Positions 1-53,073 of a DNA stretch of 53,073 nucleotides are shown here, piece by piece. Made by a program: the position numbers and the translations under genes. The stretch comes from Chloracidobacterium sp. (GTDB taxonomy: Bacteria; Acidobacteriota; Blastocatellia; Pyrinomonadales; Pyrinomonadaceae), in NCBI GenBank assembly GCA_043739565.1, contig JAYUDV010000328.1, positions 1 to 53,073 of the forward strand. The letters run 5' to 3'. Positions within the stretch are counted from its first letter, which is position 1, and each line of letters starts with the position of its first letter. The notes under the pieces are model-generated. The model was not told the DNA's origin. It saw only the letters and a program-made list of their open reading frames with translations, and made no database searches.

Positions 1-670
1 CATTCAGGGATCGATATGACGTGTGCGTGATCGAATTCTGGTAACAATACTCAGCGAGCTTCGATTTCGCAAAAATAAAATTCGCCGACTGGGCGGCAAA
101 ACGGTCGGACATTCCGTCACCGACAAAAATTGTGTTTGCCGAAAAAGGATTGTGCAATTGCATGACCGCCGGTTTACACGTCGCGCAGCCATCAACACAA
201 ACCTCATCAAAATGAGGAAATGTCGTAGCCCATTGATTCTCACCCAGAGAGATCAAGGAATTGGCCGAGACAGTGATTCGCTCCATTTCAAAAGGGTCCG
301 TCAAATATCTATCGAGCATCCGGCCAATATACTCCTCAAAACCGTCGCTAATAATATGAACATTCAAATCCATTTCGCGACAAAAATTAAGTACCGATTG
401 AAACCCCTCATCAATATTTAGTGTGTCAACGAACTCAAATAGTTGTTCGGACGATGCCTGCACATACGAAAACTGTTTTCTAAGGCATTCGCGCGATCCG
501 ATCTTTCCCTCGATCCATTCATTTTCAGTTTCAAGCCAACGCGAATCGGCAAATTTTTCCAAAATCGCGTCAATCACGTCGACCTCAGAGATCGTGCCGT
601 CAAAATCCATAAACAACTTAGGCTTAACGGATTCCGTAAATAAATTGGTTAAATTAGAGTCAGTATTCAT
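1..670 (-). CDS. HAD-superfamily phosphatase (MtnX / phosphoserine-phosphatase-like); 3' end lies beyond the left window edge
   Basis: Absent from the ORF track because no stop codon lies inside the window. Hand translation from the ATG at 670-668 (minus) gives MNTDSNLTNLFTESVKPKLFMDFDGTISEVDVIDAILEKF...NVHIISDGFEEYI...IFVGDGMSDRFAAQSANFIFAK. HAD motif I (DxDGT) and motif IV (GDGxxD) are both present. Confidence 0.7.
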   Translation of the reverse strand, partial: MNTDSNLTNLFTESVKPKLFMDFDGTISEVDVIDAILEKFADSRWLETENEWIEGKIGSRECLRKQFSYVQASSEQLFEFVDTLNIDEGFQSVLNFCREMDLNVHIISDGFEEYIGRMLDRYLTDPFEMERITVSANSLISLGENQWATTFPHFDEVCVDGCATCKPAVMQLHNPFSANTIFVGDGMSDRFAAQSANFIFAKSKLAEYCYQNSITHTSYRSLN

Positions 671-718
671 ATTCGCTGTTTGTCGCCGCTTCGAACAAAA
701 AATCGTTCTCGATGCAGC

Positions 719-1432
719 TTAATTTTCCTCGTTTGAAAGCTCCTTCAATGAAACAATCCGCAGATTTCTTGACAAAATCCCCTCAATGATCAATGGCAAT
801 GCACGAGCCGTTTCAATACGCCGATTCTTGAGCGTATCATCGCCGTCATGAAGCAAAACGATCGACCCTGCTTCGAGATCGCTCAAAACATTCGCGGCGA
901 TCTTTGGTGCGGTAATTGGTTTCCAATCAAAACCCGCGACGCTCCACTGCACGGTTTTTAGGCCCAGCCGTCGCGCAGCCGCGAAGTACGCGGGCGTTCG
1001 CACGCCGCATGGCGGTCGCGCGATCGCGGGTGTGACACCAGTAATCGCACTTATTATATTTTGCGTAGTTTCCATTTCGCGTCTGGTCGATACGGGTCTT
1101 TGGTATAAGAAAATTGAATGTGAAAGCGAATGATTACCGATTTCATGGCCTTCGGCAAGGACCCGCCGGGCAGTATCCGGAAATTTTTCCACCTGTCTGC
1201 CGACCATAAAAAATGCTGCCTTTACTTTATATTCCTTCAAGACATCAAGAATCGCATCGGTGTCTTCGCTCGGGCCGTCGTCAAAAGTCAGGACGACCGC
1301 GTTGGTGTCGGTTTTCCCGTGCCAAATAGTTTCTCCCAAAACCTGAGATCGTACGGAATACGTCGCATAATACCCGCCCGCCAATCCGGCGGCGGCGGCT
1401 GTTACAGTGATAATTGCCAAAGCGTCAAGCAT
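719..1432 (-). CDS. Polysaccharide deacetylase (NodB homology domain) with N-terminal membrane anchor
   Basis: NodB motifs LTFDDGP and HSLSH. I prefer the internal ATG at 1432 (MLDALAIITVTAAAAGLAGG) because the ORF-track start at 1528 would overlap the upstream gene by 85 nt. Confidence 0.8.
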   Translation of the reverse strand: MLDALAIITVTAAAAGLAGGYYATYSVRSQVLGETIWHGKTDTNAVVLTFDDGPSEDTDAILDVLKEYKVKAAFFMVGRQVEKFPDTARRVLAEGHEIGNHSLSHSIFLYQRPVSTRREMETTQNIISAITGVTPAIARPPCGVRTPAYFAAARRLGLKTVQWSVAGFDWKPITAPKIAANVLSDLEAGSIVLLHDGDDTLKNRRIETARALPLIIEGILSRNLRIVSLKELSNEEN

Positions 1433-1443
1433 ATTCCTCGCTA

Positions 1444-3840
1444 TTAAAAGCCACTCCGGAGGCCAGTGCGCCGGGCTAAATCTCCAATGTTGGACGGTAA
1501 ATTTCCCTTCATTGCATAGTCTCGGCAATCTGCCTTATCGAGCCATTGTGCCACACGTTGAGCCGCATTGGACGGTCTCCTCTCGCGTTCCTTCTTACGC
1601 ATCCCCTCAAGTTTCTCCGGATGTTTCAGCAAATCCGCGACCGTTATGGTCATTTCATCCATTGTCCGAACGGCCCGTCCTACTCCCCATTCGTCGAGAA
1701 GCCGGTGTTGCACCCGTTCCGCACCGGGCGGCGGGTTCAAAGCGACCATTGGCAGTTCCGAGACGATCGCTTCGTAGAACATACTACCAAGTTTCGAAAC
1801 CATCAGATCGGCCGCGCTCATCAACTGCGGCATTTCCTCCGGCGCCGTCCAACCTAATACTCTCAATCGGTTGCGTCGCGATTCATCTGCAAGCGCTTCG
1901 CAACGTAATTTCAAACGCTCATTGCGACCGGTCAGCACGACAATTTGCGGGCTGGGAGAAGATAGGCTTAACAATCTTGCGGTCGTTTCTTCGATTGATC
2001 CAATCCCCTCACTTCCGCCAGCGATCAAAACGAGGTGTTTTTCCGAATCGAGGCCGAGCCGGTCGCACACCGCCAACCGTTCCAATCCACGGTCCCGCAA
2101 TCTTTCGAATCCGATTGACAGCGTCGACCCCCAGATCTCGACTCGTTCTCGAGGAGCTCCGTTCGATATGAAGGATTCGCCGCATTCGTCGCTCACGCAA
2201 CTGTAAACATCAACCTCCGGCTGAACCCATGCGCGGTCGGCGTCCATCTCGCCGTTGACAGCTACGAGCGGCACATCAAGCCTCAGGTCGCGTTTGATCA
2301 GAGCCGCGATCTCGCAGCAGCCCACCTCGGTCGCAACAAGAGCGCTCGGGCGAACCTCGCATGCCAGAGCAAACAACCGGCGGCATCCACGCCGATAAAA
2401 CCATTCCGGGCTTGTTCCTGCTTGCTTTTTCTGGAAACGGTCGATGTATGCCCAAACATTCGGCAGATTTTTGATAAGCCACAAATAGGCCGTAAGGTGT
2501 GTGAATCGGGCAAGCGGCGACATGTAATCGGCGACATCAATAATTTCCACGGACGTAAATGGCTGTTCGATACGGATCGCGGACGCAAGAGATTCGGCCA
2601 ATCGAATATGCCCGTAACCATTCGAAATAGTCAGGATCATTACGGGCCTGCTATTTTTGTTCGCCGCCTGGCCGGCCGGCATTTTGACTTCATTTGGATA
2701 TTCCAGTCTTGACGCGAGTCTGTTAACCGCAAGATCTACGATGTCCTCCGTTGCTTTTGGCAAGGCTAATTTTGCGGCACTTTCAGCCATCAAGTCACGT
2801 TTTTGCTTATCGGATAAAATATCCAGAGAGACACGAGCGGTCTCGCCTGAGTCTGAAGTCATCACGGCCGCCCCCGCACTGGTGAAATACAAGGCATTCG
2901 CGTTTTCAGGCCCAGGAATCGAATCAAATAGCACAAGCGGCACTCCGCAGGCCGCCGATTCCGCGAGAGTCAGCCCACCCGATTTGGTTATTAAAAGGTC
3001 GGCCACCCGCATCAAACGGGCAACCTCGCCGGTCCATTGCACAATATGCAGACTCGTGTTTTCGCCGTTTATTAACTTTCCGAGCTTACGGCCCATTTTT
3101 TTGTCACGCCCCGGGAGAGCGACAATCTGCAAATGCTCATTGCTGTCCAGAAGTTTAGCGGCAACCGTGTCCATCCGGGTCGGCCCCATGCCGCCGCCCA
3201 TTATCAGAACAATTGGACAGTTATCAAGCCCAAATAACTGATGTGTTTCTCCATTGTCGTATTTGATGGCAAAACTATGATCGATCGGTATCCCGCACAC
3301 CTGGATCGTTTCGGCGGGTGCCCCCCATTTTTCCAATTGGTGGCCAACGGATGCATGCGCCACAGCAAAGACGCTGGCCTCCGGCGTGACCCAGATCGGT
3401 TCAGCTTCAAAGTCAGTGATCACGTTTATGATCTCAGCATCGGTTAAATTTGTCCGTCGGGCGATTATCGCGAGTTCCGAGGCTCCGACCTCGCAGCAAA
3501 CGATCATGTCAGGCTGAAATGTTTTGATCTCGGCAAAAACTCGCTCGCATCCCCATAGCCATGCCCAAACGGGAGCAGTTTGCAGATCATTGCGTTTGAC
3601 CCGGGACGCAAAAAACCTGCCCCAGAGACCGGGTGTAAAACGGATCATAAACCAGTATGTCCAGAGATAAAACACACGAAATAGAAAGCGGCAATTTTCG
3701 AGAGCATCGACGATTCGTATTTTCGCTTCGGGCTTTCGGCGGGCAAATTCCGCACCGATAGCTTCAGCCGCACGAACATGGCCGGCGCCAAATGAAAGCG
3801 TTAATATCAAAATTCGCTCGTCTCTCAGTTTTCCCTCCAT
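1444..3840 (-). CDS. Tandem-fused double GT28 / MGDG-synthase-like glycosyltransferase (two complete modules in one 798-aa protein)
   Basis: Two internally repeated halves. Each opens with the MGDG-synthase/UgtP-type N-terminal motif (ILILTLSFGAGHVRAAEAI and VMILTISNGYGHIRLAESL). Each ends with a GT28 C-terminal module (GGGMGP...LITKSGGLTLAESAACGVPLV and AGGSEGIG...MVSKLGSMFYEAIVSELPMV). Confidence 0.75.
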   Translation of the reverse strand: MEGKLRDERILILTLSFGAGHVRAAEAIGAEFARRKPEAKIRIVDALENCRFLFRVFYLWTYWFMIRFTPGLWGRFFASRVKRNDLQTAPVWAWLWGCERVFAEIKTFQPDMIVCCEVGASELAIIARRTNLTDAEIINVITDFEAEPIWVTPEASVFAVAHASVGHQLEKWGAPAETIQVCGIPIDHSFAIKYDNGETHQLFGLDNCPIVLIMGGGMGPTRMDTVAAKLLDSNEHLQIVALPGRDKKMGRKLGKLINGENTSLHIVQWTGEVARLMRVADLLITKSGGLTLAESAACGVPLVLFDSIPGPENANALYFTSAGAAVMTSDSGETARVSLDILSDKQKRDLMAESAAKLALPKATEDIVDLAVNRLASRLEYPNEVKMPAGQAANKNSRPVMILTISNGYGHIRLAESLASAIRIEQPFTSVEIIDVADYMSPLARFTHLTAYLWLIKNLPNVWAYIDRFQKKQAGTSPEWFYRRGCRRLFALACEVRPSALVATEVGCCEIAALIKRDLRLDVPLVAVNGEMDADRAWVQPEVDVYSCVSDECGESFISNGAPRERVEIWGSTLSIGFERLRDRGLERLAVCDRLGLDSEKHLVLIAGGSEGIGSIEETTARLLSLSSPSPQIVVLTGRNERLKLRCEALADESRRNRLRVLGWTAPEEMPQLMSAADLMVSKLGSMFYEAIVSELPMVALNPPPGAERVQHRLLDEWGVGRAVRTMDEMTITVADLLKHPEKLEGMRKKERERRPSNAAQRVAQWLDKADCRDYAMKGNLPSNIGDLARRTGLRSGF

Positions 3841-4589
3841 TTCATTTGAGAAAAGCCGGCTAGCAGAGTAACTACCGCCATAATTGTTAAAATCATTAGC
3901 TCACTCCAAATAACTGAGTTTCCTGCCAAAACTTTGTTGATGGCCTCAAAAATATATGTCGTAGGCAATATCTTTCCCAGCCATTGCAGAGCAATCGGAA
4001 GCGTTTCCGACGGATAATAGATCGGTGCGAGCAATACTAGTCCGGCCCCGAGCGCGTCTGTCATCAGCGACCCTTCGCTAAAACTACGAACCCGAGCGGC
4101 AATTATGAGGCTGATCCCGCACAAGGAAATAAGCGACAAAAAGACCACGACTGCAAGCAAAAGCATCCCATCGATACCGCTGAATTGCGTCGTTACCCCG
4201 AGAAGCCAGGCACCCGCGAGCATCGAAATGGTTGCGATCGCTCCCTGTGCGAGAGCAAATATCAGTACGCCGAAAACATATGCGGAAACGGTGACCGGCA
4301 TCGTGGCGAATAATTTCAAACGTCCCGTGAAACGATTTTCAAGCAGCAAATAACCAAACCAGCTAATTGCGGTCAATGACAGCGAAAAAACCAGCGACGC
4401 GGCCAGAAAATGAAGTTTGGCGGAATTTGGCAATTCCATACCTATGTTCTTTGCAACCACGCCGTTTGCAAAGAGGTACATTCCGATCGGAAAAACGATC
4501 GCGGCCAGCAGAAACGGCCCCGACTCGGCGCGTAATCGAGCCAGATGGATCTGGAAAACGCAAAAGATGTCAGAGAGCACCTTTTTCAT
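3825..4589 (-). CDS. ABC-2 type transporter permease
   Basis: Multi-pass hydrophobic 254-aa protein. Its start overlaps the stop of the upstream ATPase gene by 4 nt (ATGA), the usual DrrA/DrrB-like pairing. Confidence 0.75.
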   Translation of the reverse strand: MKKVLSDIFCVFQIHLARLRAESGPFLLAAIVFPIGMYLFANGVVAKNIGMELPNSAKLHFLAASLVFSLSLTAISWFGYLLLENRFTGRLKLFATMPVTVSAYVFGVLIFALAQGAIATISMLAGAWLLGVTTQFSGIDGMLLLAVVVFLSLISLCGISLIIAARVRSFSEGSLMTDALGAGLVLLAPIYYPSETLPIALQWLGKILPTTYIFEAINKVLAGNSVIWSELMILTIMAVVTLLAGFSQMKWREN

Positions 4590-5503
4590 TTTTTGAGACT
4601 TTCTCCTTCGCCGTTTCCGTTCAAATCTTGACCCACAAGCGAAAAATAAACGTCCTCGAGAGTCGAGGTCGCGATCTGATACTCCGTCGGCTCCCTTAGT
4701 TTAATAAAGTTTTCAACCTCGCCAAATGTGTCAAAAAATAAGGTTTGCGGCATCTCCGCAGTTTCCTGGCCAAACGTGTAATGTATTCGATACCGCGAAG
4801 GGAACATTGCGCGTAGCTCCGCAACGGTACCCGACGCTACGATCTGCCCGTTGTTTATGAATGCAACGCGATCACATAGCCGCTCGGCCTCTTCCATATA
4901 ATGCGTCGAGACTATCACCGTCGCCCCCTCGTCATTTACCTTCTTGAGAACATTCCACACCAGACGACGCGATGCAGGGTCAAGTCCGCTCGTAGGCTCA
5001 TCCAAAACAAGTAACGGCGGATTTCCCAATAAGGCCAGCCCGATCAATATCCGCCGCCGCTGTCCACCCGAGAGTTGGCCGACGAGTTTGCGCGTTTCAT
5101 TTTTAAGGTCCAGCGCTTTCAGAAGCTCGGCCGTTTGAAGCTGGGACTCAGCCTTACTCAGTCCCTTGAGTTTTCCGAACAGCTCCAAATGCTGTTTTAC
5201 GGTCAAAGTCTCGAAAAAACCCGATTCCTGCGGCGAGATGCCCATCAACAATTTCGCCTTTTGCGGCTCGTTTATCACATCCACGCCGAAAACTTCGATC
5301 TTGCCGGAGGTCGGCTTCAATTCCGTTGTCAATTGCCGCAAAAATGTTGTTTTACCAGCGCCATTTGGCCCCAGGATAGCAATCACCTCGCCCTTTTGCG
5401 CGATAAAATCGATACCCCGATTGGCCTCGGTGCCTTTTTTGTAACGCTTGACGAGATTCGTCACGCTTACCGCAATCTCGGTGGCCTGCCGCAAAGAGCA
5501 CAT
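4586..5503 (-). CDS. ABC transporter ATP-binding protein (DrrA-like)
   Basis: Walker A GPNGAGKTT, ABC signature LSGGQRRR, Walker B LLVLDEPTSGLD. Confidence 0.9.
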   Translation of the reverse strand: MCSLRQATEIAVSVTNLVKRYKKGTEANRGIDFIAQKGEVIAILGPNGAGKTTFLRQLTTELKPTSGKIEVFGVDVINEPQKAKLLMGISPQESGFFETLTVKQHLELFGKLKGLSKAESQLQTAELLKALDLKNETRKLVGQLSGGQRRRILIGLALLGNPPLLVLDEPTSGLDPASRRLVWNVLKKVNDEGATVIVSTHYMEEAERLCDRVAFINNGQIVASGTVAELRAMFPSRYRIHYTFGQETAEMPQTLFFDTFGEVENFIKLREPTEYQIATSTLEDVYFSLVGQDLNGNGEGESLKK

Positions 5504-5509
5504 AAGAAC

Positions 5510-6532
5510 TCAAATAAGCTGTAAAAACTCCATCGCGCTCCAAATCGCCGTCCAGGGATTATTTCTGTAAACGGAAACTTCGTATGGACATCCGATCTTG
5601 CAGCCTTTGCAAAAGTCCCACATGTCCGGTGACTGTTTGATGATCTCGCGAACCTCTGGCGACGCATAAATGTCCCGCAGGCTCATTTCCGGTGCTCCCC
5701 GATGTGTCGAAACAAAGGCGCACGGAAACTGGATCGAGCCGTCCGGCCGCATGTTTACCAGATGCGATGCCGAGCGGCACGGGAATTTTTTTGTAAAACC
5801 GCCGCCGCGATAGAATTTGTAATAATCGGTATAAAAACGAACACACTTGTATTCTTTTTTAAGCTTCATGACGTACGCTGCAACCTTGTCCAAACCTGCT
5901 TGTTCCATCTCGACATCTTCAGTTTTGAAAGTAGTCCGGACCACGTTATGTACGGCCTCGGTGTGGAGAAGAAAGCCGCGTTCCGTACAAAATTTCGCGA
6001 GAGCGGGCAGATCGTCCAGATTCGATTCGTCAACCGCCGCGTTTATCTGAACCAGATTGTGTTTGAGCTTATTGTCGCTAATGTAATCGAGTGCGGAAAG
6101 GATAGTTGGCAAACCGTCGATACCGCGCCGCTCATGAAATTTTTCACGGTCAAGAGTGTCTATCGAGACCTCCAATTGGTCAAGCTTTACACATGACTCG
6201 GCATATTTTTTTAGCGCCAAACCATTTGTCGGCATCGAGGTAAAAAAGCCCTTTTTTGATGCGTATTCGATATAGTCCGGCACATTCGGATTCATCAGAG
6301 GCTCGCCGCCGGACATGCTCCATGCAAACACGCCCATTTCCGCCGCTTCGTCCATCCGCTTGAAGACGCGGTCGCGGACCGCCCGGTCCTCCGGCTGCTG
6401 ATTTTGCCAGATGGCGCAATAGCCGCATTTCATGTTGCAGTGAAGCGTCGTTTCGAACATCACCATGAACGGTCGATTGAAACCGTGCCTAAGCTGTCGC
6501 AACGCATTTTTGAGCATTAACCTTTTATGCAT
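5510..6532 (-). CDS. Radical SAM enzyme with C-terminal SPASM/twitch-like cysteine cluster
   Basis: CNMKCGYCAIW (CxxxCxxC) near the N-terminus. C-terminal cysteines are FPCRSAS...QFPCAF...FCKGCKIGCPYE. An alternative start at the ATG at 6517 (MLKNALRQ) has an AAAGG Shine-Dalgarno-like motif 4 nt upstream. Confidence 0.85.
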   Translation of the reverse strand: MHKRLMLKNALRQLRHGFNRPFMVMFETTLHCNMKCGYCAIWQNQQPEDRAVRDRVFKRMDEAAEMGVFAWSMSGGEPLMNPNVPDYIEYASKKGFFTSMPTNGLALKKYAESCVKLDQLEVSIDTLDREKFHERRGIDGLPTILSALDYISDNKLKHNLVQINAAVDESNLDDLPALAKFCTERGFLLHTEAVHNVVRTTFKTEDVEMEQAGLDKVAAYVMKLKKEYKCVRFYTDYYKFYRGGGFTKKFPCRSASHLVNMRPDGSIQFPCAFVSTHRGAPEMSLRDIYASPEVREIIKQSPDMWDFCKGCKIGCPYEVSVYRNNPWTAIWSAMEFLQLI

Positions 6533-6585
6533 TTTCGTTGGTCAATTATACCGCCAATCAAGCCGTAATTTCCAGCAGTCTCCAT
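6517..6585 (-). CDS. Candidate 22-aa peptide ORF (METAGNYGLIGGIIDQRKCIKG) upstream of the radical SAM gene
   Basis: ATG at 6585, stop TAA at 6519-6517. The stop shares its last A with the alternative radical-SAM ATG at 6517 (TAATG coupling). There is no convincing Shine-Dalgarno and the ORF is very short, so it is only a candidate. Confidence 0.2.
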   Translation of the reverse strand: METAGNYGLIGGIIDQRKCIKG

Positions 6586-6592
6586 TTTCAAA

Positions 6593-7471
6593 TTATTGAT
6601 CCCTCTCGGTAAATTTAGTCGGCTTTTTGTCTTTTGGCGCTTCTTTTTTTGGTTTGTTGGTATTTCCCGGCAATGGCTTTGAAGCAGAATTCGAGTTCGA
6701 ATTCGAATTGATGTTCGCATTGGAATTTGCCGATTGGTTCGCATTTGCCTTGTTCGCGTCTTTTTTCGGAGCTACATAATCGAGCCGTTGGCGGCCGGCT
6801 TCTGCGTCTTCGAGCAGTCCCGCGGCTCGTTCGTTTGACGGATCAAGCTCGGCCGCCTTTTTTAGCGGCGCGATCGCTTCGCGGTATTGTGCGAGTTTGA
6901 TCAGAATGGCTCCGAGTTCGGTCTGATACTCGGTGTCGTCAGGTTTTAATTTTACCGCCTGCCTAAACTCTTTTTCCGCTTCGTCATCGAAATTGAGCTT
7001 ATTGTAGGTGCGCGCAAGGTTATAATGTGCGGTGTCGTCGTTCGGATTTGCGACAAGCCACTTTTTATAGGTCTCAACCGCTTTTTCAAACTCGCGAACC
7101 GATCTAGTTTTTGTGACGGCGTCTTTCTTTCCGTTTGTATTGGTCTCAGTCTCTGTGACCTCGCCGCTTTGCTGTATCTGCATGTCGAGCAGGGCGTAAG
7201 CGATCCCCAGTTTGAAATGCGGTTCGGGTAGATCCGGATTGAGCTTGACGCCCCGCTTGTAAGCCTCGATCGCCATTTCCGTCTGGTTTTCGTCCAGCAT
7301 CCGGTCGCCTACGGTAAGGGCTGTATTAGCGTCAAGGATACCGGCAAACGGCGATTCCGTAGCGGTATTGGCATTGGTGTTCCCTTCCGCCACGTTCGCA
7401 CTGTTACGCGAACAATCAACTCCCAATATTACAGAAATTGTGATAACGACAATTATTAATACTTGTTTCAT
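6593..7471 (-). CDS. TPR-repeat lipoprotein with low-complexity Asn/Ser/Ala and Lys/Pro-rich C-terminal tail
   Basis: Start at ATG 7471 gives MKQVLIIVVITISVILGVDC (lipoprotein-like signal with Cys) and avoids overlap with the HIT gene. TPR-like repeats (AIEAYKRGVKLNPD, AHYNLARTYNKLN, AEKEFRQAVKLKPDD). Tail is ANKANANQSANSNANINSNSNSNSASKPLPGNTNKPKKEAPKDKKPTK. Confidence 0.75.
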   Translation of the reverse strand: MKQVLIIVVITISVILGVDCSRNSANVAEGNTNANTATESPFAGILDANTALTVGDRMLDENQTEMAIEAYKRGVKLNPDLPEPHFKLGIAYALLDMQIQQSGEVTETETNTNGKKDAVTKTRSVREFEKAVETYKKWLVANPNDDTAHYNLARTYNKLNFDDEAEKEFRQAVKLKPDDTEYQTELGAILIKLAQYREAIAPLKKAAELDPSNERAAGLLEDAEAGRQRLDYVAPKKDANKANANQSANSNANINSNSNSNSASKPLPGNTNKPKKEAPKDKKPTKFTERDQ

Positions 7472-7508
7472 ACAACCTTTGGCACCTAAAGATCCGATTC
7501 GAACGACA

Positions 7509-7859
7509 CTAACCCGGCGGAAAAATAAACGACCGGCCCGCAAGCAGATGCAGGTGAAGATGAAATACCGTCTGGCCTCCGTCGGAATTGGTGTTGATCA
7601 CAATGCGGTACCCATTTTCGGCAAATCTTTTGTCACGAGCAATATTAGCGGCAGTTAAGAGCAAATGGCCGAGCGCGGCGGCTTGCCCCTCGTCTGTTTT
7701 ATCGAGCGAATCGACATGATCGCGCGGAATAATCAGAATATGTGTCGGCGCCTGCGGGCTTAGGTCGTTAAAGGCAACACAACGATCATCTTCAAAAACC
7801 AGCTCCGACGGAATTTGCCCGACGCCAATTTTACAAAAAATACAGTCTTCTACATTCAT
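7509..7859 (-). CDS. HIT-family (histidine triad) nucleotide-binding protein
   Basis: 116 aa. CIFCKI N-terminal motif and histidine triad HLHLHLL. Confidence 0.85.
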   Translation of the reverse strand: MNVEDCIFCKIGVGQIPSELVFEDDRCVAFNDLSPQAPTHILIIPRDHVDSLDKTDEGQAAALGHLLLTAANIARDKRFAENGYRIVINTNSDGGQTVFHLHLHLLAGRSFIFPPG

Positions 7860-7903
7860 AATCGAACGCCTTTATCAAAACATCGACGACCTTGGTTCAT
7901 TTA

Positions 7904-9217
7904 TTATTTAGCGGCCTCGCTTGCGTGCCCGCCGGCATCTGACGCGAGATTTTCGGTGATCCGCTCAATATCGGCGCCCAAGCTGCGGAACTTTCGCACG
8001 ATAGTCTCATAGCCGCGATCGATATGGTAAACGCGGTCGATCGTCGTTTCACCTTGGGCGCACAAAGCAGCTAAAACAAGCGATGCCGAGGCCCGCAAAT
8101 CGGATGCTATTATCCGAGCTCCCATGAGCCGGGTCTTGCCTTTTACGAAAGCCTTGTTGCCCGAAATTTGAATATCCGCACCCATTCGGATGAGTTCGGA
8201 TGCATGCATAAAACGATTTTCAAATATAGTCTCGGTAATTGTCGACGTCCCTTCGGCCTGCGTCATTAACGCCATGTACTGCGCCTGCATATCGGTCGGA
8301 AAGTTAGGGTGAGGCTCGGTCGTAACGTTTTTTGCCTTGAGACCGCCCGAAGAGCATTTGACCAGCAGCGTGCTCTGGTTAAGCTCCTCAATCGCGACGC
8401 CCGCGTCACGCAGTTTCCGGATGACAGCCGTAAGATGTTCCGGCACACAACTTTTTATCTCGATCTCGCCATTTGTGATAGCCGCTGCAACGATAAAGGT
8501 GCCGGCTTCTATTCGATCAGGAATGATAGTATGTTCGGCACCGCCAAGAGCCTCGACTCCGTCGATCTGGATCGTAGAGGTGCCGGCTCCCTTGATACGC
8601 GCTCCCATTTTATTGAGAAGTTCGGCAAGATCCTCGATCTCGGGTTCCTCCGCCGCATTGTGAATGGTCGTTTTGCCTTTTGCCAGAGCAGCCGCCATCA
8701 TTACATTCTCGGTGCCCGTGACAGTTATCTTTTCAAAATTAATGGTGTTACCGACAAGGCGGCCCTTGGGCGCACGGGCGACGACATCCCCGGATTCGAG
8801 AGAAACGTCTGCTCCAAGCTGTTCAAAAGCCCTGAGGTGCAGATCGATCGGCCGCGTACCGATCGCACAGCCGCCCGGCAGGCTCACCTTTGCCTGTCCA
8901 AAGCGCGCCAAGAGCGGGCCCAACGCCAAAACGCTCGCACGCATCGTTTTCACTAATTCGTACGGTGCCTCAAAAACTTGGACATTCCCGGCGTTAACCT
9001 TGTGTGTTCTCAACTCCGGCGTCAAAACCGTCGCGCCGAGATCTTCGAGCAGCCGCCGCTGTGTGATGAGATCCTTTACATAAGGGACGTTGTGAAGCGT
9101 AACGGTTTCAGCCGTAAGAAGTGTTGCCGCAAGGCACGGAAGGGCCGAATTCTTGGCTCCGCCGATCTCGATCTTTCCCTTCAGCGGATTGCCGCCGCGA
9201 ACCAAAAATTTATCCAT
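7904..9217 (-). CDS. murA: UDP-N-acetylglucosamine 1-carboxyvinyltransferase
   Basis: MDKFLVRGGNPLKGKIEIGGAKNSALP N-terminus, active-site loop LPGGCAIGTRPIDLH, full-length EPSP-synthase fold. Short extra C-terminal tail. Confidence 0.95.
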   Translation of the reverse strand: MDKFLVRGGNPLKGKIEIGGAKNSALPCLAATLLTAETVTLHNVPYVKDLITQRRLLEDLGATVLTPELRTHKVNAGNVQVFEAPYELVKTMRASVLALGPLLARFGQAKVSLPGGCAIGTRPIDLHLRAFEQLGADVSLESGDVVARAPKGRLVGNTINFEKITVTGTENVMMAAALAKGKTTIHNAAEEPEIEDLAELLNKMGARIKGAGTSTIQIDGVEALGGAEHTIIPDRIEAGTFIVAAAITNGEIEIKSCVPEHLTAVIRKLRDAGVAIEELNQSTLLVKCSSGGLKAKNVTTEPHPNFPTDMQAQYMALMTQAEGTSTITETIFENRFMHASELIRMGADIQISGNKAFVKGKTRLMGARIIASDLRASASLVLAALCAQGETTIDRVYHIDRGYETIVRKFRSLGADIERITENLASDAGGHASEAAK

Positions 9218-9329
9218 AACAGACGTAAGATGCGGCGTACCGAGGTGCGAGGTACTAATTTTCCTTATACAAACGAAAACGAAATGTTATCACACGCGAT
9301 GAGCTTTTTATAGGAGAAATCATCTCCAT

Positions 9330-9980
9330 TTGCCTCTCCGCCTTGTCATTTCCAGCCGTGTATTTCAGAATCGTTACGACGTGTCAATTTCCTTACTACC
9401 TCCAGTCTTAGGTTCTACCGATCTGGCCAAAGCGGACGCGGATCTTGTACTAAGATGCCGGGGAAATGATCAGACGGCCTGGGACCAACTGGTTAACCGT
9501 TACCAACGCCTCATTTTCGCGATTCCGAGACGCGCGGGGCTAAGCGAAGAACAGGCTTCGGACGTATTTCAGGAAGTATTTCTCACACTCTTCGAAAAGA
9601 TCAATGAGATCAAGCAGCCTGACAGGATAAGGTCGTGGCTCGTAACCACCGCAAAATTCAAAACTTGGTCGGTAATACGTGGCTCTAAAGGGTTTTACTC
9701 ACCCGAATCGGAAGAGGAAATGGACGCCGAAATGGCGAGCCTCGCTGATCGCTCGCCGCTCGCCGACGAAACCTTGATCGAACTCGAGGAGCAGCATTTG
9801 ATCCGCACAGCCGTGCGTAACTTAGAGGAAAAGTGCCGGCAAATACTTTCTATGATCTACCTGAGCGAGCCGTCCGCAAGCTATGCCGAGGTGGCACTGG
9901 CGATCGGCGTTGGAGAAACAAGCATTAGCCCGATGCGGGCGCGCTGCCTTAAAAAACTTCAGACGATACTTACAAAATAA
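9330..9980 (+). CDS. ECF-type RNA polymerase sigma-70 family factor
   Basis: Region 2 (AWDQLVNRYQRLIFAIPRR...DVFQEVFLTLF) and region 4 HTH (ILSMIYLSEPSASYAEVALAIGVGETSISPMRARCLKKL). The true start may be downstream of 9330. Confidence 0.85.
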   Translation: MPLRLVISSRVFQNRYDVSISLLPPVLGSTDLAKADADLVLRCRGNDQTAWDQLVNRYQRLIFAIPRRAGLSEEQASDVFQEVFLTLFEKINEIKQPDRIRSWLVTTAKFKTWSVIRGSKGFYSPESEEEMDAEMASLADRSPLADETLIELEEQHLIRTAVRNLEEKCRQILSMIYLSEPSASYAEVALAIGVGETSISPMRARCLKKLQTILTK

Positions 9981-10051
9981 CGGTGAAATGTATTTTTTTG
10001 ATTTTCAGGAACACTGTATGAATGGAGAGAGTAAACCGACTCCGATGAAAA

Positions 10052-10546
10052 GTGATGAATAACTCGAAAGAAAAGATACTTGAACATATTGTGGGGCGAA
10101 TGCAGCAGGACAAAACGATTGACGCGCCCGCTGATGCGGTCAGATACGCCAAAAACCTTTACCGCACACGAGCGGCGGAGCCGAAACTTTCGATGATCCA
10201 TCGAGTTCTTGCGGTTATGCAGATCGATCTGGCTCCAAACCGCGCGGCATTTGGCGAACGTTCGGCAGCCGCATCGCAGGTTCGTCAGATGCTTTTCAGT
10301 GCGGGAGAAAACAGCGTTGATCTGAGAATCGAAAAAGACGGAAAAACTTTCAAGATAACAGGACAGATATTGGGCGAAGGATTTGCATCGGCGGAAGTAA
10401 AAATTAACGACACGGAAACCTCTTTTGAAACGCAAACAAATGATCTGAGCGAGTTTAAGGTTGAAAATATTGTGGAGGGAACATATGTTCTGGTATTGAC
10501 CGGAGACGACAAGGAAATTGTGCTTGAAAATTTGGAAATCAAATGA
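10052..10546 (+). CDS. Hypothetical soluble protein between the ECF sigma and TPR-CHAT genes (candidate non-canonical anti-sigma or substrate)
   Basis: 164-aa ORF with no TM segment and no zf-HC2 cysteines. The C-terminal part looks like a small beta-sandwich (VENIVEGTYVLVLTGDDKEIVLENLEI). It is followed by a strong terminator. Confidence 0.55.
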   Translation: MMNNSKEKILEHIVGRMQQDKTIDAPADAVRYAKNLYRTRAAEPKLSMIHRVLAVMQIDLAPNRAAFGERSAAASQVRQMLFSAGENSVDLRIEKDGKTFKITGQILGEGFASAEVKINDTETSFETQTNDLSEFKVENIVEGTYVLVLTGDDKEIVLENLEIK

Positions 10547-10650
10547 TGTTTCTCTTTCGGAAGCGTCGGAAATGCTTATCGTTATCTTAGAGTCTTAGAT
10601 CTTGCGGACAATCTTGGGCAATCTTAGCCTGTTCAATAACATGTTGAAAT

Positions 10651-10685
10651 AAGGGGCGGATATTATCCGCCCCTTATTGTTTTGT
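10651..10685 (+). terminator. Rho-independent terminator
   Basis: Perfect 10-bp stem AAGGGGCGGA / TCCGCCCCTT with a 5-nt loop, followed by ATTGTTTTGTT. Confidence 0.6.
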
Positions 10686-10703
10686 TATAGTGTTAATCGA
10701 GCT

Positions 10704-13523
10704 ATGCGGCGTCAGGAACTCATTAACAAACTGCTCGTTACAAACCAAAAGCATCACCATCGGTCTCTATTTAAGCAATATTCTGATTTGATTGACCTCC
10801 AATTGGCCGCAGATTTGAAAGATACTTGCTATGATTCGTGGACCAAAGCTCCGCAAAAAACACGCAACGCTGCAAAAGCATTAGAAGCGTTATGTAAGAT
10901 TTTTCCTGGCGATGAAGTTAAGGCCCTGGCGAGTTGGGCTAGAGGTATTGCATCTTTAACAGAAGGTAAAATAGAGAAAGCTATTGTCGAACTTGATATA
11001 TCTTCAGAAATATTTGGATCCCTGAAACAATTTAGTCAGTCGGCACAACCTAAAGTGAGCAAACTTTACGCTCTTTCTTTACTCGGTCGCTATGACGAAG
11101 CAGTTGAAACCGGCAAAATGGCGTTAAAGATTTTTGAAAAACACAGCGATCTTCTTGCCTCCGCCAAAATCGAGATGAATCTCGGTAATGTCTCTCTACG
11201 GCGGGAATTTTATGCGGATGCCGAAAAGTTTTTCCTTTCCGCCCGAAATAGATTTATCCATCTAAACGATACGAGGTGGTTGACGATGTGCGAAAACGAC
11301 CTCGCAATCACGTATTCCTCACTCAACGATTATCGCAGAGCGGAAAAATTCTACCGTCATGCTCTAACAAAGGCTCGTGAAATGAAAATGAGTGTAACTG
11401 AAGCAGAAATCGAGGCGAGCATGGGAAAACTCGCCCTTTTTCGCGGCAGATTTGACGAGGCATTACGCTTTCTACAACTTTCGAGGCAAAAATACGACGA
11501 GCTGAAAATGCCGCATCAAACCGCAATTGCCGAACTGGAAATCGCCGATGTTTATCTTGAATTGAATTTGTCCGACGAAGCGTTTTCGATCTATGCAAAC
11601 GTTACTGAATCGCTCAAACGCCTTAAATTGCAGGGCGAAGAAGCCCGGGCCCGGGCAAATTTCGGCAGAGCGGCACTGTTAAAAAACGACCGGAATAAAG
11701 CCAGACGCGAACTAAAAAAAGCGGAACGGCTTTATCTCATGGAAAAAAATCCGACTGGTGCGGCGGGCGTAAAATTAACCAAAGCCTCATTGGAACTATC
11801 GGGGGGAAATTACAAAAATGCCCTGAAAGCTATTCGCGAGTCCGAAAAACTTCTCAAAAAAACCGAGAATCCCCGATTAAAACTTCTTGCCCAATGGCTT
11901 CACGGCGAGACGTTGCGAAATTTGAATCAATTCAAAAGAACGGAAAAACTCCTGATGGCCACCTTTGCCGAAGCCATCCGCACTGAGCAATTAAATTTGG
12001 CGCAAATTTGTTTAATTTCGCTTGGAAACCTAGCGTTGCAAACCAACGACAATCGGACAGCCGAAGGCTATTTCAAAAGAGCCGTGAAAATGATCGAAAC
12101 GCTTCGCGAGCCTTTGCCCGCCGAAGAATTCAGGATGGCTTTTTTGGGTGATAAGCTGGCGCCGTTTGAGAGTTTAGCAAAACTTTACTTAACGGAAAAC
12201 GAATTGGAAAAAGCGTTTTTGATGATTGAAAAAGGCCGCGCGCGGACACTCTCGGAAAATCTGGATGGTGCTTTTGTCGGACAAAACGACAAAACTTCGT
12301 CGAAACTGCGTAAACAATCGGCGAACTTACGTGAAGAATTAAATTGGTTTTACAGCCGTCTCAATCGGGCCGAGGTCGGCGAATTTGAAAGTTTGCAAAA
12401 AGAAACGAGAAAGCGTGAAAAGCAAATTGCCGACGTTATGCGGCAGATCGAAAGCACACGCACCGATGCCGCCAAGGCAACATCGAAACACCGAAGCCAT
12501 CGTAAACAAGACAGCCTTAAACTTTTGCAAAACAAACTAGGGAAACAAAAGGCCTTGGTTGAATTTGTCAGTTTTGACGGTATGATTTCCGCTTTTGTGA
12601 TCGCCGATAAAACGATTGATTTTGTCGCGGATTTGGCGATGGAACCGGAGATTTTCGCGCTTCTCGAAGGCTTGCAATTCCAGTTTGGAGCTTTGCGTTT
12701 CGGGAAGCAAAATCTTTGTGCGTTTATACCCGATCTCAAAAACCGGGCCGATGCGTATTTGCAGAAATTATATGAAAAACTCATCAAGCCGCTCGAAGCA
12801 TTTATCGGCTCGCTCGATTTGGTCGTCGTTCCGGCCGGTCCGCTGCACTATGTGCCGTTTCATGCTCTGAATGACGGTAAAAAATATCTTATCGAAATGC
12901 GGGAAATCGTTCACTCACCAAGCGCTGCTATTTGGCGATTTTTGAGTAACGAGCCAGCGAAAAAAACACAGAATGCGCTGCTGATTGGCTTTGCGGACCA
13001 TAACATTCCATCAGTAAACGAGGAAATAGAAACCTTGCAAAAGATTTTTCCCACTGCAGTTTCTTTTACCGACAAAAAGGCGACGTTTGAAAATTACATC
13101 CAAAACGCCCATAAATTCGACGTTTTACATTTGGCGTGTCATGGACAATTTCGGCCTGATAATCCGATGTTTTCGAGTCTGCACCTGGCGAACGGATTCG
13201 TGACGGTACGAGATATTTGTGCTCAAAATCTAAAAGCCCAGCTTGTCACACTTAGTGCGTGCGAAACCGGATTGAACAAGATCTTTGCCGGCGACGAGAT
13301 TGTCGGGCTGGCACGAGGTTTCCTTTCTGCTGGATCAAAATCTCTAGTGTTGAGCCTCTGGACGGTCAGCGACGCGGCAACCACCGAATTGATGAAACAT
13401 TTTTACACTTGTTTACAACGTGGCGAGTCAGTTGCGGCATCTCTAAAAATGGCACAGATAACTTTTATTAACCGCTGCGAGCATCCTTACTTCTGGGCAT
13501 CATTTATTTCCATCGGTAGATAG
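10704..13523 (+). CDS. TPR-repeat protein with C-terminal CHAT (caspase-like) protease domain
   Basis: About 600 aa of TPR-like repeats, then a CHAT domain with the His/Cys dyad (VLHLACHGQF ... LVTLSACETGLN). No signal peptide. ATG 10704 (MRRQELINKLL) is preferred because the track start at 10677 lies inside the terminator hairpin. Confidence 0.85.
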   Translation: MRRQELINKLLVTNQKHHHRSLFKQYSDLIDLQLAADLKDTCYDSWTKAPQKTRNAAKALEALCKIFPGDEVKALASWARGIASLTEGKIEKAIVELDISSEIFGSLKQFSQSAQPKVSKLYALSLLGRYDEAVETGKMALKIFEKHSDLLASAKIEMNLGNVSLRREFYADAEKFFLSARNRFIHLNDTRWLTMCENDLAITYSSLNDYRRAEKFYRHALTKAREMKMSVTEAEIEASMGKLALFRGRFDEALRFLQLSRQKYDELKMPHQTAIAELEIADVYLELNLSDEAFSIYANVTESLKRLKLQGEEARARANFGRAALLKNDRNKARRELKKAERLYLMEKNPTGAAGVKLTKASLELSGGNYKNALKAIRESEKLLKKTENPRLKLLAQWLHGETLRNLNQFKRTEKLLMATFAEAIRTEQLNLAQICLISLGNLALQTNDNRTAEGYFKRAVKMIETLREPLPAEEFRMAFLGDKLAPFESLAKLYLTENELEKAFLMIEKGRARTLSENLDGAFVGQNDKTSSKLRKQSANLREELNWFYSRLNRAEVGEFESLQKETRKREKQIADVMRQIESTRTDAAKATSKHRSHRKQDSLKLLQNKLGKQKALVEFVSFDGMISAFVIADKTIDFVADLAMEPEIFALLEGLQFQFGALRFGKQNLCAFIPDLKNRADAYLQKLYEKLIKPLEAFIGSLDLVVVPAGPLHYVPFHALNDGKKYLIEMREIVHSPSAAIWRFLSNEPAKKTQNALLIGFADHNIPSVNEEIETLQKIFPTAVSFTDKKATFENYIQNAHKFDVLHLACHGQFRPDNPMFSSLHLANGFVTVRDICAQNLKAQLVTLSACETGLNKIFAGDEIVGLARGFLSAGSKSLVLSLWTVSDAATTELMKHFYTCLQRGESVAASLKMAQITFINRCEHPYFWASFISIGR

Positions 13524-13611
13524 TAAACTTGAAACGTGTCTTTTTGATTGAAACGAGAGCACTGTGGTAGTGGGTTGGGTATTTGGCACCATTACACATG
13601 TGAGGGGATTA

Positions 13612-14979
13612 ATGAGAAGAATTAGCTATCAGATCTGGCTGAAAACCGCATTTGCGATAGTGTTTATGTGCGCTTTTTCGATATTCGCTCGAGGAATGGA
13701 TGTAGCCTCGGGCTGCGACTGTAACCCGACGCAGGTCATCGTCCAGTTAAACAACGCCGCCGATCTGCCGGCTGTTGCCGACCAATACCATCTAAATTCA
13801 ACGCCGGTCGGGCAATTTGCTTCGCCGACGTACTACCTATTACAAATCCTGGACTCGCAAACGCCGCCGCAGGTTGTGACGGCGATGGCGGGTGACGCTC
13901 GTGTAAAAAAAGTAGAAGTAAACCGTATTTTTTCAAACGCGGAAGTTGGAGGGCTAAGTTGGACACGGGGACAATCGTGGGCGATCGGACAGTCATGGGC
14001 AATCGGCGGCAGTGCCAAAGGTTATGCAAGGCAATGGTTTCCGCAAAGAATTAGGCTAAACGAGGCTTTTGCCGCCGCCGGGACTCGAGGATTACGGGCT
14101 GATAACGGCCAACCGATCGTTGTCGCTGTGTTGGACACTGGCATCGACCTAAATCATCCCGCGTTTGCCGGACGACTCGTTCCACCGGCGGACCGCTGGG
14201 ATTTTGTTGACGGAGACAACGACCCGAGCGAGGTCGGCGTGCTTCATATCGATCCGGCATACGGACACGGCACACATGTCGCGGGAATTCTCGCTCTGAT
14301 GGTGCCCGACGCCAAGATAATGCCGATCCGCATCCTTAACCGCGATGGTTCCGGTGAGCTTTGGCGAATAACCGCCGGCCTCATCTGGGCCGCAAATCAC
14401 GGTGCGGATGTTGCAAATCTAAGTATTGGGTATCCAGAGAACGTGAGGATTCTACACGACCTCCTGGATTGTGAAGACCTGGGAATATCCGACGATGGGA
14501 CGACATTTCCGGAACTGGGAACGCATCGGATTGCCGTATCGGTTGCTTCGGGTAATGGCGGAAACCAGGTGAAGGTATATCCGGCCGCTGAAAATCGTTC
14601 CGGCATGCTTTCGGTTGCCGCCAGTACCCGGTACGACGAGCTTGCTGTTTTTTCGTCCTATCAGGTCGGATGGGTTAAAGTCACAGCACCGGGCGAGAAT
14701 ATCGTTAGCGCTCTGCCGGGCGGACGATATGGAATGTGGTCCGGAACCTCTATGGCCTCTCCAGTTGTCGCCGGTTTGGCCGCACTCTTAAAGGCTCAGT
14801 ATCCCGACCCAGCGACGTTCCCGACACCACACGACCTATTGAACCGGATCTTTCAGACATCCGTGGACAAGCGCATCGGAAACTCAAATTCCCTTCCCTT
14901 TGGTGTGATAAATTTGCACCGCATCGATGCCCTTTGCGCGGTAACAAATGATACTCATTGCCCGATTCCGGCTAACTGA
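13612..14979 (+). CDS. Secreted subtilisin-like S8 serine peptidase with I9-like propeptide
   Basis: Catalytic triad motifs VLDTGID, HGTHVAG, SGTSMASP. Signal-like N-terminus from ATG 13612 (MRRISYQIWLKTAFAIVFMCAFSIFARG) preceded by GAGGGGA. Contains an 18-nt tandem duplication at 13969-14004 (GQSWAI GQSWAI). Confidence 0.9.
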   Translation: MRRISYQIWLKTAFAIVFMCAFSIFARGMDVASGCDCNPTQVIVQLNNAADLPAVADQYHLNSTPVGQFASPTYYLLQILDSQTPPQVVTAMAGDARVKKVEVNRIFSNAEVGGLSWTRGQSWAIGQSWAIGGSAKGYARQWFPQRIRLNEAFAAAGTRGLRADNGQPIVVAVLDTGIDLNHPAFAGRLVPPADRWDFVDGDNDPSEVGVLHIDPAYGHGTHVAGILALMVPDAKIMPIRILNRDGSGELWRITAGLIWAANHGADVANLSIGYPENVRILHDLLDCEDLGISDDGTTFPELGTHRIAVSVASGNGGNQVKVYPAAENRSGMLSVAASTRYDELAVFSSYQVGWVKVTAPGENIVSALPGGRYGMWSGTSMASPVVAGLAALLKAQYPDPATFPTPHDLLNRIFQTSVDKRIGNSNSLPFGVINLHRIDALCAVTNDTHCPIPAN

Positions 14980-15051
14980 GCAACAACTTAGGCTTCGATA
15001 ATTTCTCGTAAAATAGTCGTCAATTTAGTGAGGGTTATCGAGCCAAGCGGG

Positions 15052-15078
15052 CCACGCATCCAGCGTGGTCTTTTTTTA
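15052..15078 (+). terminator. Rho-independent terminator after the S8 peptidase gene
   Basis: Stem CCACGC / GCGTGG, loop ATCCA, followed by TCTTTTTTTATT. Confidence 0.55.
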
Positions 15079-15173
15079 TTGCATAAATTGTCTTTTTCAA
15101 CTATCCGTTCCCACTGTGTTTATGACGGCACCCAAAAATTGGGTTAAACGAATAAAAAGGTTAGGTATTAAAA

Positions 15174-17270
15174 ATGAAAAAACGACAAATTCAAACTAAA
15201 AAGAGATCTTTTTTTAAAGTGGCCACAATTCTCGTGGTAATGGCCGCGTGGGTGACGATCCCGCTGCTGATCGATAAAGCAGAGGCCAGCGAAGGACGGC
15301 CGATCGCCGTTCGAACGGCAACTCTTATTGCACCCGGCGGAGGGGCAAACCCGCATGGTGCAGCTACATGGCAGTTGTACCCAAGATCCGTCCGTGAGAT
15401 CGAAATCGAAATCGAGGATGTCAATCTCGCCCCCGGAATATCCTTAACAGTCAATGTCGATGGCAACATAATCGGTCAGATCGTTTTAGACGCTACCCGT
15501 AAAGGGAAGCTCAAACTAAGCACGGAAGACGGCCAAGTGGTGCCGTCCGTCATTGACGGATCGACCGTCGACGTGCGCAACGGTACCACGATCCTTGTTG
15601 CCGGCGTATTCGCCAGCGGCGCTCCGACCCCGACCCCGTCGATTACACCGACAGGAACGCCTACCGGGACGCCAAGCCCTTCGCCCTCACCGACCGGAAC
15701 ACCAAATTCGGGTGACCTATTTGCCGGTTTAACCGGTTCGACCTTAAACGGTGTCCTGCCCCTCGGGTTCGCCGAGTTTGAGAATCACAGTAGCGAAGTC
15801 GAGTTGGAGATTCGTGTTCGACAGGTCAATTTGCCGATCGGTACATCCCTCGCTGTTTCAATTGATGGCAATTTGGCAGGCAGCTTTACTCTTCAGGATC
15901 GAGGCGAGGGAAGGCTCAAATTGAGCAATGAAAATGGCCAGACAGTACCCGCCGTCGTTGCCGGATCCGGCATTGTCGTAAAAAATGGCACCTCGACCGT
16001 GCTTTCGGGAACATTTGGAGGGTCTGTCGTGCCAAGCCCCACTCCGACCGGTACACCAGGACCGACGCCGAGTCCGAGTCCAAGGTTGGGCCGTTCGTTC
16101 GAAGCCCATCTTACCGGCAGCCAGGTGTCACCGCCGGTTACAACACCGGCAACGGGCGAGGTTAAACTCATTCTTGACGGCGCGGAAGCGCAGGCCACTG
16201 TATTTGGCGAATTCCACGGTCTTTCTAGCAATCAGATCGGTGCGAGGATAGAAACCACTGTGGGAACAGTAGCCTTAATACGCGACCTAGGAGCCATAGG
16301 TGGACGTAACGGAGAATTTGCATCGGCAACGTTTAGCATTTCGGCTGCTCAGGTTCAGCAGCTTCGGGCAGGACTTTTTTCAGTCGTTATCTCTAGTGTG
16401 AATAATCCTACCGGCGAGATTCGCGGTGCTATGACACAACATTCGCGCTTTGCGGATTTTGACGGCGACGGCAGACAGGATTTTGCTATTTTTCGGCCGA
16501 CGACGGGAGAATGGTGGTCGGCGAATGGCGATGGATATTCCGGACAGGCTCTCGGCGGCGCTAATGACCGGGTAGTTTCGGGAGACTACGATGGCGATGG
16601 AAAAACAGACGCGGCAGTGTTTTGTAACATCGCGGGCCAAGGGGTCTGGGAGATTCGACGGAGTTCCGATGCCGGCCTCACCAGAGTATATTTTGGCTTT
16701 CCAACTGACGTACCGGTTCGCGGTGATTTCGACGGGGACGGACGCCTTGACATCGCGGTATTTCGCCCGTCAGACGGGGTCTGGTATATCCAAAAGAGCG
16801 ACAATACCGGATATTCATTCATTCCATTCGGCCTCCCTGACGACATACCGATGCCAGCAGACATGGACGGTGATGGAAAGGACGACATCGTTGTCTTTCG
16901 TCCGAGTACTGGTGTTTGGTACTGGATCAGGAGTTCTGACGGCCAGTTTGGGGCCGTTGGCTGGGGTATGTCCGGAGATATTCCCGTTCGTGGTGATTTT
17001 GACGGTGACGGCAAGGCCGATCTAACCGTCTACAGACCGTCCACGGGTGTCTGGTACACACTTCGAAGCTCGGACGGCGGTTTTCAAGTGTCCGTCTGGG
17101 GACTGCCTACGGATATTCCCGTAGCCGGAAACTATGATGCTGACGGAAAAACAGATGTCGCCGTCTTTAGACCTTCGGATGGAAACTGGTACGTTCTTCG
17201 AAGTACGGATGGCAGCTACCAAGTGTTTAATTTTGGCATGAACGGCGACGTGCCTCTCGTTGCTCAATAA
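15174..17270 (+). CDS. Secreted multidomain protein: two repeated beta-sandwich-like modules, Pro/Thr linkers, CHRD-like domain, eight FG-GAP/VCBS-type repeats
   Basis: Signal or TM N-terminus. Two homologous modules (IEIEDVNLAPGISLTVNVDGNIIGQ... and LEIRVRQVNLPIGTSLAVSIDGNLAGS...). Linkers PTPTPSITPTGTPTGTPSPSPSPTGTP. CHRD-like end motif SVNNPTGEIRGAM. Eight copies of GDFDGDGKxDxxVFRPSxGxWY. Confidence 0.8.
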   Translation: MKKRQIQTKKRSFFKVATILVVMAAWVTIPLLIDKAEASEGRPIAVRTATLIAPGGGANPHGAATWQLYPRSVREIEIEIEDVNLAPGISLTVNVDGNIIGQIVLDATRKGKLKLSTEDGQVVPSVIDGSTVDVRNGTTILVAGVFASGAPTPTPSITPTGTPTGTPSPSPSPTGTPNSGDLFAGLTGSTLNGVLPLGFAEFENHSSEVELEIRVRQVNLPIGTSLAVSIDGNLAGSFTLQDRGEGRLKLSNENGQTVPAVVAGSGIVVKNGTSTVLSGTFGGSVVPSPTPTGTPGPTPSPSPRLGRSFEAHLTGSQVSPPVTTPATGEVKLILDGAEAQATVFGEFHGLSSNQIGARIETTVGTVALIRDLGAIGGRNGEFASATFSISAAQVQQLRAGLFSVVISSVNNPTGEIRGAMTQHSRFADFDGDGRQDFAIFRPTTGEWWSANGDGYSGQALGGANDRVVSGDYDGDGKTDAAVFCNIAGQGVWEIRRSSDAGLTRVYFGFPTDVPVRGDFDGDGRLDIAVFRPSDGVWYIQKSDNTGYSFIPFGLPDDIPMPADMDGDGKDDIVVFRPSTGVWYWIRSSDGQFGAVGWGMSGDIPVRGDFDGDGKADLTVYRPSTGVWYTLRSSDGGFQVSVWGLPTDIPVAGNYDADGKTDVAVFRPSDGNWYVLRSTDGSYQVFNFGMNGDVPLVAQ

Positions 17271-17274
17271 TAAT

Positions 17275-17300
17275 AAGGTGGGTTAAATCCACCTTTTTCT
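17275..17300 (+). terminator. Rho-independent terminator after the FG-GAP gene
   Basis: Stem AAGGTGG / CCACCTT, 7-nt loop, followed by TTTCT. Confidence 0.55.
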
Positions 17301-17391
17301 AGCAACCATTGTAGACTCACGAATCATCGTACGAACGGCTTCAAACATGCAGAAAGTATGACAGCTATTATGAATTTGTTTGAAGTCTTTT

Positions 17392-17423
17392 CCCCGGCTA
17401 AATAACCCTCCTTTTAGCCGGGG
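17392..17423. terminator. Hairpin between convergent genes (possible terminator for the DinB-family gene)
   Basis: 11-bp stem CCCCGGCTAAA / TTTAGCCGGGG with a 10-nt loop. The flanking U-tract is weak on both strands. Confidence 0.4.
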
Positions 17424-17427
17424 ACTT

Positions 17428-17967
17428 TTATTGCCTTATCTTTTCAAAAAGCCGTCCTATCTGGGCCGTATGTCTGGCCTCATGCCCGCCCGACAATATG
17501 AGCCACTCCGTCGCGGTGAGATCGCCAAGATATGGATGCGGAAACTTCGATTCTGAAAGTTCATAACTCTCAAAACCTGCACGCAGCGCAGCTAACGCAT
17601 CACGAGTTATTTTCATTTGCTCAAAGGCGCCGGCAATCGAAATATTGCCGGTTGGTTGGACACGCTCGGGTGCCTCCAGCTTGACATCAACGATTGACGA
17701 CAACTTTGATGCAAAATCTTCCGAGATCGCCAAGCTGCCATCCGAAAGCTTACCGTTGGTTTTAGCGGCTTCGATCAATTTCGCGCATATCCTTGCAACG
17801 TTATATTCGACGATCGAAATATGCTCGACGAGCTGTTGGATTGTCCACTTTTCGCCGTCGGGTAATGCGGTCAGTTCTGTTTCGGCAATCTTAGCGACAG
17901 TCTCGCAGAGCCGCTCGCGGATCTTTTCATTTGCCGAGTAGATATCGGCTATCGATTCGTATTTCAT
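17428..17967 (-). CDS. DinB-family (DinB_2) metal-dependent protein
   Basis: 179 aa, four-helix-bundle-like, with conserved His positions including GGHEARHTAQI near the C-terminus. Confidence 0.75.
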   Translation of the reverse strand: MKYESIADIYSANEKIRERLCETVAKIAETELTALPDGEKWTIQQLVEHISIVEYNVARICAKLIEAAKTNGKLSDGSLAISEDFASKLSSIVDVKLEAPERVQPTGNISIAGAFEQMKITRDALAALRAGFESYELSESKFPHPYLGDLTATEWLILSGGHEARHTAQIGRLFEKIRQ

Positions 17968-17972
17968 AGTAT

Positions 17973-19292
17973 TTATTTTGCAGGCAGGGTTGCCTGAGTC
18001 GTTAACGCAAGGCGGTGCCAGCGTGCAAAACTCACAACGCTGTCGCCCTCGTTCCTCATACGTTTAACATATGCCGTCCTTAAATAAAGCAAATCATCGG
18101 CTGTCCAAGCGAGTTCGACGATGGGATTGAATGAAACAAGTAATTTTTCATCCGGCAACGTCGATAATGGCAACTCTGTATTCGGTGCGGAGTTGGCCGG
18201 GGTATTTGAATTTGGGTCTGCGGTTGACGCCTGCAACTGACGCTGCTGCTCGCGGTCATAGGCTTGCGACGAAATCAACAACTGGTTTCTTAGTGGTATT
18301 GCCGCCTGTGTCGGATTTGTTCCGTTGGCGTCGTATAACCGGATCTGGTTGCCAAACGCCGCCGCGATCTTTGCCGAATCGGAGGACCAAACAGGACGAA
18401 CGGCGGTCATATTGTCATCCAGACGGCGTTCGCGGCCATTTTTTTCAATAACCCTGGGCCGACCCTGCGGCACCATAATCTCGCCTTTCGTACCGGCCAT
18501 GATATCCATATATTTCCATTCGCGAGATGTCGTCGCCAGAGCCACGAGCATAGAGCTGTCCGGCGACCATGTGTAATAAAAATAGATCAATCCTTCATTC
18601 TCGGTGACCGGTTTCACGCTGCCGCCATCGGCCCCGCAGAGATAGATCTGTTCGGTGCGAAACGTCAAAATTCCAGTCGGAGCAGGCGGTGTCGGAACCG
18701 GAGCGGGCGTTGGAGTCTCAATGTTCGATTCTTCACCCGCCGAATTTGTGTTGCCCGGCACAGAAGGCTGCGTATTGGCCACCGGATTGACCGGACCAGG
18801 ATATGTAACCATGCTTATGCCGCCGTCCGCTCTTATCATCGCCACAAAAGCCAGCGTTGCGGAATCAGGCGACCACACGATCGTGTCGGGAAAATGCACC
18901 GCCATGGTGTCAGAAGTCAGCTTTTTCAAAAGCTTGCCTTCCGGCATGTACATATCGAGGCGGTATTCCGCCTGCATGTCGGTAATGCGGTGGTAAATTG
19001 CCACGACGCGTTTTTTATCCGGTGAAGTTAACGAACGGTCAAGCAGTTCTTGAGGCCGGTTGGTATCAAAATCAGACTGGACGGCGGCGTTCCTCTCGTC
19101 AGCCACAGCTTTGCCCGTGTCAAGCGTCGGTGCCGGCACATCGGCCTCATACCTAAAATTGAAACGAACCGCCGGAACATCGCGCAAGGTGGGCGGCGGC
19201 GCGCTTTGCGGCTGAAATAGGTTGTTTTGACAGCCTGCGAGTAGCAAAACGCTGCCAAGCAGAACCGTCAAGGGTAACTTTGAAAAACGCAT
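17973..19292 (-). CDS. Lipoprotein with TolB-like PD40 beta-propeller repeats
   Basis: Lipobox LLLAGC after the ATG at 19292 (MRFSKLPLTVLLGSVLLLAGC). Repeated WSPDS-type motifs (IVWSPDSATLAF, YTWSPDSSMLVA, PVWSSDSAKIAA). The track start at 19310 would overlap the upstream gene. Confidence 0.7.
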   Translation of the reverse strand: MRFSKLPLTVLLGSVLLLAGCQNNLFQPQSAPPPTLRDVPAVRFNFRYEADVPAPTLDTGKAVADERNAAVQSDFDTNRPQELLDRSLTSPDKKRVVAIYHRITDMQAEYRLDMYMPEGKLLKKLTSDTMAVHFPDTIVWSPDSATLAFVAMIRADGGISMVTYPGPVNPVANTQPSVPGNTNSAGEESNIETPTPAPVPTPPAPTGILTFRTEQIYLCGADGGSVKPVTENEGLIYFYYTWSPDSSMLVALATTSREWKYMDIMAGTKGEIMVPQGRPRVIEKNGRERRLDDNMTAVRPVWSSDSAKIAAAFGNQIRLYDANGTNPTQAAIPLRNQLLISSQAYDREQQRQLQASTADPNSNTPANSAPNTELPLSTLPDEKLLVSFNPIVELAWTADDLLYLRTAYVKRMRNEGDSVVSFARWHRLALTTQATLPAK

Positions 19293-19296
19293 AACG

Positions 19297-21207
19297 CTAA
19301 AGATCGGCATTCAGGTACTGTTTGTAGAGTTTTTTCTGATCATCTGTGGGCTGTGGAACCGGTGCGAACTCATAATCTGTCCGCGAGTTGTTTCGCAGGG
19401 TTAATGTTATGTCCCGAAGCTTATCAAATCGAAATATCGTGAGCTTTACCTTGTCGTTCGGCTTGCGTCCGCCGATATAGCTCTGCATAAAAGCCTGGTT
19501 GGCCCGGTAGCCATCAACCGCGACAATCTGGTCCCCGGTGTTTAGACCTTCTTCGAAGCCAGGTGCCCCGGCCAAGATCAACCGTACAGTCAGTTTGCCA
19601 TTTTCCTCGGCAAGATCGGCTCCAATAGCCGGGATCGAACGGATCGTCACTGATCCGTCAGCGGCGTCCGACCCGATATACGCCTTTCCTGTGCTGGATT
19701 CCTTTGTATCTAACTGCAAACCAATCCCTTTGATAATTTCCGCATAATCGATATCGGTGGTACCGCGTACGTATTTCGAAAAGAAATCATTCATGCTTTT
19801 TCCGGCCATCATTTCGGCGGTTTTCTGAAAATCCTCAGGCGTATAATTTCTGCCTTTTTTGTAAAACTCGGTGTAGAGATAACGCAGCACGTCGTCTTCG
19901 GATTTTACACCGCCGGATGCCGAGCGGATCGATATGTCGAGCATCATATTTACGATCTCGCCCTTATCGTAATACGAGATCTGATTATTGACGGCGTTTT
20001 CGTCCGGGCGGTATTGCTTGATCCACGAGTCAAAGCTGGCATCCTCGAGACTCGTCTCAAATCTTCCCGGCCTCTCCTGTAGCGACTTTATAGCTCCCGC
20101 TTTTGCACCCAAAAACTCCTTTTCCGTAATGAGTCCGGCCCGCCGGAGTAAGATACCGGAGTAATATTCTGTGCCGCCCTCGGCAACCCAAAGCAGTTTG
20201 GTGTAGTTTTCGTTTTCGTAATCGAACGGACCGAGAGCGTCCGGGCGAATGCGTTTCACATTAAAGGCGTGAAAATATTCGTGAGCTACAAGACCGAGAA
20301 AATTCTTGTACTTGCTCTCGGGCTTGAAGCCAAATCGATTTACTTGCAAAGCCGTCGAATTCAAATGCTCGAGCCCGCCGCCGCCGCGCAAATTTACTAT
20401 AAATGTGTAGTCGTTATACGGCAGCTCGCCAAATATTTTGTACGCCTCCTCGACGATCTTTGCCGCGTCAGCCGCGCATTTCGCCATGTCGTAGTTGCCC
20501 TCGCCGCTAAAGATCATCCGGTGAGGTTTACCCTCGACGTTGAATGCGATCTCTTTGAAATTACTCACCTCAAACGGCGAGTCATAGAGAACATCAAAAT
20601 TCTCTGCCCGAAATGTGTTTACCTGCCCTTCGACCTTGGGCAAGCCTGTCGCTATCTTCCAATCGCCAAATGGCGTTACAGTGACAGTCGACAGTGATTT
20701 GATCTGATCCTTTATATACATCAGCGTCGCGGCGTTGTTCCAAAATCCGTGCTCGTCGTTTAACTCATTGGTACGGACGGTGAGTTCGTTTGAATAGACA
20801 CGATACGTGACAACCATCTCCCGGCTGCCTTTTGTATCCACCTGCCAGGTATTCTTATTTGTTTTTTGCCAAGTCAGGGCGTTGCCGCCCGAATCCTTAC
20901 CCGCGAAATCCTGGATATGGCGTGCATATTCGCGGATCAAATAACTTCCCGGCGTCCAGACCGCCATCTTTAACTCCGTCTTCTCCGGCATTTGGGCCCA
21001 TTTAACGCGCATCTCAACATCGAGCAGATGCGTCCACGGCTTTGGCATCGAAACCGTGTAGGCAATCTCCGGCAAAACGTGCGCCGCCTCCACGGCCGGT
21101 GTTGCGGCTTTCCTAGGTTTTTTTTGAGCGGGCGTTTCCTGATACATTAAAAAATTGACTGCGAGAATCAGAAATATTATAGCCTTTGAACCGATATTTT
21201 TTTGCAT
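19297..21207 (-). CDS. M61 glycyl-aminopeptidase-family metallopeptidase with C-terminal PDZ domain
   Basis: Signal peptide, zinc motif HEYFHAFN, PDZ-like segment GLNTGDQIVAVDG. Confidence 0.85.
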   Translation of the reverse strand: MQKNIGSKAIIFLILAVNFLMYQETPAQKKPRKAATPAVEAAHVLPEIAYTVSMPKPWTHLLDVEMRVKWAQMPEKTELKMAVWTPGSYLIREYARHIQDFAGKDSGGNALTWQKTNKNTWQVDTKGSREMVVTYRVYSNELTVRTNELNDEHGFWNNAATLMYIKDQIKSLSTVTVTPFGDWKIATGLPKVEGQVNTFRAENFDVLYDSPFEVSNFKEIAFNVEGKPHRMIFSGEGNYDMAKCAADAAKIVEEAYKIFGELPYNDYTFIVNLRGGGGLEHLNSTALQVNRFGFKPESKYKNFLGLVAHEYFHAFNVKRIRPDALGPFDYENENYTKLLWVAEGGTEYYSGILLRRAGLITEKEFLGAKAGAIKSLQERPGRFETSLEDASFDSWIKQYRPDENAVNNQISYYDKGEIVNMMLDISIRSASGGVKSEDDVLRYLYTEFYKKGRNYTPEDFQKTAEMMAGKSMNDFFSKYVRGTTDIDYAEIIKGIGLQLDTKESSTGKAYIGSDAADGSVTIRSIPAIGADLAEENGKLTVRLILAGAPGFEEGLNTGDQIVAVDGYRANQAFMQSYIGGRKPNDKVKLTIFRFDKLRDITLTLRNNSRTDYEFAPVPQPTDDQKKLYKQYLNADL

Positions 21208-21308
21208 TACTTTTGGTAATCTCCAACGAGATGTTATTGTTTATTTTCTTGTTATCTTACTATAATTTCACGATTTGAGCAGTTGCGAGTCTGCGTTTCA
21301 AGACCTGA

Positions 21309-22577
21309 ATGAATCCGGAAATACCAGCCGAAAACCCAACCGACGACGATAACGAAAAGTTTTTCACCACGCCTCTCATAATTATTTTCGTTACGGTTTT
21401 TATTGACCTCATCGGCTTCGGAATGGTTATTCCGATACTTCCCTTTTACGCAAACACTCCGCCTTTTAACGCGACGCCGCGGGACATTGGTTTTCTGGTT
21501 GCGTCGTATTCGTTGATGCAGTTCTTCTTTTCGCCTGTGCTGGGGCGGCTTTCGGATAGATACGGGCGTCGGCCGATTTTGTTTATCAGCTTGCTCGGCT
21601 CGGCTGCCGGTTATTTTGTACTGGGTTTTGCGAATACTATATTTCTTGTCTTTCTGGGGCGAATAATTGGTGGAATAACTGGCGGCAATATCTCAACGGC
21701 TCAGGCCTACATCGCGGACGTCACATCGAAAAAAAACCGTGCCAAGGGCATGGGGCTTTTTGGCGCAGCGTTTGGGCTTGGTTTTATTTTGGGGCCGGCG
21801 ATGGCGGGAATTTTGAGCAAATATGGTATTCAAGTGCCGTTTTATTTTGCCGCTGCTCTTTCTCTGGCTAACGCTACAGCTCTTTACTTTATATTGCCTG
21901 AATCTTTAAAAGCGAGCGCCCGAGCCATTCTGCCGGAGCGCAAAAATCGAATTCTCGAACTATTTGAATCGCTAAAAGATAAAGAGTTCCGCGAGATCAA
22001 CCTCGTGTATTTTCTGCTGGTTACGGCCTTTTCGATAATGACATACGCCTTTGTTCTCTACACGGCGTATCGGTTTGAATACAGCCCGGAGCAAAACGGT
22101 TATCTTTTCGCTTTTGTCGGCTTGGTTTCGATCCTGGCTCAGGGATTACTGTTTAGCCGGCTCGTAAAAAAATTCGGCGAGCCCCCGTTGATCGTTGTCG
22201 GGTGCCTTTTTATGGTGGCGAGCTTATTTGCGGTTCCGCTCGTCGGACCACGATCCGGTGGCCTGATAGGGCTGCTCCTCGGCACCGCTGTTTTATCCTT
22301 GGGTAACTCGTTAGCCTCGCCTGGATTAACAAGCCTTGCCTCCAAAAGCGCCGACGAGCACGATCAAGGCCGCACGATGGGGATCTTGCAGTCGGGAGCA
22401 AGTATGGCACGCGCCATCGGCCCGATTATCGGCGGCTTGCTGCTCAATAACACGGCGAATGTGCTTGACGATTTTACGCTCTACCGCACATTCTGGACCG
22501 CATCGGCAATAATGTTCGTTGCGTTTCTGGTGGCTGTTTATTTTGCAAGATCGATAAAGAGCGGAACCACGAAATAA
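21309..22577 (+). CDS. MFS transporter (Tet/TCR-like drug:H+ antiporter family)
   Basis: About 12 hydrophobic segments. MFS motif A GRLSDRYGRRP. Confidence 0.85.
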   Translation: MNPEIPAENPTDDDNEKFFTTPLIIIFVTVFIDLIGFGMVIPILPFYANTPPFNATPRDIGFLVASYSLMQFFFSPVLGRLSDRYGRRPILFISLLGSAAGYFVLGFANTIFLVFLGRIIGGITGGNISTAQAYIADVTSKKNRAKGMGLFGAAFGLGFILGPAMAGILSKYGIQVPFYFAAALSLANATALYFILPESLKASARAILPERKNRILELFESLKDKEFREINLVYFLLVTAFSIMTYAFVLYTAYRFEYSPEQNGYLFAFVGLVSILAQGLLFSRLVKKFGEPPLIVVGCLFMVASLFAVPLVGPRSGGLIGLLLGTAVLSLGNSLASPGLTSLASKSADEHDQGRTMGILQSGASMARAIGPIIGGLLLNNTANVLDDFTLYRTFWTASAIMFVAFLVAVYFARSIKSGTTK

Positions 22578-22629
22578 CACCAAACAACACGAATACTTTT
22601 GGTTTTAACTTAGCGGGGATTCGTGATCA

Positions 22630-25617
22630 TCATTTTTGGCTCCCAGCGCGGCGGCGGCCGTTGGCATGGGCGGTGGGGAATACAAGCCGAAAAGTGGCTC
22701 CTGAGCCATTTTCGCTTCTGGCTTCGATGGTTCCGGCGTGTTCCTGAATTATTCCGTAGGAGACGGCCAAACCGAGCCCTGTGCCGGAGCCGACTTCTTT
22801 TGTAGTAAAAAAGGGATCGAATACTTTCTTGAGATTTTCTGCGGGAATTCCCTCGCCGGTATCAGAGACCTCGACGACAGCAACACCGTCCTGAAGAAAC
22901 GTTTTGAGCGTGATCGTTCCGCCGCTAAACATTGCATCTTTCGCATTTAGTATCAAATTAGTAAATACCTGTTGTAGCTTGCCGCCGCTACCCGATATTC
23001 GGGGCGGCATTTCAGCGTAATCCTTGACAATCGCTATATTCGATTGGCGAAGCTGCGGTTCGAGCAGCTGGAGAGTGTCATTTAAAAGTTTGTTGATATC
23101 GATCTCAACAAATTCTTCCGAGTTGCCGGTTCGCGAAAAATTAAGCAAGTTACCGACGATATTAGAAGCCCGATCTGTCTGCCGCTGCATTTTTTGCAGG
23201 AGCGCATGCTTCGGATCGGTTTCGGGTATCATTCCCAAAAGCATCTGCGTGTAACTCGAAACTCCCGTCAACGGCGTATTGACCTCGTGAGCAACGCCGG
23301 CGGCCAGCAAGCCGATACTCGAGAGCTTTTCACTCTGCTGCACGGTCTCTTCGAGTTTGACCCGCGATGTCACATTTTCGAGTACAATGATCGCACCCGT
23401 TTGCTGATTCGAGACCGATCGCAGGGGCGCGACCGCAACGTTTAGGATCAGTGACCGCCCGCTCTTATCAAAAGTGTGCAATTTGTAGGCATTTCGTACC
23501 TCCGTCAGATGCCAGCGAGATTTTCCCAGAATATTCTCGAGATTCAGGGCAAAACTTTCGTCAAATACATCGTTGACCAATCGTCCGACCGCCTGATCAC
23601 GGGCAAGGCCCATCATTTCCTCGAACGGCGAATTCGAACGCAAGATCCGGCCATCTTCATCGACCGCAAGCAACCCGACATTGACTGATTCGACGATCGA
23701 CTCGTTAAACTCCTTTAAGAGCGCAAGTTCCTCAGTGTACTGTTTTTGTTGGGTATAAAGACGGCTGTTCTCGATAGCAACCGCAATATATCCGGATATC
23801 GTGCGCAGAATTTCGAGATCCTCCGACGACAAGAGCGACCCGTCAGTCCCCCGGCCCAGGCCAATGACCGCGACCATCTTTCCGCCTACAACGCACGGGA
23901 CAAAGTAATGCAATTCCTGTCGGACAAACGCTTTCCCTTTGCCATTTCCATTACCGTTTTCGCCGTCAGGGGCGATTTCCAGATCTGGAACATCTAATTC
24001 ATCCGCGCGAACAACGCCTTTTCCGGCCGATTTTTGGCGTATCATGGTTCGGAAATCAGCCGGAATCGTGTACTTTCCGCCCAGGCCGACCGATTTGGCC
24101 AGCCGGTAATGCACGGCCGCGTCATCATCTTCGATAAATACTGCTACCTTTTGAACGTCCAATACCTGCCGCAGACGTTCGATCAATCCATCAAGAAGCG
24201 GGTCAAGAGCGGTTGTTGCCGAGAGCGTCTTTCCGAAATCCAGCAAACCCTGCCGCAGATCATAGCGTTCGCCGTAAAAAAACCTGTCGGCACGCTCCTG
24301 AAGAAATTTCTTAAGCGGTTCGCTTAGCAAAACAATGGCTCCCATCGCCACGATCGCGATCAGTGCGCGAAGCGTGATCTCAGTGGTTGAGAGGTCATTA
24401 CCGACCGCCAGAAATACCAGCCCAAGAGCTACAGCACCGATCATCATCGCGATTGCTGCCGTCGTCATAGCATAAACGAGAGCACGACGTACAACCACGT
24501 CAACGTCCATCAACCGGTATCGAACAACCGAGTGGCCAAAACTCAATGGAATTAAGGCAAGCGGCAGCGTCGTTATGGCGGCGCTGAAATTATCGTTGGG
24601 TATCTGAATGGCAAATCGCCCAACCAGCTGCATCAGAACCACCGGCACGATCGCGGCGATTGTGCCCCACATCGCCCATTTCAGACGCTGTCTTACAACG
24701 GGCTGATGATTCTTAAAGAATCGCCAGACCAGAACAAACGCTCCGGCCGATACTCCCACGACAAAATGGTAAAGAGCGAGCCGGTATGTTAGTCCGGTGA
24801 GGTTAAACCGATCGTCCAACCCGGCAATGGATTCAGCGACCGACGTCCTGACCAAAAGTTGCGGTATAATCGCTAAAGAGATCTGCAAGAAGGACAACAG
24901 GGTCGCCGGGACATAGAGTATGTAAGTTTTCCAGTGTTTTTCGGCAAAAACGTCACTTCTAACCGGATATCGGATGCAAAAATGGAGAAAAAGAGCGACG
25001 AAAAAGGCAAAAGCTATTCCGTCGATCAGATCAACGGCCAGATCAAAATCCTCTCCCGTCCCGAGTGAGCGATAGACCTGAAAAACGAATGCGGCCAGGC
25101 AAACCGTGGCAAAGTGAAGTACAAACGGCGAGCGACTGCCCTGTTTGAACAAAACAAATATACCGACGCCTAGCCAAATGAGGCCCACAATCGACAAAAA
25201 TATGATCGACGGCGTCCATCTCGGTACCGAGTCGATGTGGCGTAGATCGGCGAAATAGAAATTATCGGAAAACGAATAGGCGGGTTTCTGGTAAAAGTAA
25301 GTTAAATTACCGTCAACTCCAGCAGCTTCCAAGTACATTTGAACATCTGCGGCACTCGTTATTTCTTCGGTTTTGTCACCGTCTAATCCGACGCCGATCA
25401 ATTTGTCACCGACCGAAATGCCGGCTCGCGAACCTGCATAACCTGGAGTTACTTTTGCCGCATAAATGCCGTCAGCCGTTTGAGCCCATCCAACTCCGTC
25501 GGTCGGTGGCAATTTTTTAAGGGCACGCTGCGACAGGTTTAGTGCACCGCCCGCTACCAAAAGGACGGAAGCCAAAAGCCATATCAGGCTCCCACTTGTA
25601 AACACTTTCCCCTTCAT
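22630..25617 (-). CDS. Sensor histidine kinase: N-terminal PDZ-like periplasmic domain, polytopic membrane domain, GAF, PAS, HisKA, HATPase_c
   Basis: PDZ-like GISVGDKLIGVGLDG, about 10 TM segments, H-box AHEVNTPLTGV, N-box LILNAKDAM, G-boxes DTGEGI and GSGTGLGLAV. Confidence 0.9.
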   Translation of the reverse strand: MKGKVFTSGSLIWLLASVLLVAGGALNLSQRALKKLPPTDGVGWAQTADGIYAAKVTPGYAGSRAGISVGDKLIGVGLDGDKTEEITSAADVQMYLEAAGVDGNLTYFYQKPAYSFSDNFYFADLRHIDSVPRWTPSIIFLSIVGLIWLGVGIFVLFKQGSRSPFVLHFATVCLAAFVFQVYRSLGTGEDFDLAVDLIDGIAFAFFVALFLHFCIRYPVRSDVFAEKHWKTYILYVPATLLSFLQISLAIIPQLLVRTSVAESIAGLDDRFNLTGLTYRLALYHFVVGVSAGAFVLVWRFFKNHQPVVRQRLKWAMWGTIAAIVPVVLMQLVGRFAIQIPNDNFSAAITTLPLALIPLSFGHSVVRYRLMDVDVVVRRALVYAMTTAAIAMMIGAVALGLVFLAVGNDLSTTEITLRALIAIVAMGAIVLLSEPLKKFLQERADRFFYGERYDLRQGLLDFGKTLSATTALDPLLDGLIERLRQVLDVQKVAVFIEDDDAAVHYRLAKSVGLGGKYTIPADFRTMIRQKSAGKGVVRADELDVPDLEIAPDGENGNGNGKGKAFVRQELHYFVPCVVGGKMVAVIGLGRGTDGSLLSSEDLEILRTISGYIAVAIENSRLYTQQKQYTEELALLKEFNESIVESVNVGLLAVDEDGRILRSNSPFEEMMGLARDQAVGRLVNDVFDESFALNLENILGKSRWHLTEVRNAYKLHTFDKSGRSLILNVAVAPLRSVSNQQTGAIIVLENVTSRVKLEETVQQSEKLSSIGLLAAGVAHEVNTPLTGVSSYTQMLLGMIPETDPKHALLQKMQRQTDRASNIVGNLLNFSRTGNSEEFVEIDINKLLNDTLQLLEPQLRQSNIAIVKDYAEMPPRISGSGGKLQQVFTNLILNAKDAMFSGGTITLKTFLQDGVAVVEVSDTGEGIPAENLKKVFDPFFTTKEVGSGTGLGLAVSYGIIQEHAGTIEARSENGSGATFRLVFPTAHANGRRRAGSQK

Positions 25618-25869
25618 TAATTCAAGACAAACTTCGCCAAGGGTTTCTTAACGCAAAATGCGTTCCATTAAGCGATAAACATCAAACCCGACAGGTAACA
25701 ACGATTTATTCCAAGATTTACTGCTTAAGAGGTGCTACCCAGCCGAACGTCATTCAGCAATTTGCTTTACAATCCGAGAATTTGGACAAAAAAATAGGCC
25801 ACCCAGAAATCGAAAGTTCCCGGAGAAAACATTGATCTCCGTAAACTCATCCGTTCTCAGCGGCAAATT

Positions 25870-27696
25870 CTAAAATCTGACCTGAATGCCGCCCCGCAAC
25901 ATCATCCGCTGGGCGTTCAATCTAAGGCTGCCATCTTCGCCGACGACACCCGATTGAAAATCAAAAATATTACGCGCGTCAACAATCGCCTGAGCCCTTA
26001 TCGGAAGACCGAGCGTTGGTAAACTCTGCGTTATCACTACACTAAGGCCTGGATCGTAAATAGCCAGTCTGCCCTTGAACGGGTCAATCGCGAAAACCGT
26101 CGCCTGCGATGAAAGACGAAAGACCGTTTTCACGCTCGTACCCGTCTTCAGATCAGCCGCCAGTTGAGCAAAGAATGATTGGAAAAAGTCGCCTTCAAAA
26201 ATATTCGAAGGATTGGTCAGGGCCGATTTGGAAATCTTCTGCCCTTTGCCGAACGAATAACCAGCGGACGTCGAAAATATTCCACTCATTCTACGGCTGT
26301 AAACCACTCTCAATCCGCTTGCCTTGCCTTGTTGATTCGCGACAAATTCACCAAAACCATCACCGCCAAGTGTGTCAAAGGCAAGGCTGTTCAATCCGAC
26401 ACCGCGACCCAGCGTCGTATCAAAAAAGACATTCGCCTCAATACTTGAGCTGTTGTCGAGAATTCGTTCAATACCAAATTCGAGCCGCCGGCTCCGGTTC
26501 ATCTGGGGTTTGCCGTTGACCAAGTACAGATCCTCAATCGAAACCGGTTCGCTAAATGCAATGCTTTCACCCTCTAGATCAACCGCATGCGCCCAGGATT
26601 TCGCTTCAGTCTGCGTAGTAAATGCAGTACGAAAACGGGTCTTTGCATCGATGTCAAACTGCAAACCAACGCGAGGCGATAACGCCGAACTATTGGCGGC
26701 ACCCATATACCGCGAATAGTCGAAACCGAGGACAAGTATCACACCATCACGAAGTTTCCATTCATCCAGTGCTTGAAACGAGATCTGGCCGAGTTGTCTT
26801 TCGCTCGGACCAAAAACTATGTTTCCGAGTCGTCCGGCCGAAGAATTAAGCCTGATTTGATGGTCACTCGCAGGTCGGAATTTGAAATCTACTTCGAGCC
26901 TCTGCGGGGCATTTTTACCCACGCCGGTCTGTCCCGCTAAAATAACCTCAGCCTTAGCCCCGGCGGGCAGCATCGTGGCAAAATTCAGGCCGCCGTAGGC
27001 GCCTTGCTTCGAACTCGCGAAATAGGTCTCAACCACCGTTTGGCTTTTTCGGCTCGAAGACCTTTCGTCCGGGATACTGACATCCGCTTTGGAATCAGCG
27101 TCGCTTGCGGTCGTTTTATCTTCGTCTATTTGAGGCTTACCCTGTCGATGCTGATAGATCGATCGCTGTGATTGGGCCGCGCGTATTCGCCATTTGGAGC
27201 TATTTCGATCGAGATGCTTTTCAGGCAGCGTGTTGCCGCTGCCGGCTCGTTCTAGTTGGAAACCGTAATTCACCTCGGCCGCACGTCCCACCTCGACACC
27301 TAAAAGCGTAACGGGATTAAACCCCTGCGCGACAGCAAGCAGCGTATAGGTACCAGGTAATATCTTTGCCAAAAAAGTGCCATCCGAGGCCGAAGATACC
27401 TGTTTTAATAATTTGGATGTACCGCCGCGAAAGATCGCAACCGTTGCGTCCCCGATCGGGCTTCCGCCCTCGTCGCGGACGATTCCCCGGATAACACCGA
27501 GACTTCCGCTTTTTTCAATCGTTATTTTGGCACCAGCAGCGGACGCGGCAGCAAAAATTCCCGTCGCCGTAATTAGCAACAAAAATAAGGGCCGTAAACA
27601 TGACCACGAAAAACTCTTTAAACTATTAGTGAACCGCATTAGAAAAGCCAATACCAGTAACTTTCGTATTCTGTTCGCAAAAAGCAAATGTGTCAA
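25870..27696 (-). CDS. Outer-membrane beta-barrel protein with N-terminal carboxypeptidase-regulatory-like domain
   Basis: CarboxypepD_reg-like IRGIVRDEGGSPIGDATVAIFRGG...GTYTLLAV, alternating beta-strand pattern, C-terminal ...GGIQVRF. The true start is probably the internal M at about 27639 (MRFTNSL...signal). Confidence 0.7.
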   Translation of the reverse strand: MTHLLFANRIRKLLVLAFLMRFTNSLKSFSWSCLRPLFLLLITATGIFAAASAAGAKITIEKSGSLGVIRGIVRDEGGSPIGDATVAIFRGGTSKLLKQVSSASDGTFLAKILPGTYTLLAVAQGFNPVTLLGVEVGRAAEVNYGFQLERAGSGNTLPEKHLDRNSSKWRIRAAQSQRSIYQHRQGKPQIDEDKTTASDADSKADVSIPDERSSSRKSQTVVETYFASSKQGAYGGLNFATMLPAGAKAEVILAGQTGVGKNAPQRLEVDFKFRPASDHQIRLNSSAGRLGNIVFGPSERQLGQISFQALDEWKLRDGVILVLGFDYSRYMGAANSSALSPRVGLQFDIDAKTRFRTAFTTQTEAKSWAHAVDLEGESIAFSEPVSIEDLYLVNGKPQMNRSRRLEFGIERILDNSSSIEANVFFDTTLGRGVGLNSLAFDTLGGDGFGEFVANQQGKASGLRVVYSRRMSGIFSTSAGYSFGKGQKISKSALTNPSNIFEGDFFQSFFAQLAADLKTGTSVKTVFRLSSQATVFAIDPFKGRLAIYDPGLSVVITQSLPTLGLPIRAQAIVDARNIFDFQSGVVGEDGSLRLNAQRMMLRGGIQVRF

Positions 27697-27779
27697 GCCC
27701 GCACGGGCAACGTATTTGGATCGTAGGATGCGTTTAACTTGACAAAGTTTGCCCCGTCGCTAAGAATTATAAAGCATAC

Positions 27780-27870
27780 GGAGACGTGGCTGAGCGGCTG
27801 AAAGCGGCGGTTTGCTAAATCGTTGTAGCGTTAAAACCTACCACAGGTTCGAATCCTGTCGTCTCCGCCA
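27780..27870 (+). tRNA. tRNA-Ser (anticodon GCU), CCA encoded
   Basis: Acceptor GGAGACG/CGTCTCC, anticodon loop TTGCTAA, long variable arm, T-arm ACAGG TTCGAAT CCTGT, 3' GCCA. Confidence 0.9.
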
Positions 27871-27951
27871 TTTTTTATTAAGGCGAGCTATCAAATTTTG
27901 GTTTGATAGCTTTTCGTGTTTTTGCGCTATCGTTCTTCTGTTAGATACGAC

Positions 27952-28380
27952 ATGACTCTACGCAAAAGCATCATTCTCTACGGCGTGGCGATGGCGGTGC
28001 TGATGGGCATTCTAAAATTCGCCGAATACCGGTTCTATGTTCGCGATCTCTCGCTTGAGCTTTATCTCGGATTGGTTGCGGTCATCTTCGTAGGGATAGG
28101 GGTTTGGGTCGGCAGACGACTGACGCGCGTAAGGGTGAACGCCCCCGAATCCGAATTTACGGTGGGCGAAGCGGATCTGAAAAAACTTGGTATCACCAAG
28201 CGCGAATATGAGGTATTGGGCCTCATAGCACAGGGGCTATCAAATAAGGAGATCGCTGACAAGCTGTTTGTTTCAACCAGCACTGTCAAAACTCACACAT
28301 CGAATCTTTTTCTAAAGTTAGATGCCAGCCGCCGAACGCAGGCCCTGCAACGAGCAAAAGAACTGCAAATAATTCCCTAG
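27952..28380 (+). CDS. Membrane-anchored LuxR-family transcriptional regulator
   Basis: Two N-terminal hydrophobic helices, then a LuxR/GerE HTH (LSNKEIADKLFVSTSTVKTHTSNLFLKL). ATG 27952 is preferred over GTG 27916. Confidence 0.8.
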   Translation: MTLRKSIILYGVAMAVLMGILKFAEYRFYVRDLSLELYLGLVAVIFVGIGVWVGRRLTRVRVNAPESEFTVGEADLKKLGITKREYEVLGLIAQGLSNKEIADKLFVSTSTVKTHTSNLFLKLDASRRTQALQRAKELQIIP

Positions 28381-28484
28381 CACTTTAGTATGATTTTAGG
28401 CCCGATCCCGTGAATTCATACTTTTGGCCGATTGTATTTCAGTTAATGTCGTGTAATATTCTCGACAAAACGGAGGAAAGAATT

Positions 28485-29018
28485 ATGCGAAAAATTGTTA
28501 TCACTTATGGACTTATTTCTGGAGCGATCATCACGTGCCTCCTGTTGCTTTCGATGTACCTTTGGGAAAAGGGAATCATTAACTTCGACAACGGCGAGTA
28601 CTTTGGCTACGGCTCGATGCTGGTGGCACTCTCGATGATATTCTTCGGTATCAAATCGTTCCGTGACAATCAAAACGGAAAGTCGATCGGATTTTGGAAG
28701 GGTGCTCAGGTAGGGATCCTTATCAGCCTGCTTGCATCTTTCGTTTATGCCGCCGGCTGGGAAGTATATATGCAGACAAACCCGGAAAATAGCTTCATTG
28801 AAAAATACACCGAACACTACCTTAGCAAGCTAAAGGAAAAAGGCGCTTCGCAAGAAGAGATCGATAAGACTACAAGCGAAATGGCTTCGATGCGGGAAAT
28901 GTATAAAAATCCGATTATTCGTTTTGGCATGACGCTGTTCGAGATACTGCCTGTCGGGATTATAGTGACATTGCTGAGCGCCGCGATATTGAGGAAAAAG
29001 GAAGTTTTGGCCGAATGA
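28485..29018 (+). CDS. DUF4199-like integral membrane protein
   Basis: ATG 28485 is preceded by GGAGGA. Four hydrophobic segments with an amphipathic central region. The family assignment is from memory of the architecture only. Confidence 0.55.
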   Translation: MRKIVITYGLISGAIITCLLLLSMYLWEKGIINFDNGEYFGYGSMLVALSMIFFGIKSFRDNQNGKSIGFWKGAQVGILISLLASFVYAAGWEVYMQTNPENSFIEKYTEHYLSKLKEKGASQEEIDKTTSEMASMREMYKNPIIRFGMTLFEILPVGIIVTLLSAAILRKKEVLAE

Positions 29019-29039
29019 AGGCCTGAATTTCATGCGTGT

Positions 29040-29290
29040 CGTGATTCGGGATGTCGCTACGCGACGGGAGCATTTGTTCTGACCTTCCGTGGGTTTCGTC
29101 GCATAGCGACGGCCTGAATTTAGCCGTGGTGTTTTAACCCACGGTGGAAAGGAAAAAGGTGATCTCGTCGCGTAGCGACGAATGAATCTTTGGTCGTGAA
29201 TTCAATCGTCGCTACGCGACGACCGTCATTATTTCGACATTCCGTGGGTTGAAACCCACGGCCAAAGTCATTTGATCGCTACGCGATCTA
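29040..29290. repeat. Cluster of REP-like palindromic units
   Basis: Five copies of the GTCGC(TA/AT/GT)(C/A)GCGAC-type palindrome at about 29053, 29098, 29167, 29208 and 29275. They are interleaved with CCGTGGGTT...AACCCACGG hairpins at about 29087, 29124-29144 and 29242-29261. Confidence 0.7.
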
Positions 29291-29317
29291 ATACAAATGG
29301 ATAAATAGGAGAAATCT

Positions 29318-29722
29318 ATGTTACGAATCGTTTTGGGCGTTATTGCCGGATTTATTGCCTGGTTGATAGTGTGGGTCGGAAGCGAGAAGGTTCTTTCGGC
29401 CATTTGGCCGGCGTTCGGCGTTCATCAACGCGCGTTCGAAGAGGCGGTTAAAAATGGTGGTCAGTTCACAGCGGACACGGGCGCGCTTCTCACGCATATT
29501 GTCATCGGTTCAATAGTCTCGGTGATGGCCGGAATTCTGGCCGCGCTGATCGCCGGTGAAAACGCACGCGCTCCGCTGGTAGTCGGCATTCTGCTGTTGG
29601 CCATTGGCACAGCGAAAGCCGTTATGTCATGGCAGTATGTTCCCATTTGGTATCACGTTATCTTTACGGCGATCCTACTTCCAATGGCGATCATGGGCGG
29701 TAAACTGATAACCACCACTTAG
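29318..29722 (+). CDS. Small integral membrane protein (4 predicted TM helices), unknown function
   Basis: 134-aa hydrophobic ORF with GGAG upstream. Its 3' third is duplicated at 30476-30678. Confidence 0.6.
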   Translation: MLRIVLGVIAGFIAWLIVWVGSEKVLSAIWPAFGVHQRAFEEAVKNGGQFTADTGALLTHIVIGSIVSVMAGILAALIAGENARAPLVVGILLLAIGTAKAVMSWQYVPIWYHVIFTAILLPMAIMGGKLITTT

Positions 29723-29814
29723 GAAAAATGATTTGTGTGCAATGAAATGGTCAGAACCGGGAGTGGTAGCGAATGGGCTTGCACGGTGAGGTATAATCGG
29801 ATGAGGAGAATTTT

Positions 29815-30048
29815 ATGTCAGAAGTTGTATTAACATTACCGGATAATATCGCAAAAGAAGCCGAGGGTCTCGGGTTGTTCAAAACCCGGAATATGACATC
29901 AATGCTCAGAGCCGAGATTCGCCGTCGAAAGTCCGATAAGTTTTTCGAGATGATCGACCGGCTCGCCGAGGTCAGCGGCGAACCGATGTCGAATGAAGAA
30001 ATAAATGCCGAGATCGCAGCGGCTCGCGCGACGCGTAGGCTCCCATAG
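29815..30048 (+). CDS. Type II antitoxin partnered with the PIN toxin
   Basis: 77-aa ORF with a GAGGAG Shine-Dalgarno. Its stop abuts the ATG of the PIN gene (TAGATG). Confidence 0.6.
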   Translation: MSEVVLTLPDNIAKEAEGLGLFKTRNMTSMLRAEIRRRKSDKFFEMIDRLAEVSGEPMSNEEINAEIAAARATRRLP

Positions 30049-30468
30049 ATGCGTGTAACGGCAGACACCAACACGATTGTTTCGGGATCGTTATGGCAGG
30101 GCAATCCGAGGCGAATTCTTGAGGCAGCCCGCAGCGGCACCATAGAGCTTTTCACGAGCCTGAAGCTGATTGCGGAACTGGAGGAAGTCTTGAGTCGCGG
30201 CAAGTTTGCTGCGATAATATCGAAGGCCGAAAGTTCACCTCGTGAAATTGTCAGAAATTACAGGCTGGTCGCAACGGTTATCAATGCCGAACCCGTAGAT
30301 CCTGTCGTAATCCGCGACCCGGACGACGACGAGGTGATCGCCTGTGCAGTCGCCTCGCGTTCCGAGGTTATAGTGTCCGGCGATAACGATTTGCTCGATT
30401 TGAAGCGGTACAAGAATATTCGCATCCTGACTGCAACGGAACTGCTGTCGGAATTAAATTTGCAATGA
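30049..30468 (+). CDS. PIN-domain toxin (PIN_3 / TIGR00305-like)
   Basis: MRVTADTNTIVSGSLWQGNPRRILEAA...DPDDDEVIACAVASRSEVIVSGDNDLLDL. The acidic PIN residues are in the expected order. Confidence 0.8.
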   Translation: MRVTADTNTIVSGSLWQGNPRRILEAARSGTIELFTSLKLIAELEEVLSRGKFAAIISKAESSPREIVRNYRLVATVINAEPVDPVVIRDPDDDEVIACAVASRSEVIVSGDNDLLDLKRYKNIRILTATELLSELNLQ

Positions 30469-30475
30469 TGGGACG

Positions 30476-30678
30476 GTGATGGCCGGATGTCTGGCCGCGT
30501 TGATCGCCTGTGAAAACGCGCGAGCGCCGCTAGTCGTCGGCTGTCTGCTGCTGGCCTTAGGTATACTAAAGGCGGTTATGTCCTGGCCGTATGTTCCCAT
30601 TTGGTATCACGTTATCTTTACGGCGATGCTGCTTCCAATGGCGATCATCGGCGGTAAACTGATAAACAACACTTAGGA
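30476..30678 (+). pseudogene. Orphan diverged duplicate of the 3' third of the membrane-protein gene 29318-29722
   Basis: Codon-by-codon alignable with 29522-29724 (VMAGILAALIAGENARAPLVVG... versus MMAGCLAALIACENARAPLVVG...). It keeps an open frame of 66 aa with GTG/ATG at its start. Confidence 0.7.
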
Positions 30679-30686
30679 GAAAAAAA

Positions 30687-31175
30687 ATGAGACTTGGGTC
30701 ACTATTGTTTGTATTGGTCGTTCTCTTTGTTGCCGTTGCGGTCGATGCAGATGGCCAAGAAGTGAGCAAGAACGACGAATTGCTCAGATTGGATCAGCAA
30801 TGGCAGGACGCCGTCGTTGCCGGGGATGTAAAATTTATCGAGAAGCGAACTGTCGACGACTTTCTCTTCACACATGGGGGTGGAACCAAAGGAGATACGA
30901 AGGCGGATTGGGTCCGTCGGACCAAACAAGTTCCGAAGACGTTTCTACAACGTAAGGTTAGCAACCAATCCGTGGAGATACATGGTGATATTGCTCTGAT
31001 TTTCGGACGGCTGGATGTACGCTCAATAACCCAAACCGATTCGAATCCAGGTTGCTATGCCGTTCAGTACGTGCATTTGTATGCTCGGCGGCACCGCCAG
31101 TGGAAATTTCTGTCGCACCGGACAACACAAAGCCTTGAGACGAGGCACCAGTGCGCCCAAAGTGAGAGCAAGTGA
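30687..31175 (+). CDS. Secreted DUF4440 / SnoaL-like (NTF2-fold) protein
   Basis: Signal peptide MRLGSLLFVLVVLFVAVAVDA. LDQQWQDAVVAGDVKFIEK...DDFLFTH is typical of DUF4440. Confidence 0.65.
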   Translation: MRLGSLLFVLVVLFVAVAVDADGQEVSKNDELLRLDQQWQDAVVAGDVKFIEKRTVDDFLFTHGGGTKGDTKADWVRRTKQVPKTFLQRKVSNQSVEIHGDIALIFGRLDVRSITQTDSNPGCYAVQYVHLYARRHRQWKFLSHRTTQSLETRHQCAQSESK

Positions 31176-31281
31176 TCCGAACTGTCTAACAGACTGCATT
31201 CCGCACCTTATAACTCCCTTACAAAATCCATTCTCGACAATTCGCCATTTTCGTTCGATTCATGAAACCGTTCGGTTGCAC

Positions 31282-31311
31282 TTGACATTTGCAACCGTTT
31301 GGTTGCATACT
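31282..31311 (+). promoter_or_regulatory. Putative sigma70 promoter with embedded ArsR-type operator palindrome
   Basis: TTGACA at 31282-31287, CATACT at 31306-31311 (18-nt spacer). The inverted repeat TGCAACC-GTTT-GGTTGCA at 31290-31307 fills the spacer. A related half-repeat AACCGTTCGGTTGCA lies at 31266-31280. Confidence 0.45.
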
Positions 31312-31324
31312 CTTGTTCGAAGTC

Positions 31325-31651
31325 ATGAAACGAGATATTTTTCAAGCCATAGCTGACCCGACAAGGCGGGCGATCATTGCGTTGATAGCGATTCAGGCGA
31401 TGACGCCGAATGCTATTGCCGAAAATTTTCACACTACGCGGCAAGCTGTTTCCAAGCATCTGCGAATACTGACAGAATGCGAGCTTATAAGACAGGAACA
31501 AAAGGGACGGGAGATTTACTATTCGCTTGAGATCGAAAAAATGAAAGAGATCGACAAATGGTTAGAGCAATACAGAGAGATCTGGAAAGCGCGATTTAGT
31601 CAACTAGAAGACGTACTGGCAACGATCAAAAAACAGAAAGAGGAGAAATAA
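31325..31651 (+). CDS. ArsR/SmtB-family transcriptional regulator
   Basis: [55 protein letters not shown] (winged HTH). Confidence 0.85.
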
Positions 31652-31652
31652 C

Positions 31653-32153
31653 ATGCAAATGGATTTTATTGTCAACAAAGAGACGAAGACGGTCTCCATA
31701 ACCAAGGAATTTGCGGCCGAGCTTTCACTGGTGTGGGATGCGTATACAAAGGCGGAACTTCTTGACCAGTGGTGGGCGCCAAAACCTTGGGCATCGAGAA
31801 CTAAGGTCATGGAATTCAGAGAGGGTGGCCGCAGGTTTTATGCAATGGTCAGCCCTGAGGGTGACGAGCGTTGGGCAGTTCAGAAATACAGTTCCATTAC
31901 CCCGAAAACCAATTTCAAGCTTTTCAACGCCTTTGCCGACGCAGACGAAAATCTTGAATTACCGGGTTCCGATTGGGACCTCAATTTCAGCGAGCAAGAC
32001 GGAACGACAACGGTCAGCATTTCTATTTACAACGAATCCCTGGAACGCTTGGAGAGGATGGTCGAAATGGGCTTTGTCGAAGGAACAAAGATGCAGTTGA
32101 AAAATCTGGAAGAACTGCTAACAAAATTAACGCAGGAAAGGGAGTCAAAATAA
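31653..32153 (+). CDS. SRPBCC-superfamily protein (AHSA1 / activator of Hsp90 ATPase homologue-like)
   Basis: 166 aa. The ArsR-plus-AHSA1 gene pair is a very common arrangement. Motifs [11 protein letters not shown] and GGRRFYAM. Confidence 0.75.
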
Positions 32154-32752
32154 TGAGAAAATTAATCGCAAGTGAATTCATGACAATCGATGGTGTCATA
32201 CAGTCTTAGGAATCGGAGGGCGACGGGTTTAAGTACGGCGGGTGGTTTTTCCCCTACGCGGACGAAGTGACGGGAGCCGTGGTGCAAGCGCGGCTGGCCA
32301 AGCCCATGGATCTGCTGTTAGGGCGAAAGACCTTCGCCGCATGGGAAACGTATTGGCCGACCCATTCGAACTTCTGGCCGAACGTCATGACCGCGACGAA
32401 GTACGTCGCTTCGAACACCCGGACTTTCAGCGATTGGGAGCCCAACGTATTCCTGAGCGGTGACATCGCGGAAAAGGTACGCGAGATCAAACAGCAGGAC
32501 GGCCCCGATATCTACGTCATAGGCAGCGCCGATCTTCTCCAGACGCTTTTCAAAAATGATCTTGTCGATGAGATGGAGCTAATGATAATCCCGATCACCC
32601 TCGGCACCGGAAAACGCCTGTTCGAGAGCGGCGCGCGTCCGGCGTCCTTCAAGGTGACCAAAAGCCAAGTAGCTCCAAAAGGGATCATCATCGTCACATA
32701 CAAACGAGACGGCGACGTAAAAACCGGAGCACCTCAGATCAAAGAGGACTGA
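32153..32752 (+). pseudogene. Dihydrofolate-reductase-like RibD_C family gene interrupted by one in-frame TAG
   Basis: The ATG at 32153 overlaps the upstream stop (TAATG). It translates as [21 protein letters not shown](32207-32209)[42 protein letters not shown]...[13 protein letters not shown]. One frame is continuous across the stop and matches the family on both sides. Confidence 0.7.
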
Positions 32753-32763
32753 AGATTCAGAAG

Positions 32764-32891
32764 ATTCACCACAGAGGCACAGAGGACACGGAGGCAGATA
32801 TTAATTAGAGCAGGTAAGCTGCGTCTAGTAATATAATAAAGCCGCTTAGACATCTCTGTGTTCTCTGTGTCTCTGTGACTCTGTGGTGAAT
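32764..32891. repeat. Imperfect long inverted repeat built from CACAGAG-type 8-9-nt periodic units
   Basis: Left arm ATTCACCACAGAGGCACAGAGGACACGGAGGCAGAT. The reverse complement of the right arm is ATTCACCACAGAGTCACAGAGACACAGAGAACACAGAGATG. About 50 nt lie between the arms. Confidence 0.6.
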
Positions 32892-32912
32892 AAGTTCGGG
32901 AGAAAAACATAT

Positions 32913-33407
32913 ATGAAAAATAGATTATTTCTTGTAGGTATTCTTACCGCTTGTTTGTATGTCTCCTGCATCGGCAACAAGGTGTCCTTCACTCCCCAAC
33001 AAAAAACAAATGTTCTGGCTGAGGTCCAACTAATGGCCGAAACGATCGCTAAGAATGTTTCTGCGGAGGGACCTACCGCGTGGCTTAACGGCTTTGAAAA
33101 CACACCTGATTTCTTTATGGCCTCGGACGGTCAATTAGCGTTTCCAAATTATGACTCTGCAACCGATTTTATTAATAATAATCTAACCAAGAGCATCAGT
33201 AAGATCGAATTGCAGTGGAGCAATATGCGAATTGACCCGATCTCGGATGAGTTTGCAACATTCAGTGCAATTTTTCATGAAGATATTACCGATAGTACAG
33301 GGCAAAAGTTGTCGCAGAATGGATATTTTACGGCAACTGCACACAAAACTGTTCAAGGCTGGAAATTACGAAATGCCCATTGGTCGAGTATTCCGGCACA
33401 CCAGTAA
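32913..33407 (+). CDS. SnoaL-like / DUF4440-like lipoprotein
   Basis: MKNRLFLVGILTACLYVSC lipoprotein-type signal, NTF2-like length, C-terminal WKLRNAHWS. Confidence 0.6.
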   Translation: MKNRLFLVGILTACLYVSCIGNKVSFTPQQKTNVLAEVQLMAETIAKNVSAEGPTAWLNGFENTPDFFMASDGQLAFPNYDSATDFINNNLTKSISKIELQWSNMRIDPISDEFATFSAIFHEDITDSTGQKLSQNGYFTATAHKTVQGWKLRNAHWSSIPAHQ

Positions 33408-33473
33408 TTTCATGATGTTCGCGTTTGGTTCAAACAGAGCGGTTAAAAATATAGATAACAGGAGAAAAAGCAT

Positions 33474-33869
33474 ATGGCAAAGGTAACAGGCATCGGCGGG
33501 GTATTTTTTAAGAGTGCGGGCAAGGGTTCCGAACTGGCGGCGTGGTACGAGAAGAATCTCGGCCTCGATCTTGAGAGCTGGGGTGGTTCGATATTGAAAT
33601 GGACTGACGATAAAGCCGAGGACGGCGGCCTCACGGTCTGGAGCACGGCCGACGCCGACTCCAAATGGTTTTCGCCGAGCGAGTCTTCCTTCATGATCAA
33701 TTACCGCGTCGATAACCTCGACGAACTCCTCACCCAACTAAAACAAAACGGCGTCGAGATCCTAAAGGGTCCGGATTCCGAAGAAAACGGAAAATTCGCC
33801 TGGATCATGGACCCGGACGGCAACAAGATTGAACTATGGGAGCCTGTTGACAGCAAAGGCAGCCACTAA
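33474..33869 (+). CDS. VOC (glyoxalase/bleomycin-resistance fold) family protein
   Basis: MAKVTGIGGVFFKS...GKFAWIMDPDGNKIELWEP. Confidence 0.75.
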   Translation: MAKVTGIGGVFFKSAGKGSELAAWYEKNLGLDLESWGGSILKWTDDKAEDGGLTVWSTADADSKWFSPSESSFMINYRVDNLDELLTQLKQNGVEILKGPDSEENGKFAWIMDPDGNKIELWEPVDSKGSH

Positions 33870-33914
33870 CACGTGTTTTGCGTTCTACAGGCGTTTGCGT
33901 GAAAATCAAAGTTT

Positions 33915-35456
33915 ATGATTACATGCGTTCGTTTTGCGCCGTCTCCCACAGGCTATCTGCACATCGGTTCCGCCCGAACCGCTTTGTTTAATTACCTTTA
34001 CGCACGCCACACTGGTGGCAAGTTTCTGCTTCGCATCGAGGACACTGACCTCGCCCGCTCGACCGAGGAATCGACCCGCTCGATCCTCGATGGTTTAGCA
34101 TGGCTCGAACTCGGTCACGATGAGGCGATCGTTTTCCAATCAGACAATGCCGATAAACATCGGGCGACGGCCAACAAATTGCTTGGCCAAGGCAAGGCGT
34201 ATCGCGATTTCACACCAAAGGCCGAGCCGTCTGACGCTAACGTAAAAGATGCGATCAAGGATCGCGCCCGCGCCGCTCAAGGTGTAAAAAATATGCGCGA
34301 CAACGAGTATCGCAATCTTTCCACCGAAGAAAGTGATTCGCGTGCCGCCGCCGGTGAGCCTTTTGCGATTCGTTTGAAAGTCGCCGAAACAGGCAAGACC
34401 TCGTTTGAAGATGCAGTTTACGGCTTGCAGGAACGCGATTATAAGGAAACCGAAGATCTCGTCCTGCTCCGCTCCGACGGTCATCCGCTCTATAATCTTG
34501 CAGTCGTCTGTGATGACATCGAGATGAGTATCACGCACGTCATTCGTGGACAGGATCACCTAACAAATGCACACAAGCAAGTGCTGATATACGAAGCCCT
34601 CGGCATCACGCCGCCAACATTCGCGCATTTGCCGTTGATCCTAGCGCCGAACAAAGGCAAGCTGTCGAAACGCAAACACGGCGAGGTCGTTTCAATGACG
34701 ACATATCGCGATGCCGGATTTCTGGCCGCTGCATTTCGCAATTTTCTCGCTTTGCTCGGCTGGTCGGCTGGCGAGGAGAAAGAAATTTATTCGCTCGACG
34801 AACTCGTCGAAAAATTCACCCTCGACGGCATCCACCGCTCAAACGCCGTCTTCAATTTCACCGAAAACGACCCGCGCAAATGGACCGACGACAAGGTCCA
34901 GTGGATGAACGCCGAATACATCCGCACCATGCCGCTCGCAGATCTGCTGCCGTTTGTCAGGCCGGAACTCAAAGCCGCCAGGATGTACCGTGATGAATAT
35001 GAAGACGACGAGAAAGCGTGGTTTGAAAACACGATCAACCTCATCCGCCAGCGTTTTTTCACGCTCAAGGATTTCTCATCGCAGGGCCGTGCGTATTTTA
35101 GCGAAGACTACGATTTCGACCCGGCGGCGATTGAGAAAAATCTCTCGAAATTCCCCGACCTCAAGACGTGGCTCCCCGAACTCGCCGATAGATTTGAGTC
35201 CGAATTCGGCGAAGCCGACCGTGTCAGTAGCCCGCACGTAAGTAAGGGCCATCTTGCATTCACCGAAGAAAATATAGAGTCGGTCGTCAAAGCCTTCACC
35301 GAAGAAAAAGGCACAAAACTCGGCGTCATTATGAACAGCGCCCGCACGTTGCTCACTGGCGTTGCCGTCGGGCCGTCAATGCTGGCTGTTTTTGAGACTT
35401 TGGGGAAGGAAAGGTCGATCCTGCGGCTGCGAAGCCAGATCGTATGGAATAGCTAG
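33915..35456 (+). CDS. gltX: Glutamate--tRNA ligase
   Basis: VRFAPSPTGYLHIGSARTALFNY (HIGH), KLSKRK (KMSKS), RIEDTD. Carries the 28-nt repeat insert at 35221-35248. Confidence 0.95.
   Translation: MITCVRFAPSPTGYLHIGSARTALFNYLYARHTGGKFLLRIEDTDLARSTEESTRSILDGLAWLELGHDEAIVFQSDNADKHRATANKLLGQGKAYRDFTPKAEPSDANVKDAIKDRARAAQGVKNMRDNEYRNLSTEESDSRAAAGEPFAIRLKVAETGKTSFEDAVYGLQERDYKETEDLVLLRSDGHPLYNLAVVCDDIEMSITHVIRGQDHLTNAHKQVLIYEALGITPPTFAHLPLILAPNKGKLSKRKHGEVVSMTTYRDAGFLAAAFRNFLALLGWSAGEEKEIYSLDELVEKFTLDGIHRSNAVFNFTENDPRKWTDDKVQWMNAEYIRTMPLADLLPFVRPELKAARMYRDEYEDDEKAWFENTINLIRQRFFTLKDFSSQGRAYFSEDYDFDPAAIEKNLSKFPDLKTWLPELADRFESEFGEADRVSSPHVSKGHLAFTEENIESVVKAFTEEKGTKLGVIMNSARTLLTGVAVGPSMLAVFETLGKERSILRLRSQIVWNS
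35221..35248 (+). repeat. 28-nt repeat unit embedded in frame in gltX
   Basis: GTGTCAGTAGCCCGCACGTAAGTAAGGG, encoding VSSPHVSKG. Identical at 27 of 28 nt to 37734-37761. Confidence 0.85.
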
Positions 35457-35542
35457 GTCATTCGCTCATTCCAAAGCTTTTCCCTTTGCGTTAGAATGGG
35501 TTATATGAAGATAACTAAACAATTTTCGCCCGCATCGAATAT

Positions 35543-36466
35543 ATGAAAGGAGCCACCAAACAGATGCGCAACCAAACCGTTTCACCTGCCGCCGATCCCG
35601 ATTTTGCGATCGAGAATTTCATCGTCAAGGATGAAGACCTACCCGAATTTCGGGACATGAAGTTCGAAAATATCAACGAGCTTCACCTCGATCATCCCGG
35701 GGCGAACGACGCCGAATACCGCTCCCGCCGCGACTATATAGCTGGCCTGTCAAAAAATTTCCGCATGACGGGCGAGATCACCGACGTTGAATACAACGCG
35801 CGCGAGCAGCGTGTCTGGCGATACGTGGCAGAGGAATTGGAGGAACTACAGCAGAAGTTTGCTAGTCCGTTTTATCTGCGGGCTAAGACAGACCTGGGAA
35901 TCAAAACCGATCAAATTCCGCAGCTTTCGGAGATGAACCGGCGTCTGAAAGATCTGACCGGATTTCGCCTCGCACCGATCGAGGGCTTGGTCGAGACACG
36001 CGGGTTTCTCTCATGGCTTTCTTATCGCGTGATGCTCTGCACGCAATACATCCGACACCATTCACAACCGGCGTACACGCCCGAACCGGACATCGTCCAC
36101 GAAGCGATCGGCCACATTCCGATGTTCACCAATCCGAATTTTGCTGATTTTTCGCAGTTCATCGGCCATGGCGCTCGTATCGCGAACGACAAGCAGCTTG
36201 AGGAACTCGGCCGGCTCTATTGGTTCACCGTCGAATTCGGCATGGTCGAAAACGAGGGCAACATAAAGGCGTACGGCGCGGGTCTGCTGTCCAGCTTTGG
36301 CGAACTCGAACACGCGTTCTCCGACAAGGTAGAGCGTCGCCCATTCGATCTCGAACAGGTCATCAACACGCCCTACGATTACAGCGACATGCAGCCGATC
36401 CTGTATGTCATCCCGTCGTATGCTGAATTGAAGGAAGTAACAAGGAAGTATATTGAATCGTTTTGA
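35543..36466 (+). CDS. phhA: Phenylalanine 4-hydroxylase (biopterin-dependent aromatic amino acid hydroxylase)
   Basis: [16 protein letters not shown] iron ligands, [18 protein letters not shown]. An alternative start at ATG 35564 lies downstream of AAGGAG. Confidence 0.9.
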
Positions 36467-36489
36467 TCGAAAGGCCGATAAAAAATGCA

Positions 36490-36687
36490 ATGCCGGAATT
36501 GGAAGATTTTCATTTAAGAGAACGAAAGGAAATATCGCGAGCTTATTTACGATCACTTCCACCGGAGGCAAAAATCGCTCGAACGCTTATTCTGCAAGAA
36601 CAATACTATGCGATGCTCTTAGTACGAGCAGAAAATGGTGGACGACCGATACCCGTAAAATGGCATGTTGCAAGATATGGAACTTGA
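36490..36687 (+). CDS. Small hypothetical protein (65 aa from ATG 36490; track ORF starts at 36463)
   Basis: The ORF overlaps or abuts the phhA stop. No recognisable motifs. Its stop codon lies in the outer stem of the nested palindrome. Confidence 0.3.
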   Translation: MPELEDFHLRERKEISRAYLRSLPPEAKIARTLILQEQYYAMLLVRAENGGRPIPVKWHVARYGT

Positions 36688-36738
36688 GATCGCAAATTGC
36701 GACCTCGAATATTTGAGGTTCCAATTTGGAATCTCAAG
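36683..36738. promoter_or_regulatory. 56-nt nested palindrome (outer 7-bp stem enclosing three contiguous hairpin palindromes)
   Basis: CTTGAGA | TCGCA-AAT-TGCGA | CCTCGA-ATAT-TTGAGG | TTCCA-ATT-TGGAA | TCTCAAG, with no unpaired junction nucleotides. It lies immediately upstream of the ORF6N start. Confidence 0.5.
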
Positions 36739-36749
36739 CTTTGCAAAAT

Positions 36750-37301
36750 ATGGTTGAGAAGAAAACCAAAGGCCTGGAAACCGTCATCGTAACGCAGGAT
36801 CGGGTTGAGCAAAAAATCTATTTTGTTCGCGGACTTAAAGTAATGCTGGACAGTGAATTAGCCGAACTTTACGATGTCGAAACCCGTGTTTTGAATCAAG
36901 CCGTAAAGCGAAATATCGAACGTTTCCCTGACGACTTTATGATTCAGTTGATTCGACCGGAAGTAGAAAACTTGAAATCACAATTTGTGATTTCAAGTTC
37001 AAAAACCTACGGCGGACGTCGTGTGTTACCCTACGCTTTTACCGAACAGGGCGTGGCCATGCTGTCGAGTGTTTTGAACAGCGACCGGGCGGTGCAGGTT
37101 AATATCGCGATCATGCGCGCATTTGTAAATATGAGGCGATTGGTCGCGACGAACGCAGAAGTCAGCAAAAAGCTGGACGCGATCGAACGGAAACTTGGCA
37201 CTCACGACGAGAATTTCAAAGAAGTATTTGCCGCGATCCGCGCAATGATGGCACCGGTTAGACAGCCGAAACAGATCGGGTATATTAATAAAAAGAAGTA
37301 A
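36750..37301 (+). CDS. ORF6N (KilA-N-related) DNA-binding domain protein
   Basis: [45 protein letters not shown]...[39 protein letters not shown] 36750 is preferred over TTG 36726. Confidence 0.8.
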
Positions 37302-37309
37302 TTGAAATC

Positions 37310-38455
37310 ATGACAACACAAAATCCATTAGGACTGAAAAAGATACATCACGTTGAGTTTTACGTCGGCAATGCCAAGCAGGCGGAGTTTTATTATCGCA
37401 AGGCGTTTGGGTTTTCGCGCGCCGGCTACTCGGGGCTTGAGACGGGAAATCGCGAAGTGACGAGCTATCTGATGCGGCAAACCAAGGTCAATTTTGTGTT
37501 GACGACGCCGCTCTCTCCTGAGCATCCGGCGGCGGAGCATATCAAGCGGCATGGCGACGGCGTTCGCGATATTGCGTTTCAGGTTGAGGATGCCGATCAT
37601 GCATTTAACGAGGCCGTGAAGCGCGGTGCAACGGCGGTAACGCAGCCGCATGATTGGAAAGACGAGAATGGCTCTGTCCGTCACGCGGCGATCGCGACCT
37701 ACGGCGACACGATCCATTCGTTAATCTCTTATGGTGTCAGTAGCCCGCACGTGAGTAAGGGATCACCTAACGGTCATTCAACATACGATTATCATGGGCC
37801 ATTTCTGCCGGGCTTTGTCGAACAAAAGGTCGAAGGCGACGGCGTCGGCATCATGCTCGTCGATCATATCGTCGGCAATGTCGAGCTCGGCAAGATGAAC
37901 TACTGGTGCGATTTTTACCGCGACGTGCTCGGATTTTTCCGCTACATCACGTTTGACGACAAGGACATCTCGACCGAATATTCGGCCCTGATGTCGATCG
38001 TTATGTCGGACGGCGGCCACAACATCAAATTCCCGATCAATGAGCCCGCCGAGAGCAAAAAAGGCATTTCGCAGATACAGGAATACATCGATTACTACCG
38101 TTCAGCCGGTGCCCAGCACGTTGCTCTGCTCTGCAAAGACATCCGCCAGTCGGTCGCAAAATTGCAGGCCAACGGCGTCGAATTCCTGACCGTCCCGGAT
38201 ACATATTACGACGAACTTCCATCACGAGTAGGCGACATTGACGAAGACATCGACGACCTAAGACGCCTCGGCATTCTGGTCGACCGTGACGACGAAGGCT
38301 ATCTGCTCCAGATCTTTACCAAGCCGGTCGAGGACCGCCCAACCGTATTCTTTGAGATACTCCAGCGTAAGGGATGCAAAGGTTTCGGCAAGGGCAATTT
38401 TAAAGCGTTGTTTGTCTCGATCGAGGAAGAGCAACGCCGCCGGGGAAATCTTTAG
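37310..38455 (+). CDS. hppD: 4-hydroxyphenylpyruvate dioxygenase
   Basis: [17 protein letters not shown], two VOC modules, C-terminal [35 protein letters not shown]. Carries the 28-nt repeat insert at 37734-37761. Confidence 0.95.
37734..37761 (+). repeat. 28-nt repeat unit embedded in frame in hppD
   Basis: GTGTCAGTAGCCCGCACGTGAGTAAGGG, encoding VSSPHVSKG. It sits in a segment ([16 protein letters not shown]) that looks like extra sequence relative to my recollection of bacterial HPPDs. Confidence 0.85.
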
Positions 38456-38487
38456 GAAAATAGACCGATAGCGGTTATATTCTTGTT

Positions 38488-38760
38488 GTGCTGTTTGATT
38501 GGGACAAAAAGAAGGCTGCGAGCAACCTTGCGAAACACAAAGTTTCGTTTGAAGAAGCCGCGACGGTTTTCAGCGACACGCTTTCAGATACGTTTGATGA
38601 CCCTGACCATTCCGCCGAAGAACGTCGGTTTCTTATCATCGGACATTCTGACAAAAGCAGGCTGTTGTTTGTTTCGCACACGGACGACGGAGAGATCGTT
38701 CGTATTATAAGTGCGAGAGAACCTACACGCCGAGAACAAAAATCTTATGAACAAGGATAA
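38488..38760 (+). CDS. brnT: BrnT-family (DUF497) toxin
   Basis: GTG start. (M)LFDWDKKKAASNLAKHKVSFEEAATVFSD...RFLIIGHSDKSRLLFVSHTDDGEIVRIISAREPTRREQKSYE. Confidence 0.8.
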   Translation: MLFDWDKKKAASNLAKHKVSFEEAATVFSDTLSDTFDDPDHSAEERRFLIIGHSDKSRLLFVSHTDDGEIVRIISAREPTRREQKSYEQG

Positions 38761-38977
38761 AAAAATTATTGGCGAGGATGAAATGCGACCTGAATATGAC
38801 CTTTCGCAACTGAAGGGCAAAGTTCGGGGTAAATACGTCGAACGTTATCAGGCGGGAACGAACCTGATTTTATTGGAGTCCGACGTGCAAGCGGCGTTTC
38901 CTGATTCCGGGGCTGTAAACGAAGCGTTGCGAATGTTGATGAAAGTCGCCCGCCGGCAGGTTCACGAACAGGCCTGA
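38747..38977 (+). CDS. Antitoxin partnered with BrnT (BrnA-like)
   Basis: ATG 38747 overlaps the brnT 3' end by 14 nt. Contains the EYDLSQLKGKVRGKY motif that I recall being common in antitoxins adjacent to DUF497 toxins. Confidence 0.6.
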   Translation: MNKDKKIIGEDEMRPEYDLSQLKGKVRGKYVERYQAGTNLILLESDVQAAFPDSGAVNEALRMLMKVARRQVHEQA

Positions 38978-39160
<183 letters not shown>

Positions 39161-39170
39161 GAAATTAGCT

Positions 39171-39220
39171 ACGAATGTCACGAATAACACGAATTCGACT
39201 TCTTTATTCGTGACATTCGT
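39171..39220. repeat. Perfect 17-bp hairpin made of 9-nt periodic ACGAAT units
   Basis: ACGAATGTCACGAATAA (39171-39187) pairs with TTATTCGTGACATTCGT (39204-39220). The ATTCGTG periodicity continues to about 39230. No U-tract follows. Confidence 0.6.
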
Positions 39221-39244
39221 GTAATTCGTGGCAAAATCCTCTTA

Positions 39245-40609
39245 ATGAAACTCAAATACTTAACAGGTTTCGGCAATGATTTTGCCACAGAGGCGGTTGA
39301 GGGTGCGTTGCCCGTGGGACAGAATTCACCGCAGAAGGCTCCGCTTGGGCTTTATGCGGAGCAGTTTTCAGGAACGGCGTTTACGACTCCGCGTGCCCAC
39401 AATCGGCGGACTTGGACGTATCGGATACGGCCGAGCGTTTTGCATAAGCCGTTTCGGTTGATCGGCCGTAGCGATGCCCTGCCTAACGGTCGGGCTACTG
39501 ACACGCGGACAAGGCTGTTCAGATCGTCGCCGTTTGATGAGGTTGTCACGACGCCGAACCAGCTTCGTTGGGATCCACTGCCTATACCGACGGAGCCGAC
39601 CGATTTTATTGACGGCATTACAACCATTGCCGGGAACGGCGATTCATTATCACAGACTGGCATGGCGGTGCATATCTATGCGTGCAACAAAGGTATGGGC
39701 GAACGGTATTTTTACAACGCCGATGGCGAGATGCTGATCGTGCCGGAAATGGGCGGGCTGACAATCTATACCGAGCTTGGCATTGTCGCGGTTACGCCCG
39801 GCCAAGTGGCGGTATTGCCGCGAGGACTAAAGTTTAGAGTAGAAATCGGAAGTTCTGACAATCCGCAATCCGCAATCCGCGATCCGCAATCGTTAGCCCG
39901 CGGCTATATCTGCGAAAACTACGGCCAGCAGTTTCGCCTGCCTGAGCTTGGATCGATCGGTGCGAACGGCCTGGCAAATTCGCGTGATTTTGAAACGCCT
40001 GTTGCTTGGTACGAAGATGTTGAGGGCGAGTTCGAATTGGTGGCAAAATTTGGCGGCAATCTCTGGTCGTGTGAGATGGATCATTCGCCGCTCGATGTTG
40101 TCGCCTGGCACGGTAACTATGCTCCTTACAGATACGACCTTACGCGATTTAACACGATCGGCTCGATCTCGTTCGATCATCCCGATCCGTCGATCTTTAC
40201 GGTCCTGACTTCGCCTAGCGGTGAACCGGGCGTCGCGAATTGCGATTTTGTCATCTTCCCAGACCGCTGGCTCGTCGCCGAAAACACATTCCGCCCGCCG
40301 TGGTATCACCGCAATTTCATGTCCGAATACATGGGCCTCATATATGGTGCTTACGACGCCAAAGAGGAAGGCTTCGTCCCCGGCGGCGGTTCGCTCCACA
40401 ACCAAATGTCCGCCCACGGCCCCGACCTCGACGCCTTTGAAAAAGCGTCGAACGCCGACCTTGCGCCGCAAAAGCTCGAAGGCACGATGGCTTTCATGTT
40501 CGAATCGCGCTACATCATCCGCCCGACGAAATTTGCAATGGAGACATCGCAACTCCAGCACGAGTATTCAGATGTCTGGCAAAAGTTGAAGAAGAATTTT
40601 GGAACCTAG
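39245..40609 (+). CDS. hmgA: Homogentisate 1,2-dioxygenase
   Basis: [30 protein letters not shown]..., [17 protein letters not shown], full-length 454 aa. Confidence 0.95.
39860..39892 (+). repeat. Heptanucleotide tandem repeat (AATCCGC x about 4.7) inside hmgA
   Basis: AATCCGC AATCCGC AATCCGC GATCCGC AATCG. 33 nt, in frame, encoding [11 protein letters not shown]. Confidence 0.8.
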
Positions 40610-40657
40610 ATTTTACAAAACCTCTTGACCGACTGTAGCCAATGGGCTACACTTGTT

Positions 40658-40948
40658 ATGATCGAAGTTCGGCAAACCGAAGTCTTCGCCAAATGGTTTT
40701 TACGACTTCGGGATTTACGCGTACGCGCTCGAATACAAGCCCGGATTGATCGGCTTGAATTAGGGAATGCGGGTGACGCAAAACCTGTCGGCGAAGGCGT
40801 CTCAGAAATGAGAATTGACTACGGGCCGGGCTACCGTGTCTATTTCATCCAACGGGGATCGAAATTGATCGTCCTTCTTGCCGGTGGTGACAAAAGCTCT
40901 CAGTCAAACGATATTCGAAAAGCCTTGAGTCTCGCTGCGGATCTATAA
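40658..40948 (+). CDS. RelE/ParE-superfamily toxin (addiction module killer protein, HigB-like)
   Basis: MIEVRQTEVFAKWFLRLRDLRVRARIQARIDRLELGNAGDAKPVGEGVSEMRIDYGPGYRVYFIQRGSKLIVLLAGGDKSSQSNDI. Confidence 0.8.
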   Translation: MIEVRQTEVFAKWFLRLRDLRVRARIQARIDRLELGNAGDAKPVGEGVSEMRIDYGPGYRVYFIQRGSKLIVLLAGGDKSSQSNDIRKALSLAADL

Positions 40949-40953
40949 CGCTT

Positions 40954-41253
40954 ATGGGAAAGACAAAAACAACTAAATACGATGTGGCTGAATATTTGAA
41001 TACGCCCGAGGAAATGGCGGCGTATCTCGAAGCCTGTCTTGAGGAAGCAAACGGTGACGCTGCTTTTGTTGCCAAAGCCCTCGGTAATATCGCCCGTGCC
41101 AAAGGCATGTCGCAAGTAGCTCGCGACAGCGGCCTTTCCCGCGAGAGCCTCTATAAGGCTCTTTCTGGCGAGCGAAGTCCCGGCTTCGACACAATTCTCA
41201 AGGTTGTTGCCGCACTCGGACTGAAACTTCATGCCGAAGCGAGTCAAGTTTAG
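40954..41253 (+). CDS. HigA-family antitoxin (addiction module antidote protein)
   Basis: YDVAEYLNTPEEMAAYLEACLEEANGDAAFVAKALGNIARAKGMSQVARDSGLSRESLYKALSGERSPGFDTILKVVAALGLKL. Confidence 0.8.
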   Translation: MGKTKTTKYDVAEYLNTPEEMAAYLEACLEEANGDAAFVAKALGNIARAKGMSQVARDSGLSRESLYKALSGERSPGFDTILKVVAALGLKLHAEASQV

Positions 41254-41282
41254 TTTGAAAATAAAGAGTTGCGAGAGCCTTT

Positions 41283-41395
41283 ATGTTCGAGTCGCGATAC
41301 ATCATCCGCCCGACAAAATTTGCAATGGAAACCCCGCAGCTCCAACACGAATATTCTGAGGTCTGGCAGAGGTTGAAAAAAATTTTAAGGGCTAA
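41283..41395 (+). pseudogene. Orphan diverged copy of the last ~37 codons of hmgA
   Basis: [33 protein letters not shown]..., versus the hmgA C-terminus [33 protein letters not shown]... An apparent 1-nt indel lies near the end. The ancestral-looking TAA at 41393-41395 lies just before the next gene. Confidence 0.8.
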
Positions 41396-41397
41396 TC

Positions 41398-41670
41398 ATG
41401 TGCAGAAACATTAAAACACTTTTCAATTTCGATCCCCCGGCGACCTCGGACGAGGTGCGGGCGTCATCAATCCAGTTTGTTAAGAAGTTGTCCGGTTTTA
41501 ATCGACCTTCGAAAGCGAACGAAGCGGCATTTGACCTCGCCGTCGAGCGTGTCTCGGCCGCCGCACAGGAAATGCTCAATTCGCTTGTGACAAATACCCC
41601 GCCGCGCGACCGCGAAACGGAAGCGATCCGGGCAAAGGCAAGAGCGGCACAGAGATTCGGAGTAAATTAA
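41398..41670 (+). CDS. DUF2277 family protein
   Basis: MCRNIKTLFNFDPPATSDEVRASSIQFVKKLSGFNRPSKANEAAF, the characteristic N-terminus of this family as I recall it. Confidence 0.7.
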   Translation: MCRNIKTLFNFDPPATSDEVRASSIQFVKKLSGFNRPSKANEAAFDLAVERVSAAAQEMLNSLVTNTPPRDRETEAIRAKARAAQRFGVN

Positions 41671-41751
41671 CTACAGACAAACACAGATGAACCCGGATGC
41701 GACATTTTGCGTATCTTTACATATCCGCGTGTATCTGGAGCTAAAAACTTT

Positions 41752-42504
41752 ATGAATAAAGAGCAGATCCTCGATTATATCAGCCGTGGGCGCACCGACC
41801 TCGTTTTTGAATTGCTTGCATTGCCCGACTGGCGAGAAATTCTCAGAAAGGGACAGGTCAAGCCGCTGCAATGGTTTGTCTATTATAACGACACAACCGC
41901 GCTCAAAGCGGTGCTCGCGGCGGACGGCGAACTGATCAGTATCATCCTCGACCATGAACTCGGCCACGCTTCGTTTTTTGGGCATTGGAAGGTTGTCGAT
42001 TTTTTGATCGCCAATGGTGCGAATGTGAATTTTGCTCTGCCCGACACCGGTGAGACGCCGCTACATGGGGCACTCGCAAAGGCCGGGAAGCCTTATTATC
42101 TATACGTCGTTAGGCTGCTGGTCGAAAACGGGGCGAACGTCAATGCGGCAACCATTTCGGGCAAGGAAACCGGGGCATTTATGCGGGATGTGCGGACAAA
42201 GGGCGAGACGCCGCTCCATCGCGCCGCCGCTTATGCGGACGAAGCGATCATTAAATATTTGCTCGATAACGGCGCCGATCCGACGGCACGCGACGCGAAT
42301 GGCGATTCGCCGCTCACCTGGGCAAGTGAACATCTGCGGCCAGGTGAAATACTGCATTTGCTGACCTTTCCACCATTCACCATCGGCGAAAATTCGCGTC
42401 GGTCGATCACGGCGGACCACGGGAATAGCTGGGGCGACGGCATGGATCGAAAATTTATTGGTGATTACTTGCCGGAGAGTCTGAAGCAGGACGATGGAGA
42501 ATAA
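41752..42504 (+). CDS. Ankyrin-repeat protein
   Basis: Repeats of the type GETPLHGALAKAG...VRLLVENGANVNA and GETPLHRAAAYADEAIIKYLLDNGADPTARDANGDSPLTWA. ATG 41752 is preferred. Confidence 0.8.
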   Translation: MNKEQILDYISRGRTDLVFELLALPDWREILRKGQVKPLQWFVYYNDTTALKAVLAADGELISIILDHELGHASFFGHWKVVDFLIANGANVNFALPDTGETPLHGALAKAGKPYYLYVVRLLVENGANVNAATISGKETGAFMRDVRTKGETPLHRAAAYADEAIIKYLLDNGADPTARDANGDSPLTWASEHLRPGEILHLLTFPPFTIGENSRRSITADHGNSWGDGMDRKFIGDYLPESLKQDDGE

Positions 42505-42506
42505 GT

Positions 42507-42911
42507 ATGGGAGTTGAGATCCAGGGCATGACGCCGCTATTAAGCGTATTTGATATGCCGGGGGCACTGCGATTTTATCGCGATGTGCTCGGGTTTGAGG
42601 TCGTGGCGGATTCGGGCAATGGCGATGATTCCAGCTGGGTCTGGCTGCGGTTGAACGGCTCGGATCTGATGCTCAACGACCAGTACGAGCCGGGGCATGT
42701 TCCGGCCGCGCCGCCAGCCGAACGAACCAAATGGCATCATGACACCTGCCTCTATTTTGGCTGTCCGGATCCGGATGCCGCCTATGAATATCTTAGATCG
42801 AAAGGTATCGATCTGAAGCCGCCAGAGGTCGCGCCATACGGCATGAAACAGCTCTACTTTAGCGACCCCGATAATTACGATCTGTGCTTTCAATGTCCGG
42901 CGGAACGTTAG
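42507..42911 (+). CDS. VOC / glyoxalase-bleomycin resistance family protein
   Basis: [22 protein letters not shown]...MKQLYFSDPDNYDLCF. Confidence 0.75.
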   Translation: MGVEIQGMTPLLSVFDMPGALRFYRDVLGFEVVADSGNGDDSSWVWLRLNGSDLMLNDQYEPGHVPAAPPAERTKWHHDTCLYFGCPDPDAAYEYLRSKGIDLKPPEVAPYGMKQLYFSDPDNYDLCFQCPAER

Positions 42912-42927
42912 GGAACAGAAAGATCTG

Positions 42928-44757
42928 ATGAAATTTCGTGATGAATGGAAATGGATCATTCCCTTAGTGGTGGTGTGCGTTCTCGTTTTTGCCAATTCGC
43001 TCACCGGCGCTTTTGTCTATGACGACATGCGACAGATCCTGCGGAACACGCTCATACAAGACAACGGCCTGATCTGGAAGGCTCTGACATCGGACGTCTG
43101 GGCTTTCAAAGGCGACGGCACGGTCGTGGCGAGCAACTATTGGCGACCGACGTTTACGGCGTGGCACATTATCAATTTCCGACTGTTCGGAACAAACCCG
43201 ATTGGCTGGCACATGACGAATCTACTGCTGCATTCGGGCGTCTGCGTATTGGCGTTCGCACTGCTTAGGCGTTGGGCGTTTTCGGCGGCGATTGCCTTCA
43301 CGATCGCGTTGGTATTTGCTATTCATCCTGTTCATGTCGAATCGGTCGCATGGGTCTCGGGCTCGCCCGATCTCCTTTTCACACTCGCATTTCTCGGGTC
43401 GCTTTGGTTTGCGACGATTTACCACGAATCACGAAATTCCAAATACCTCGCTCTGACCGCTCTGCTCTACGCGCTCGCGCTCGGCGCAAAGGAGATCGGC
43501 GTCGTCTGCCTGCCGATCTATTATTTTGTTCTCGCTGACGACGGGATCGGTAAAAAGAGACCGGGTGCCAATAACACTCCACTGCTTGCTCTTGGTACAG
43601 TCGCGGTAGGGTATTTTCTGATTCGCTGGGCCGTGCTCGGCGCCGTCTCGCGACCGCCGGATGACGCCGTCGCTCTCGGCGATGCGATTCTGAGCGTTCC
43701 GGCGATGTTTGCATTTTATCTGCGGCAGATCTTTTGTCCGAATTGGCTCGGCGTAAATTACCCGATAACGCCGGTCTCGCAGATCGGCGGACTGAATTTT
43801 GTCGTGCCGCTGATTGCCACGATCGCAGCTCTCGCCGTCGTCTTATACCTGGCAAAAACAAATGCAAAAGCTCGCCTCGCAGCGGCTCTATTCCTGCTGC
43901 CACTTGCGGCGGCAATGAACGCGACCGCCTTTATCTCCGAACAGATGGTTCACGACCGATATCTCTATCTGCCGCTTCTCGGAGTGTTAATGCTGATTGT
44001 TCCGCTCGCGGCAGGATATTTGAGCGAGCGAAACATTTTGATCGGCGGCATTGCGATCGCAGCGGTTCTTGGTTTTCAGACTTTTCGGTACAACACGGCT
44101 TGGGCAAACGAACTTGCACTTTGGTCTTGGACATCAACCGTCGATAACTCGTCATTTACCTCGATCCAACTGGGGAGCGCGCTTGCGGAAGCCGGTCGAA
44201 ATGACGACGCGATCAATGCCTACACCAATGCCATCGCCAAGCGGCCAGCCGCTCGCGGTTATATCGGCCGTGGGCGTAGCTATCTAAAGGCAAAGCAATA
44301 CGCCAAGGCCGAAGCCGATCTGGTCAAGGCATTGCAATTCCCGCCGGAAAAGGTCGAGGCATACGCACTTTATCAGGCCTACGAAGCGCTCGGCGTCGTC
44401 TACAGCGAGCAGCGCAAATATGACGACGCGATCAAACTGTTTGGAACTGCCCGGTCTGACCTGCCGATCTATTTCGCGGCGTTGACCGAAAAGCTGGCGG
44501 TTGTTCTTTATCAAAGCGGTCAGAAGGAGCAAGCCTTGCGGGATCTCGAAGGTGCCCGCACTCAAGCCGGTCGAGAGTTGCTGCCGGAATCGAAGAGCGT
44601 CTTTCTACGGATCGGGATGCTCTATGGCGAGCTTGGCCGCAAAGATGATGCTCGCGTCGCTTTGGGTGAGTATTTGAGATCGACGGCGGCGATTAATGAC
44701 AAAAATACGCTTGCCAGCCGCAGCCAGGCTGTAAAATTGCTCGAAACTTTGAAGTAG
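42928..44757 (+). CDS. Polytopic membrane protein with C-terminal TPR repeats (TMTC / PMT-like glycosyltransferase-C-fold candidate)
   Basis: The N-terminal motif FVYDDMRQIL follows the first TM helix. About 10 TM segments. C-terminal TPR units (AINAYTNAIAKRPA..., AEADLVKALQFPP...). Confidence 0.65.
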   Translation: MKFRDEWKWIIPLVVVCVLVFANSLTGAFVYDDMRQILRNTLIQDNGLIWKALTSDVWAFKGDGTVVASNYWRPTFTAWHIINFRLFGTNPIGWHMTNLLLHSGVCVLAFALLRRWAFSAAIAFTIALVFAIHPVHVESVAWVSGSPDLLFTLAFLGSLWFATIYHESRNSKYLALTALLYALALGAKEIGVVCLPIYYFVLADDGIGKKRPGANNTPLLALGTVAVGYFLIRWAVLGAVSRPPDDAVALGDAILSVPAMFAFYLRQIFCPNWLGVNYPITPVSQIGGLNFVVPLIATIAALAVVLYLAKTNAKARLAAALFLLPLAAAMNATAFISEQMVHDRYLYLPLLGVLMLIVPLAAGYLSERNILIGGIAIAAVLGFQTFRYNTAWANELALWSWTSTVDNSSFTSIQLGSALAEAGRNDDAINAYTNAIAKRPAARGYIGRGRSYLKAKQYAKAEADLVKALQFPPEKVEAYALYQAYEALGVVYSEQRKYDDAIKLFGTARSDLPIYFAALTEKLAVVLYQSGQKEQALRDLEGARTQAGRELLPESKSVFLRIGMLYGELGRKDDARVALGEYLRSTAAINDKNTLASRSQAVKLLETLK

Positions 44758-44799
44758 CCGATTTGTTGCGAATTTATTTTAAAAATCAGAGGAAAATAA

Positions 44800-46017
44800 A
44801 TGGAACCAGACAAGCTTAAGCAGCGCATTTACTCAATCGACTTCCTACGCGGGGTCGTGATGATGATCATGCTGCTCGACCACTTGCGAGATTTTATGCA
44901 CGCCGGTGCGTTGCAGTCCGACCCGACCGATCCGGCGACGACCACGGTGGCTGTCTTTTTCACGCGTTGGATCACGCACTATTGTGCCCCGACGTTCGTT
45001 TTTCTTTCAGGCGTCAGCATCTACCTGCAAAAACTTAGCGGAAAAAGCAACGGCGAGCTGGCACGCTTTCTTGTTACGCGTGGTTTCTGGCTGATATTTC
45101 TTGAATTCACGGTTATTAGGTTTAGCATTGTCTTTAACCTCGACTATTCGTTCCTGGCCATGGCTCAGGTCATCTGGGTGATCGGTGTTTCGATGATCGT
45201 GATGGCGGCGCTCATCTATCTGCCGATAAAGGTCGTCGGAGCGGCCGGGGTCGCGATGATCGTGCTGCACAATTTGCTTGACGGCTTTCGGGTGCCTCCT
45301 CAGATCGCATTTGGCGGAACACCTGCGCCTAGTATTTCGCAGGATCTTTGGATCATATTTCATCAACAGGGCGTAGTTCCGGTCACTGGTTTGTCAAGCA
45401 TATTTTTTGTATATCCATTGATACCCTGGATCGGCGTAATGGCTGCGGGTTATGCGTTTGGAACAATATATAGCTGGGAAAGGGAGCGGCGGACGAAACT
45501 ATTATTCAAGTTCGGCTTGCTCGCAACCGCCCTTTTTATTGGTATTCGGCTTATAAATAATTATGGCGATCCTGTATCGTGGCGGTATCAGGAGACCGGC
45601 GTGGCGACGTTTCTCTCGTTTCTGAACACGACGAAATATCCGCCTTCGCTCCTGTTCCTTTTGATGACGCTCGGGCCAGCAATTCTTATGCTGGCGCTAA
45701 CCGACCGGATTGACGGCAAAGCGATCTGGCAGCGGATCGGCAGCGGGTTTGGCCGCGTGCCGATGTTTTACTACATTCTGCAATGGTTTTTTGCACATGG
45801 CTCCGCCGTTCTTCTCAGCTACCTCGCCGGAAAGGATACCGGCTACCTTTTCGTGAACATTTTACAAATGGGCCAGGCCGCTCCGCCCGGATACGGTTTT
45901 CCGCTGTGGGTGGTGTACACGACCTGGATCGCCGGACTCTTGATTCTATATCCGCTCTGCTATTGGTATGGAAATCTAAAGCGCCGGAGCGGGCATTGGC
46001 TGTTTAGTTATCTCTAG
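44800..46017 (+). CDS. DUF1624 (heparan-alpha-glucosaminide N-acetyltransferase-like) membrane protein
   Basis: RIYSIDFLRGVVMMIMLLDH N-terminal signature, about 10 TM segments. Confidence 0.7.
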   Translation: MEPDKLKQRIYSIDFLRGVVMMIMLLDHLRDFMHAGALQSDPTDPATTTVAVFFTRWITHYCAPTFVFLSGVSIYLQKLSGKSNGELARFLVTRGFWLIFLEFTVIRFSIVFNLDYSFLAMAQVIWVIGVSMIVMAALIYLPIKVVGAAGVAMIVLHNLLDGFRVPPQIAFGGTPAPSISQDLWIIFHQQGVVPVTGLSSIFFVYPLIPWIGVMAAGYAFGTIYSWERERRTKLLFKFGLLATALFIGIRLINNYGDPVSWRYQETGVATFLSFLNTTKYPPSLLFLLMTLGPAILMLALTDRIDGKAIWQRIGSGFGRVPMFYYILQWFFAHGSAVLLSYLAGKDTGYLFVNILQMGQAAPPGYGFPLWVVYTTWIAGLLILYPLCYWYGNLKRRSGHWLFSYL

Positions 46018-46047
46018 CAAAGCCAATGATATTGAAAGACAAAAAAG

Positions 46048-46080
46048 GGCAAAAGTCTGGATTCGGACTTTTGCCTTTTC
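46048..46080. terminator. Bidirectional rho-independent terminator between convergent genes
   Basis: 10-bp stem GGCAAAAGTC / GACTTTTGCC, 8-nt loop, an A-run upstream and a T-run downstream. Confidence 0.6.
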
Positions 46081-46105
46081 ACTTTTTACTTTTGATTTTC
46101 TCTGC

Positions 46106-46846
46106 CTACTCCATCTCGCTCTCGTCTATATCAAAATTTGCATAGACCTTTTGAACGTCGTCGTTGTCGTCGAGGGCTTCGTAGAGTTTTAGCATTGAGT
46201 GGCCGTCACCGCCGGTGAGGGCGATGTAGGTTTGCGGGATCATTGAGATCTCGGCGGCTTGCGGCTCGATGCCGGCGGCTTTTAGAGCGTCGGTGACGGC
46301 TTCGAATGTGTCCGGTGTTGTAAAAACCTCGTAAACATCGCCTTCGTCCTGCATATCGTCGGCACCGGCTTCGATCACTATGTCGAACAGCGAGTCCTCG
46401 CCCATCGCGGATTTATCGACGACGATGTATCCTTTTTTATCAAACATCCACGCGACCGAACCGGCCTCGCCCATGTTGCCGCCGTTTTTTGAGAAAATGT
46501 GCCGTATCTCGGCGACCGTGCGGTTGCGGTTGTCGGTCATCGTCTCGACCAGCACGGCAACGCCGCCGATGCCGTAGCCTTCGTATGTGATCTCGTCGTA
46601 GGCAACGCCCTCGAGCTGGCCGGTACCGCGTTTGATGGCTCGGTCGATGGTGTCATTGGGCATGTTGAGACCTTTGGCGTCGGTGACGGCCTTGCGGAGA
46701 CGGGCGTTTGAATCAAGGTCGCCGGTGCCCCCGGTGCGTGCCGCGACGGTGATCTCTTTGATCAGCTTGGTAAAGATCTTGCCGCGTTTGGCGTCCAGCG
46801 CACCCTTTTTGTGCTTAATTGTGTGCCACTTGGAGTGTCCTGACAT
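46106..46846 (-). CDS. yebC: YebC/PmpR-family transcriptional regulator
   Basis: [37 protein letters not shown]. Confidence 0.95.
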
Positions 46847-46868
46847 TTGTTATTTTCCCGGGTTTGTC

Positions 46869-46932
46869 TCCGTAGCCCGACTGTAAAGAATGGCGTGATG
46901 TAAATGAACGCCGCACTGACGCTTGGGCTACT
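46869..46932. repeat. Imperfect hairpin repeat of the GTCAGTAGCCC family
   Basis: GTAGCCC...GGGCTAC outer pairing and TGGCG/CGCCG inner pairing. The reverse complement of the right arm, GTCAGTAGCCCAAGCGTCAGTGCGGCG, resembles the 28-nt unit found in gltX and hppD. Confidence 0.45.
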
Positions 46933-46963
46933 GACACTTATTTAGAATTGCAAATATATCACG

Positions 46964-47254
46964 CTAGGAATTGCCTTTCAAAATTGCCTCGATCGCCGAC
47001 GCCGACGCGCCGGAGATACGAATGCGTTTTGCTTTGGATGCGCTACCAGAAATGATCTCAACATCACTCTTTGCGACTCCAAATGATTTGGCCAGCAGCT
47101 TTACGAGTTCCGCATTTGCGGCTCCGTCGACCGGCGGCGAGCTAAGGCGCACTTTCAATGCTCCGTCATGCGGCCCGCCGATCTCGCTTTTTGACGAACG
47201 CGGCACAACCCTAACATCGAATAAAACCGCACCATCTTTTTCGACGAAATTCAT
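46964..47254 (-). CDS. yggU: DUF167 (YggU) family protein
   Basis: 96 aa. LFDVRVVPRSSKSEIGGPHDGALKVRLSSPPVDGAANAELVKLLAK. Confidence 0.8.
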   Translation of the reverse strand: MNFVEKDGAVLFDVRVVPRSSKSEIGGPHDGALKVRLSSPPVDGAANAELVKLLAKSFGVAKSDVEIISGSASKAKRIRISGASASAIEAILKGNS

Positions 47255-47333
47255 TTTAAGGCGACTGGCGTAATGCCGATCTTACATCAATTGAGATATT
47301 ATAGCTGACAAAACTAAACCGAGGACATAACCA

Positions 47334-50300
47334 ATGAATCTGATTCCCGTTCGCCGCTACGCCATCCTCTTCACCGTGATCGCGTCAATCATCGTATTAT
47401 CTATCTACTTTTTTGTATCGAGATCGACGCAGGCTGGTAAAGTGCTGCCGCCGGAATCCAGCGCGGACGGCTATCGAACGACGCCGGCGGGTAAATTAGT
47501 CGCCGATGCGTCAACGGGGCTTACCGCGGTTGCACCGCTTACGATGAATTTCGTCCGTTCGCCCGATGCGGACGGCCCAGGCGGCAAAGGACGCTATCTT
47601 ATTGCGGTGAATAGCGGTTACGGACTTGAGTTTAATTCAAAAAGTAAGCCGCAGCAGTCGCTCTCGATCATCGATCTTGCCGCCGCCGAGCCTAAAGTCG
47701 TCCAGAACGTCTATTTTCCGGCACCGCAGAGCGCAAATTTCGGATTGGTTTTCGATCCAAAATTACAATCCGACGGTAAGTATCGGATGTATGTCTCCGG
47801 CGGTTTTGAGAACAAGATCTGGATACTCGGCTTTGACGCAAAGGCCGCGCAGCCGGTCGCTCCGCAAACCAAGCCGGACGAGGTGGTTAAGGCTCCATTT
47901 ATTGACGTTACGGCTTTTGCCGAAAACGCGCCTTCCACAAACTACAACGACAATACTGCGGCCATTTACCCGACCGGCATCGCTCTGAGCCCGGATGGCG
48001 AGACGATCTATTCGGCAAATAACTTGGGCGATACGTTGGGCGTCGTATCCGATCTGCGCGATTCGCGAAAGATCGAGCGTATCTCGCTGCGGCGGCCCGG
48101 CTCGGCCCAATTTGTTTATCCGTACGACGTAAAAGCCGTAACAAACGGCAAACGCGTCGTGAAACTCTACGTCTCGCTTTGGGGTGACGGCACGGTTGCC
48201 GTTGTAAATCCGAATCTGCGTAATCGCGTAACGCATATTACGGTCAACCGTCATCCGACGGCAATGCTGCTAAATAGATTGCAGACACGCCTGTTTGTCG
48301 TTAATTCAAATGCGGATACGGTTTCTGTCATCGACACGGGTACGGACCGCGTCATCGAAACGATCAATGTCCGCCTCGCCGAATCGGAAAAAATTGGGTC
48401 GAGCCCCGAGGGAGTTGCCCTCAGCGACGACGAAAGGACGCTATTCGTTGCAAATGCTCACGCAAATGCCGTCGCTCTCGTGAGTCTTGTGCCAAATCCG
48501 ACAACGAAAGATCGTTCAAAGTTGCTCGGATTTATCCCGACTGGCAGATACGCTTCGGCGGTTGCAGTCGTTGGAAATCACCTCTTTATCGCCAACGGCA
48601 AAGGTACCGGCATGGAAAACTCGTCCGTGAAAGTCAACGATTCCGGCCTTTATCCGAATATGCCGAATAAGGATTTTCCAGTGGAAAGCTATAACAAACG
48701 CGGCCTTTACAGCGTTGCCGCCGTGTCGGGAAATATCAGCCTGGTCGATGTGCCGGATGAAAAGCGGCTTTTCGCGTATACGCAGACTGTAATGCGTAAT
48801 GACGGCCTATTGGGGCGTGAAAAACGCAGTATTTTTCCGGGAGGCAAATCGCCATTCAAACACGTCATTTATGTCATCCGCGAAAACCGCACATACGATC
48901 AGGTTTTTGGCGATCTGACGGCTAGCGGCGACGGCAATAGGGCGGACGGCGATGGCTCAGTGGCGATATTCGGCGGGGGCCAAGGGGCAGAGTCACCGGG
49001 CGGTGAGACTCAAAATATCACCCCAAACGCGCATGCGCTCGCCCAGCGTTTCGGTCTGCTCGACCGCTTTTTCGTTAACGCCGAGGCCTCTCCCGATGGG
49101 CATAATTGGTCAACTGCAGCGTTTTCAAACGACTATGTTGACAAGGCATTTCGATGGAATTATTCGCGCCGCGGTCGAACCTACGATTTCGAAGGTTTTA
49201 ACCGGCTGCCGTCATACGAACCGCCGGGCGGCCAACCTCCGGTCGCTCTTCCGCCGGTTGTGGATTTGCCGGCGACGGGTAACGACGTCGCCAATTTTCA
49301 GAAGAAATATGTGCCTTATCTCAATGGCGCACGCGACATCAGTGAACCCGAAACGCTGTATTTGTGGGATGCCGCAAAACGCGCGGGTTTGAGCTATCGC
49401 AATTACGGTGAATATGTGGCTACGATCTCGGCCGGCGATCTCAACGCTCTTAACACGCGTAAGCCAAAAAAATACCCAGACGTTTCGCCGACGGTTACCG
49501 CTTTCGCTCTGAAAAAGACACTCGAGGGCAATTTTTCGGTCGCGCATCGCAATTTTGATATGAACACCCCAGACATCATGTCGACTGACTCGTATCGGGC
49601 AGCACGCGGTCTCTCGGCCTCGCTCGATCCGGCAATCACTGACGAAAATACGAATGCGGCATTTCGCGGCACGTCTCGCTTCGGTGCGTGGTCGGCGGAG
49701 TTTCATGCTTTTGTCGCCGATATGCAGGCCGGAAAGGGCGATCATCTGCCCGCCCTGTCGATCGTCCGGCTTTCGAGCGACCACACGGCTGGACTCCGAC
49801 GCGGTACGCCAACACCCCAATTTTACGTTGCCGACAACGACTACGCACTCGGTCGACTAGTCGAAGAGGTTTCAAAAAGCCCGTATTGGAACGACACCGC
49901 CATCTTCGTTGTCGAGGACGATGCGCAGGACGGGCCCGACCATGTCGATGCTCACCGGTCACCGGCTCTGGTGATTTCGGCGTACAATCGTCCGGGCTCG
50001 CTTATCCACGAATTTCACAGCACGGTCAGCCTGATCCGCACGCTTGAGCTATGCTTGGGTCTAGAGCCGATGAATTTCCTTGACGCCAACGCAACGCCGA
50101 TTGATGTATTCACCGGAAAAGCTGACCTGCGTCCTTTTGCAGCTCAACTGCCGTCGGTCGCGCTCGATAATCTCTTTCCACCCGAAAAACCGTCGCCTAA
50201 AATGGCGTACTTTATGAATATGACCGAGCGTCAAGACCTCAGCCATCCCGACATGGCCAATCCACGCGAGCTGAACGAGATTATATGGTTTTCGGTCAAA

Positions 50301-50405
50301 GGTCAGGCGGAAATGCCTGGAATCGCGCGCCTACCGGCATTCGAACTGATGACAACGGGAATCAAAACTGAAAATGTTGAAGACAAGGCGGATGAGGACG
50401 AATAA
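47334..50405 (+). CDS. Membrane-anchored fusion of a YVTN-type beta-propeller and a phosphoesterase (PLC/AcpA family) domain
   Basis: N-terminal TM helix. Repeats such as GIALSPDGETIYSANNLGDTLGVV, LFVVNSNADTVSVIDTGT and GVALSDDERTLFVANAHANAVALV. Phosphoesterase motifs HVIYVIRENRTYDQVFG and FVVEDDAQDGPDHVDAHRSP. Confidence 0.8.
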   Translation: MNLIPVRRYAILFTVIASIIVLSIYFFVSRSTQAGKVLPPESSADGYRTTPAGKLVADASTGLTAVAPLTMNFVRSPDADGPGGKGRYLIAVNSGYGLEFNSKSKPQQSLSIIDLAAAEPKVVQNVYFPAPQSANFGLVFDPKLQSDGKYRMYVSGGFENKIWILGFDAKAAQPVAPQTKPDEVVKAPFIDVTAFAENAPSTNYNDNTAAIYPTGIALSPDGETIYSANNLGDTLGVVSDLRDSRKIERISLRRPGSAQFVYPYDVKAVTNGKRVVKLYVSLWGDGTVAVVNPNLRNRVTHITVNRHPTAMLLNRLQTRLFVVNSNADTVSVIDTGTDRVIETINVRLAESEKIGSSPEGVALSDDERTLFVANAHANAVALVSLVPNPTTKDRSKLLGFIPTGRYASAVAVVGNHLFIANGKGTGMENSSVKVNDSGLYPNMPNKDFPVESYNKRGLYSVAAVSGNISLVDVPDEKRLFAYTQTVMRNDGLLGREKRSIFPGGKSPFKHVIYVIRENRTYDQVFGDLTASGDGNRADGDGSVAIFGGGQGAESPGGETQNITPNAHALAQRFGLLDRFFVNAEASPDGHNWSTAAFSNDYVDKAFRWNYSRRGRTYDFEGFNRLPSYEPPGGQPPVALPPVVDLPATGNDVANFQKKYVPYLNGARDISEPETLYLWDAAKRAGLSYRNYGEYVATISAGDLNALNTRKPKKYPDVSPTVTAFALKKTLEGNFSVAHRNFDMNTPDIMSTDSYRAARGLSASLDPAITDENTNAAFRGTSRFGAWSAEFHAFVADMQAGKGDHLPALSIVRLSSDHTAGLRRGTPTPQFYVADNDYALGRLVEEVSKSPYWNDTAIFVVEDDAQDGPDHVDAHRSPALVISAYNRPGSLIHEFHSTVSLIRTLELCLGLEPMNFLDANATPIDVFTGKADLRPFAAQLPSVALDNLFPPEKPSPKMAYFMNMTERQDLSHPDMANPRELNEIIWFSVKGQAEMPGIARLPAFELMTTGIKTENVEDKADEDE

Positions 50406-50411
50406 GTGAAC

Positions 50412-51005
50412 CTATTGGCCGACGAATATTCGCAGGACTAACGACTGAATAAAACCGATCAGCAGCAGCACGATCATTGCCGAAATATCGAACATTCCGA
50501 TCGGTGGAATTAGCCGTTGAACAGGGATCAATATCGGATCAGTCACCCGTTTAACAAAGCCGAGAAACGTCTTTCGCGTAAATACAAACCAAGACGAGAT
50601 AAATCGAATAAAGATAAAAAGCACGAGAATGCTCAACAGCCCGTAGAGAATAAAACCTATAAAGACTTTTGGGTTTCCCGTTGCAACACCGGCCGTCAGG
50701 CCGTCGATCACAAAAAAGGTATTGCCCACGATCTGCATGGCAAAATACGTCAATACAAGCCCGATCAAGATCGTCAGCAGCGGCGCAAGCCGCGTATCGA
50801 TGCGATACATCGCAAAAAATCTTGACGCTGGATAAACCCATTTTTCGGTTGCCCTTCGCACCTTAAACCCGAATCTGCCAACCTTGCCAAATGGATTTGG
50901 GTCCGCGTAGTTAAAGATCAGCCGCAGCATTAAAACGCCAAAAAATAAGCCAAAGAGGCTCCAGACAATTAGGCTGATGATTGGGTAAATAAGAGCAGTT
51001 AACAT
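50412..51005 (-). CDS. yggT: YggT-family membrane protein (two YGGT repeats)
   Basis: Two repeats with conserved proline-containing segments (ATEKWVYPASRFF... and VTDPILIPVQRLIPPIGMFDISAMIVLLLIGFI). Confidence 0.75.
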   Translation of the reverse strand: MLTALIYPIISLIVWSLFGLFFGVLMLRLIFNYADPNPFGKVGRFGFKVRRATEKWVYPASRFFAMYRIDTRLAPLLTILIGLVLTYFAMQIVGNTFFVIDGLTAGVATGNPKVFIGFILYGLLSILVLFIFIRFISSWFVFTRKTFLGFVKRVTDPILIPVQRLIPPIGMFDISAMIVLLLIGFIQSLVLRIFVGQ

Positions 51006-51044
51006 TTGATTATAGTATGCTGTGACGCTTTGCGGTATCGATCT

Positions 51045-51452
51045 TTATCTTAATTGTACCAATCCCGCCTCGGTATCACGGAAACCACAATTTGAGTAAA
51101 AACTACTAAGATGCGGCTCGAAATCGACATGAACCCACTTGACGTTACGCCCTTGAGCCTCTGAAACGGCCCTTTTGACCAGCTCCGTACCGATCCCGCA
51201 CCTGCGAAACTCCGGGTCCACTCTCGTATCCAAAAGGAACGCGTGTTCTCCGCCATCCCACGCGAGATTGACGAAACCGATGAGTCGCTCGTCGTGGTGG
51301 GCAGAGACATAAAGTAGGCTGCGTTCCAACACTTGGCCAAATTGCTCGTCTTCATGGTCGGGCCAGCATGCCCTCGCCAACCAATTAAGCGTGTCGTCCG
51401 ATAAATTGGCCGAAACTTGGTATGAGATTTCCGACGCGGCGAAATTTTTCAT
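51045..51452 (-). CDS. GNAT-family N-acetyltransferase
   Basis: Acetyl-CoA binding motif RRCGIGTELVKRAV. Confidence 0.8.
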   Translation of the reverse strand: MKNFAASEISYQVSANLSDDTLNWLARACWPDHEDEQFGQVLERSLLYVSAHHDERLIGFVNLAWDGGEHAFLLDTRVDPEFRRCGIGTELVKRAVSEAQGRNVKWVHVDFEPHLSSFYSNCGFRDTEAGLVQLR

Positions 51453-51470
51453 TAAATCAGATGCATAAAG

Positions 51471-52181
51471 CTAAATATTGATGTCAGCGCGTTCGCCGAA
51501 TATTGCCGTTCCCACACGAACAACCGTCGCGCCTTCCTCGATCGCGACCTCAAAATCATGGCTCATTCCCATTGAAAGCTCGCCGCGTCCGTCAGAAAAA
51601 GCTCCCTTTGATGCCAGCTCGTCGCGGATCGCCCTGAGCCGTTTGAAGTATGGCCGAGTCGCCTCCGGGTCGTCGAAAAACGGCGGCAATATCATCAATC
51701 CACGAAATTTCAAACACCTGCAACATTTCAAAAAGCCGGTCAGATCGGCTAGTTCGCTTTCGGCAATGCCAGATTTTGTCTCCTCGCCCGCAAGATCAAC
51801 GTGGACGAAAACCGTCAGTTCGGAACGCCTCTCCTCAATACAAATACGCTCAAGCCGCATGGCAAGTTCAAGCGAATCCACTGAATGTATTACGTCAAAA
51901 AACTGAACGGCCTTTCTCGCTTTGTTAGATTGCAAATGCCCAATCAGGTGCCATTCCGCAGCGGCCCGACCAATCTCAGTTATCTTGTCTTCGGCTTCCT
52001 GAACCTTGTTTTCACCCAGAGTATTCGCTCCAGCAGCGATCGCTGCACGCAAAACCGAAGCGGGATGCGTTTTGGTGACGGCGACCAGTTTGACCTCGTC
52101 CGCAGTGCGGCCCGACCTGAACGCGGCTTGCTCGATCCGCTGGTTAATTTCTTTTAGATTTTCGGCGAGATCGCTTTGCAC
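51471..52181 (-). CDS. yggS: YggS-family pyridoxal-phosphate homeostasis protein
   Basis: [11 protein letters not shown] (PLP lysine), [37 protein letters not shown]. Confidence 0.9.
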
Positions 52182-52204
52182 CTTTTCAATATAGCAAACT
52201 TCGG

Positions 52205-52298
52205 GTCAGAACCGTCTGCGTAAGCGGGCGGATTGGCGTTGCCATAGAGCGTCTCAGTCCGACGTTACGTGCCGCCCGCTTACGCAGGCGGTTCTGAC
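52205..52298. repeat. Long hairpin repeat (27-bp arms, one mismatch, 40-nt loop)
   Basis: GTCAGAACCGTCTGCGTAAGCGGGCGG (52205-52231) pairs with CCGCCCGCTTACGCAGGCGGTTCTGAC (52272-52298). The arm pattern GTCAG.A.CC....CGTAAG..GGG is related to the 28-nt coding insert. Confidence 0.75.
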
Positions 52299-52358
52299 AT
52301 GTTTTGCCACCCTTCTTGAATTTCACGCGCCGAATTCGTATTATCATTGTTCACTTAC

Positions 52359-52445
52359 GCGGACGTGGCGGAACTGGTAGACGCGCAGGTCTCAGAAGCC
52401 TGTGATGGTGACATCGTGGAAGTTCGATTCTTCTCGTCCGCACCA
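52359..52445 (+). tRNA. tRNA-Leu (anticodon CAG), CCA encoded
   Basis: Acceptor GCGGACG/CGTCCGC, anticodon stem CAGGT/GCCTG with loop CTCAGAA, long variable arm, TTCGATT T-loop, 3' ACCA. Confidence 0.9.
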
Positions 52446-52520
52446 AATTTCTAATTGCAGAAGCCCACGCTTTAGCAAGGGCGTAATGCTCAACGCCGTA
52501 AAAAGGGATTCACCCTAGAG

Positions 52521-52545
52521 TTCGAGATACGCCCTTACTGACGTG
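52521..52545 (-). repeat. Third copy (minus orientation) of the GTCAGTAAGGG/AGCC.GCACGT repeat unit
   Basis: The reverse complement GAAGCCAGCACGTCAGTAAGGG matches TAGCCCGCACGTAAGTAAGGG from gltX/hppD at about 19 of 21 positions. It also pairs with AAGGGCGTA at about 52486. Confidence 0.5.
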
Positions 52546-52565
52546 CTGGCTTCCGCATCCTATCC

Positions 52566-53073
52566 GTGATTAACGAATTTACCAAAGCCATCAAGACTCA
52601 TCAAACGGCTTTCAGCCTCGAACTTCCCGACGATGCGGTCGAGCGTCTAGCCGATTATTACGAACTTGTTCAAGAACATAACGAGTTTCTACACCTTGTC
52701 GGACCATGCTCGCCGGAGGAATTTGCAGTCCGCCACATCCTCGAATCACTGACGCTGCTCGAGCATTTGCCGAATAATGCCAAATTCGCCGATGTCGGCG
52801 CCGGTGCCGGTCTGCCGTCGATCCCGTGTCTTTTGGTTCGCGAAGACCTAAGAGCGATGCTGATCGAATCGAAGGAAAAGAAATCAAAGTTTCTTGAGAT
52901 CGCCGTCGAAAAACTCGGCATTGCGGATCGGGCGAGTGTCGTGAATAAACAGTTTCAAGAGGTCGATCCGTCAAACTGTCAATTCGTCACTTGCCGGGCG
53001 CTCGACAAATTTACAGAAAAGCTGCCGCGGCTTTTGAGATGGTCGGGAAAAAGAAAACTGTTATTATTTGGAG
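52566..53073 (+). CDS. rsmG: 16S rRNA (guanine527-N7)-methyltransferase RsmG (GidB); 3' end beyond the right window edge
   Basis: Not in the ORF track (no stop in window). Hand translation from GTG 52566: INEFTKAIKTHQTAFSLELPDDAVERLADYYELVQEHNEFLHLVGPCSPEEFAVRHILESL...FADVGAGAGLPSIPCLL. Confidence 0.85.
   Translation, partial: MINEFTKAIKTHQTAFSLELPDDAVERLADYYELVQEHNEFLHLVGPCSPEEFAVRHILESLTLLEHLPNNAKFADVGAGAGLPSIPCLLVREDLRAMLIESKEKKSKFLEIAVEKLGIADRASVVNKQFQEVDPSNCQFVTCRALDKFTEKLPRLLRWSGKRKLLLFG

Follow-up and report, generated by a model that had tools for sequence, protein, structure and literature searches.

A conserved five-gene Blastocatellia module with an ECF sigma factor, a soluble anti-sigma-like protein and a TPR-CHAT protease: a possible cytoplasmic proteolytic switch

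The window analysed here, the whole 53,073-nt stretch of Chloracidobacterium sp. DNA, comes from a soil/sediment acidobacterium. A first-pass annotation had described three co-oriented genes in it, encoding an ECF sigma factor, a small soluble protein and a TPR-CHAT protein. All three ORFs were found intact on the + strand, and none of their products has a TM segment or a signal peptide. The Sigma70_r2, CHAT and TPR matches expected of them were all obtained in a Pfam search. The trio is, however, only the regulatory core of a five-gene module (sigma, small, TPR-CHAT, subtilase, CHRD/FG-GAP), since the subtilase and the CHRD/FG-GAP protein belong to it too, and the functional unit reaches position 17270, past the end of the CHAT gene. 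In 64 species-level Blastocatellia genomes, the five-gene order was kept wherever the contig allowed. The sigma and small genes were adjacent in 63 of 63 loci and the small and CHAT genes in 59 of 59, so that the trio is a conserved neighbourhood; CHAT-S8 adjacency was seen in 45/45 loci and S8-CHRD adjacency in 40/43. The named matches were nearly all Pyrinomonadaceae, Chloracidobacterium or Blastocatellia, and the module was present as one locus per species-level genome sampled, vertically conserved within the family. A second, divergent clade carried the same five components at 31-52% identity in another arrangement; it is called long-form below, after its longer small protein. The flanks are housekeeping genes (murA, HIT-family, class I glutamyl/glutaminyl-tRNA synthetase and homogentisate dioxygenase genes). 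As had been stated earlier, neither a CRISPR array nor Cas7-11 accompanies the genes: a direct-repeat array and a large cas-like ORF were both absent from the 53-kb window.

The first gene (9381..9980, + strand) encodes a 199-aa ECF (group IV) sigma factor, as judged from profile matches and homologue alignment. Sigma70_r2 scored 34.4 bits (cut-off 24) and TIGR02937 (sigma70-ECF) scored 84 bits (cut-off 42.9), in agreement with the original assignment. The start codon had to be revised. The mechanical ORF opens at TTG 9330, where the gene had been taken to begin; however, homologue alignments begin near ORF residue 27-32 and a conserved promoter (9343-9371) lies inside the 5' end of the ORF, and therefore GTG 9381 is the most likely start. 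The sigma factor is 62-79% identical across 63 loci, its Cys pair in sigma4 is invariant, and its closest solved relative is SigW (5wuq_A, E 1.4e-6).

The second gene (10052..10546, + strand) encodes a soluble, anti-sigma-like protein of 164 aa, which was analysed by alignment, an AF2 model and profile comparisons. It was correctly described as having neither a TM helix nor zinc-finger cysteines: the maximum 19-residue hydropathy is only 0.83, which leaves no room for a TM helix, and the protein contains no Cys at all, so that redox sensing is ruled out for the window's clade. The alignment and the AF2 model divide it into two N-terminal helices, a flexible loop and a confidently folded, conserved C-terminal beta-sandwich. 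The loop has a pLDDT below 50, and its AFGERS motif (residues 66-71) is invariant; the R-S is invariant also in the long-form relatives. These relatives, of about 200 aa, carry an H-x25-H-x3-C-x2-C motif, in which H32, C36 and C39 are invariant and H7 is near-invariant, and they score above the cut-off on zf-HC2. Their source annotations read anti-sigma RsiW or zf-HC2. RsiW is the partner of SigW. The short-form and long-form profiles were aligned by hhalign with a probability of 100%, the short form covering long-form residues 43-199, and the long-form profile in turn matched RsiW at 3.8e-7 and the DdvA N-terminal domain (8rlz_A) at 4.9e-4. The two N-terminal helices are a truncated, zinc-less anti-sigma domain: of the four anti-sigma helices the short form retains two, and the zinc site is gone. 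Judging from these profile comparisons, the small protein is not an orphan but belongs to a soluble anti-sigma family, as a member that is truncated at the N-terminus and without zinc. The earlier proposal that it serves as a sigma-control partner is thus strengthened by its long-form relatives.

The third gene (10704..13523, + strand) encodes a cytoplasmic TPR-CHAT protease of 939 aa (not 940 aa, as first counted), as assigned by Pfam, dyad conservation, AF2 and Foldseek. Pfam matched CHAT at E 6.7e-62, together with TPR_12 and TPR_MalT. About 11 TPR pairs occupy residues 30-470, followed by a helical linker and the CHAT domain (residues 616-938), with the catalytic H813 and C853 in HLACHG (809-814) and LSACETG (850-856). 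The TPR array and the intact His/Cys dyad reported before were thereby recovered. Moreover, 45 homologues all share the dyad and the motif around it without change, indicating that protease activity is under selection. In Foldseek searches, the AF2 model (pLDDT 77.8) matched separase best overall (9hn0_B, 1.9e-11, TM 0.50 on the query), followed by DdvA (8rw5, 3.1e-11) and Csx29 (8eey_B, 3e-10), so that the modelled fold belongs to the separase/DdvA/Csx29 class.

The remaining two genes encode secreted proteins. One is a 455-aa subtilisin-family (S8) protease (13612..14979, + strand; Peptidase_S8, E 3.5e-41), which starts at ATG 13612 rather than at 13564 and has its D, H and S motifs (DTGID, HGTHVAG, GTSMASP) behind an N-terminal hydrophobic segment that is a signal peptide. 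The other is a 698-aa protein (15174..17270, + strand) with a signal peptide, in which Pfam recognises a CHRD domain and FG-GAP repeats besides two repeat domains at the N-terminus; the protein is likely the output of the module. In the long-form clade, a divergently oriented gene encodes a homologue of its N-terminal part.

The five genes are served by two kinds of promoter-like elements, all on the + strand. A bipartite motif, present in exactly three copies at each locus, travels with the sigma gene into the long-form clade. P_small (TGTATTT-N16-CACTGT, 9989..10017), a one-mismatch variant, lies directly 3' of the sigma stop codon and at the equivalent position in 56 loci. P_S8 (13537..13565) and P_CHRD (15089..15117, behind a computed terminator at 15049..15080 that follows the subtilase gene and is visible in related loci too) are exact matches to TGTCTTT-N16-CACTGT, with equivalents in 37 and about 45 loci, respectively; for P_S8, 0 exact matches were expected by chance. 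Across the loci, the motif occurred in 139 instances, all exactly 29 nt long, and only before the small, S8 and CHRD genes, save for exceptions in L029, L040 and L041. Those in L029 and L040 were coincidental matches inside the sigma coding region, and that in L041 was a fourth site. With up to 2 mismatches, the 53-kb window contained it at P_small, P_S8 and P_CHRD only, and in the long-form clade it also stood before the equivalent genes. Judged by this co-location, TGTCTTT-N16-CACTGT is likely a sigma-dependent promoter.

The sigma and CHAT genes have sigma70-like elements in place of the bipartite motif. A promoter scan located TTGTCA-17-CAGAAT at 9343..9371 before the sigma gene, and many related loci conserve a TTGCnA-17-cAGAAT arrangement directly 5' of the start codon. 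This promoter ends 9 nt before GTG 9381, implying a leaderless or very short-leader mRNA. The sigma/small unit is closed by an intrinsic terminator (10648..10688; a 14-bp stem at 10648-10678, then a T run), as had been noticed before, and an equivalent hairpin with a T run separates the small and CHAT genes in 50 of 58 related loci. A -10-like hexamer, TATAGT (10686..10691), forms a candidate housekeeping-type promoter 12 nt before the CHAT start; TATAAT-like hexamers were found 2-12 nt (mostly 7-11) before this start in 39 of 59 loci. The caveat in the first-pass annotation that the small and CHAT genes may be separate transcription units was well founded. The terminator conserved in the window's clade means that the two genes are regulated apart; it does not show that their products interact. 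The overall layout fits a constitutive sigma factor and protease with a sigma-dependent anti-sigma factor and outputs, in keeping with the earlier idea that the CHAT protein controls the sigma factor through the small protein.

We tentatively propose, at a little less than an even chance, that the module is a self-contained cytoplasmic ECF switch. The sigma factor would be made from its housekeeping-type promoter and held inactive by the 164-aa protein, which presumably descends from a soluble anti-sigma factor of the ZAS type. The TPR-CHAT protein, expressed from a second housekeeping-type promoter, would act as both sensor and effector protease, its TPR solenoid reading a cytoplasmic cue and its CHAT domain then cleaving the anti-sigma factor. 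Clan CD proteases such as separase cleave after a defined P1 residue, and the likeliest cut would be in the flexible loop, behind the invariant Arg70 of AFGER|S. Once released, the sigma factor would transcribe from the three bipartite promoters, driving the anti-sigma gene (negative feedback) and the genes of the two secreted proteins, the subtilase and the CHRD/FG-GAP protein. Precedents exist for the parts: Csx29 relieves CASP-sigma inhibition by cutting Csx30 in a flexible loop (PMC10028731), DdvA is an anti-sigma factor fused to a TPR-CHAT protein (PMC11506125), and proteolytic control has been proposed for ECF54 (PMC8999054).

It is also conceivable, although unlikely, that the sigma and small proteins are an ordinary pair in which the anti-sigma factor is inactivated by some other route. 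CHAT would then be a co-conserved regulon member or effector, not an upstream regulator, and might act on other substrates, on secreted-protein precursors or on the sigma factor as a shut-off. Conserved ECF neighbours can indeed be regulators or targets (PMC7826278), and the long-form CHAT gene lies 1-35 nt after the anti-sigma gene behind an ECF-type promoter, from which it would be transcribed, as is also expected of a regulon member. However, the CHAT gene of the window's clade has no ECF-type motif and is set apart by the terminator and -10-like hexamer described above. Furthermore, the CHAT and anti-sigma genes are neighbours in all 59 short-form and all 4 fetched long-form loci, whereas the CHRD-like output gene is rearranged between the clades. 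Since the zinc/redox site has been lost, the short-form anti-sigma factor needs an external inactivator. In another reading, control is non-proteolytic: the TPR solenoid or another partner would sequester the beta-sandwich by partner switching, or, in the long form, the ZAS motif might sense thiol oxidation directly, as RsrA does, with the protease serving another purpose. TPR arrays are protein-binding modules, the beta-sandwich is well folded and conserved, and the long-form motif is complete; nevertheless, we regard this as improbable, because the CHAT dyad and its surroundings are invariant, the window's small protein has no Cys, and disordered loops with an invariant R-S more typically mark processing sites than binding surfaces.

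The proposed proteolytic switch could further belong to an anti-phage or stress-alarm system like Craspase or DdvA, its TPR-CHAT protein detecting a phage-derived cue and its sigma factor starting defence; such a role would specify the input signal and would fit the mechanism proposed above. Both characterised bacterial TPR-CHAT/sigma systems are defence loci (PMC10028731; PMC11506125), and PADLOC gave weak matches (subtilase, E 9.6e-21; BovA, E 9.5e-7). However, the PADLOC search yielded no specific match to any defence-system model, the locus is single and vertically inherited between housekeeping flanks, and its outputs are two exported proteins rather than nucleases or membrane disruptors. 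A defence role is thus the least probable of these readings.

Among known systems, SigW-RsiW, one of the class I (ZAS) sigma/anti-sigma pairs, supplies the best solved relatives of the sigma factor and of the long-form family. RsiW sits in the membrane and is removed by site-1 and site-2 proteolysis, whereas helices I-II, the zinc ligands and any TM segment are missing from the window's small protein, which has a beta-sandwich instead. Separase, of the separase-securin/cohesin system and the best fold match, is a clan CD protease with a helical repeat solenoid; it cleaves site-specifically, after an Arg in a loop. However, it is a eukaryotic protein of much greater size and unconnected with transcription factors; the likeness is architectural only. 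DdvA-DdvS of Myxococcus xanthus functionally couples a ZAS-type anti-sigma domain to a TPR-CHAT module and an ECF sigma factor, with matches at the anti-sigma end (8rlz_A, for the long-form profile) and at the CHAT end (8rw5). DdvA is one polypeptide with a TM helix, its TPR-CHAT part is periplasmic and dimeric with an incomplete active site, and sigma release is proposed to need RseP (PMC11506125). Here, in contrast, the anti-sigma and TPR-CHAT proteins are separate, cytoplasmic and without TM segments, and the proposed regulon is two secreted proteins rather than CBASS/CRISPR.

The resemblance to the signalling arm of type III-E CRISPR, claimed at the outset, stood for the functional roles and failed for relatedness. 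As in the Craspase arm, the genes for an ECF-type sigma factor, its soluble (here putative) inhibitor and a cytoplasmic TPR-CHAT protease stand together, and Csx29 shares the fold class. The cut in Csx30 falls in a flexible loop of the C-terminal domain, and CASP-sigma has binding sites inside its own locus (PMC10028731). Membership of the type III-E arm was rejected: the Csx29 model scored 74 bits (cut-off 300), and a Csx30 match sought for the small protein was not found. A special closeness to Csx29 was also rejected, separase and DdvA being equally close in fold. The small protein has no relationship to Csx30 (565 aa), its origin lying in the ZAS anti-sigma factors. The window has no Cas7-11, array or cas genes, and the activator cannot be an RNA-guided complex. 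The analogy is thus functional and not one of membership, as the same gene set has already been described for actinobacterial ECF54.

The gene combination is accordingly not new; it was noted earlier for Actinobacteria in group ECF54 (Huang et al. 2015 J Bacteriol 197:2517; Casas-Pastor et al. 2021, supplementary group description). The ECF54 set comprises a carboxypeptidase-regulatory-like protein at +1, a subtilase and a TPR-CHAT protein, with proteolytic control proposed (PMC8999054). The likeness, drawn from gene context and group descriptions, includes an ECF sigma factor without a recognised membrane anti-sigma factor, a small carboxypeptidase-regulatory-like beta-sandwich protein always at +1, a subtilase and TPR-CHAT within three genes and, in some ECF54 subgroups, two Cys in sigma4. 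However, ECF54 was reported as 100% Actinobacteria, whereas the named matches here come nearly all from the Blastocatellia lineages given above. ECF54 has S8 at +2 and CHAT at +3, whereas the order here is sigma, +1, CHAT, S8, and its predicted promoter is GTATCAG..CTCC instead of TGTCTTT-N16-CACTGT. Moreover, the CHRD/FG-GAP gene is an added conserved member of the Blastocatellia module.

The first-pass annotation had proposed a unit of three co-oriented genes, and the corresponding ORFs (9330-9980, 10052-10546, and 10677/10704-13523, all on the forward strand) were present in the six-frame ORF list. One genome per species was scanned with an alignment of the small-protein homologues, which yielded 64 loci, and the window proteins were searched against these loci by tblastn, with adjacency counted wherever the contig extended far enough. 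The sigma and small-protein genes were neighbours in 63/63 loci and the small-protein and CHAT genes in 59/59, so the trio is a conserved neighbourhood. However, the trio is not the whole unit, since the two genes directly downstream also belong to it. One encodes a subtilisin-family protease (13612-14979; Peptidase_S8, E 3.5e-41), and the other a protein of 698 aa in which Pfam recognises CHRD and FG-GAP repeats (15174-17270); the CHAT-S8 adjacency was kept in 45/45 loci and the S8-CHRD adjacency in 40/43. Signal-peptide-like N-terminal segments were found in the subtilase and the CHRD/FG-GAP protein, and none was found in the sigma factor, the small protein, or the CHAT protein. The subtilase gene also contains an 18-nt tandem duplication (13969-14006), by which GQSWAI is encoded twice between the propeptide-like region and the catalytic domain.

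The surroundings of the module in the window are housekeeping genes, namely those for a HIT-family protein, a class I glutamyl/glutaminyl-tRNA synthetase, a homogentisate dioxygenase, an M61 peptidase, a histidine kinase, and, assigned from its sequence, MurA. The murA-HIT-TPR flank was found in only about half of the loci; therefore, the module is conserved independently of its neighbours. Nearly all of the 64 loci carry the names Pyrinomonadaceae, Chloracidobacterium, Blastocatellia, or Acidobacteriota. The sole locus without an Acidobacteriota label, L019 (contig CAWGWR010000010.1), comes from a MAG labelled uncultured Actinomycetota. Its sigma factor and small protein are 64% and 51% identical to those of the window, its CHAT gene is split into several ORFs, and the composition of its first 3 kb looks different; it seems more likely to be an artefact of binning or assembly than a real actinobacterial copy. 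A search for transcript evidence located the locus in sediment DNA metagenomes and found no RNA run containing it, and Rfam gave nothing above threshold for 9000-17500.

The sigma factor (9381-9980) has the layout of an ECF (group IV) protein, with sigma2 and sigma4 only in 199 aa. It scored 34.4 bits with Sigma70_r2 (cut-off 24) and 84 bits with the general ECF model TIGR02937 (cut-off 42.9); Sigma70_r4 gave 20.8 bits, slightly under its cut-off, and all matches to NCBIfam subfamily models were far below theirs. Its sigma4 region bears an invariant Cys pair, and its best solved relative is SigW, the partner of RsiW. A sigma70-like promoter, TTGTCA-17-CAGAAT at 9343-9371, is kept in many loci and ends 9 nt before the GTG at 9381, which indicates that the real sigma factor is 199 aa long and that its mRNA is leaderless or nearly so. 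The sequence GTATTTCAG before the sigma start was considered as an ECF54 -35 element (GTATCAG) and rejected, since the -10 paired with it would then lie within the coding sequence, at a distance of 35 nt.

The protein encoded next to the sigma factor (10052-10546) had been described as a 164-aa soluble protein without zinc-finger cysteines. No hydrophobic segment was found in it and it contains no Cys at all; yet it is, by homology through its longer relatives, a truncated descendant of a soluble ZAS anti-sigma factor. Against Pfam, the protein gave only a TIG match, exactly at the cut-off, and its homologues gave matches to PF13620. The family is well conserved and comprises 273 clusters at E up to 1e-3. 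When 1.8 billion representative proteins were searched with a profile, many relatives of 195-205 aa were returned, in which the match begins at about residue 42. The extra 40 residues bear H-x25-H-x3-C-x2-C, the ZAS signature, with H32, C36, and C39 invariant, and the window protein starts after this motif. Two of the ten long-form relatives tested scored above the cut-off of zf-HC2 (Pfam), and the source names of these relatives are "zf-HC2 domain-containing protein [Pyrinomonadaceae]" or "anti-sigma factor RsiW". In profile-profile comparison, the short family (alignment A1) aligned to residues 43-199 of the long family (profile A3) with 100% probability (E 3.4e-57). The long-family profile in turn matched the solved anti-sigma factor RsiW (5wuq_C, E 3.8e-7) and the N-terminal domain of DdvA (8rlz_A, E 4.9e-4), and the short-form profile by itself did not reach RsiW. 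Together with the relation of the sigma factor to SigW, these matches suggest the ZAS descent of the small protein, and it is highly probable from the same comparisons that the two proteins stand in a sigma/anti-sigma relationship.

Of the anti-sigma domain, the small protein would retain roughly the final two helices, to which a beta-sandwich is joined. In the AF2 model, residues 4-19 and 25-40 form two low-confidence helices, residues 77-163 form a beta-sandwich with pLDDT above 90, and the loop at 67-74 has pLDDT below 50. This loop overlaps the invariant motif F67-G68-E69-R70-S71; M17, D20, D24-A25-P26, and D28 in the N-terminal helices are also invariant, as are further residues in the C-terminal domain. 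Foldseek returned only generic Ig/beta-sandwich matches for the model, none at E < 1e-3.

The large protein (10704-13523) does combine TPRs of several families with a CHAT domain (PF12770, E 6.7e-62), as had been claimed, but its length is 939 aa and not 940. The His/Cys dyad is intact, with HLACHG at residues 809-814 and LSACETG at 850-856. H813 and C853 are invariant in 45 full-length homologues, and so are H809, A811, C812, L850, A852, E854, and T855. In an AF2 model built from a 25-row alignment (pLDDT 77.8), about eleven TPR pairs at 30-470 and long helices at 530-612 precede the CHAT domain at 616-938, and sequence and predicted fold agree with a clan CD caspase-like fold bearing a His-Cys dyad. 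Foldseek placed human separase (E 1.9e-11), DdvA (3.1e-11), and Csx29 in the Craspase complex (3e-10) at the top ranks. Judged by sequence and predicted structure, the CHAT protein is a member of the separase/DdvA/Csx29 architectural class and not a Csx29 orthologue.

When the regions before the CHRD gene were aligned, a strictly conserved bipartite element, TGTCTTT-N16-CACTGT, was seen. The window holds two exact copies, at 13537-13565 and 15089-15117, with 0 expected by chance, and a third copy with one mismatch at 9989-10017; no further match with up to two mismatches was found in the 53 kb. In the window and the related loci together, the element occurs 139 times, always with a length of exactly 29 nt; 56 of these copies precede the small gene, 37 precede S8, and about 45 precede CHRD. 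L003 has its CHRD gene inverted, and there the motif likewise lies on the minus strand. The exceptions are two coincidental matches within the coding sequence of the sigma factor and one additional site, in L041. Given its fixed spacing, its strand, its distance to the start codons, and its co-inheritance with the sigma factor, the element is very probably the promoter recognised by this sigma factor. The extra site, a fourth exact copy at L041 15376-15404, is located downstream of the CHRD gene and before a gene starting MKYVHRH..., and the regulon may thus have additional members in some genomes. A 608-aa protein of the window (25870-27696, minus strand) also has a CarboxypepD_reg domain (E 1.5e-11), and it seems unrelated to the module because no motif copy is nearby.

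No locus has the motif upstream of the sigma gene; the copy sits between the sigma and anti-sigma genes (window 9978-10017). ECF sigma genes are usually positively autoregulated, and a candidate promoter placed after rather than before the sigma gene would give negative feedback without this positive loop. The terminator reported between the small and CHAT genes was recovered as a 14-bp stem (10648-10678) with a T run behind it, and a hairpin with a T run follows the small gene in 50/58 loci. In 39/59 loci, the CHAT start is preceded by a TATAAT-like hexamer at a distance of 2-12 nt (mostly 7-11); an extended -10 (TGnTATAAT) was rejected, since the strict count found it in only 5 loci. In the window's clade, the sigma and protease genes look constitutive, and sigma dependence is suggested for the anti-sigma, subtilase, and CHRD genes. 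This design would be unusual, with the sigma-dependent promoter driving the anti-sigma and the outputs only, not the sigma factor, and hence pure negative feedback. Moreover, the -10 of the candidate promoter before the subtilase gene ends at 13565; the subtilase must therefore start at the ATG at 13612, which gives it a proper signal peptide.

Some features of the leaders and spacers were also observed. The sigma (9343-9383) and CHAT (10686-10706) genes lack a visible Shine-Dalgarno sequence, and a -10-like hexamer lies as close as 9-12 nt to their start codons, which suggests that these genes have leaderless mRNAs in this lineage of Blastocatellia; the leaders expected from the three ECF-type promoters are longer, at ~25-100 nt. 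The 5' UTR of the CHRD/FG-GAP mRNA begins with a conserved TGACGACACC box (15130-15144), found at the equivalent position in the related loci L001, L002, L007, L011, L014, L031, L036, L041, L043, L048, L050, L054, and L056-L059. The box is followed by a short hairpin (ACCYC...GRGGT), with compensatory changes in 3/5 pairs among 17 loci, and the CHRD/FG-GAP leader is different in the other subclade. In L003 (8487-8937), L006, L015, L020, L023, L040, L053, and L063, the small-CHAT spacer is lengthened to 150-450 nt by inserts whose perfect inverted repeats are very long (-168 kcal/mol in L003, for example); these inserts look like miniature mobile or palindromic elements placed beside the terminator.

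Four loci of a second, divergent clade encode the long form. Their gene order is sigma, ZAS protein, TPR-CHAT, and a 713-821-aa protein, with a divergent gene upstream; compared with the window, their sigma factors are 50-52% identical, their CHAT proteins 41-42%, and their anti-sigma factors 31-33%. By tblastn, the 713-821-aa protein is a subtilase homologue (44% identity) and the divergent gene shows homology to the window's CHRD/FG-GAP protein over the N-terminal 300 residues of the latter. Therefore, the five components stay together across a deep split, with the sigma/anti-sigma/CHAT order fixed in both clades and the CHRD-like gene changing position. The long-form loci carry the same bipartite element, mostly as TGTATTT-N16-CACTGT, before the ZAS, subtilase, and divergent genes.

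Regulated proteolysis inside the cytoplasm is the best-supported reading of the mechanism. The small protein would hold the sigma factor, and the TPR-CHAT protein, triggered by a cue, would cut it, probably in the invariant disordered AFGERS loop between R and S. The freed sigma factor would then drive the anti-sigma gene as feedback, together with the subtilase and CHRD/FG-GAP genes. The cut itself is somewhat less likely than not; the CHAT protein may instead be a co-conserved effector or a shut-off protease. Control might also be non-proteolytic, through partner switching or redox sensing, but the latter is impossible in the window's clade, where the small protein is Cys-free. A further proposal concerns the input, which could be a defence-type signal; PADLOC matched no specific defence family, and such an input would be compatible with the proteolytic mechanism itself.

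To our knowledge, no bacterial stand-alone TPR-CHAT protease has a known substrate, and the only characterised TPR-CHAT proteases in bacteria that we know of either need a CRISPR effector, as Csx29 does, or, in the case of DdvA, are fused to an anti-sigma factor of the membrane. Proteolytic control without membrane proteases was reportedly first raised for ECF54 in 2015. The module is a minimal, fully cytoplasmic three-protein system and supplies a candidate substrate, a candidate cleavage loop, and three adjacent defined reporter promoters, so that the ECF54-type hypothesis can be put to a direct test both in vitro and in a heterologous host. If proteolytic control is true, the module shows how caspase-like proteases became wired to transcription before CRISPR systems recruited them and gives the Blastocatellia, which have been little studied, a first regulatory circuit. 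More broadly, and rather doubtfully, stand-alone cytoplasmic TPR-CHAT proteins might be signal-activated, site-specific processors of soluble anti-sigma factors, cutting an invariant G-x-R-S loop between R and S. The sigma/anti-sigma/TPR-CHAT cassette would then be widespread in Acidobacteriota, perhaps identical with the ECF54 cassette, and ancestral to the type III-E Craspase arm and to the fused DdvA.

The likeness to the type III-E signalling arm noted in the first-pass annotation holds as a functional analogy but not as membership. As that annotation had also stated, CRISPR components are missing: the window has no direct-repeat array, and neither Cas7-11 nor any other cas-like protein was seen among the scanned ORFs of at least 230 aa, all of which belong to housekeeping or other families. 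The NCBIfam Csx29 model NF041237 reached 74.4 bits, over the CHAT domain only, against a cut-off of 300, and PDB Csx29 chains matched the CHAT protein by sequence only at residues 703-897 (E 5e-9). In Craspase, Csx29 cuts Csx30 in a flexible loop, by which the inhibition of CASP-sigma is relieved (PMC10028731). The substrate differs here, since the small-protein family is homologous to ZAS anti-sigma factors, and a PDB search with its profile, up to E 10, did not pick up any Csx30 chain, though 8eey contains one. DdvA is a membrane anti-sigma factor with a periplasmic TPR-CHAT part and proposed self-clipping (PMC11506125). Unlike this single polypeptide, with its cytoplasmic ZAS domain and TM helix, the window has separate genes, and neither the small protein nor the CHAT protein has a 19-residue segment with hydropathy above 1.6.

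The gene set is closest to that of ECF54. In the classification of Casas-Pastor et al., whose description refers to Huang et al. [quoted passage not shown] Some subgroups have two Cys in sigma4, and the predicted promoter is GTATCAG-Xn-CTCC. According to a 2022 review, this gene context is the reason why proteolytic control without an anti-sigma factor has been proposed for ECF54 (PMC8999054). The module shares the gene set, with a carboxypeptidase-regulatory-like +1 protein (beta-sandwich, TIG, and PF13620 in homologues), CHAT at +2, and S8 at +3, as well as the invariant sigma4 Cys pair. However, it differs from the published description in phylum, its named hits being nearly all from Acidobacteriota lineages except L019, in gene order, in its extra CHRD gene, and in its predicted promoter; the ECF classification supplement gives TGTCTTT-N16-CACTGT for no group. 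The long-form anti-sigma had no tblastn match in PLSDB plasmids, and two cluster look-ups of distant relatives gave no organism names beyond Pyrinomonadaceae; as neither provided actinobacterial ECF54 examples, the link to ECF54 is drawn from its published description. The module is thus an Acidobacteriota variant of a gene combination already noted but never characterised, with a testable circuit that is clearer than any previously available for it. What is added here is that the +1 protein itself is, by its homology, a degenerate anti-sigma factor, that a regulon of three candidate promoters can be identified, and that their predicted layout separates regulators from outputs.

Follow-up and report, generated by a model that had tools for sequence, protein, structure and literature searches.

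Elements inserted by an integrase into the 3' end of a gene, for which they bring a replacement end, are familiar from phage 21 and e14 in icd and from tRNA and tmRNA targets. After insertion of phage 21 or e14 the gene is intact and ends in foreign, synonymously diverged 3' sequence, alongside a displaced native fragment; elements of this type span kilobases and carry an att core and an integrase gene of their own. Restriction-modification gene complexes undergo insertion with long target duplication (Nobusato et al. 2000; Furuta, Abe and Kobayashi 2010, PMC2853133); these addiction-type complexes carry no mobility genes, are flanked by direct target repeats of 30-420 bp and have a single-copy empty site in relatives, and their insertions are found in many lineages, with the mechanism unresolved (PMC2853133). 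Homology-facilitated illegitimate recombination is another described process (de Vries and Wackernagel 2002; Prudhomme et al. 2002; Meier and Wackernagel 2003; discussed in PMC2884548). Toxin-antitoxin (TA) 'islets', or minimal mobile elements such as the MMEs of Neisseria, are swapped by homologous recombination in the core genes beside them, the route by which they are proposed to move; the integration of TA modules is termed 'unclear' by the same authors (PMC13617665, Belot et al. 2026). Integron cassettes are inserted by IntI at genomic attG sites (bioRxiv 10.1101/2022.09.11.507474). I did not find insertion with long target duplication described for TA modules in the literature, and in this respect the preliminary description of the locus studied here, which knew of no described mechanism leaving such a footprint around TA cassettes, stands, but an analogous one exists for restriction-modification complexes (PMC2853133).

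The window, that is the whole stretch of 53 kb from Chloracidobacterium sp. analysed here, contains exactly three families of long direct repeats, as found by a repeat search of the region and of the whole window and confirmed by pairwise alignments; no further repeat longer than 60 nt was detected in the whole window. Each of them brackets one of the window's three type II TA cassettes (PIN, BrnTA and HigBA), which measure 0.5-0.75 kb. In all three pairs an intact gene from the list of open reading frames ends in the first copy, and the second consists of an orphan piece, in frame, that holds the last 66 (membrane-protein gene), 57 (hppD) or ~36 (hmgA) codons. The threefold layout of intact gene, TA cassette and orphan 3' end, as first described from the sequence, is confirmed by repeats, alignments and Pfam, with 80-86% identity of all three pairs in formal alignments, and Pfam agrees with DUF4440 and DUF2277 as downstream neighbours; the orphans are as reported, except that their coordinates were off by a few nucleotides (57 codons for hppD, ~36 for hmgA). 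The reported absence of integrase, transposase and inverted terminal repeats also stands: no recombinase gene was seen among the window's open reading frames examined, and repeat and k-mer searches found neither terminal inverted repeats nor a common core at the three cassettes. The cassettes end tightly, 5-26 nt past the last stop codon, which could also reflect defined element ends. The host genes, cassettes and orphans of the window described below lie on the plus strand.

The membrane-protein gene (29318..29722, 134 aa) and its orphan (30474..30682, last 66 codons and stop) share a repeat of 209 nt with 86% identity (29520-29728 and 30474-30682). The cassette between them (29729..30473) encodes a putative antitoxin of 77 aa (29815-30048), which has no family match, and, just downstream, a PIN_3 toxin (30049-30468, Pfam 6e-17) whose stop codon lies 5-8 nt upstream of the orphan; directly 3' of the orphan comes the DUF4440 gene (30687-31175) with its Shine-Dalgarno sequence and ATG. 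A homology search returned 2314 homologues of the membrane protein at 83-96% identity, and the variants in both copies are naturally occurring functional alleles among homologues, with the exception of one G-to-C change in the orphan where 114 of 126 homologues have G. In locus L092, the membrane gene is ~10% diverged up to 29412 and 100% identical from 29413 through the gene end into the cassette; its upstream background is different from that of the window.

The second repeat (181 nt, 80% identity, 38283-38463 and 38988-39168) covers the 3' end of hppD (37310..38455) and an orphan (38988..39168) of its last 57 codons and stop. Cassette 2 (38456..38987) carries a BrnT toxin (38488-38760, Pfam 1.4e-26) and an overlapping BrnA-like antitoxin of 88 aa (38711-38977); its left junction is the hppD stop codon, its right junction lies ~10-15 nt past the BrnA stop, and directly 3' of the orphan stands the native hppD-hmgA spacer (39169-39244), which can be aligned to the empty site in L002. 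The similarity of about 10 nt past the stop codon, reported earlier for these first two cases, is present, but in the first it is conserved native post-stop sequence and in the second it coincides with microhomology between native sequence and cassette 5' UTR. Within intact hppD, third-position identity to the closest relatives is 0.65-0.8 and drops to 0.40-0.45 from about 38090; the 3' third from there on looks imported. BrnTA belongs to the integron-type cassettes but lacks its attC, and its closest relatives are integron cassettes with attC sites: alignment shows end-to-end homology with the attC-flanked cassettes of L114-L118, the collinear stretch beginning in the 5' UTR and reaching ~15 nt beyond the stop codon of the antitoxin, and the BrnT proteins of such attC-separated arrays are 78-88% identical to that of the window. 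In the hppD-linked BrnTA the attC is missing and the 5' UTR is shorter by its first ~30 nt, no attC, IntI or G|TT cassette boundary was found in the window, and the join to hppD offers short or imperfect microhomology only. The junction itself is common to the window and L015, with lineage-specific orphans.

The third repeat (115 nt, 83% identity, 40485-40599 and 41272-41386) is the 3' end of hmgA (39245..40609, HgmA_N and HgmA_C). Cassette 3 (40610..41271) comprises a HigB-like toxin (to 40948; Gp49/HigB, Pfam 9e-6) and a HigA-like antitoxin (40954-41253; dnstrm_HI1420, 1.5e-31, with HTH_3), with a predicted promoter-like site and operator at 40625-40653 (TTGACC-17-TACACT, palindrome TGTAGCCAATGGGCTACA). 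The orphan (41272..41397, ~36 last codons with a 1-nt deletion near the end) abuts the start of the DUF2277 gene (41398-41670), in agreement with the empty-site layout hmgA-stop-TC-ATG-DUF2277 of L006. Homologous HigBA pairs occur downstream of hmgA in L013 and L056, and as the junction position differs in three genomes (codon ~387, ~416 and ~426), independent events or later erosion are required. A single-gene ORF6N cassette with a palindromic operator (36684..37301; Pfam 4e-34; PADLOC PDC-S05, 8.6e-62, a candidate defence gene) separates phhA from hppD. In the window no orphan remains beside it; in L039, L013, L055 and L078 it is preceded by an orphan 5' fragment of hppD with a common end point, and the fragment in L055 retains its own lineage's N-terminal extension.

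Between the paired copies, synonymous changes predominate. With the method of Nei and Gojobori, omega is 0.34 for the membrane gene, 0.023 for hppD and 0.037 for hmgA (permutation test, P <= 0.0002 for all three pairs); 29 of 36 differences in hppD and 13 of 16 in hmgA fall in third positions, so that intact and orphan hppD differ there in 29 of 57 codons, and dS reaches 1.35 (hmgA) and 2.8 (hppD, saturated). Five residues of the hppD orphan are absent from 120 functional HppD proteins, equivalent to ~0.04 changes per site of decay, which has only just begun. Omega lies well under 0.5 in hppD and hmgA. This supports the earlier proposal, also borne out by the natural variants of the membrane gene, that the copies of each pair diverged as parts of functional genes of different lineages, so that one of them arrived with the cassette. 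As to which one, in hppD the orphan resembles the nearest relatives more closely than the 3' end of the intact gene does, and in the other two cases native and foreign copies are assigned from flank continuity only.

Among relatives (Pyrinomonadaceae MAG loci), two of the three empty sites suggested earlier exist: hppD is followed by hmgA after ~80 nt in L002, L005, L014, L025, L028, L036, L052, L069 and L071, and hmgA by DUF2277 after 2 nt in L006, but an empty site between membrane gene and DUF4440 was not found. The hppD and hmgA orphans continue straight into native downstream sequence, collinear with L002 and L006. Scanning 85 related loci (1.23 Mb) gave 46 direct versus 9 inverted repeat pairs, and 27 versus 3 at a spacing of 550-1100 nt; the scar recurs dozens of times, at 3' and at 5' gene ends and with many different target genes and junction positions, and its cargo, mostly TA or defence-type genes, is not exclusively TA. 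Cassettes are stacked in L020, with an orphan after each, and a glycosyltransferase gene in the unrelated high-GC contig L144 has a matching architecture. Junctions are conserved within two cassette families (BrnTA/hppD and ORF6N/hppD-5'), their orphans being lineage-specific. Host genes are mosaic: L082 and L084 are identical in central hppD, and their 3' thirds, 72-90% identical, adjoin different cassettes. Imported tracts begin upstream of the repeat by 107 nt (L092), ~190 nt (window hppD) and ~430-490 nt (L082 vs L084).

I consider it fairly probable that the cassettes were captured without a recombinase and with long target duplication, and then spread by homologous recombination. The TA pair would be a minimal promoter-bearing addiction cassette lacking a recombinase, which host-mediated recombination may place at the end of a chromosomal gene; capture would need microhomology at the cassette ends only and would duplicate the target gene end, amounting to an insertion with long target duplication. 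The unit of gene end, cassette and displaced gene end could then move between related lineages by homologous recombination, with one crossover within the body of the host gene and the other in or past the orphan, whereby the intact gene would acquire the foreign 3' end brought by the cassette, and the resident 3' end, shifted downstream, would keep the next gene's expression signals attached and then decay. Repeat divergence and post-segregational killing would guard the cassette against deletion. Because native spacers measure just 2-80 nt, an insertion would be viable only if it left the upstream gene restored and the downstream signals unharmed. While the layout, the pattern of divergence, the empty sites, the mosaic genes, the conserved junctions of two families and the integron ancestry of BrnTA are observed, I infer how the DNA entered and by which molecular steps it was joined: template switching, a two-arm double crossover or homology-facilitated illegitimate recombination. 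It counts against this explanation that hppD 3' ends do not co-cluster with the BrnTA phylogeny over long times, and no event can be reconstructed base by base, as neither a same-species empty-site allele nor an identifiable donor was found among the relatives and sibling assemblies examined. The differing HigBA/hmgA junctions and the tight cassette ends also weigh against it. The recurrent scar would show selfish TA cassettes entering tightly packed chromosomes via host recombination, without a mobility enzyme of their own.

The simplest source of a direct repeat would be an in-situ tandem duplication of the gene end, with later TA insertion and divergence of the copies by mutation, and some repeats in related loci are indeed 91-96% identical. 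However, this is highly improbable: a pairwise omega of ~0.5 is expected versus 0.02-0.04 for hppD and hmgA, their dS contrasts with the slight decay of the orphan, and both membrane-gene copies bear alleles of other lineages; for hppD and hmgA, dN/dS refutes duplication followed by decay. Next to no weight can be given to strain variants stitched in tandem during metagenome assembly. The window is a MEGAHIT metagenome contig, and in several sibling assemblies the contig stops within the PIN gene, but no fewer than 6 independent assemblies from different pipelines show the occupied arrangements, about 27 MAG loci of many studies show analogous scars, and repeats of 80-86% identity are not joinable through shared k-mers.

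Of the three mechanisms envisaged in the preliminary description, homology-anchored or illegitimate recombination fits best. Campbell integration, in which a small circle with the cassette and one gene-end copy regenerates the repeat pair by a single RecA crossover, fits less well and is rather unlikely. Such a circle could form in the donor by recombination between its two repeats, and integron-type cassettes exist naturally as circles; the model predicts conserved junctions with lineage-specific orphans, as observed, and is compatible with the stacked series in L020. However, the imported sequence already begins 107 to ~490 nt before the repeat does, the longest identical runs (11 nt inside the hppD repeat, 17 nt inside the hmgA repeat) are too short for efficient RecA exchange, and the window holds no circle junction or attC. 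That a site-specific recombinase acting in trans, an integron integrase at attG-like sites or another tyrosine recombinase, targets the gene ends seems very unlikely, despite the circulation of the BrnTA family as integron cassettes, the constant junctions within two cassette families and the ability of IntI to insert cassettes outside att sites (bioRxiv 10.1101/2022.09.11.507474). The window's BrnTA lacks attC and the 5' end that an IntI product would retain, no k-mer of at least 8 nt is common to the three repeats, target genes and junction positions are many, and no such enzyme is encoded among the window's open reading frames examined.

The phage 21 and e14 type of element leaves the same footprint, which speaks for a recombinase, but the cassettes described here measure 0.5-0.75 kb and have no integrase or att core. 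Integron cassettes are alike in the collinear BrnTA and its BrnT relatives in attC-separated arrays, but the window shows no attC, IntI or G|TT boundary, and the duplication of a gene end is not an IntI product. TA islets resemble the present cases as small TA-only insertions between core genes without mobile-element signatures; unlike here, the islet and MME models predict scar-free replacement and describe no gene-end duplication (PMC13617665). With homology-facilitated illegitimate recombination, the locus shares an anchor of homology on one side, inside a conserved gene, a microhomology join on the opposite side and independence of a recombinase, and this process accounts for imported tracts that begin inside the host gene; however, classical events create a new illegitimate junction each time and usually delete recipient DNA, whereas here the junctions of two families are conserved across genomes and the target end is kept as a duplicate. 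Closest are the restriction-modification insertions, which likewise combine a mobility-gene-free addiction cassette, long direct target repeats and empty sites in relatives. The cargo here consists of type II TA and small defence-type genes in Acidobacteriota, the repeats are always gene ends, and the copies are 14-20% diverged, almost solely by synonymous changes, whereas the pairs tabulated for restriction-modification complexes are mostly >90% identical (PMC2853133). Beyond that system, the present data give evidence that homologous recombination later spread the cassettes and of an origin from integron cassettes.

The repeat search over the whole 53-kb window found three long repeats only, all of them direct pairs, and these are exactly the pairs that the preliminary description had reported as bracketing toxin-antitoxin (TA) cassettes. 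The first copy always forms the 3' end of a gene that is intact: a gene for a 134-aa membrane protein in case 1 (29520-29728 / 30474-30682, 209 nt, 86% identity), hppD in case 2 (38283-38463 / 38988-39168, 181 nt, 80%) and hmgA in case 3 (40485-40599 / 41272-41386, 115 nt, 83%). The second copies, here called orphans, are in-frame fragments comprising the last 66, 57 and about 36 codons of these genes, respectively. The inserts between the copies measure 745, 524-532 and about 662 nt and hold two TA genes each and nothing else, with 5-26 nt between the last cassette stop codon and the orphan. All predicted toxins score over the Pfam cut-off (PIN_3, 6e-17, in case 1; BrnT_toxin, 1.4e-26, in case 2; Gp49/HigB, 8.9e-6, in case 3). 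The partner in case 3 is HigA (dnstrm_HI1420, 1.5e-31, and HTH_3 in Pfam), and this HigBA cassette has its own promoter-like site and a palindromic operator. Neither the partner of PIN (77 aa) nor that of BrnT (88 aa) matches a Pfam or NCBIfam family; both are small, abut or overlap the toxin gene and are co-conserved with it in relatives, which is compatible with a role as putative antitoxins. The window comes from a MEGAHIT metagenome contig of 73 kb, and an assembly artefact is ruled out, as six or more independent assemblies show cases 1 and 3 in the same occupied arrangement.

The surroundings of the first cassette show further peculiarities. The interval from the DUF4199 gene to gltX spans 4.9 kb in the window and contains nine small accessory genes, while in six relatives it measures only about 0.1-1.8 kb, usually 0.5-0.9 kb; it is a variable islet without a recombinase, and a tRNA-Ser(GCT) gene lies just upstream of GerE-DUF4199 (features at 27780-27870 and 29018-33915). 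Four copies of the REP-like palindrome GTCGCTACGCGAC cluster within 29053-29220, between the genes for DUF4199 and the membrane protein. They are the only copies in the window (0.09 expected), and several sibling assemblies break at this cluster. A 21-nt inverted repeat (32764-32784 / 32871-32891, 95% complementary, 86 nt apart) separates the RibD_C gene from the next open reading frame. A 28-nt element, GTGTCAGTAGCCCGCACGTGAGTAAGGG, is present in frame in gltX (35221-35248) and hppD (37734-37761), where it encodes the peptide VSSPHVSKG, with a weaker inverted copy at 39477-39504; about 10 relatives also have it in hppD and one (L056) in gltX, none being expected by chance. The element looks like a short coding-sequence insertion or a recombination motif.

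A scan of species-representative genomes for HppD gave 80 loci, mostly labelled Pyrinomonadaceae or Pyrinomonadales and all Acidobacteriota, in which the order gltX-phhA-hppD-hmgA-DUF2277 is conserved with spacers from 2 nt to about 7 kb. Such empty sites, proposed earlier as a check for all three cases, are present for two of them: hppD is followed by hmgA after about 80 nt in nine genomes, L002 among them, and in L006 the hmgA stop codon is followed by TC and the ATG of the DUF2277 gene. However, the junction of the membrane-protein gene with the DUF4440 gene was not found, relatives of the former having other neighbours. The flank 3' of the hppD orphan of the window aligns with the native spacer of L002, and that of the hmgA orphan with the hmgA-DUF2277 junction of L006. 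These alignments show the two orphans running on into native downstream sequence, as ends that have stayed joined to their original neighbours. An empty allele from the same species was found neither through close HppD homologues (best 93%) nor through a reconstructed 'native' membrane protein (best 92%), and contigs with identical DUF2277 or DUF4440 proteins were all occupied. The hppD-hmgA spacer (39169-39244) contains repeated CACGAAT / TTCGTG motifs, conserved with L002, which may represent a candidate operator of the homogentisate pathway.

With respect to which copy is native, the nearest relative, L084, has two hppD copies, with both of which the orphan shares 85-86% identity, versus 78% for the intact 3' end. 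Compared with its closest relatives, intact hppD has a third-position identity of 0.65-0.8, but of only 0.40-0.45 beyond a point near 38090, which lies about 190 nt before the repeat; the orphan shows 0.53-0.61 against L084, L002 and L083, and 0.49 against L082. Both comparisons point the same way, namely that the hppD orphan would be the copy left with its native downstream neighbour. Best BLAST matches of the short 3' segments against the 80 species-level relatives, the earlier suggestion for separating native from foreign copies, are too noisy for this purpose, as third positions are near saturation. In cases 1 and 3, third-position identity does not discriminate between the copies.

The preliminary description had held that the hppD and hmgA copies differ mostly by synonymous changes at third positions, and the counts bear this out. 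The differences at codon positions 1, 2 and 3 number 3, 4 and 29 in the hppD pair (29 of 36 at the third position; omega 0.023, with a saturated dS of 2.8), 1, 2 and 13 in the hmgA pair (13 of 16; omega 0.037, dS 1.35) and 7, 7 and 14 in the membrane-protein gene pair (omega 0.34, dS 0.32), so that the dN/dS ratio proposed as a check is not near 1 in any pair. When the same number of changes was placed randomly, so few amino-acid differences were never or almost never reached. Duplication in situ followed by neutral decay of one copy predicts an omega of about 0.5 and fails, since this value is not seen. At five positions the hppD orphan has a residue (N, T, L, A, L) other than that of 118-120 of 120 functional HppD proteins, and its decay amounts to roughly 0.04 changes per site only; it is therefore a young pseudogene fragment, and its synonymous divergence is older than the insertion. 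Both membrane-protein gene copies carry alleles also present in functional homologues, and the hmgA orphan has a 1-nt deletion close to its end. The divergence between the copies predates the insertion, in line with the earlier proposal that one copy arrived together with the cassette.

The layout of intact gene, cassette and orphan, for which I use the term scar, is not confined to the window. A self-comparison of 85 related loci (1.23 Mb), in which repeat pairs of at least 55 nt were counted, yielded 46 direct versus 9 inverted pairs at a spacing of 300-3600 nt, and 27 versus 3 at 550-1100 nt. The repeats are found at 3' ends (gene-cassette-orphan) as well as at 5' ends (orphan-cassette-gene), and the host genes include hppD, hmgA, phhA (3' end only) and others. 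The same sites are occupied by different TA families, with MazEF after hppD (L084) and after hmgA (L082), PIN after hppD (L039) and DUF433/DUF5615 after phhA (L057). In L020 (13037-16446), three successive cassettes, namely a MazF-type gene, a gene for a 520-aa TPR protein and a DUF6036 nucleotidyltransferase gene, lie 3' of hmgA with an hmgA 3' fragment after each, a layered record of serial insertions. The fragment layout described for TA pairs thus recurs throughout the family, but its cargo is not restricted to them: besides TA-like genes (BrnTA, HigBA, MazEF, PIN and nucleotidyltransferase-type proteins) it comprises an ORF6N gene, one gene each of the RibD_C and TPR types, and several unknowns, most of which have no NCBIfam or PADLOC match. 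The same arrangement of gene end, BrnTA and orphan occurs at a GT2 glycosyltransferase gene on an unrelated high-GC contig (L144), and the architecture is therefore not limited to the Pyrinomonadaceae.

Several host genes are mosaics. The locus L092, from another sample and with a different upstream gene, is about 10% diverged from the window over 29308-29412, while the next 351 nt, which run across the end of the membrane-protein gene and into the cassette, are 100% identical. In L082 and L084, both from one sample, hppD is 100% identical over nt 300-660 while the 3' 480 nt are only 72-90% identical, and these diverged ends adjoin BrnTA in L082 and MazEF in L084. The cassettes therefore move with a stretch of the host gene, with crossovers well upstream of the repeat. 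Co-travel of this kind is seen in the short term only (membrane-protein gene and PIN cassette in L092, hppD in L082/L084); that the hppD 3' end has travelled with BrnTA over long timescales is unsupported.

The window and L015 share the hppD codon (about 323) at which BrnTA joins its orphan, whereas in L082 the junction lies further in or is deleted; the orphans of L015 and L082 contain indels, that of L015 also an in-frame stop, while that of the window is clean. The window also contains an ORF6N gene with a palindromic operator between phhA and hppD (36684-37301), matching the PADLOC defence candidate PDC-S05 (E = 9e-62); a search on its upstream side for an orphaned 5' piece of hppD found none. 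In L039, L013, L055 and L078, the ORF6N-linked hppD 5' orphans all end at the same base, ...AAGCAGGCGGAG, and yet they form no clade, and that of L055 keeps the N-terminal extension of its own lineage. For these two cassette families, the alignments show conserved junctions combined with lineage-specific orphans. A single ancient scar inherited vertically cannot account for a fresh orphan, and independent illegitimate events cannot account for a constant junction; a unit that retains its junction, and whose distal orphan is swapped for resident sequence at each transfer, would explain both. Between HigBA and hmgA the junction is not constant (codons ~387, ~416 and ~426, none of them more than about 26 nt from the stop codon of HigA), which requires erosion or separate events.

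The BrnTA cassette has a surprising origin. Among 80 loci obtained in a metagenome scan with BrnT alone as the query, only two are linked to hppD, and the closest BrnT relatives (78-88% identical) are located in arrays of small cassettes instead (L113-L119). Such integron-type arrays were found on soil-metagenome contigs (L118, 620-2731; L113-L119, L121 and L125-L127, with BrnTA in L113-L119), with separators of ~100-125 nt that have the anatomy of attC: an R'' box GCCGAAC, a bulged L''/L' stem of 15 pairs, and an R' box GTTCGGC, the family motifs being TGGACGTGAGGGCG for L'' and CGCCCCACGTCA for L'; at other loci the ends are canonical (GTTAGGC / GCCTAAC). Cassette 2 of the window and these integron cassettes are collinear over a stretch that begins at the hppD stop codon and ends about 15 nt beyond that of BrnA, which shows cassette 2 to be, as judged from this collinearity, an ex-integron cassette. 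The left junction (window TAGGAAAATAGACC, integron cassettes TAGGAAAATAAAC) overlaps an imperfect match of ~12 nt to the native post-stop sequence, and at the right junction the orphan starts about 5 nt before the position of the R'' box. Microhomology would amount to the imperfect ~12 nt on the left and at most 3 nt on the right, gauged against integron cassettes; the junction is shared with L015 and so not unique. The attC-family motif present in L113-L119 is absent from the window and from the Pyrinomonadaceae loci, a match in L054 being due to chance within a 512-aa open reading frame.

How, then, did the cassettes enter? IntI is able to insert cassettes at attG sites (bioRxiv 10.1101/2022.09.11.507474), but cassette 2 lacks attC and also ~30 nt at its start that should have been kept on insertion by IntI, which points to a microhomology-type capture instead. 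Neither a recombinase gene nor an IntI integrase with attI near the cassettes was found among the genes called in the window between 27.3 and 48.5 kb and 10 further large open reading frames, and the repeat search detected no inverted repeats, as transposons, insertion sequences or MITEs would have, around any of the three cassettes; the earlier statement to this effect is upheld for this scope. Integrase-type elements at gene ends would encode a recombinase of their own, and their two repeats would share an identical att core; neither was found. The three repeats have no k-mer of at least 8 nt in common and their longest identical runs are 39, 11 and 17 nt (cases 1, 2 and 3), which argues against one site-specific recombinase, and the 11-nt run in hppD also against a crossover inside the present repeat. 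Homology-facilitated illegitimate recombination involves a homologous anchor inside the host gene, and breakpoints upstream of the repeats are seen at 29413 in the membrane-protein gene, at about 38090 in hppD and at about nt 660-720 of hppD in L082 versus L084.

Capture probably occurred through recombination at a gene end without a recombinase, duplicating the target end, with a template switch and homology-facilitated illegitimate recombination as candidate mechanisms, and spread probably through later homologous recombination with host gene and orphan as arms. Presumably only insertions that restored the upstream gene and spared the signals of the downstream gene survived, because native spacers are 2-80 nt long, and repeat divergence together with addiction could protect the cassette from deletion. 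A more general proposal is conceivable, though I consider it rather doubtful: TA cassettes and small defence cassettes, in part ex-integron, could become recombinase-free 'homology-armed' elements, captured by microhomology or template switching at a gene end with a long target duplication, after which imported end and orphan would be two arms pairing with the same conserved gene end. RecA alone could then bring the cassette into any relative, and every such transfer would renew the orphan. Cassettes would in this way have a general route of mobility across phyla, recognisable by its scar.

The scar, in which an intact gene whose end is foreign and diverged at synonymous sites is followed by a cassette and the displaced native end, offers a searchable footprint of entry. 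It connects integron cassette pools, illegitimate or microhomology capture and spread by homologous recombination, which are usually treated apart, and it predicts imported tracts in host genes, conserved junctions with lineage-specific orphans, and orphans of stacked cassettes that give the order of arrival. Caution is needed with hppD, hmgA and similar conserved metabolic genes, as in these genomes they are recombinant mosaics at their ends.

In a 2026 study, the chromosomal integration of TA modules was called "unclear", many of them being 'islets' between core genes without a mobile-element signature (PMC13617665). Parts of the process are covered by homology-facilitated illegitimate recombination (reviewed in PMC2884548) and by the exchange of TA islets through homologous recombination (PMC13617665). 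An integron gene cassette differs in having attC at its 3' end, which is absent here, and IntI and attI were not found in the genes checked. The preliminary view that the footprint is undescribed holds for TA modules, for which no account of this scar was found in the searchable literature, but restriction-modification systems provide an analogue, as the nearest described footprint is their 'insertion with long target duplication' (PMC2853133). Furuta et al. 2010 define it by an addiction system in an insert of <20 kb without mobility genes, a direct repeat of >30 bp and, in a related genome, an empty site with the repeated sequence in single copy. Here, the inserts of 745, 524-532 and about 662 nt hold TA genes only, the repeats measure 209, 181 and 115 nt, and empty sites are present in species-level relatives for cases 2 and 3, that of case 1 not having been found. 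The 'long target duplication' behaviour of restriction-modification systems is thereby extended to TA and candidate defence genes.
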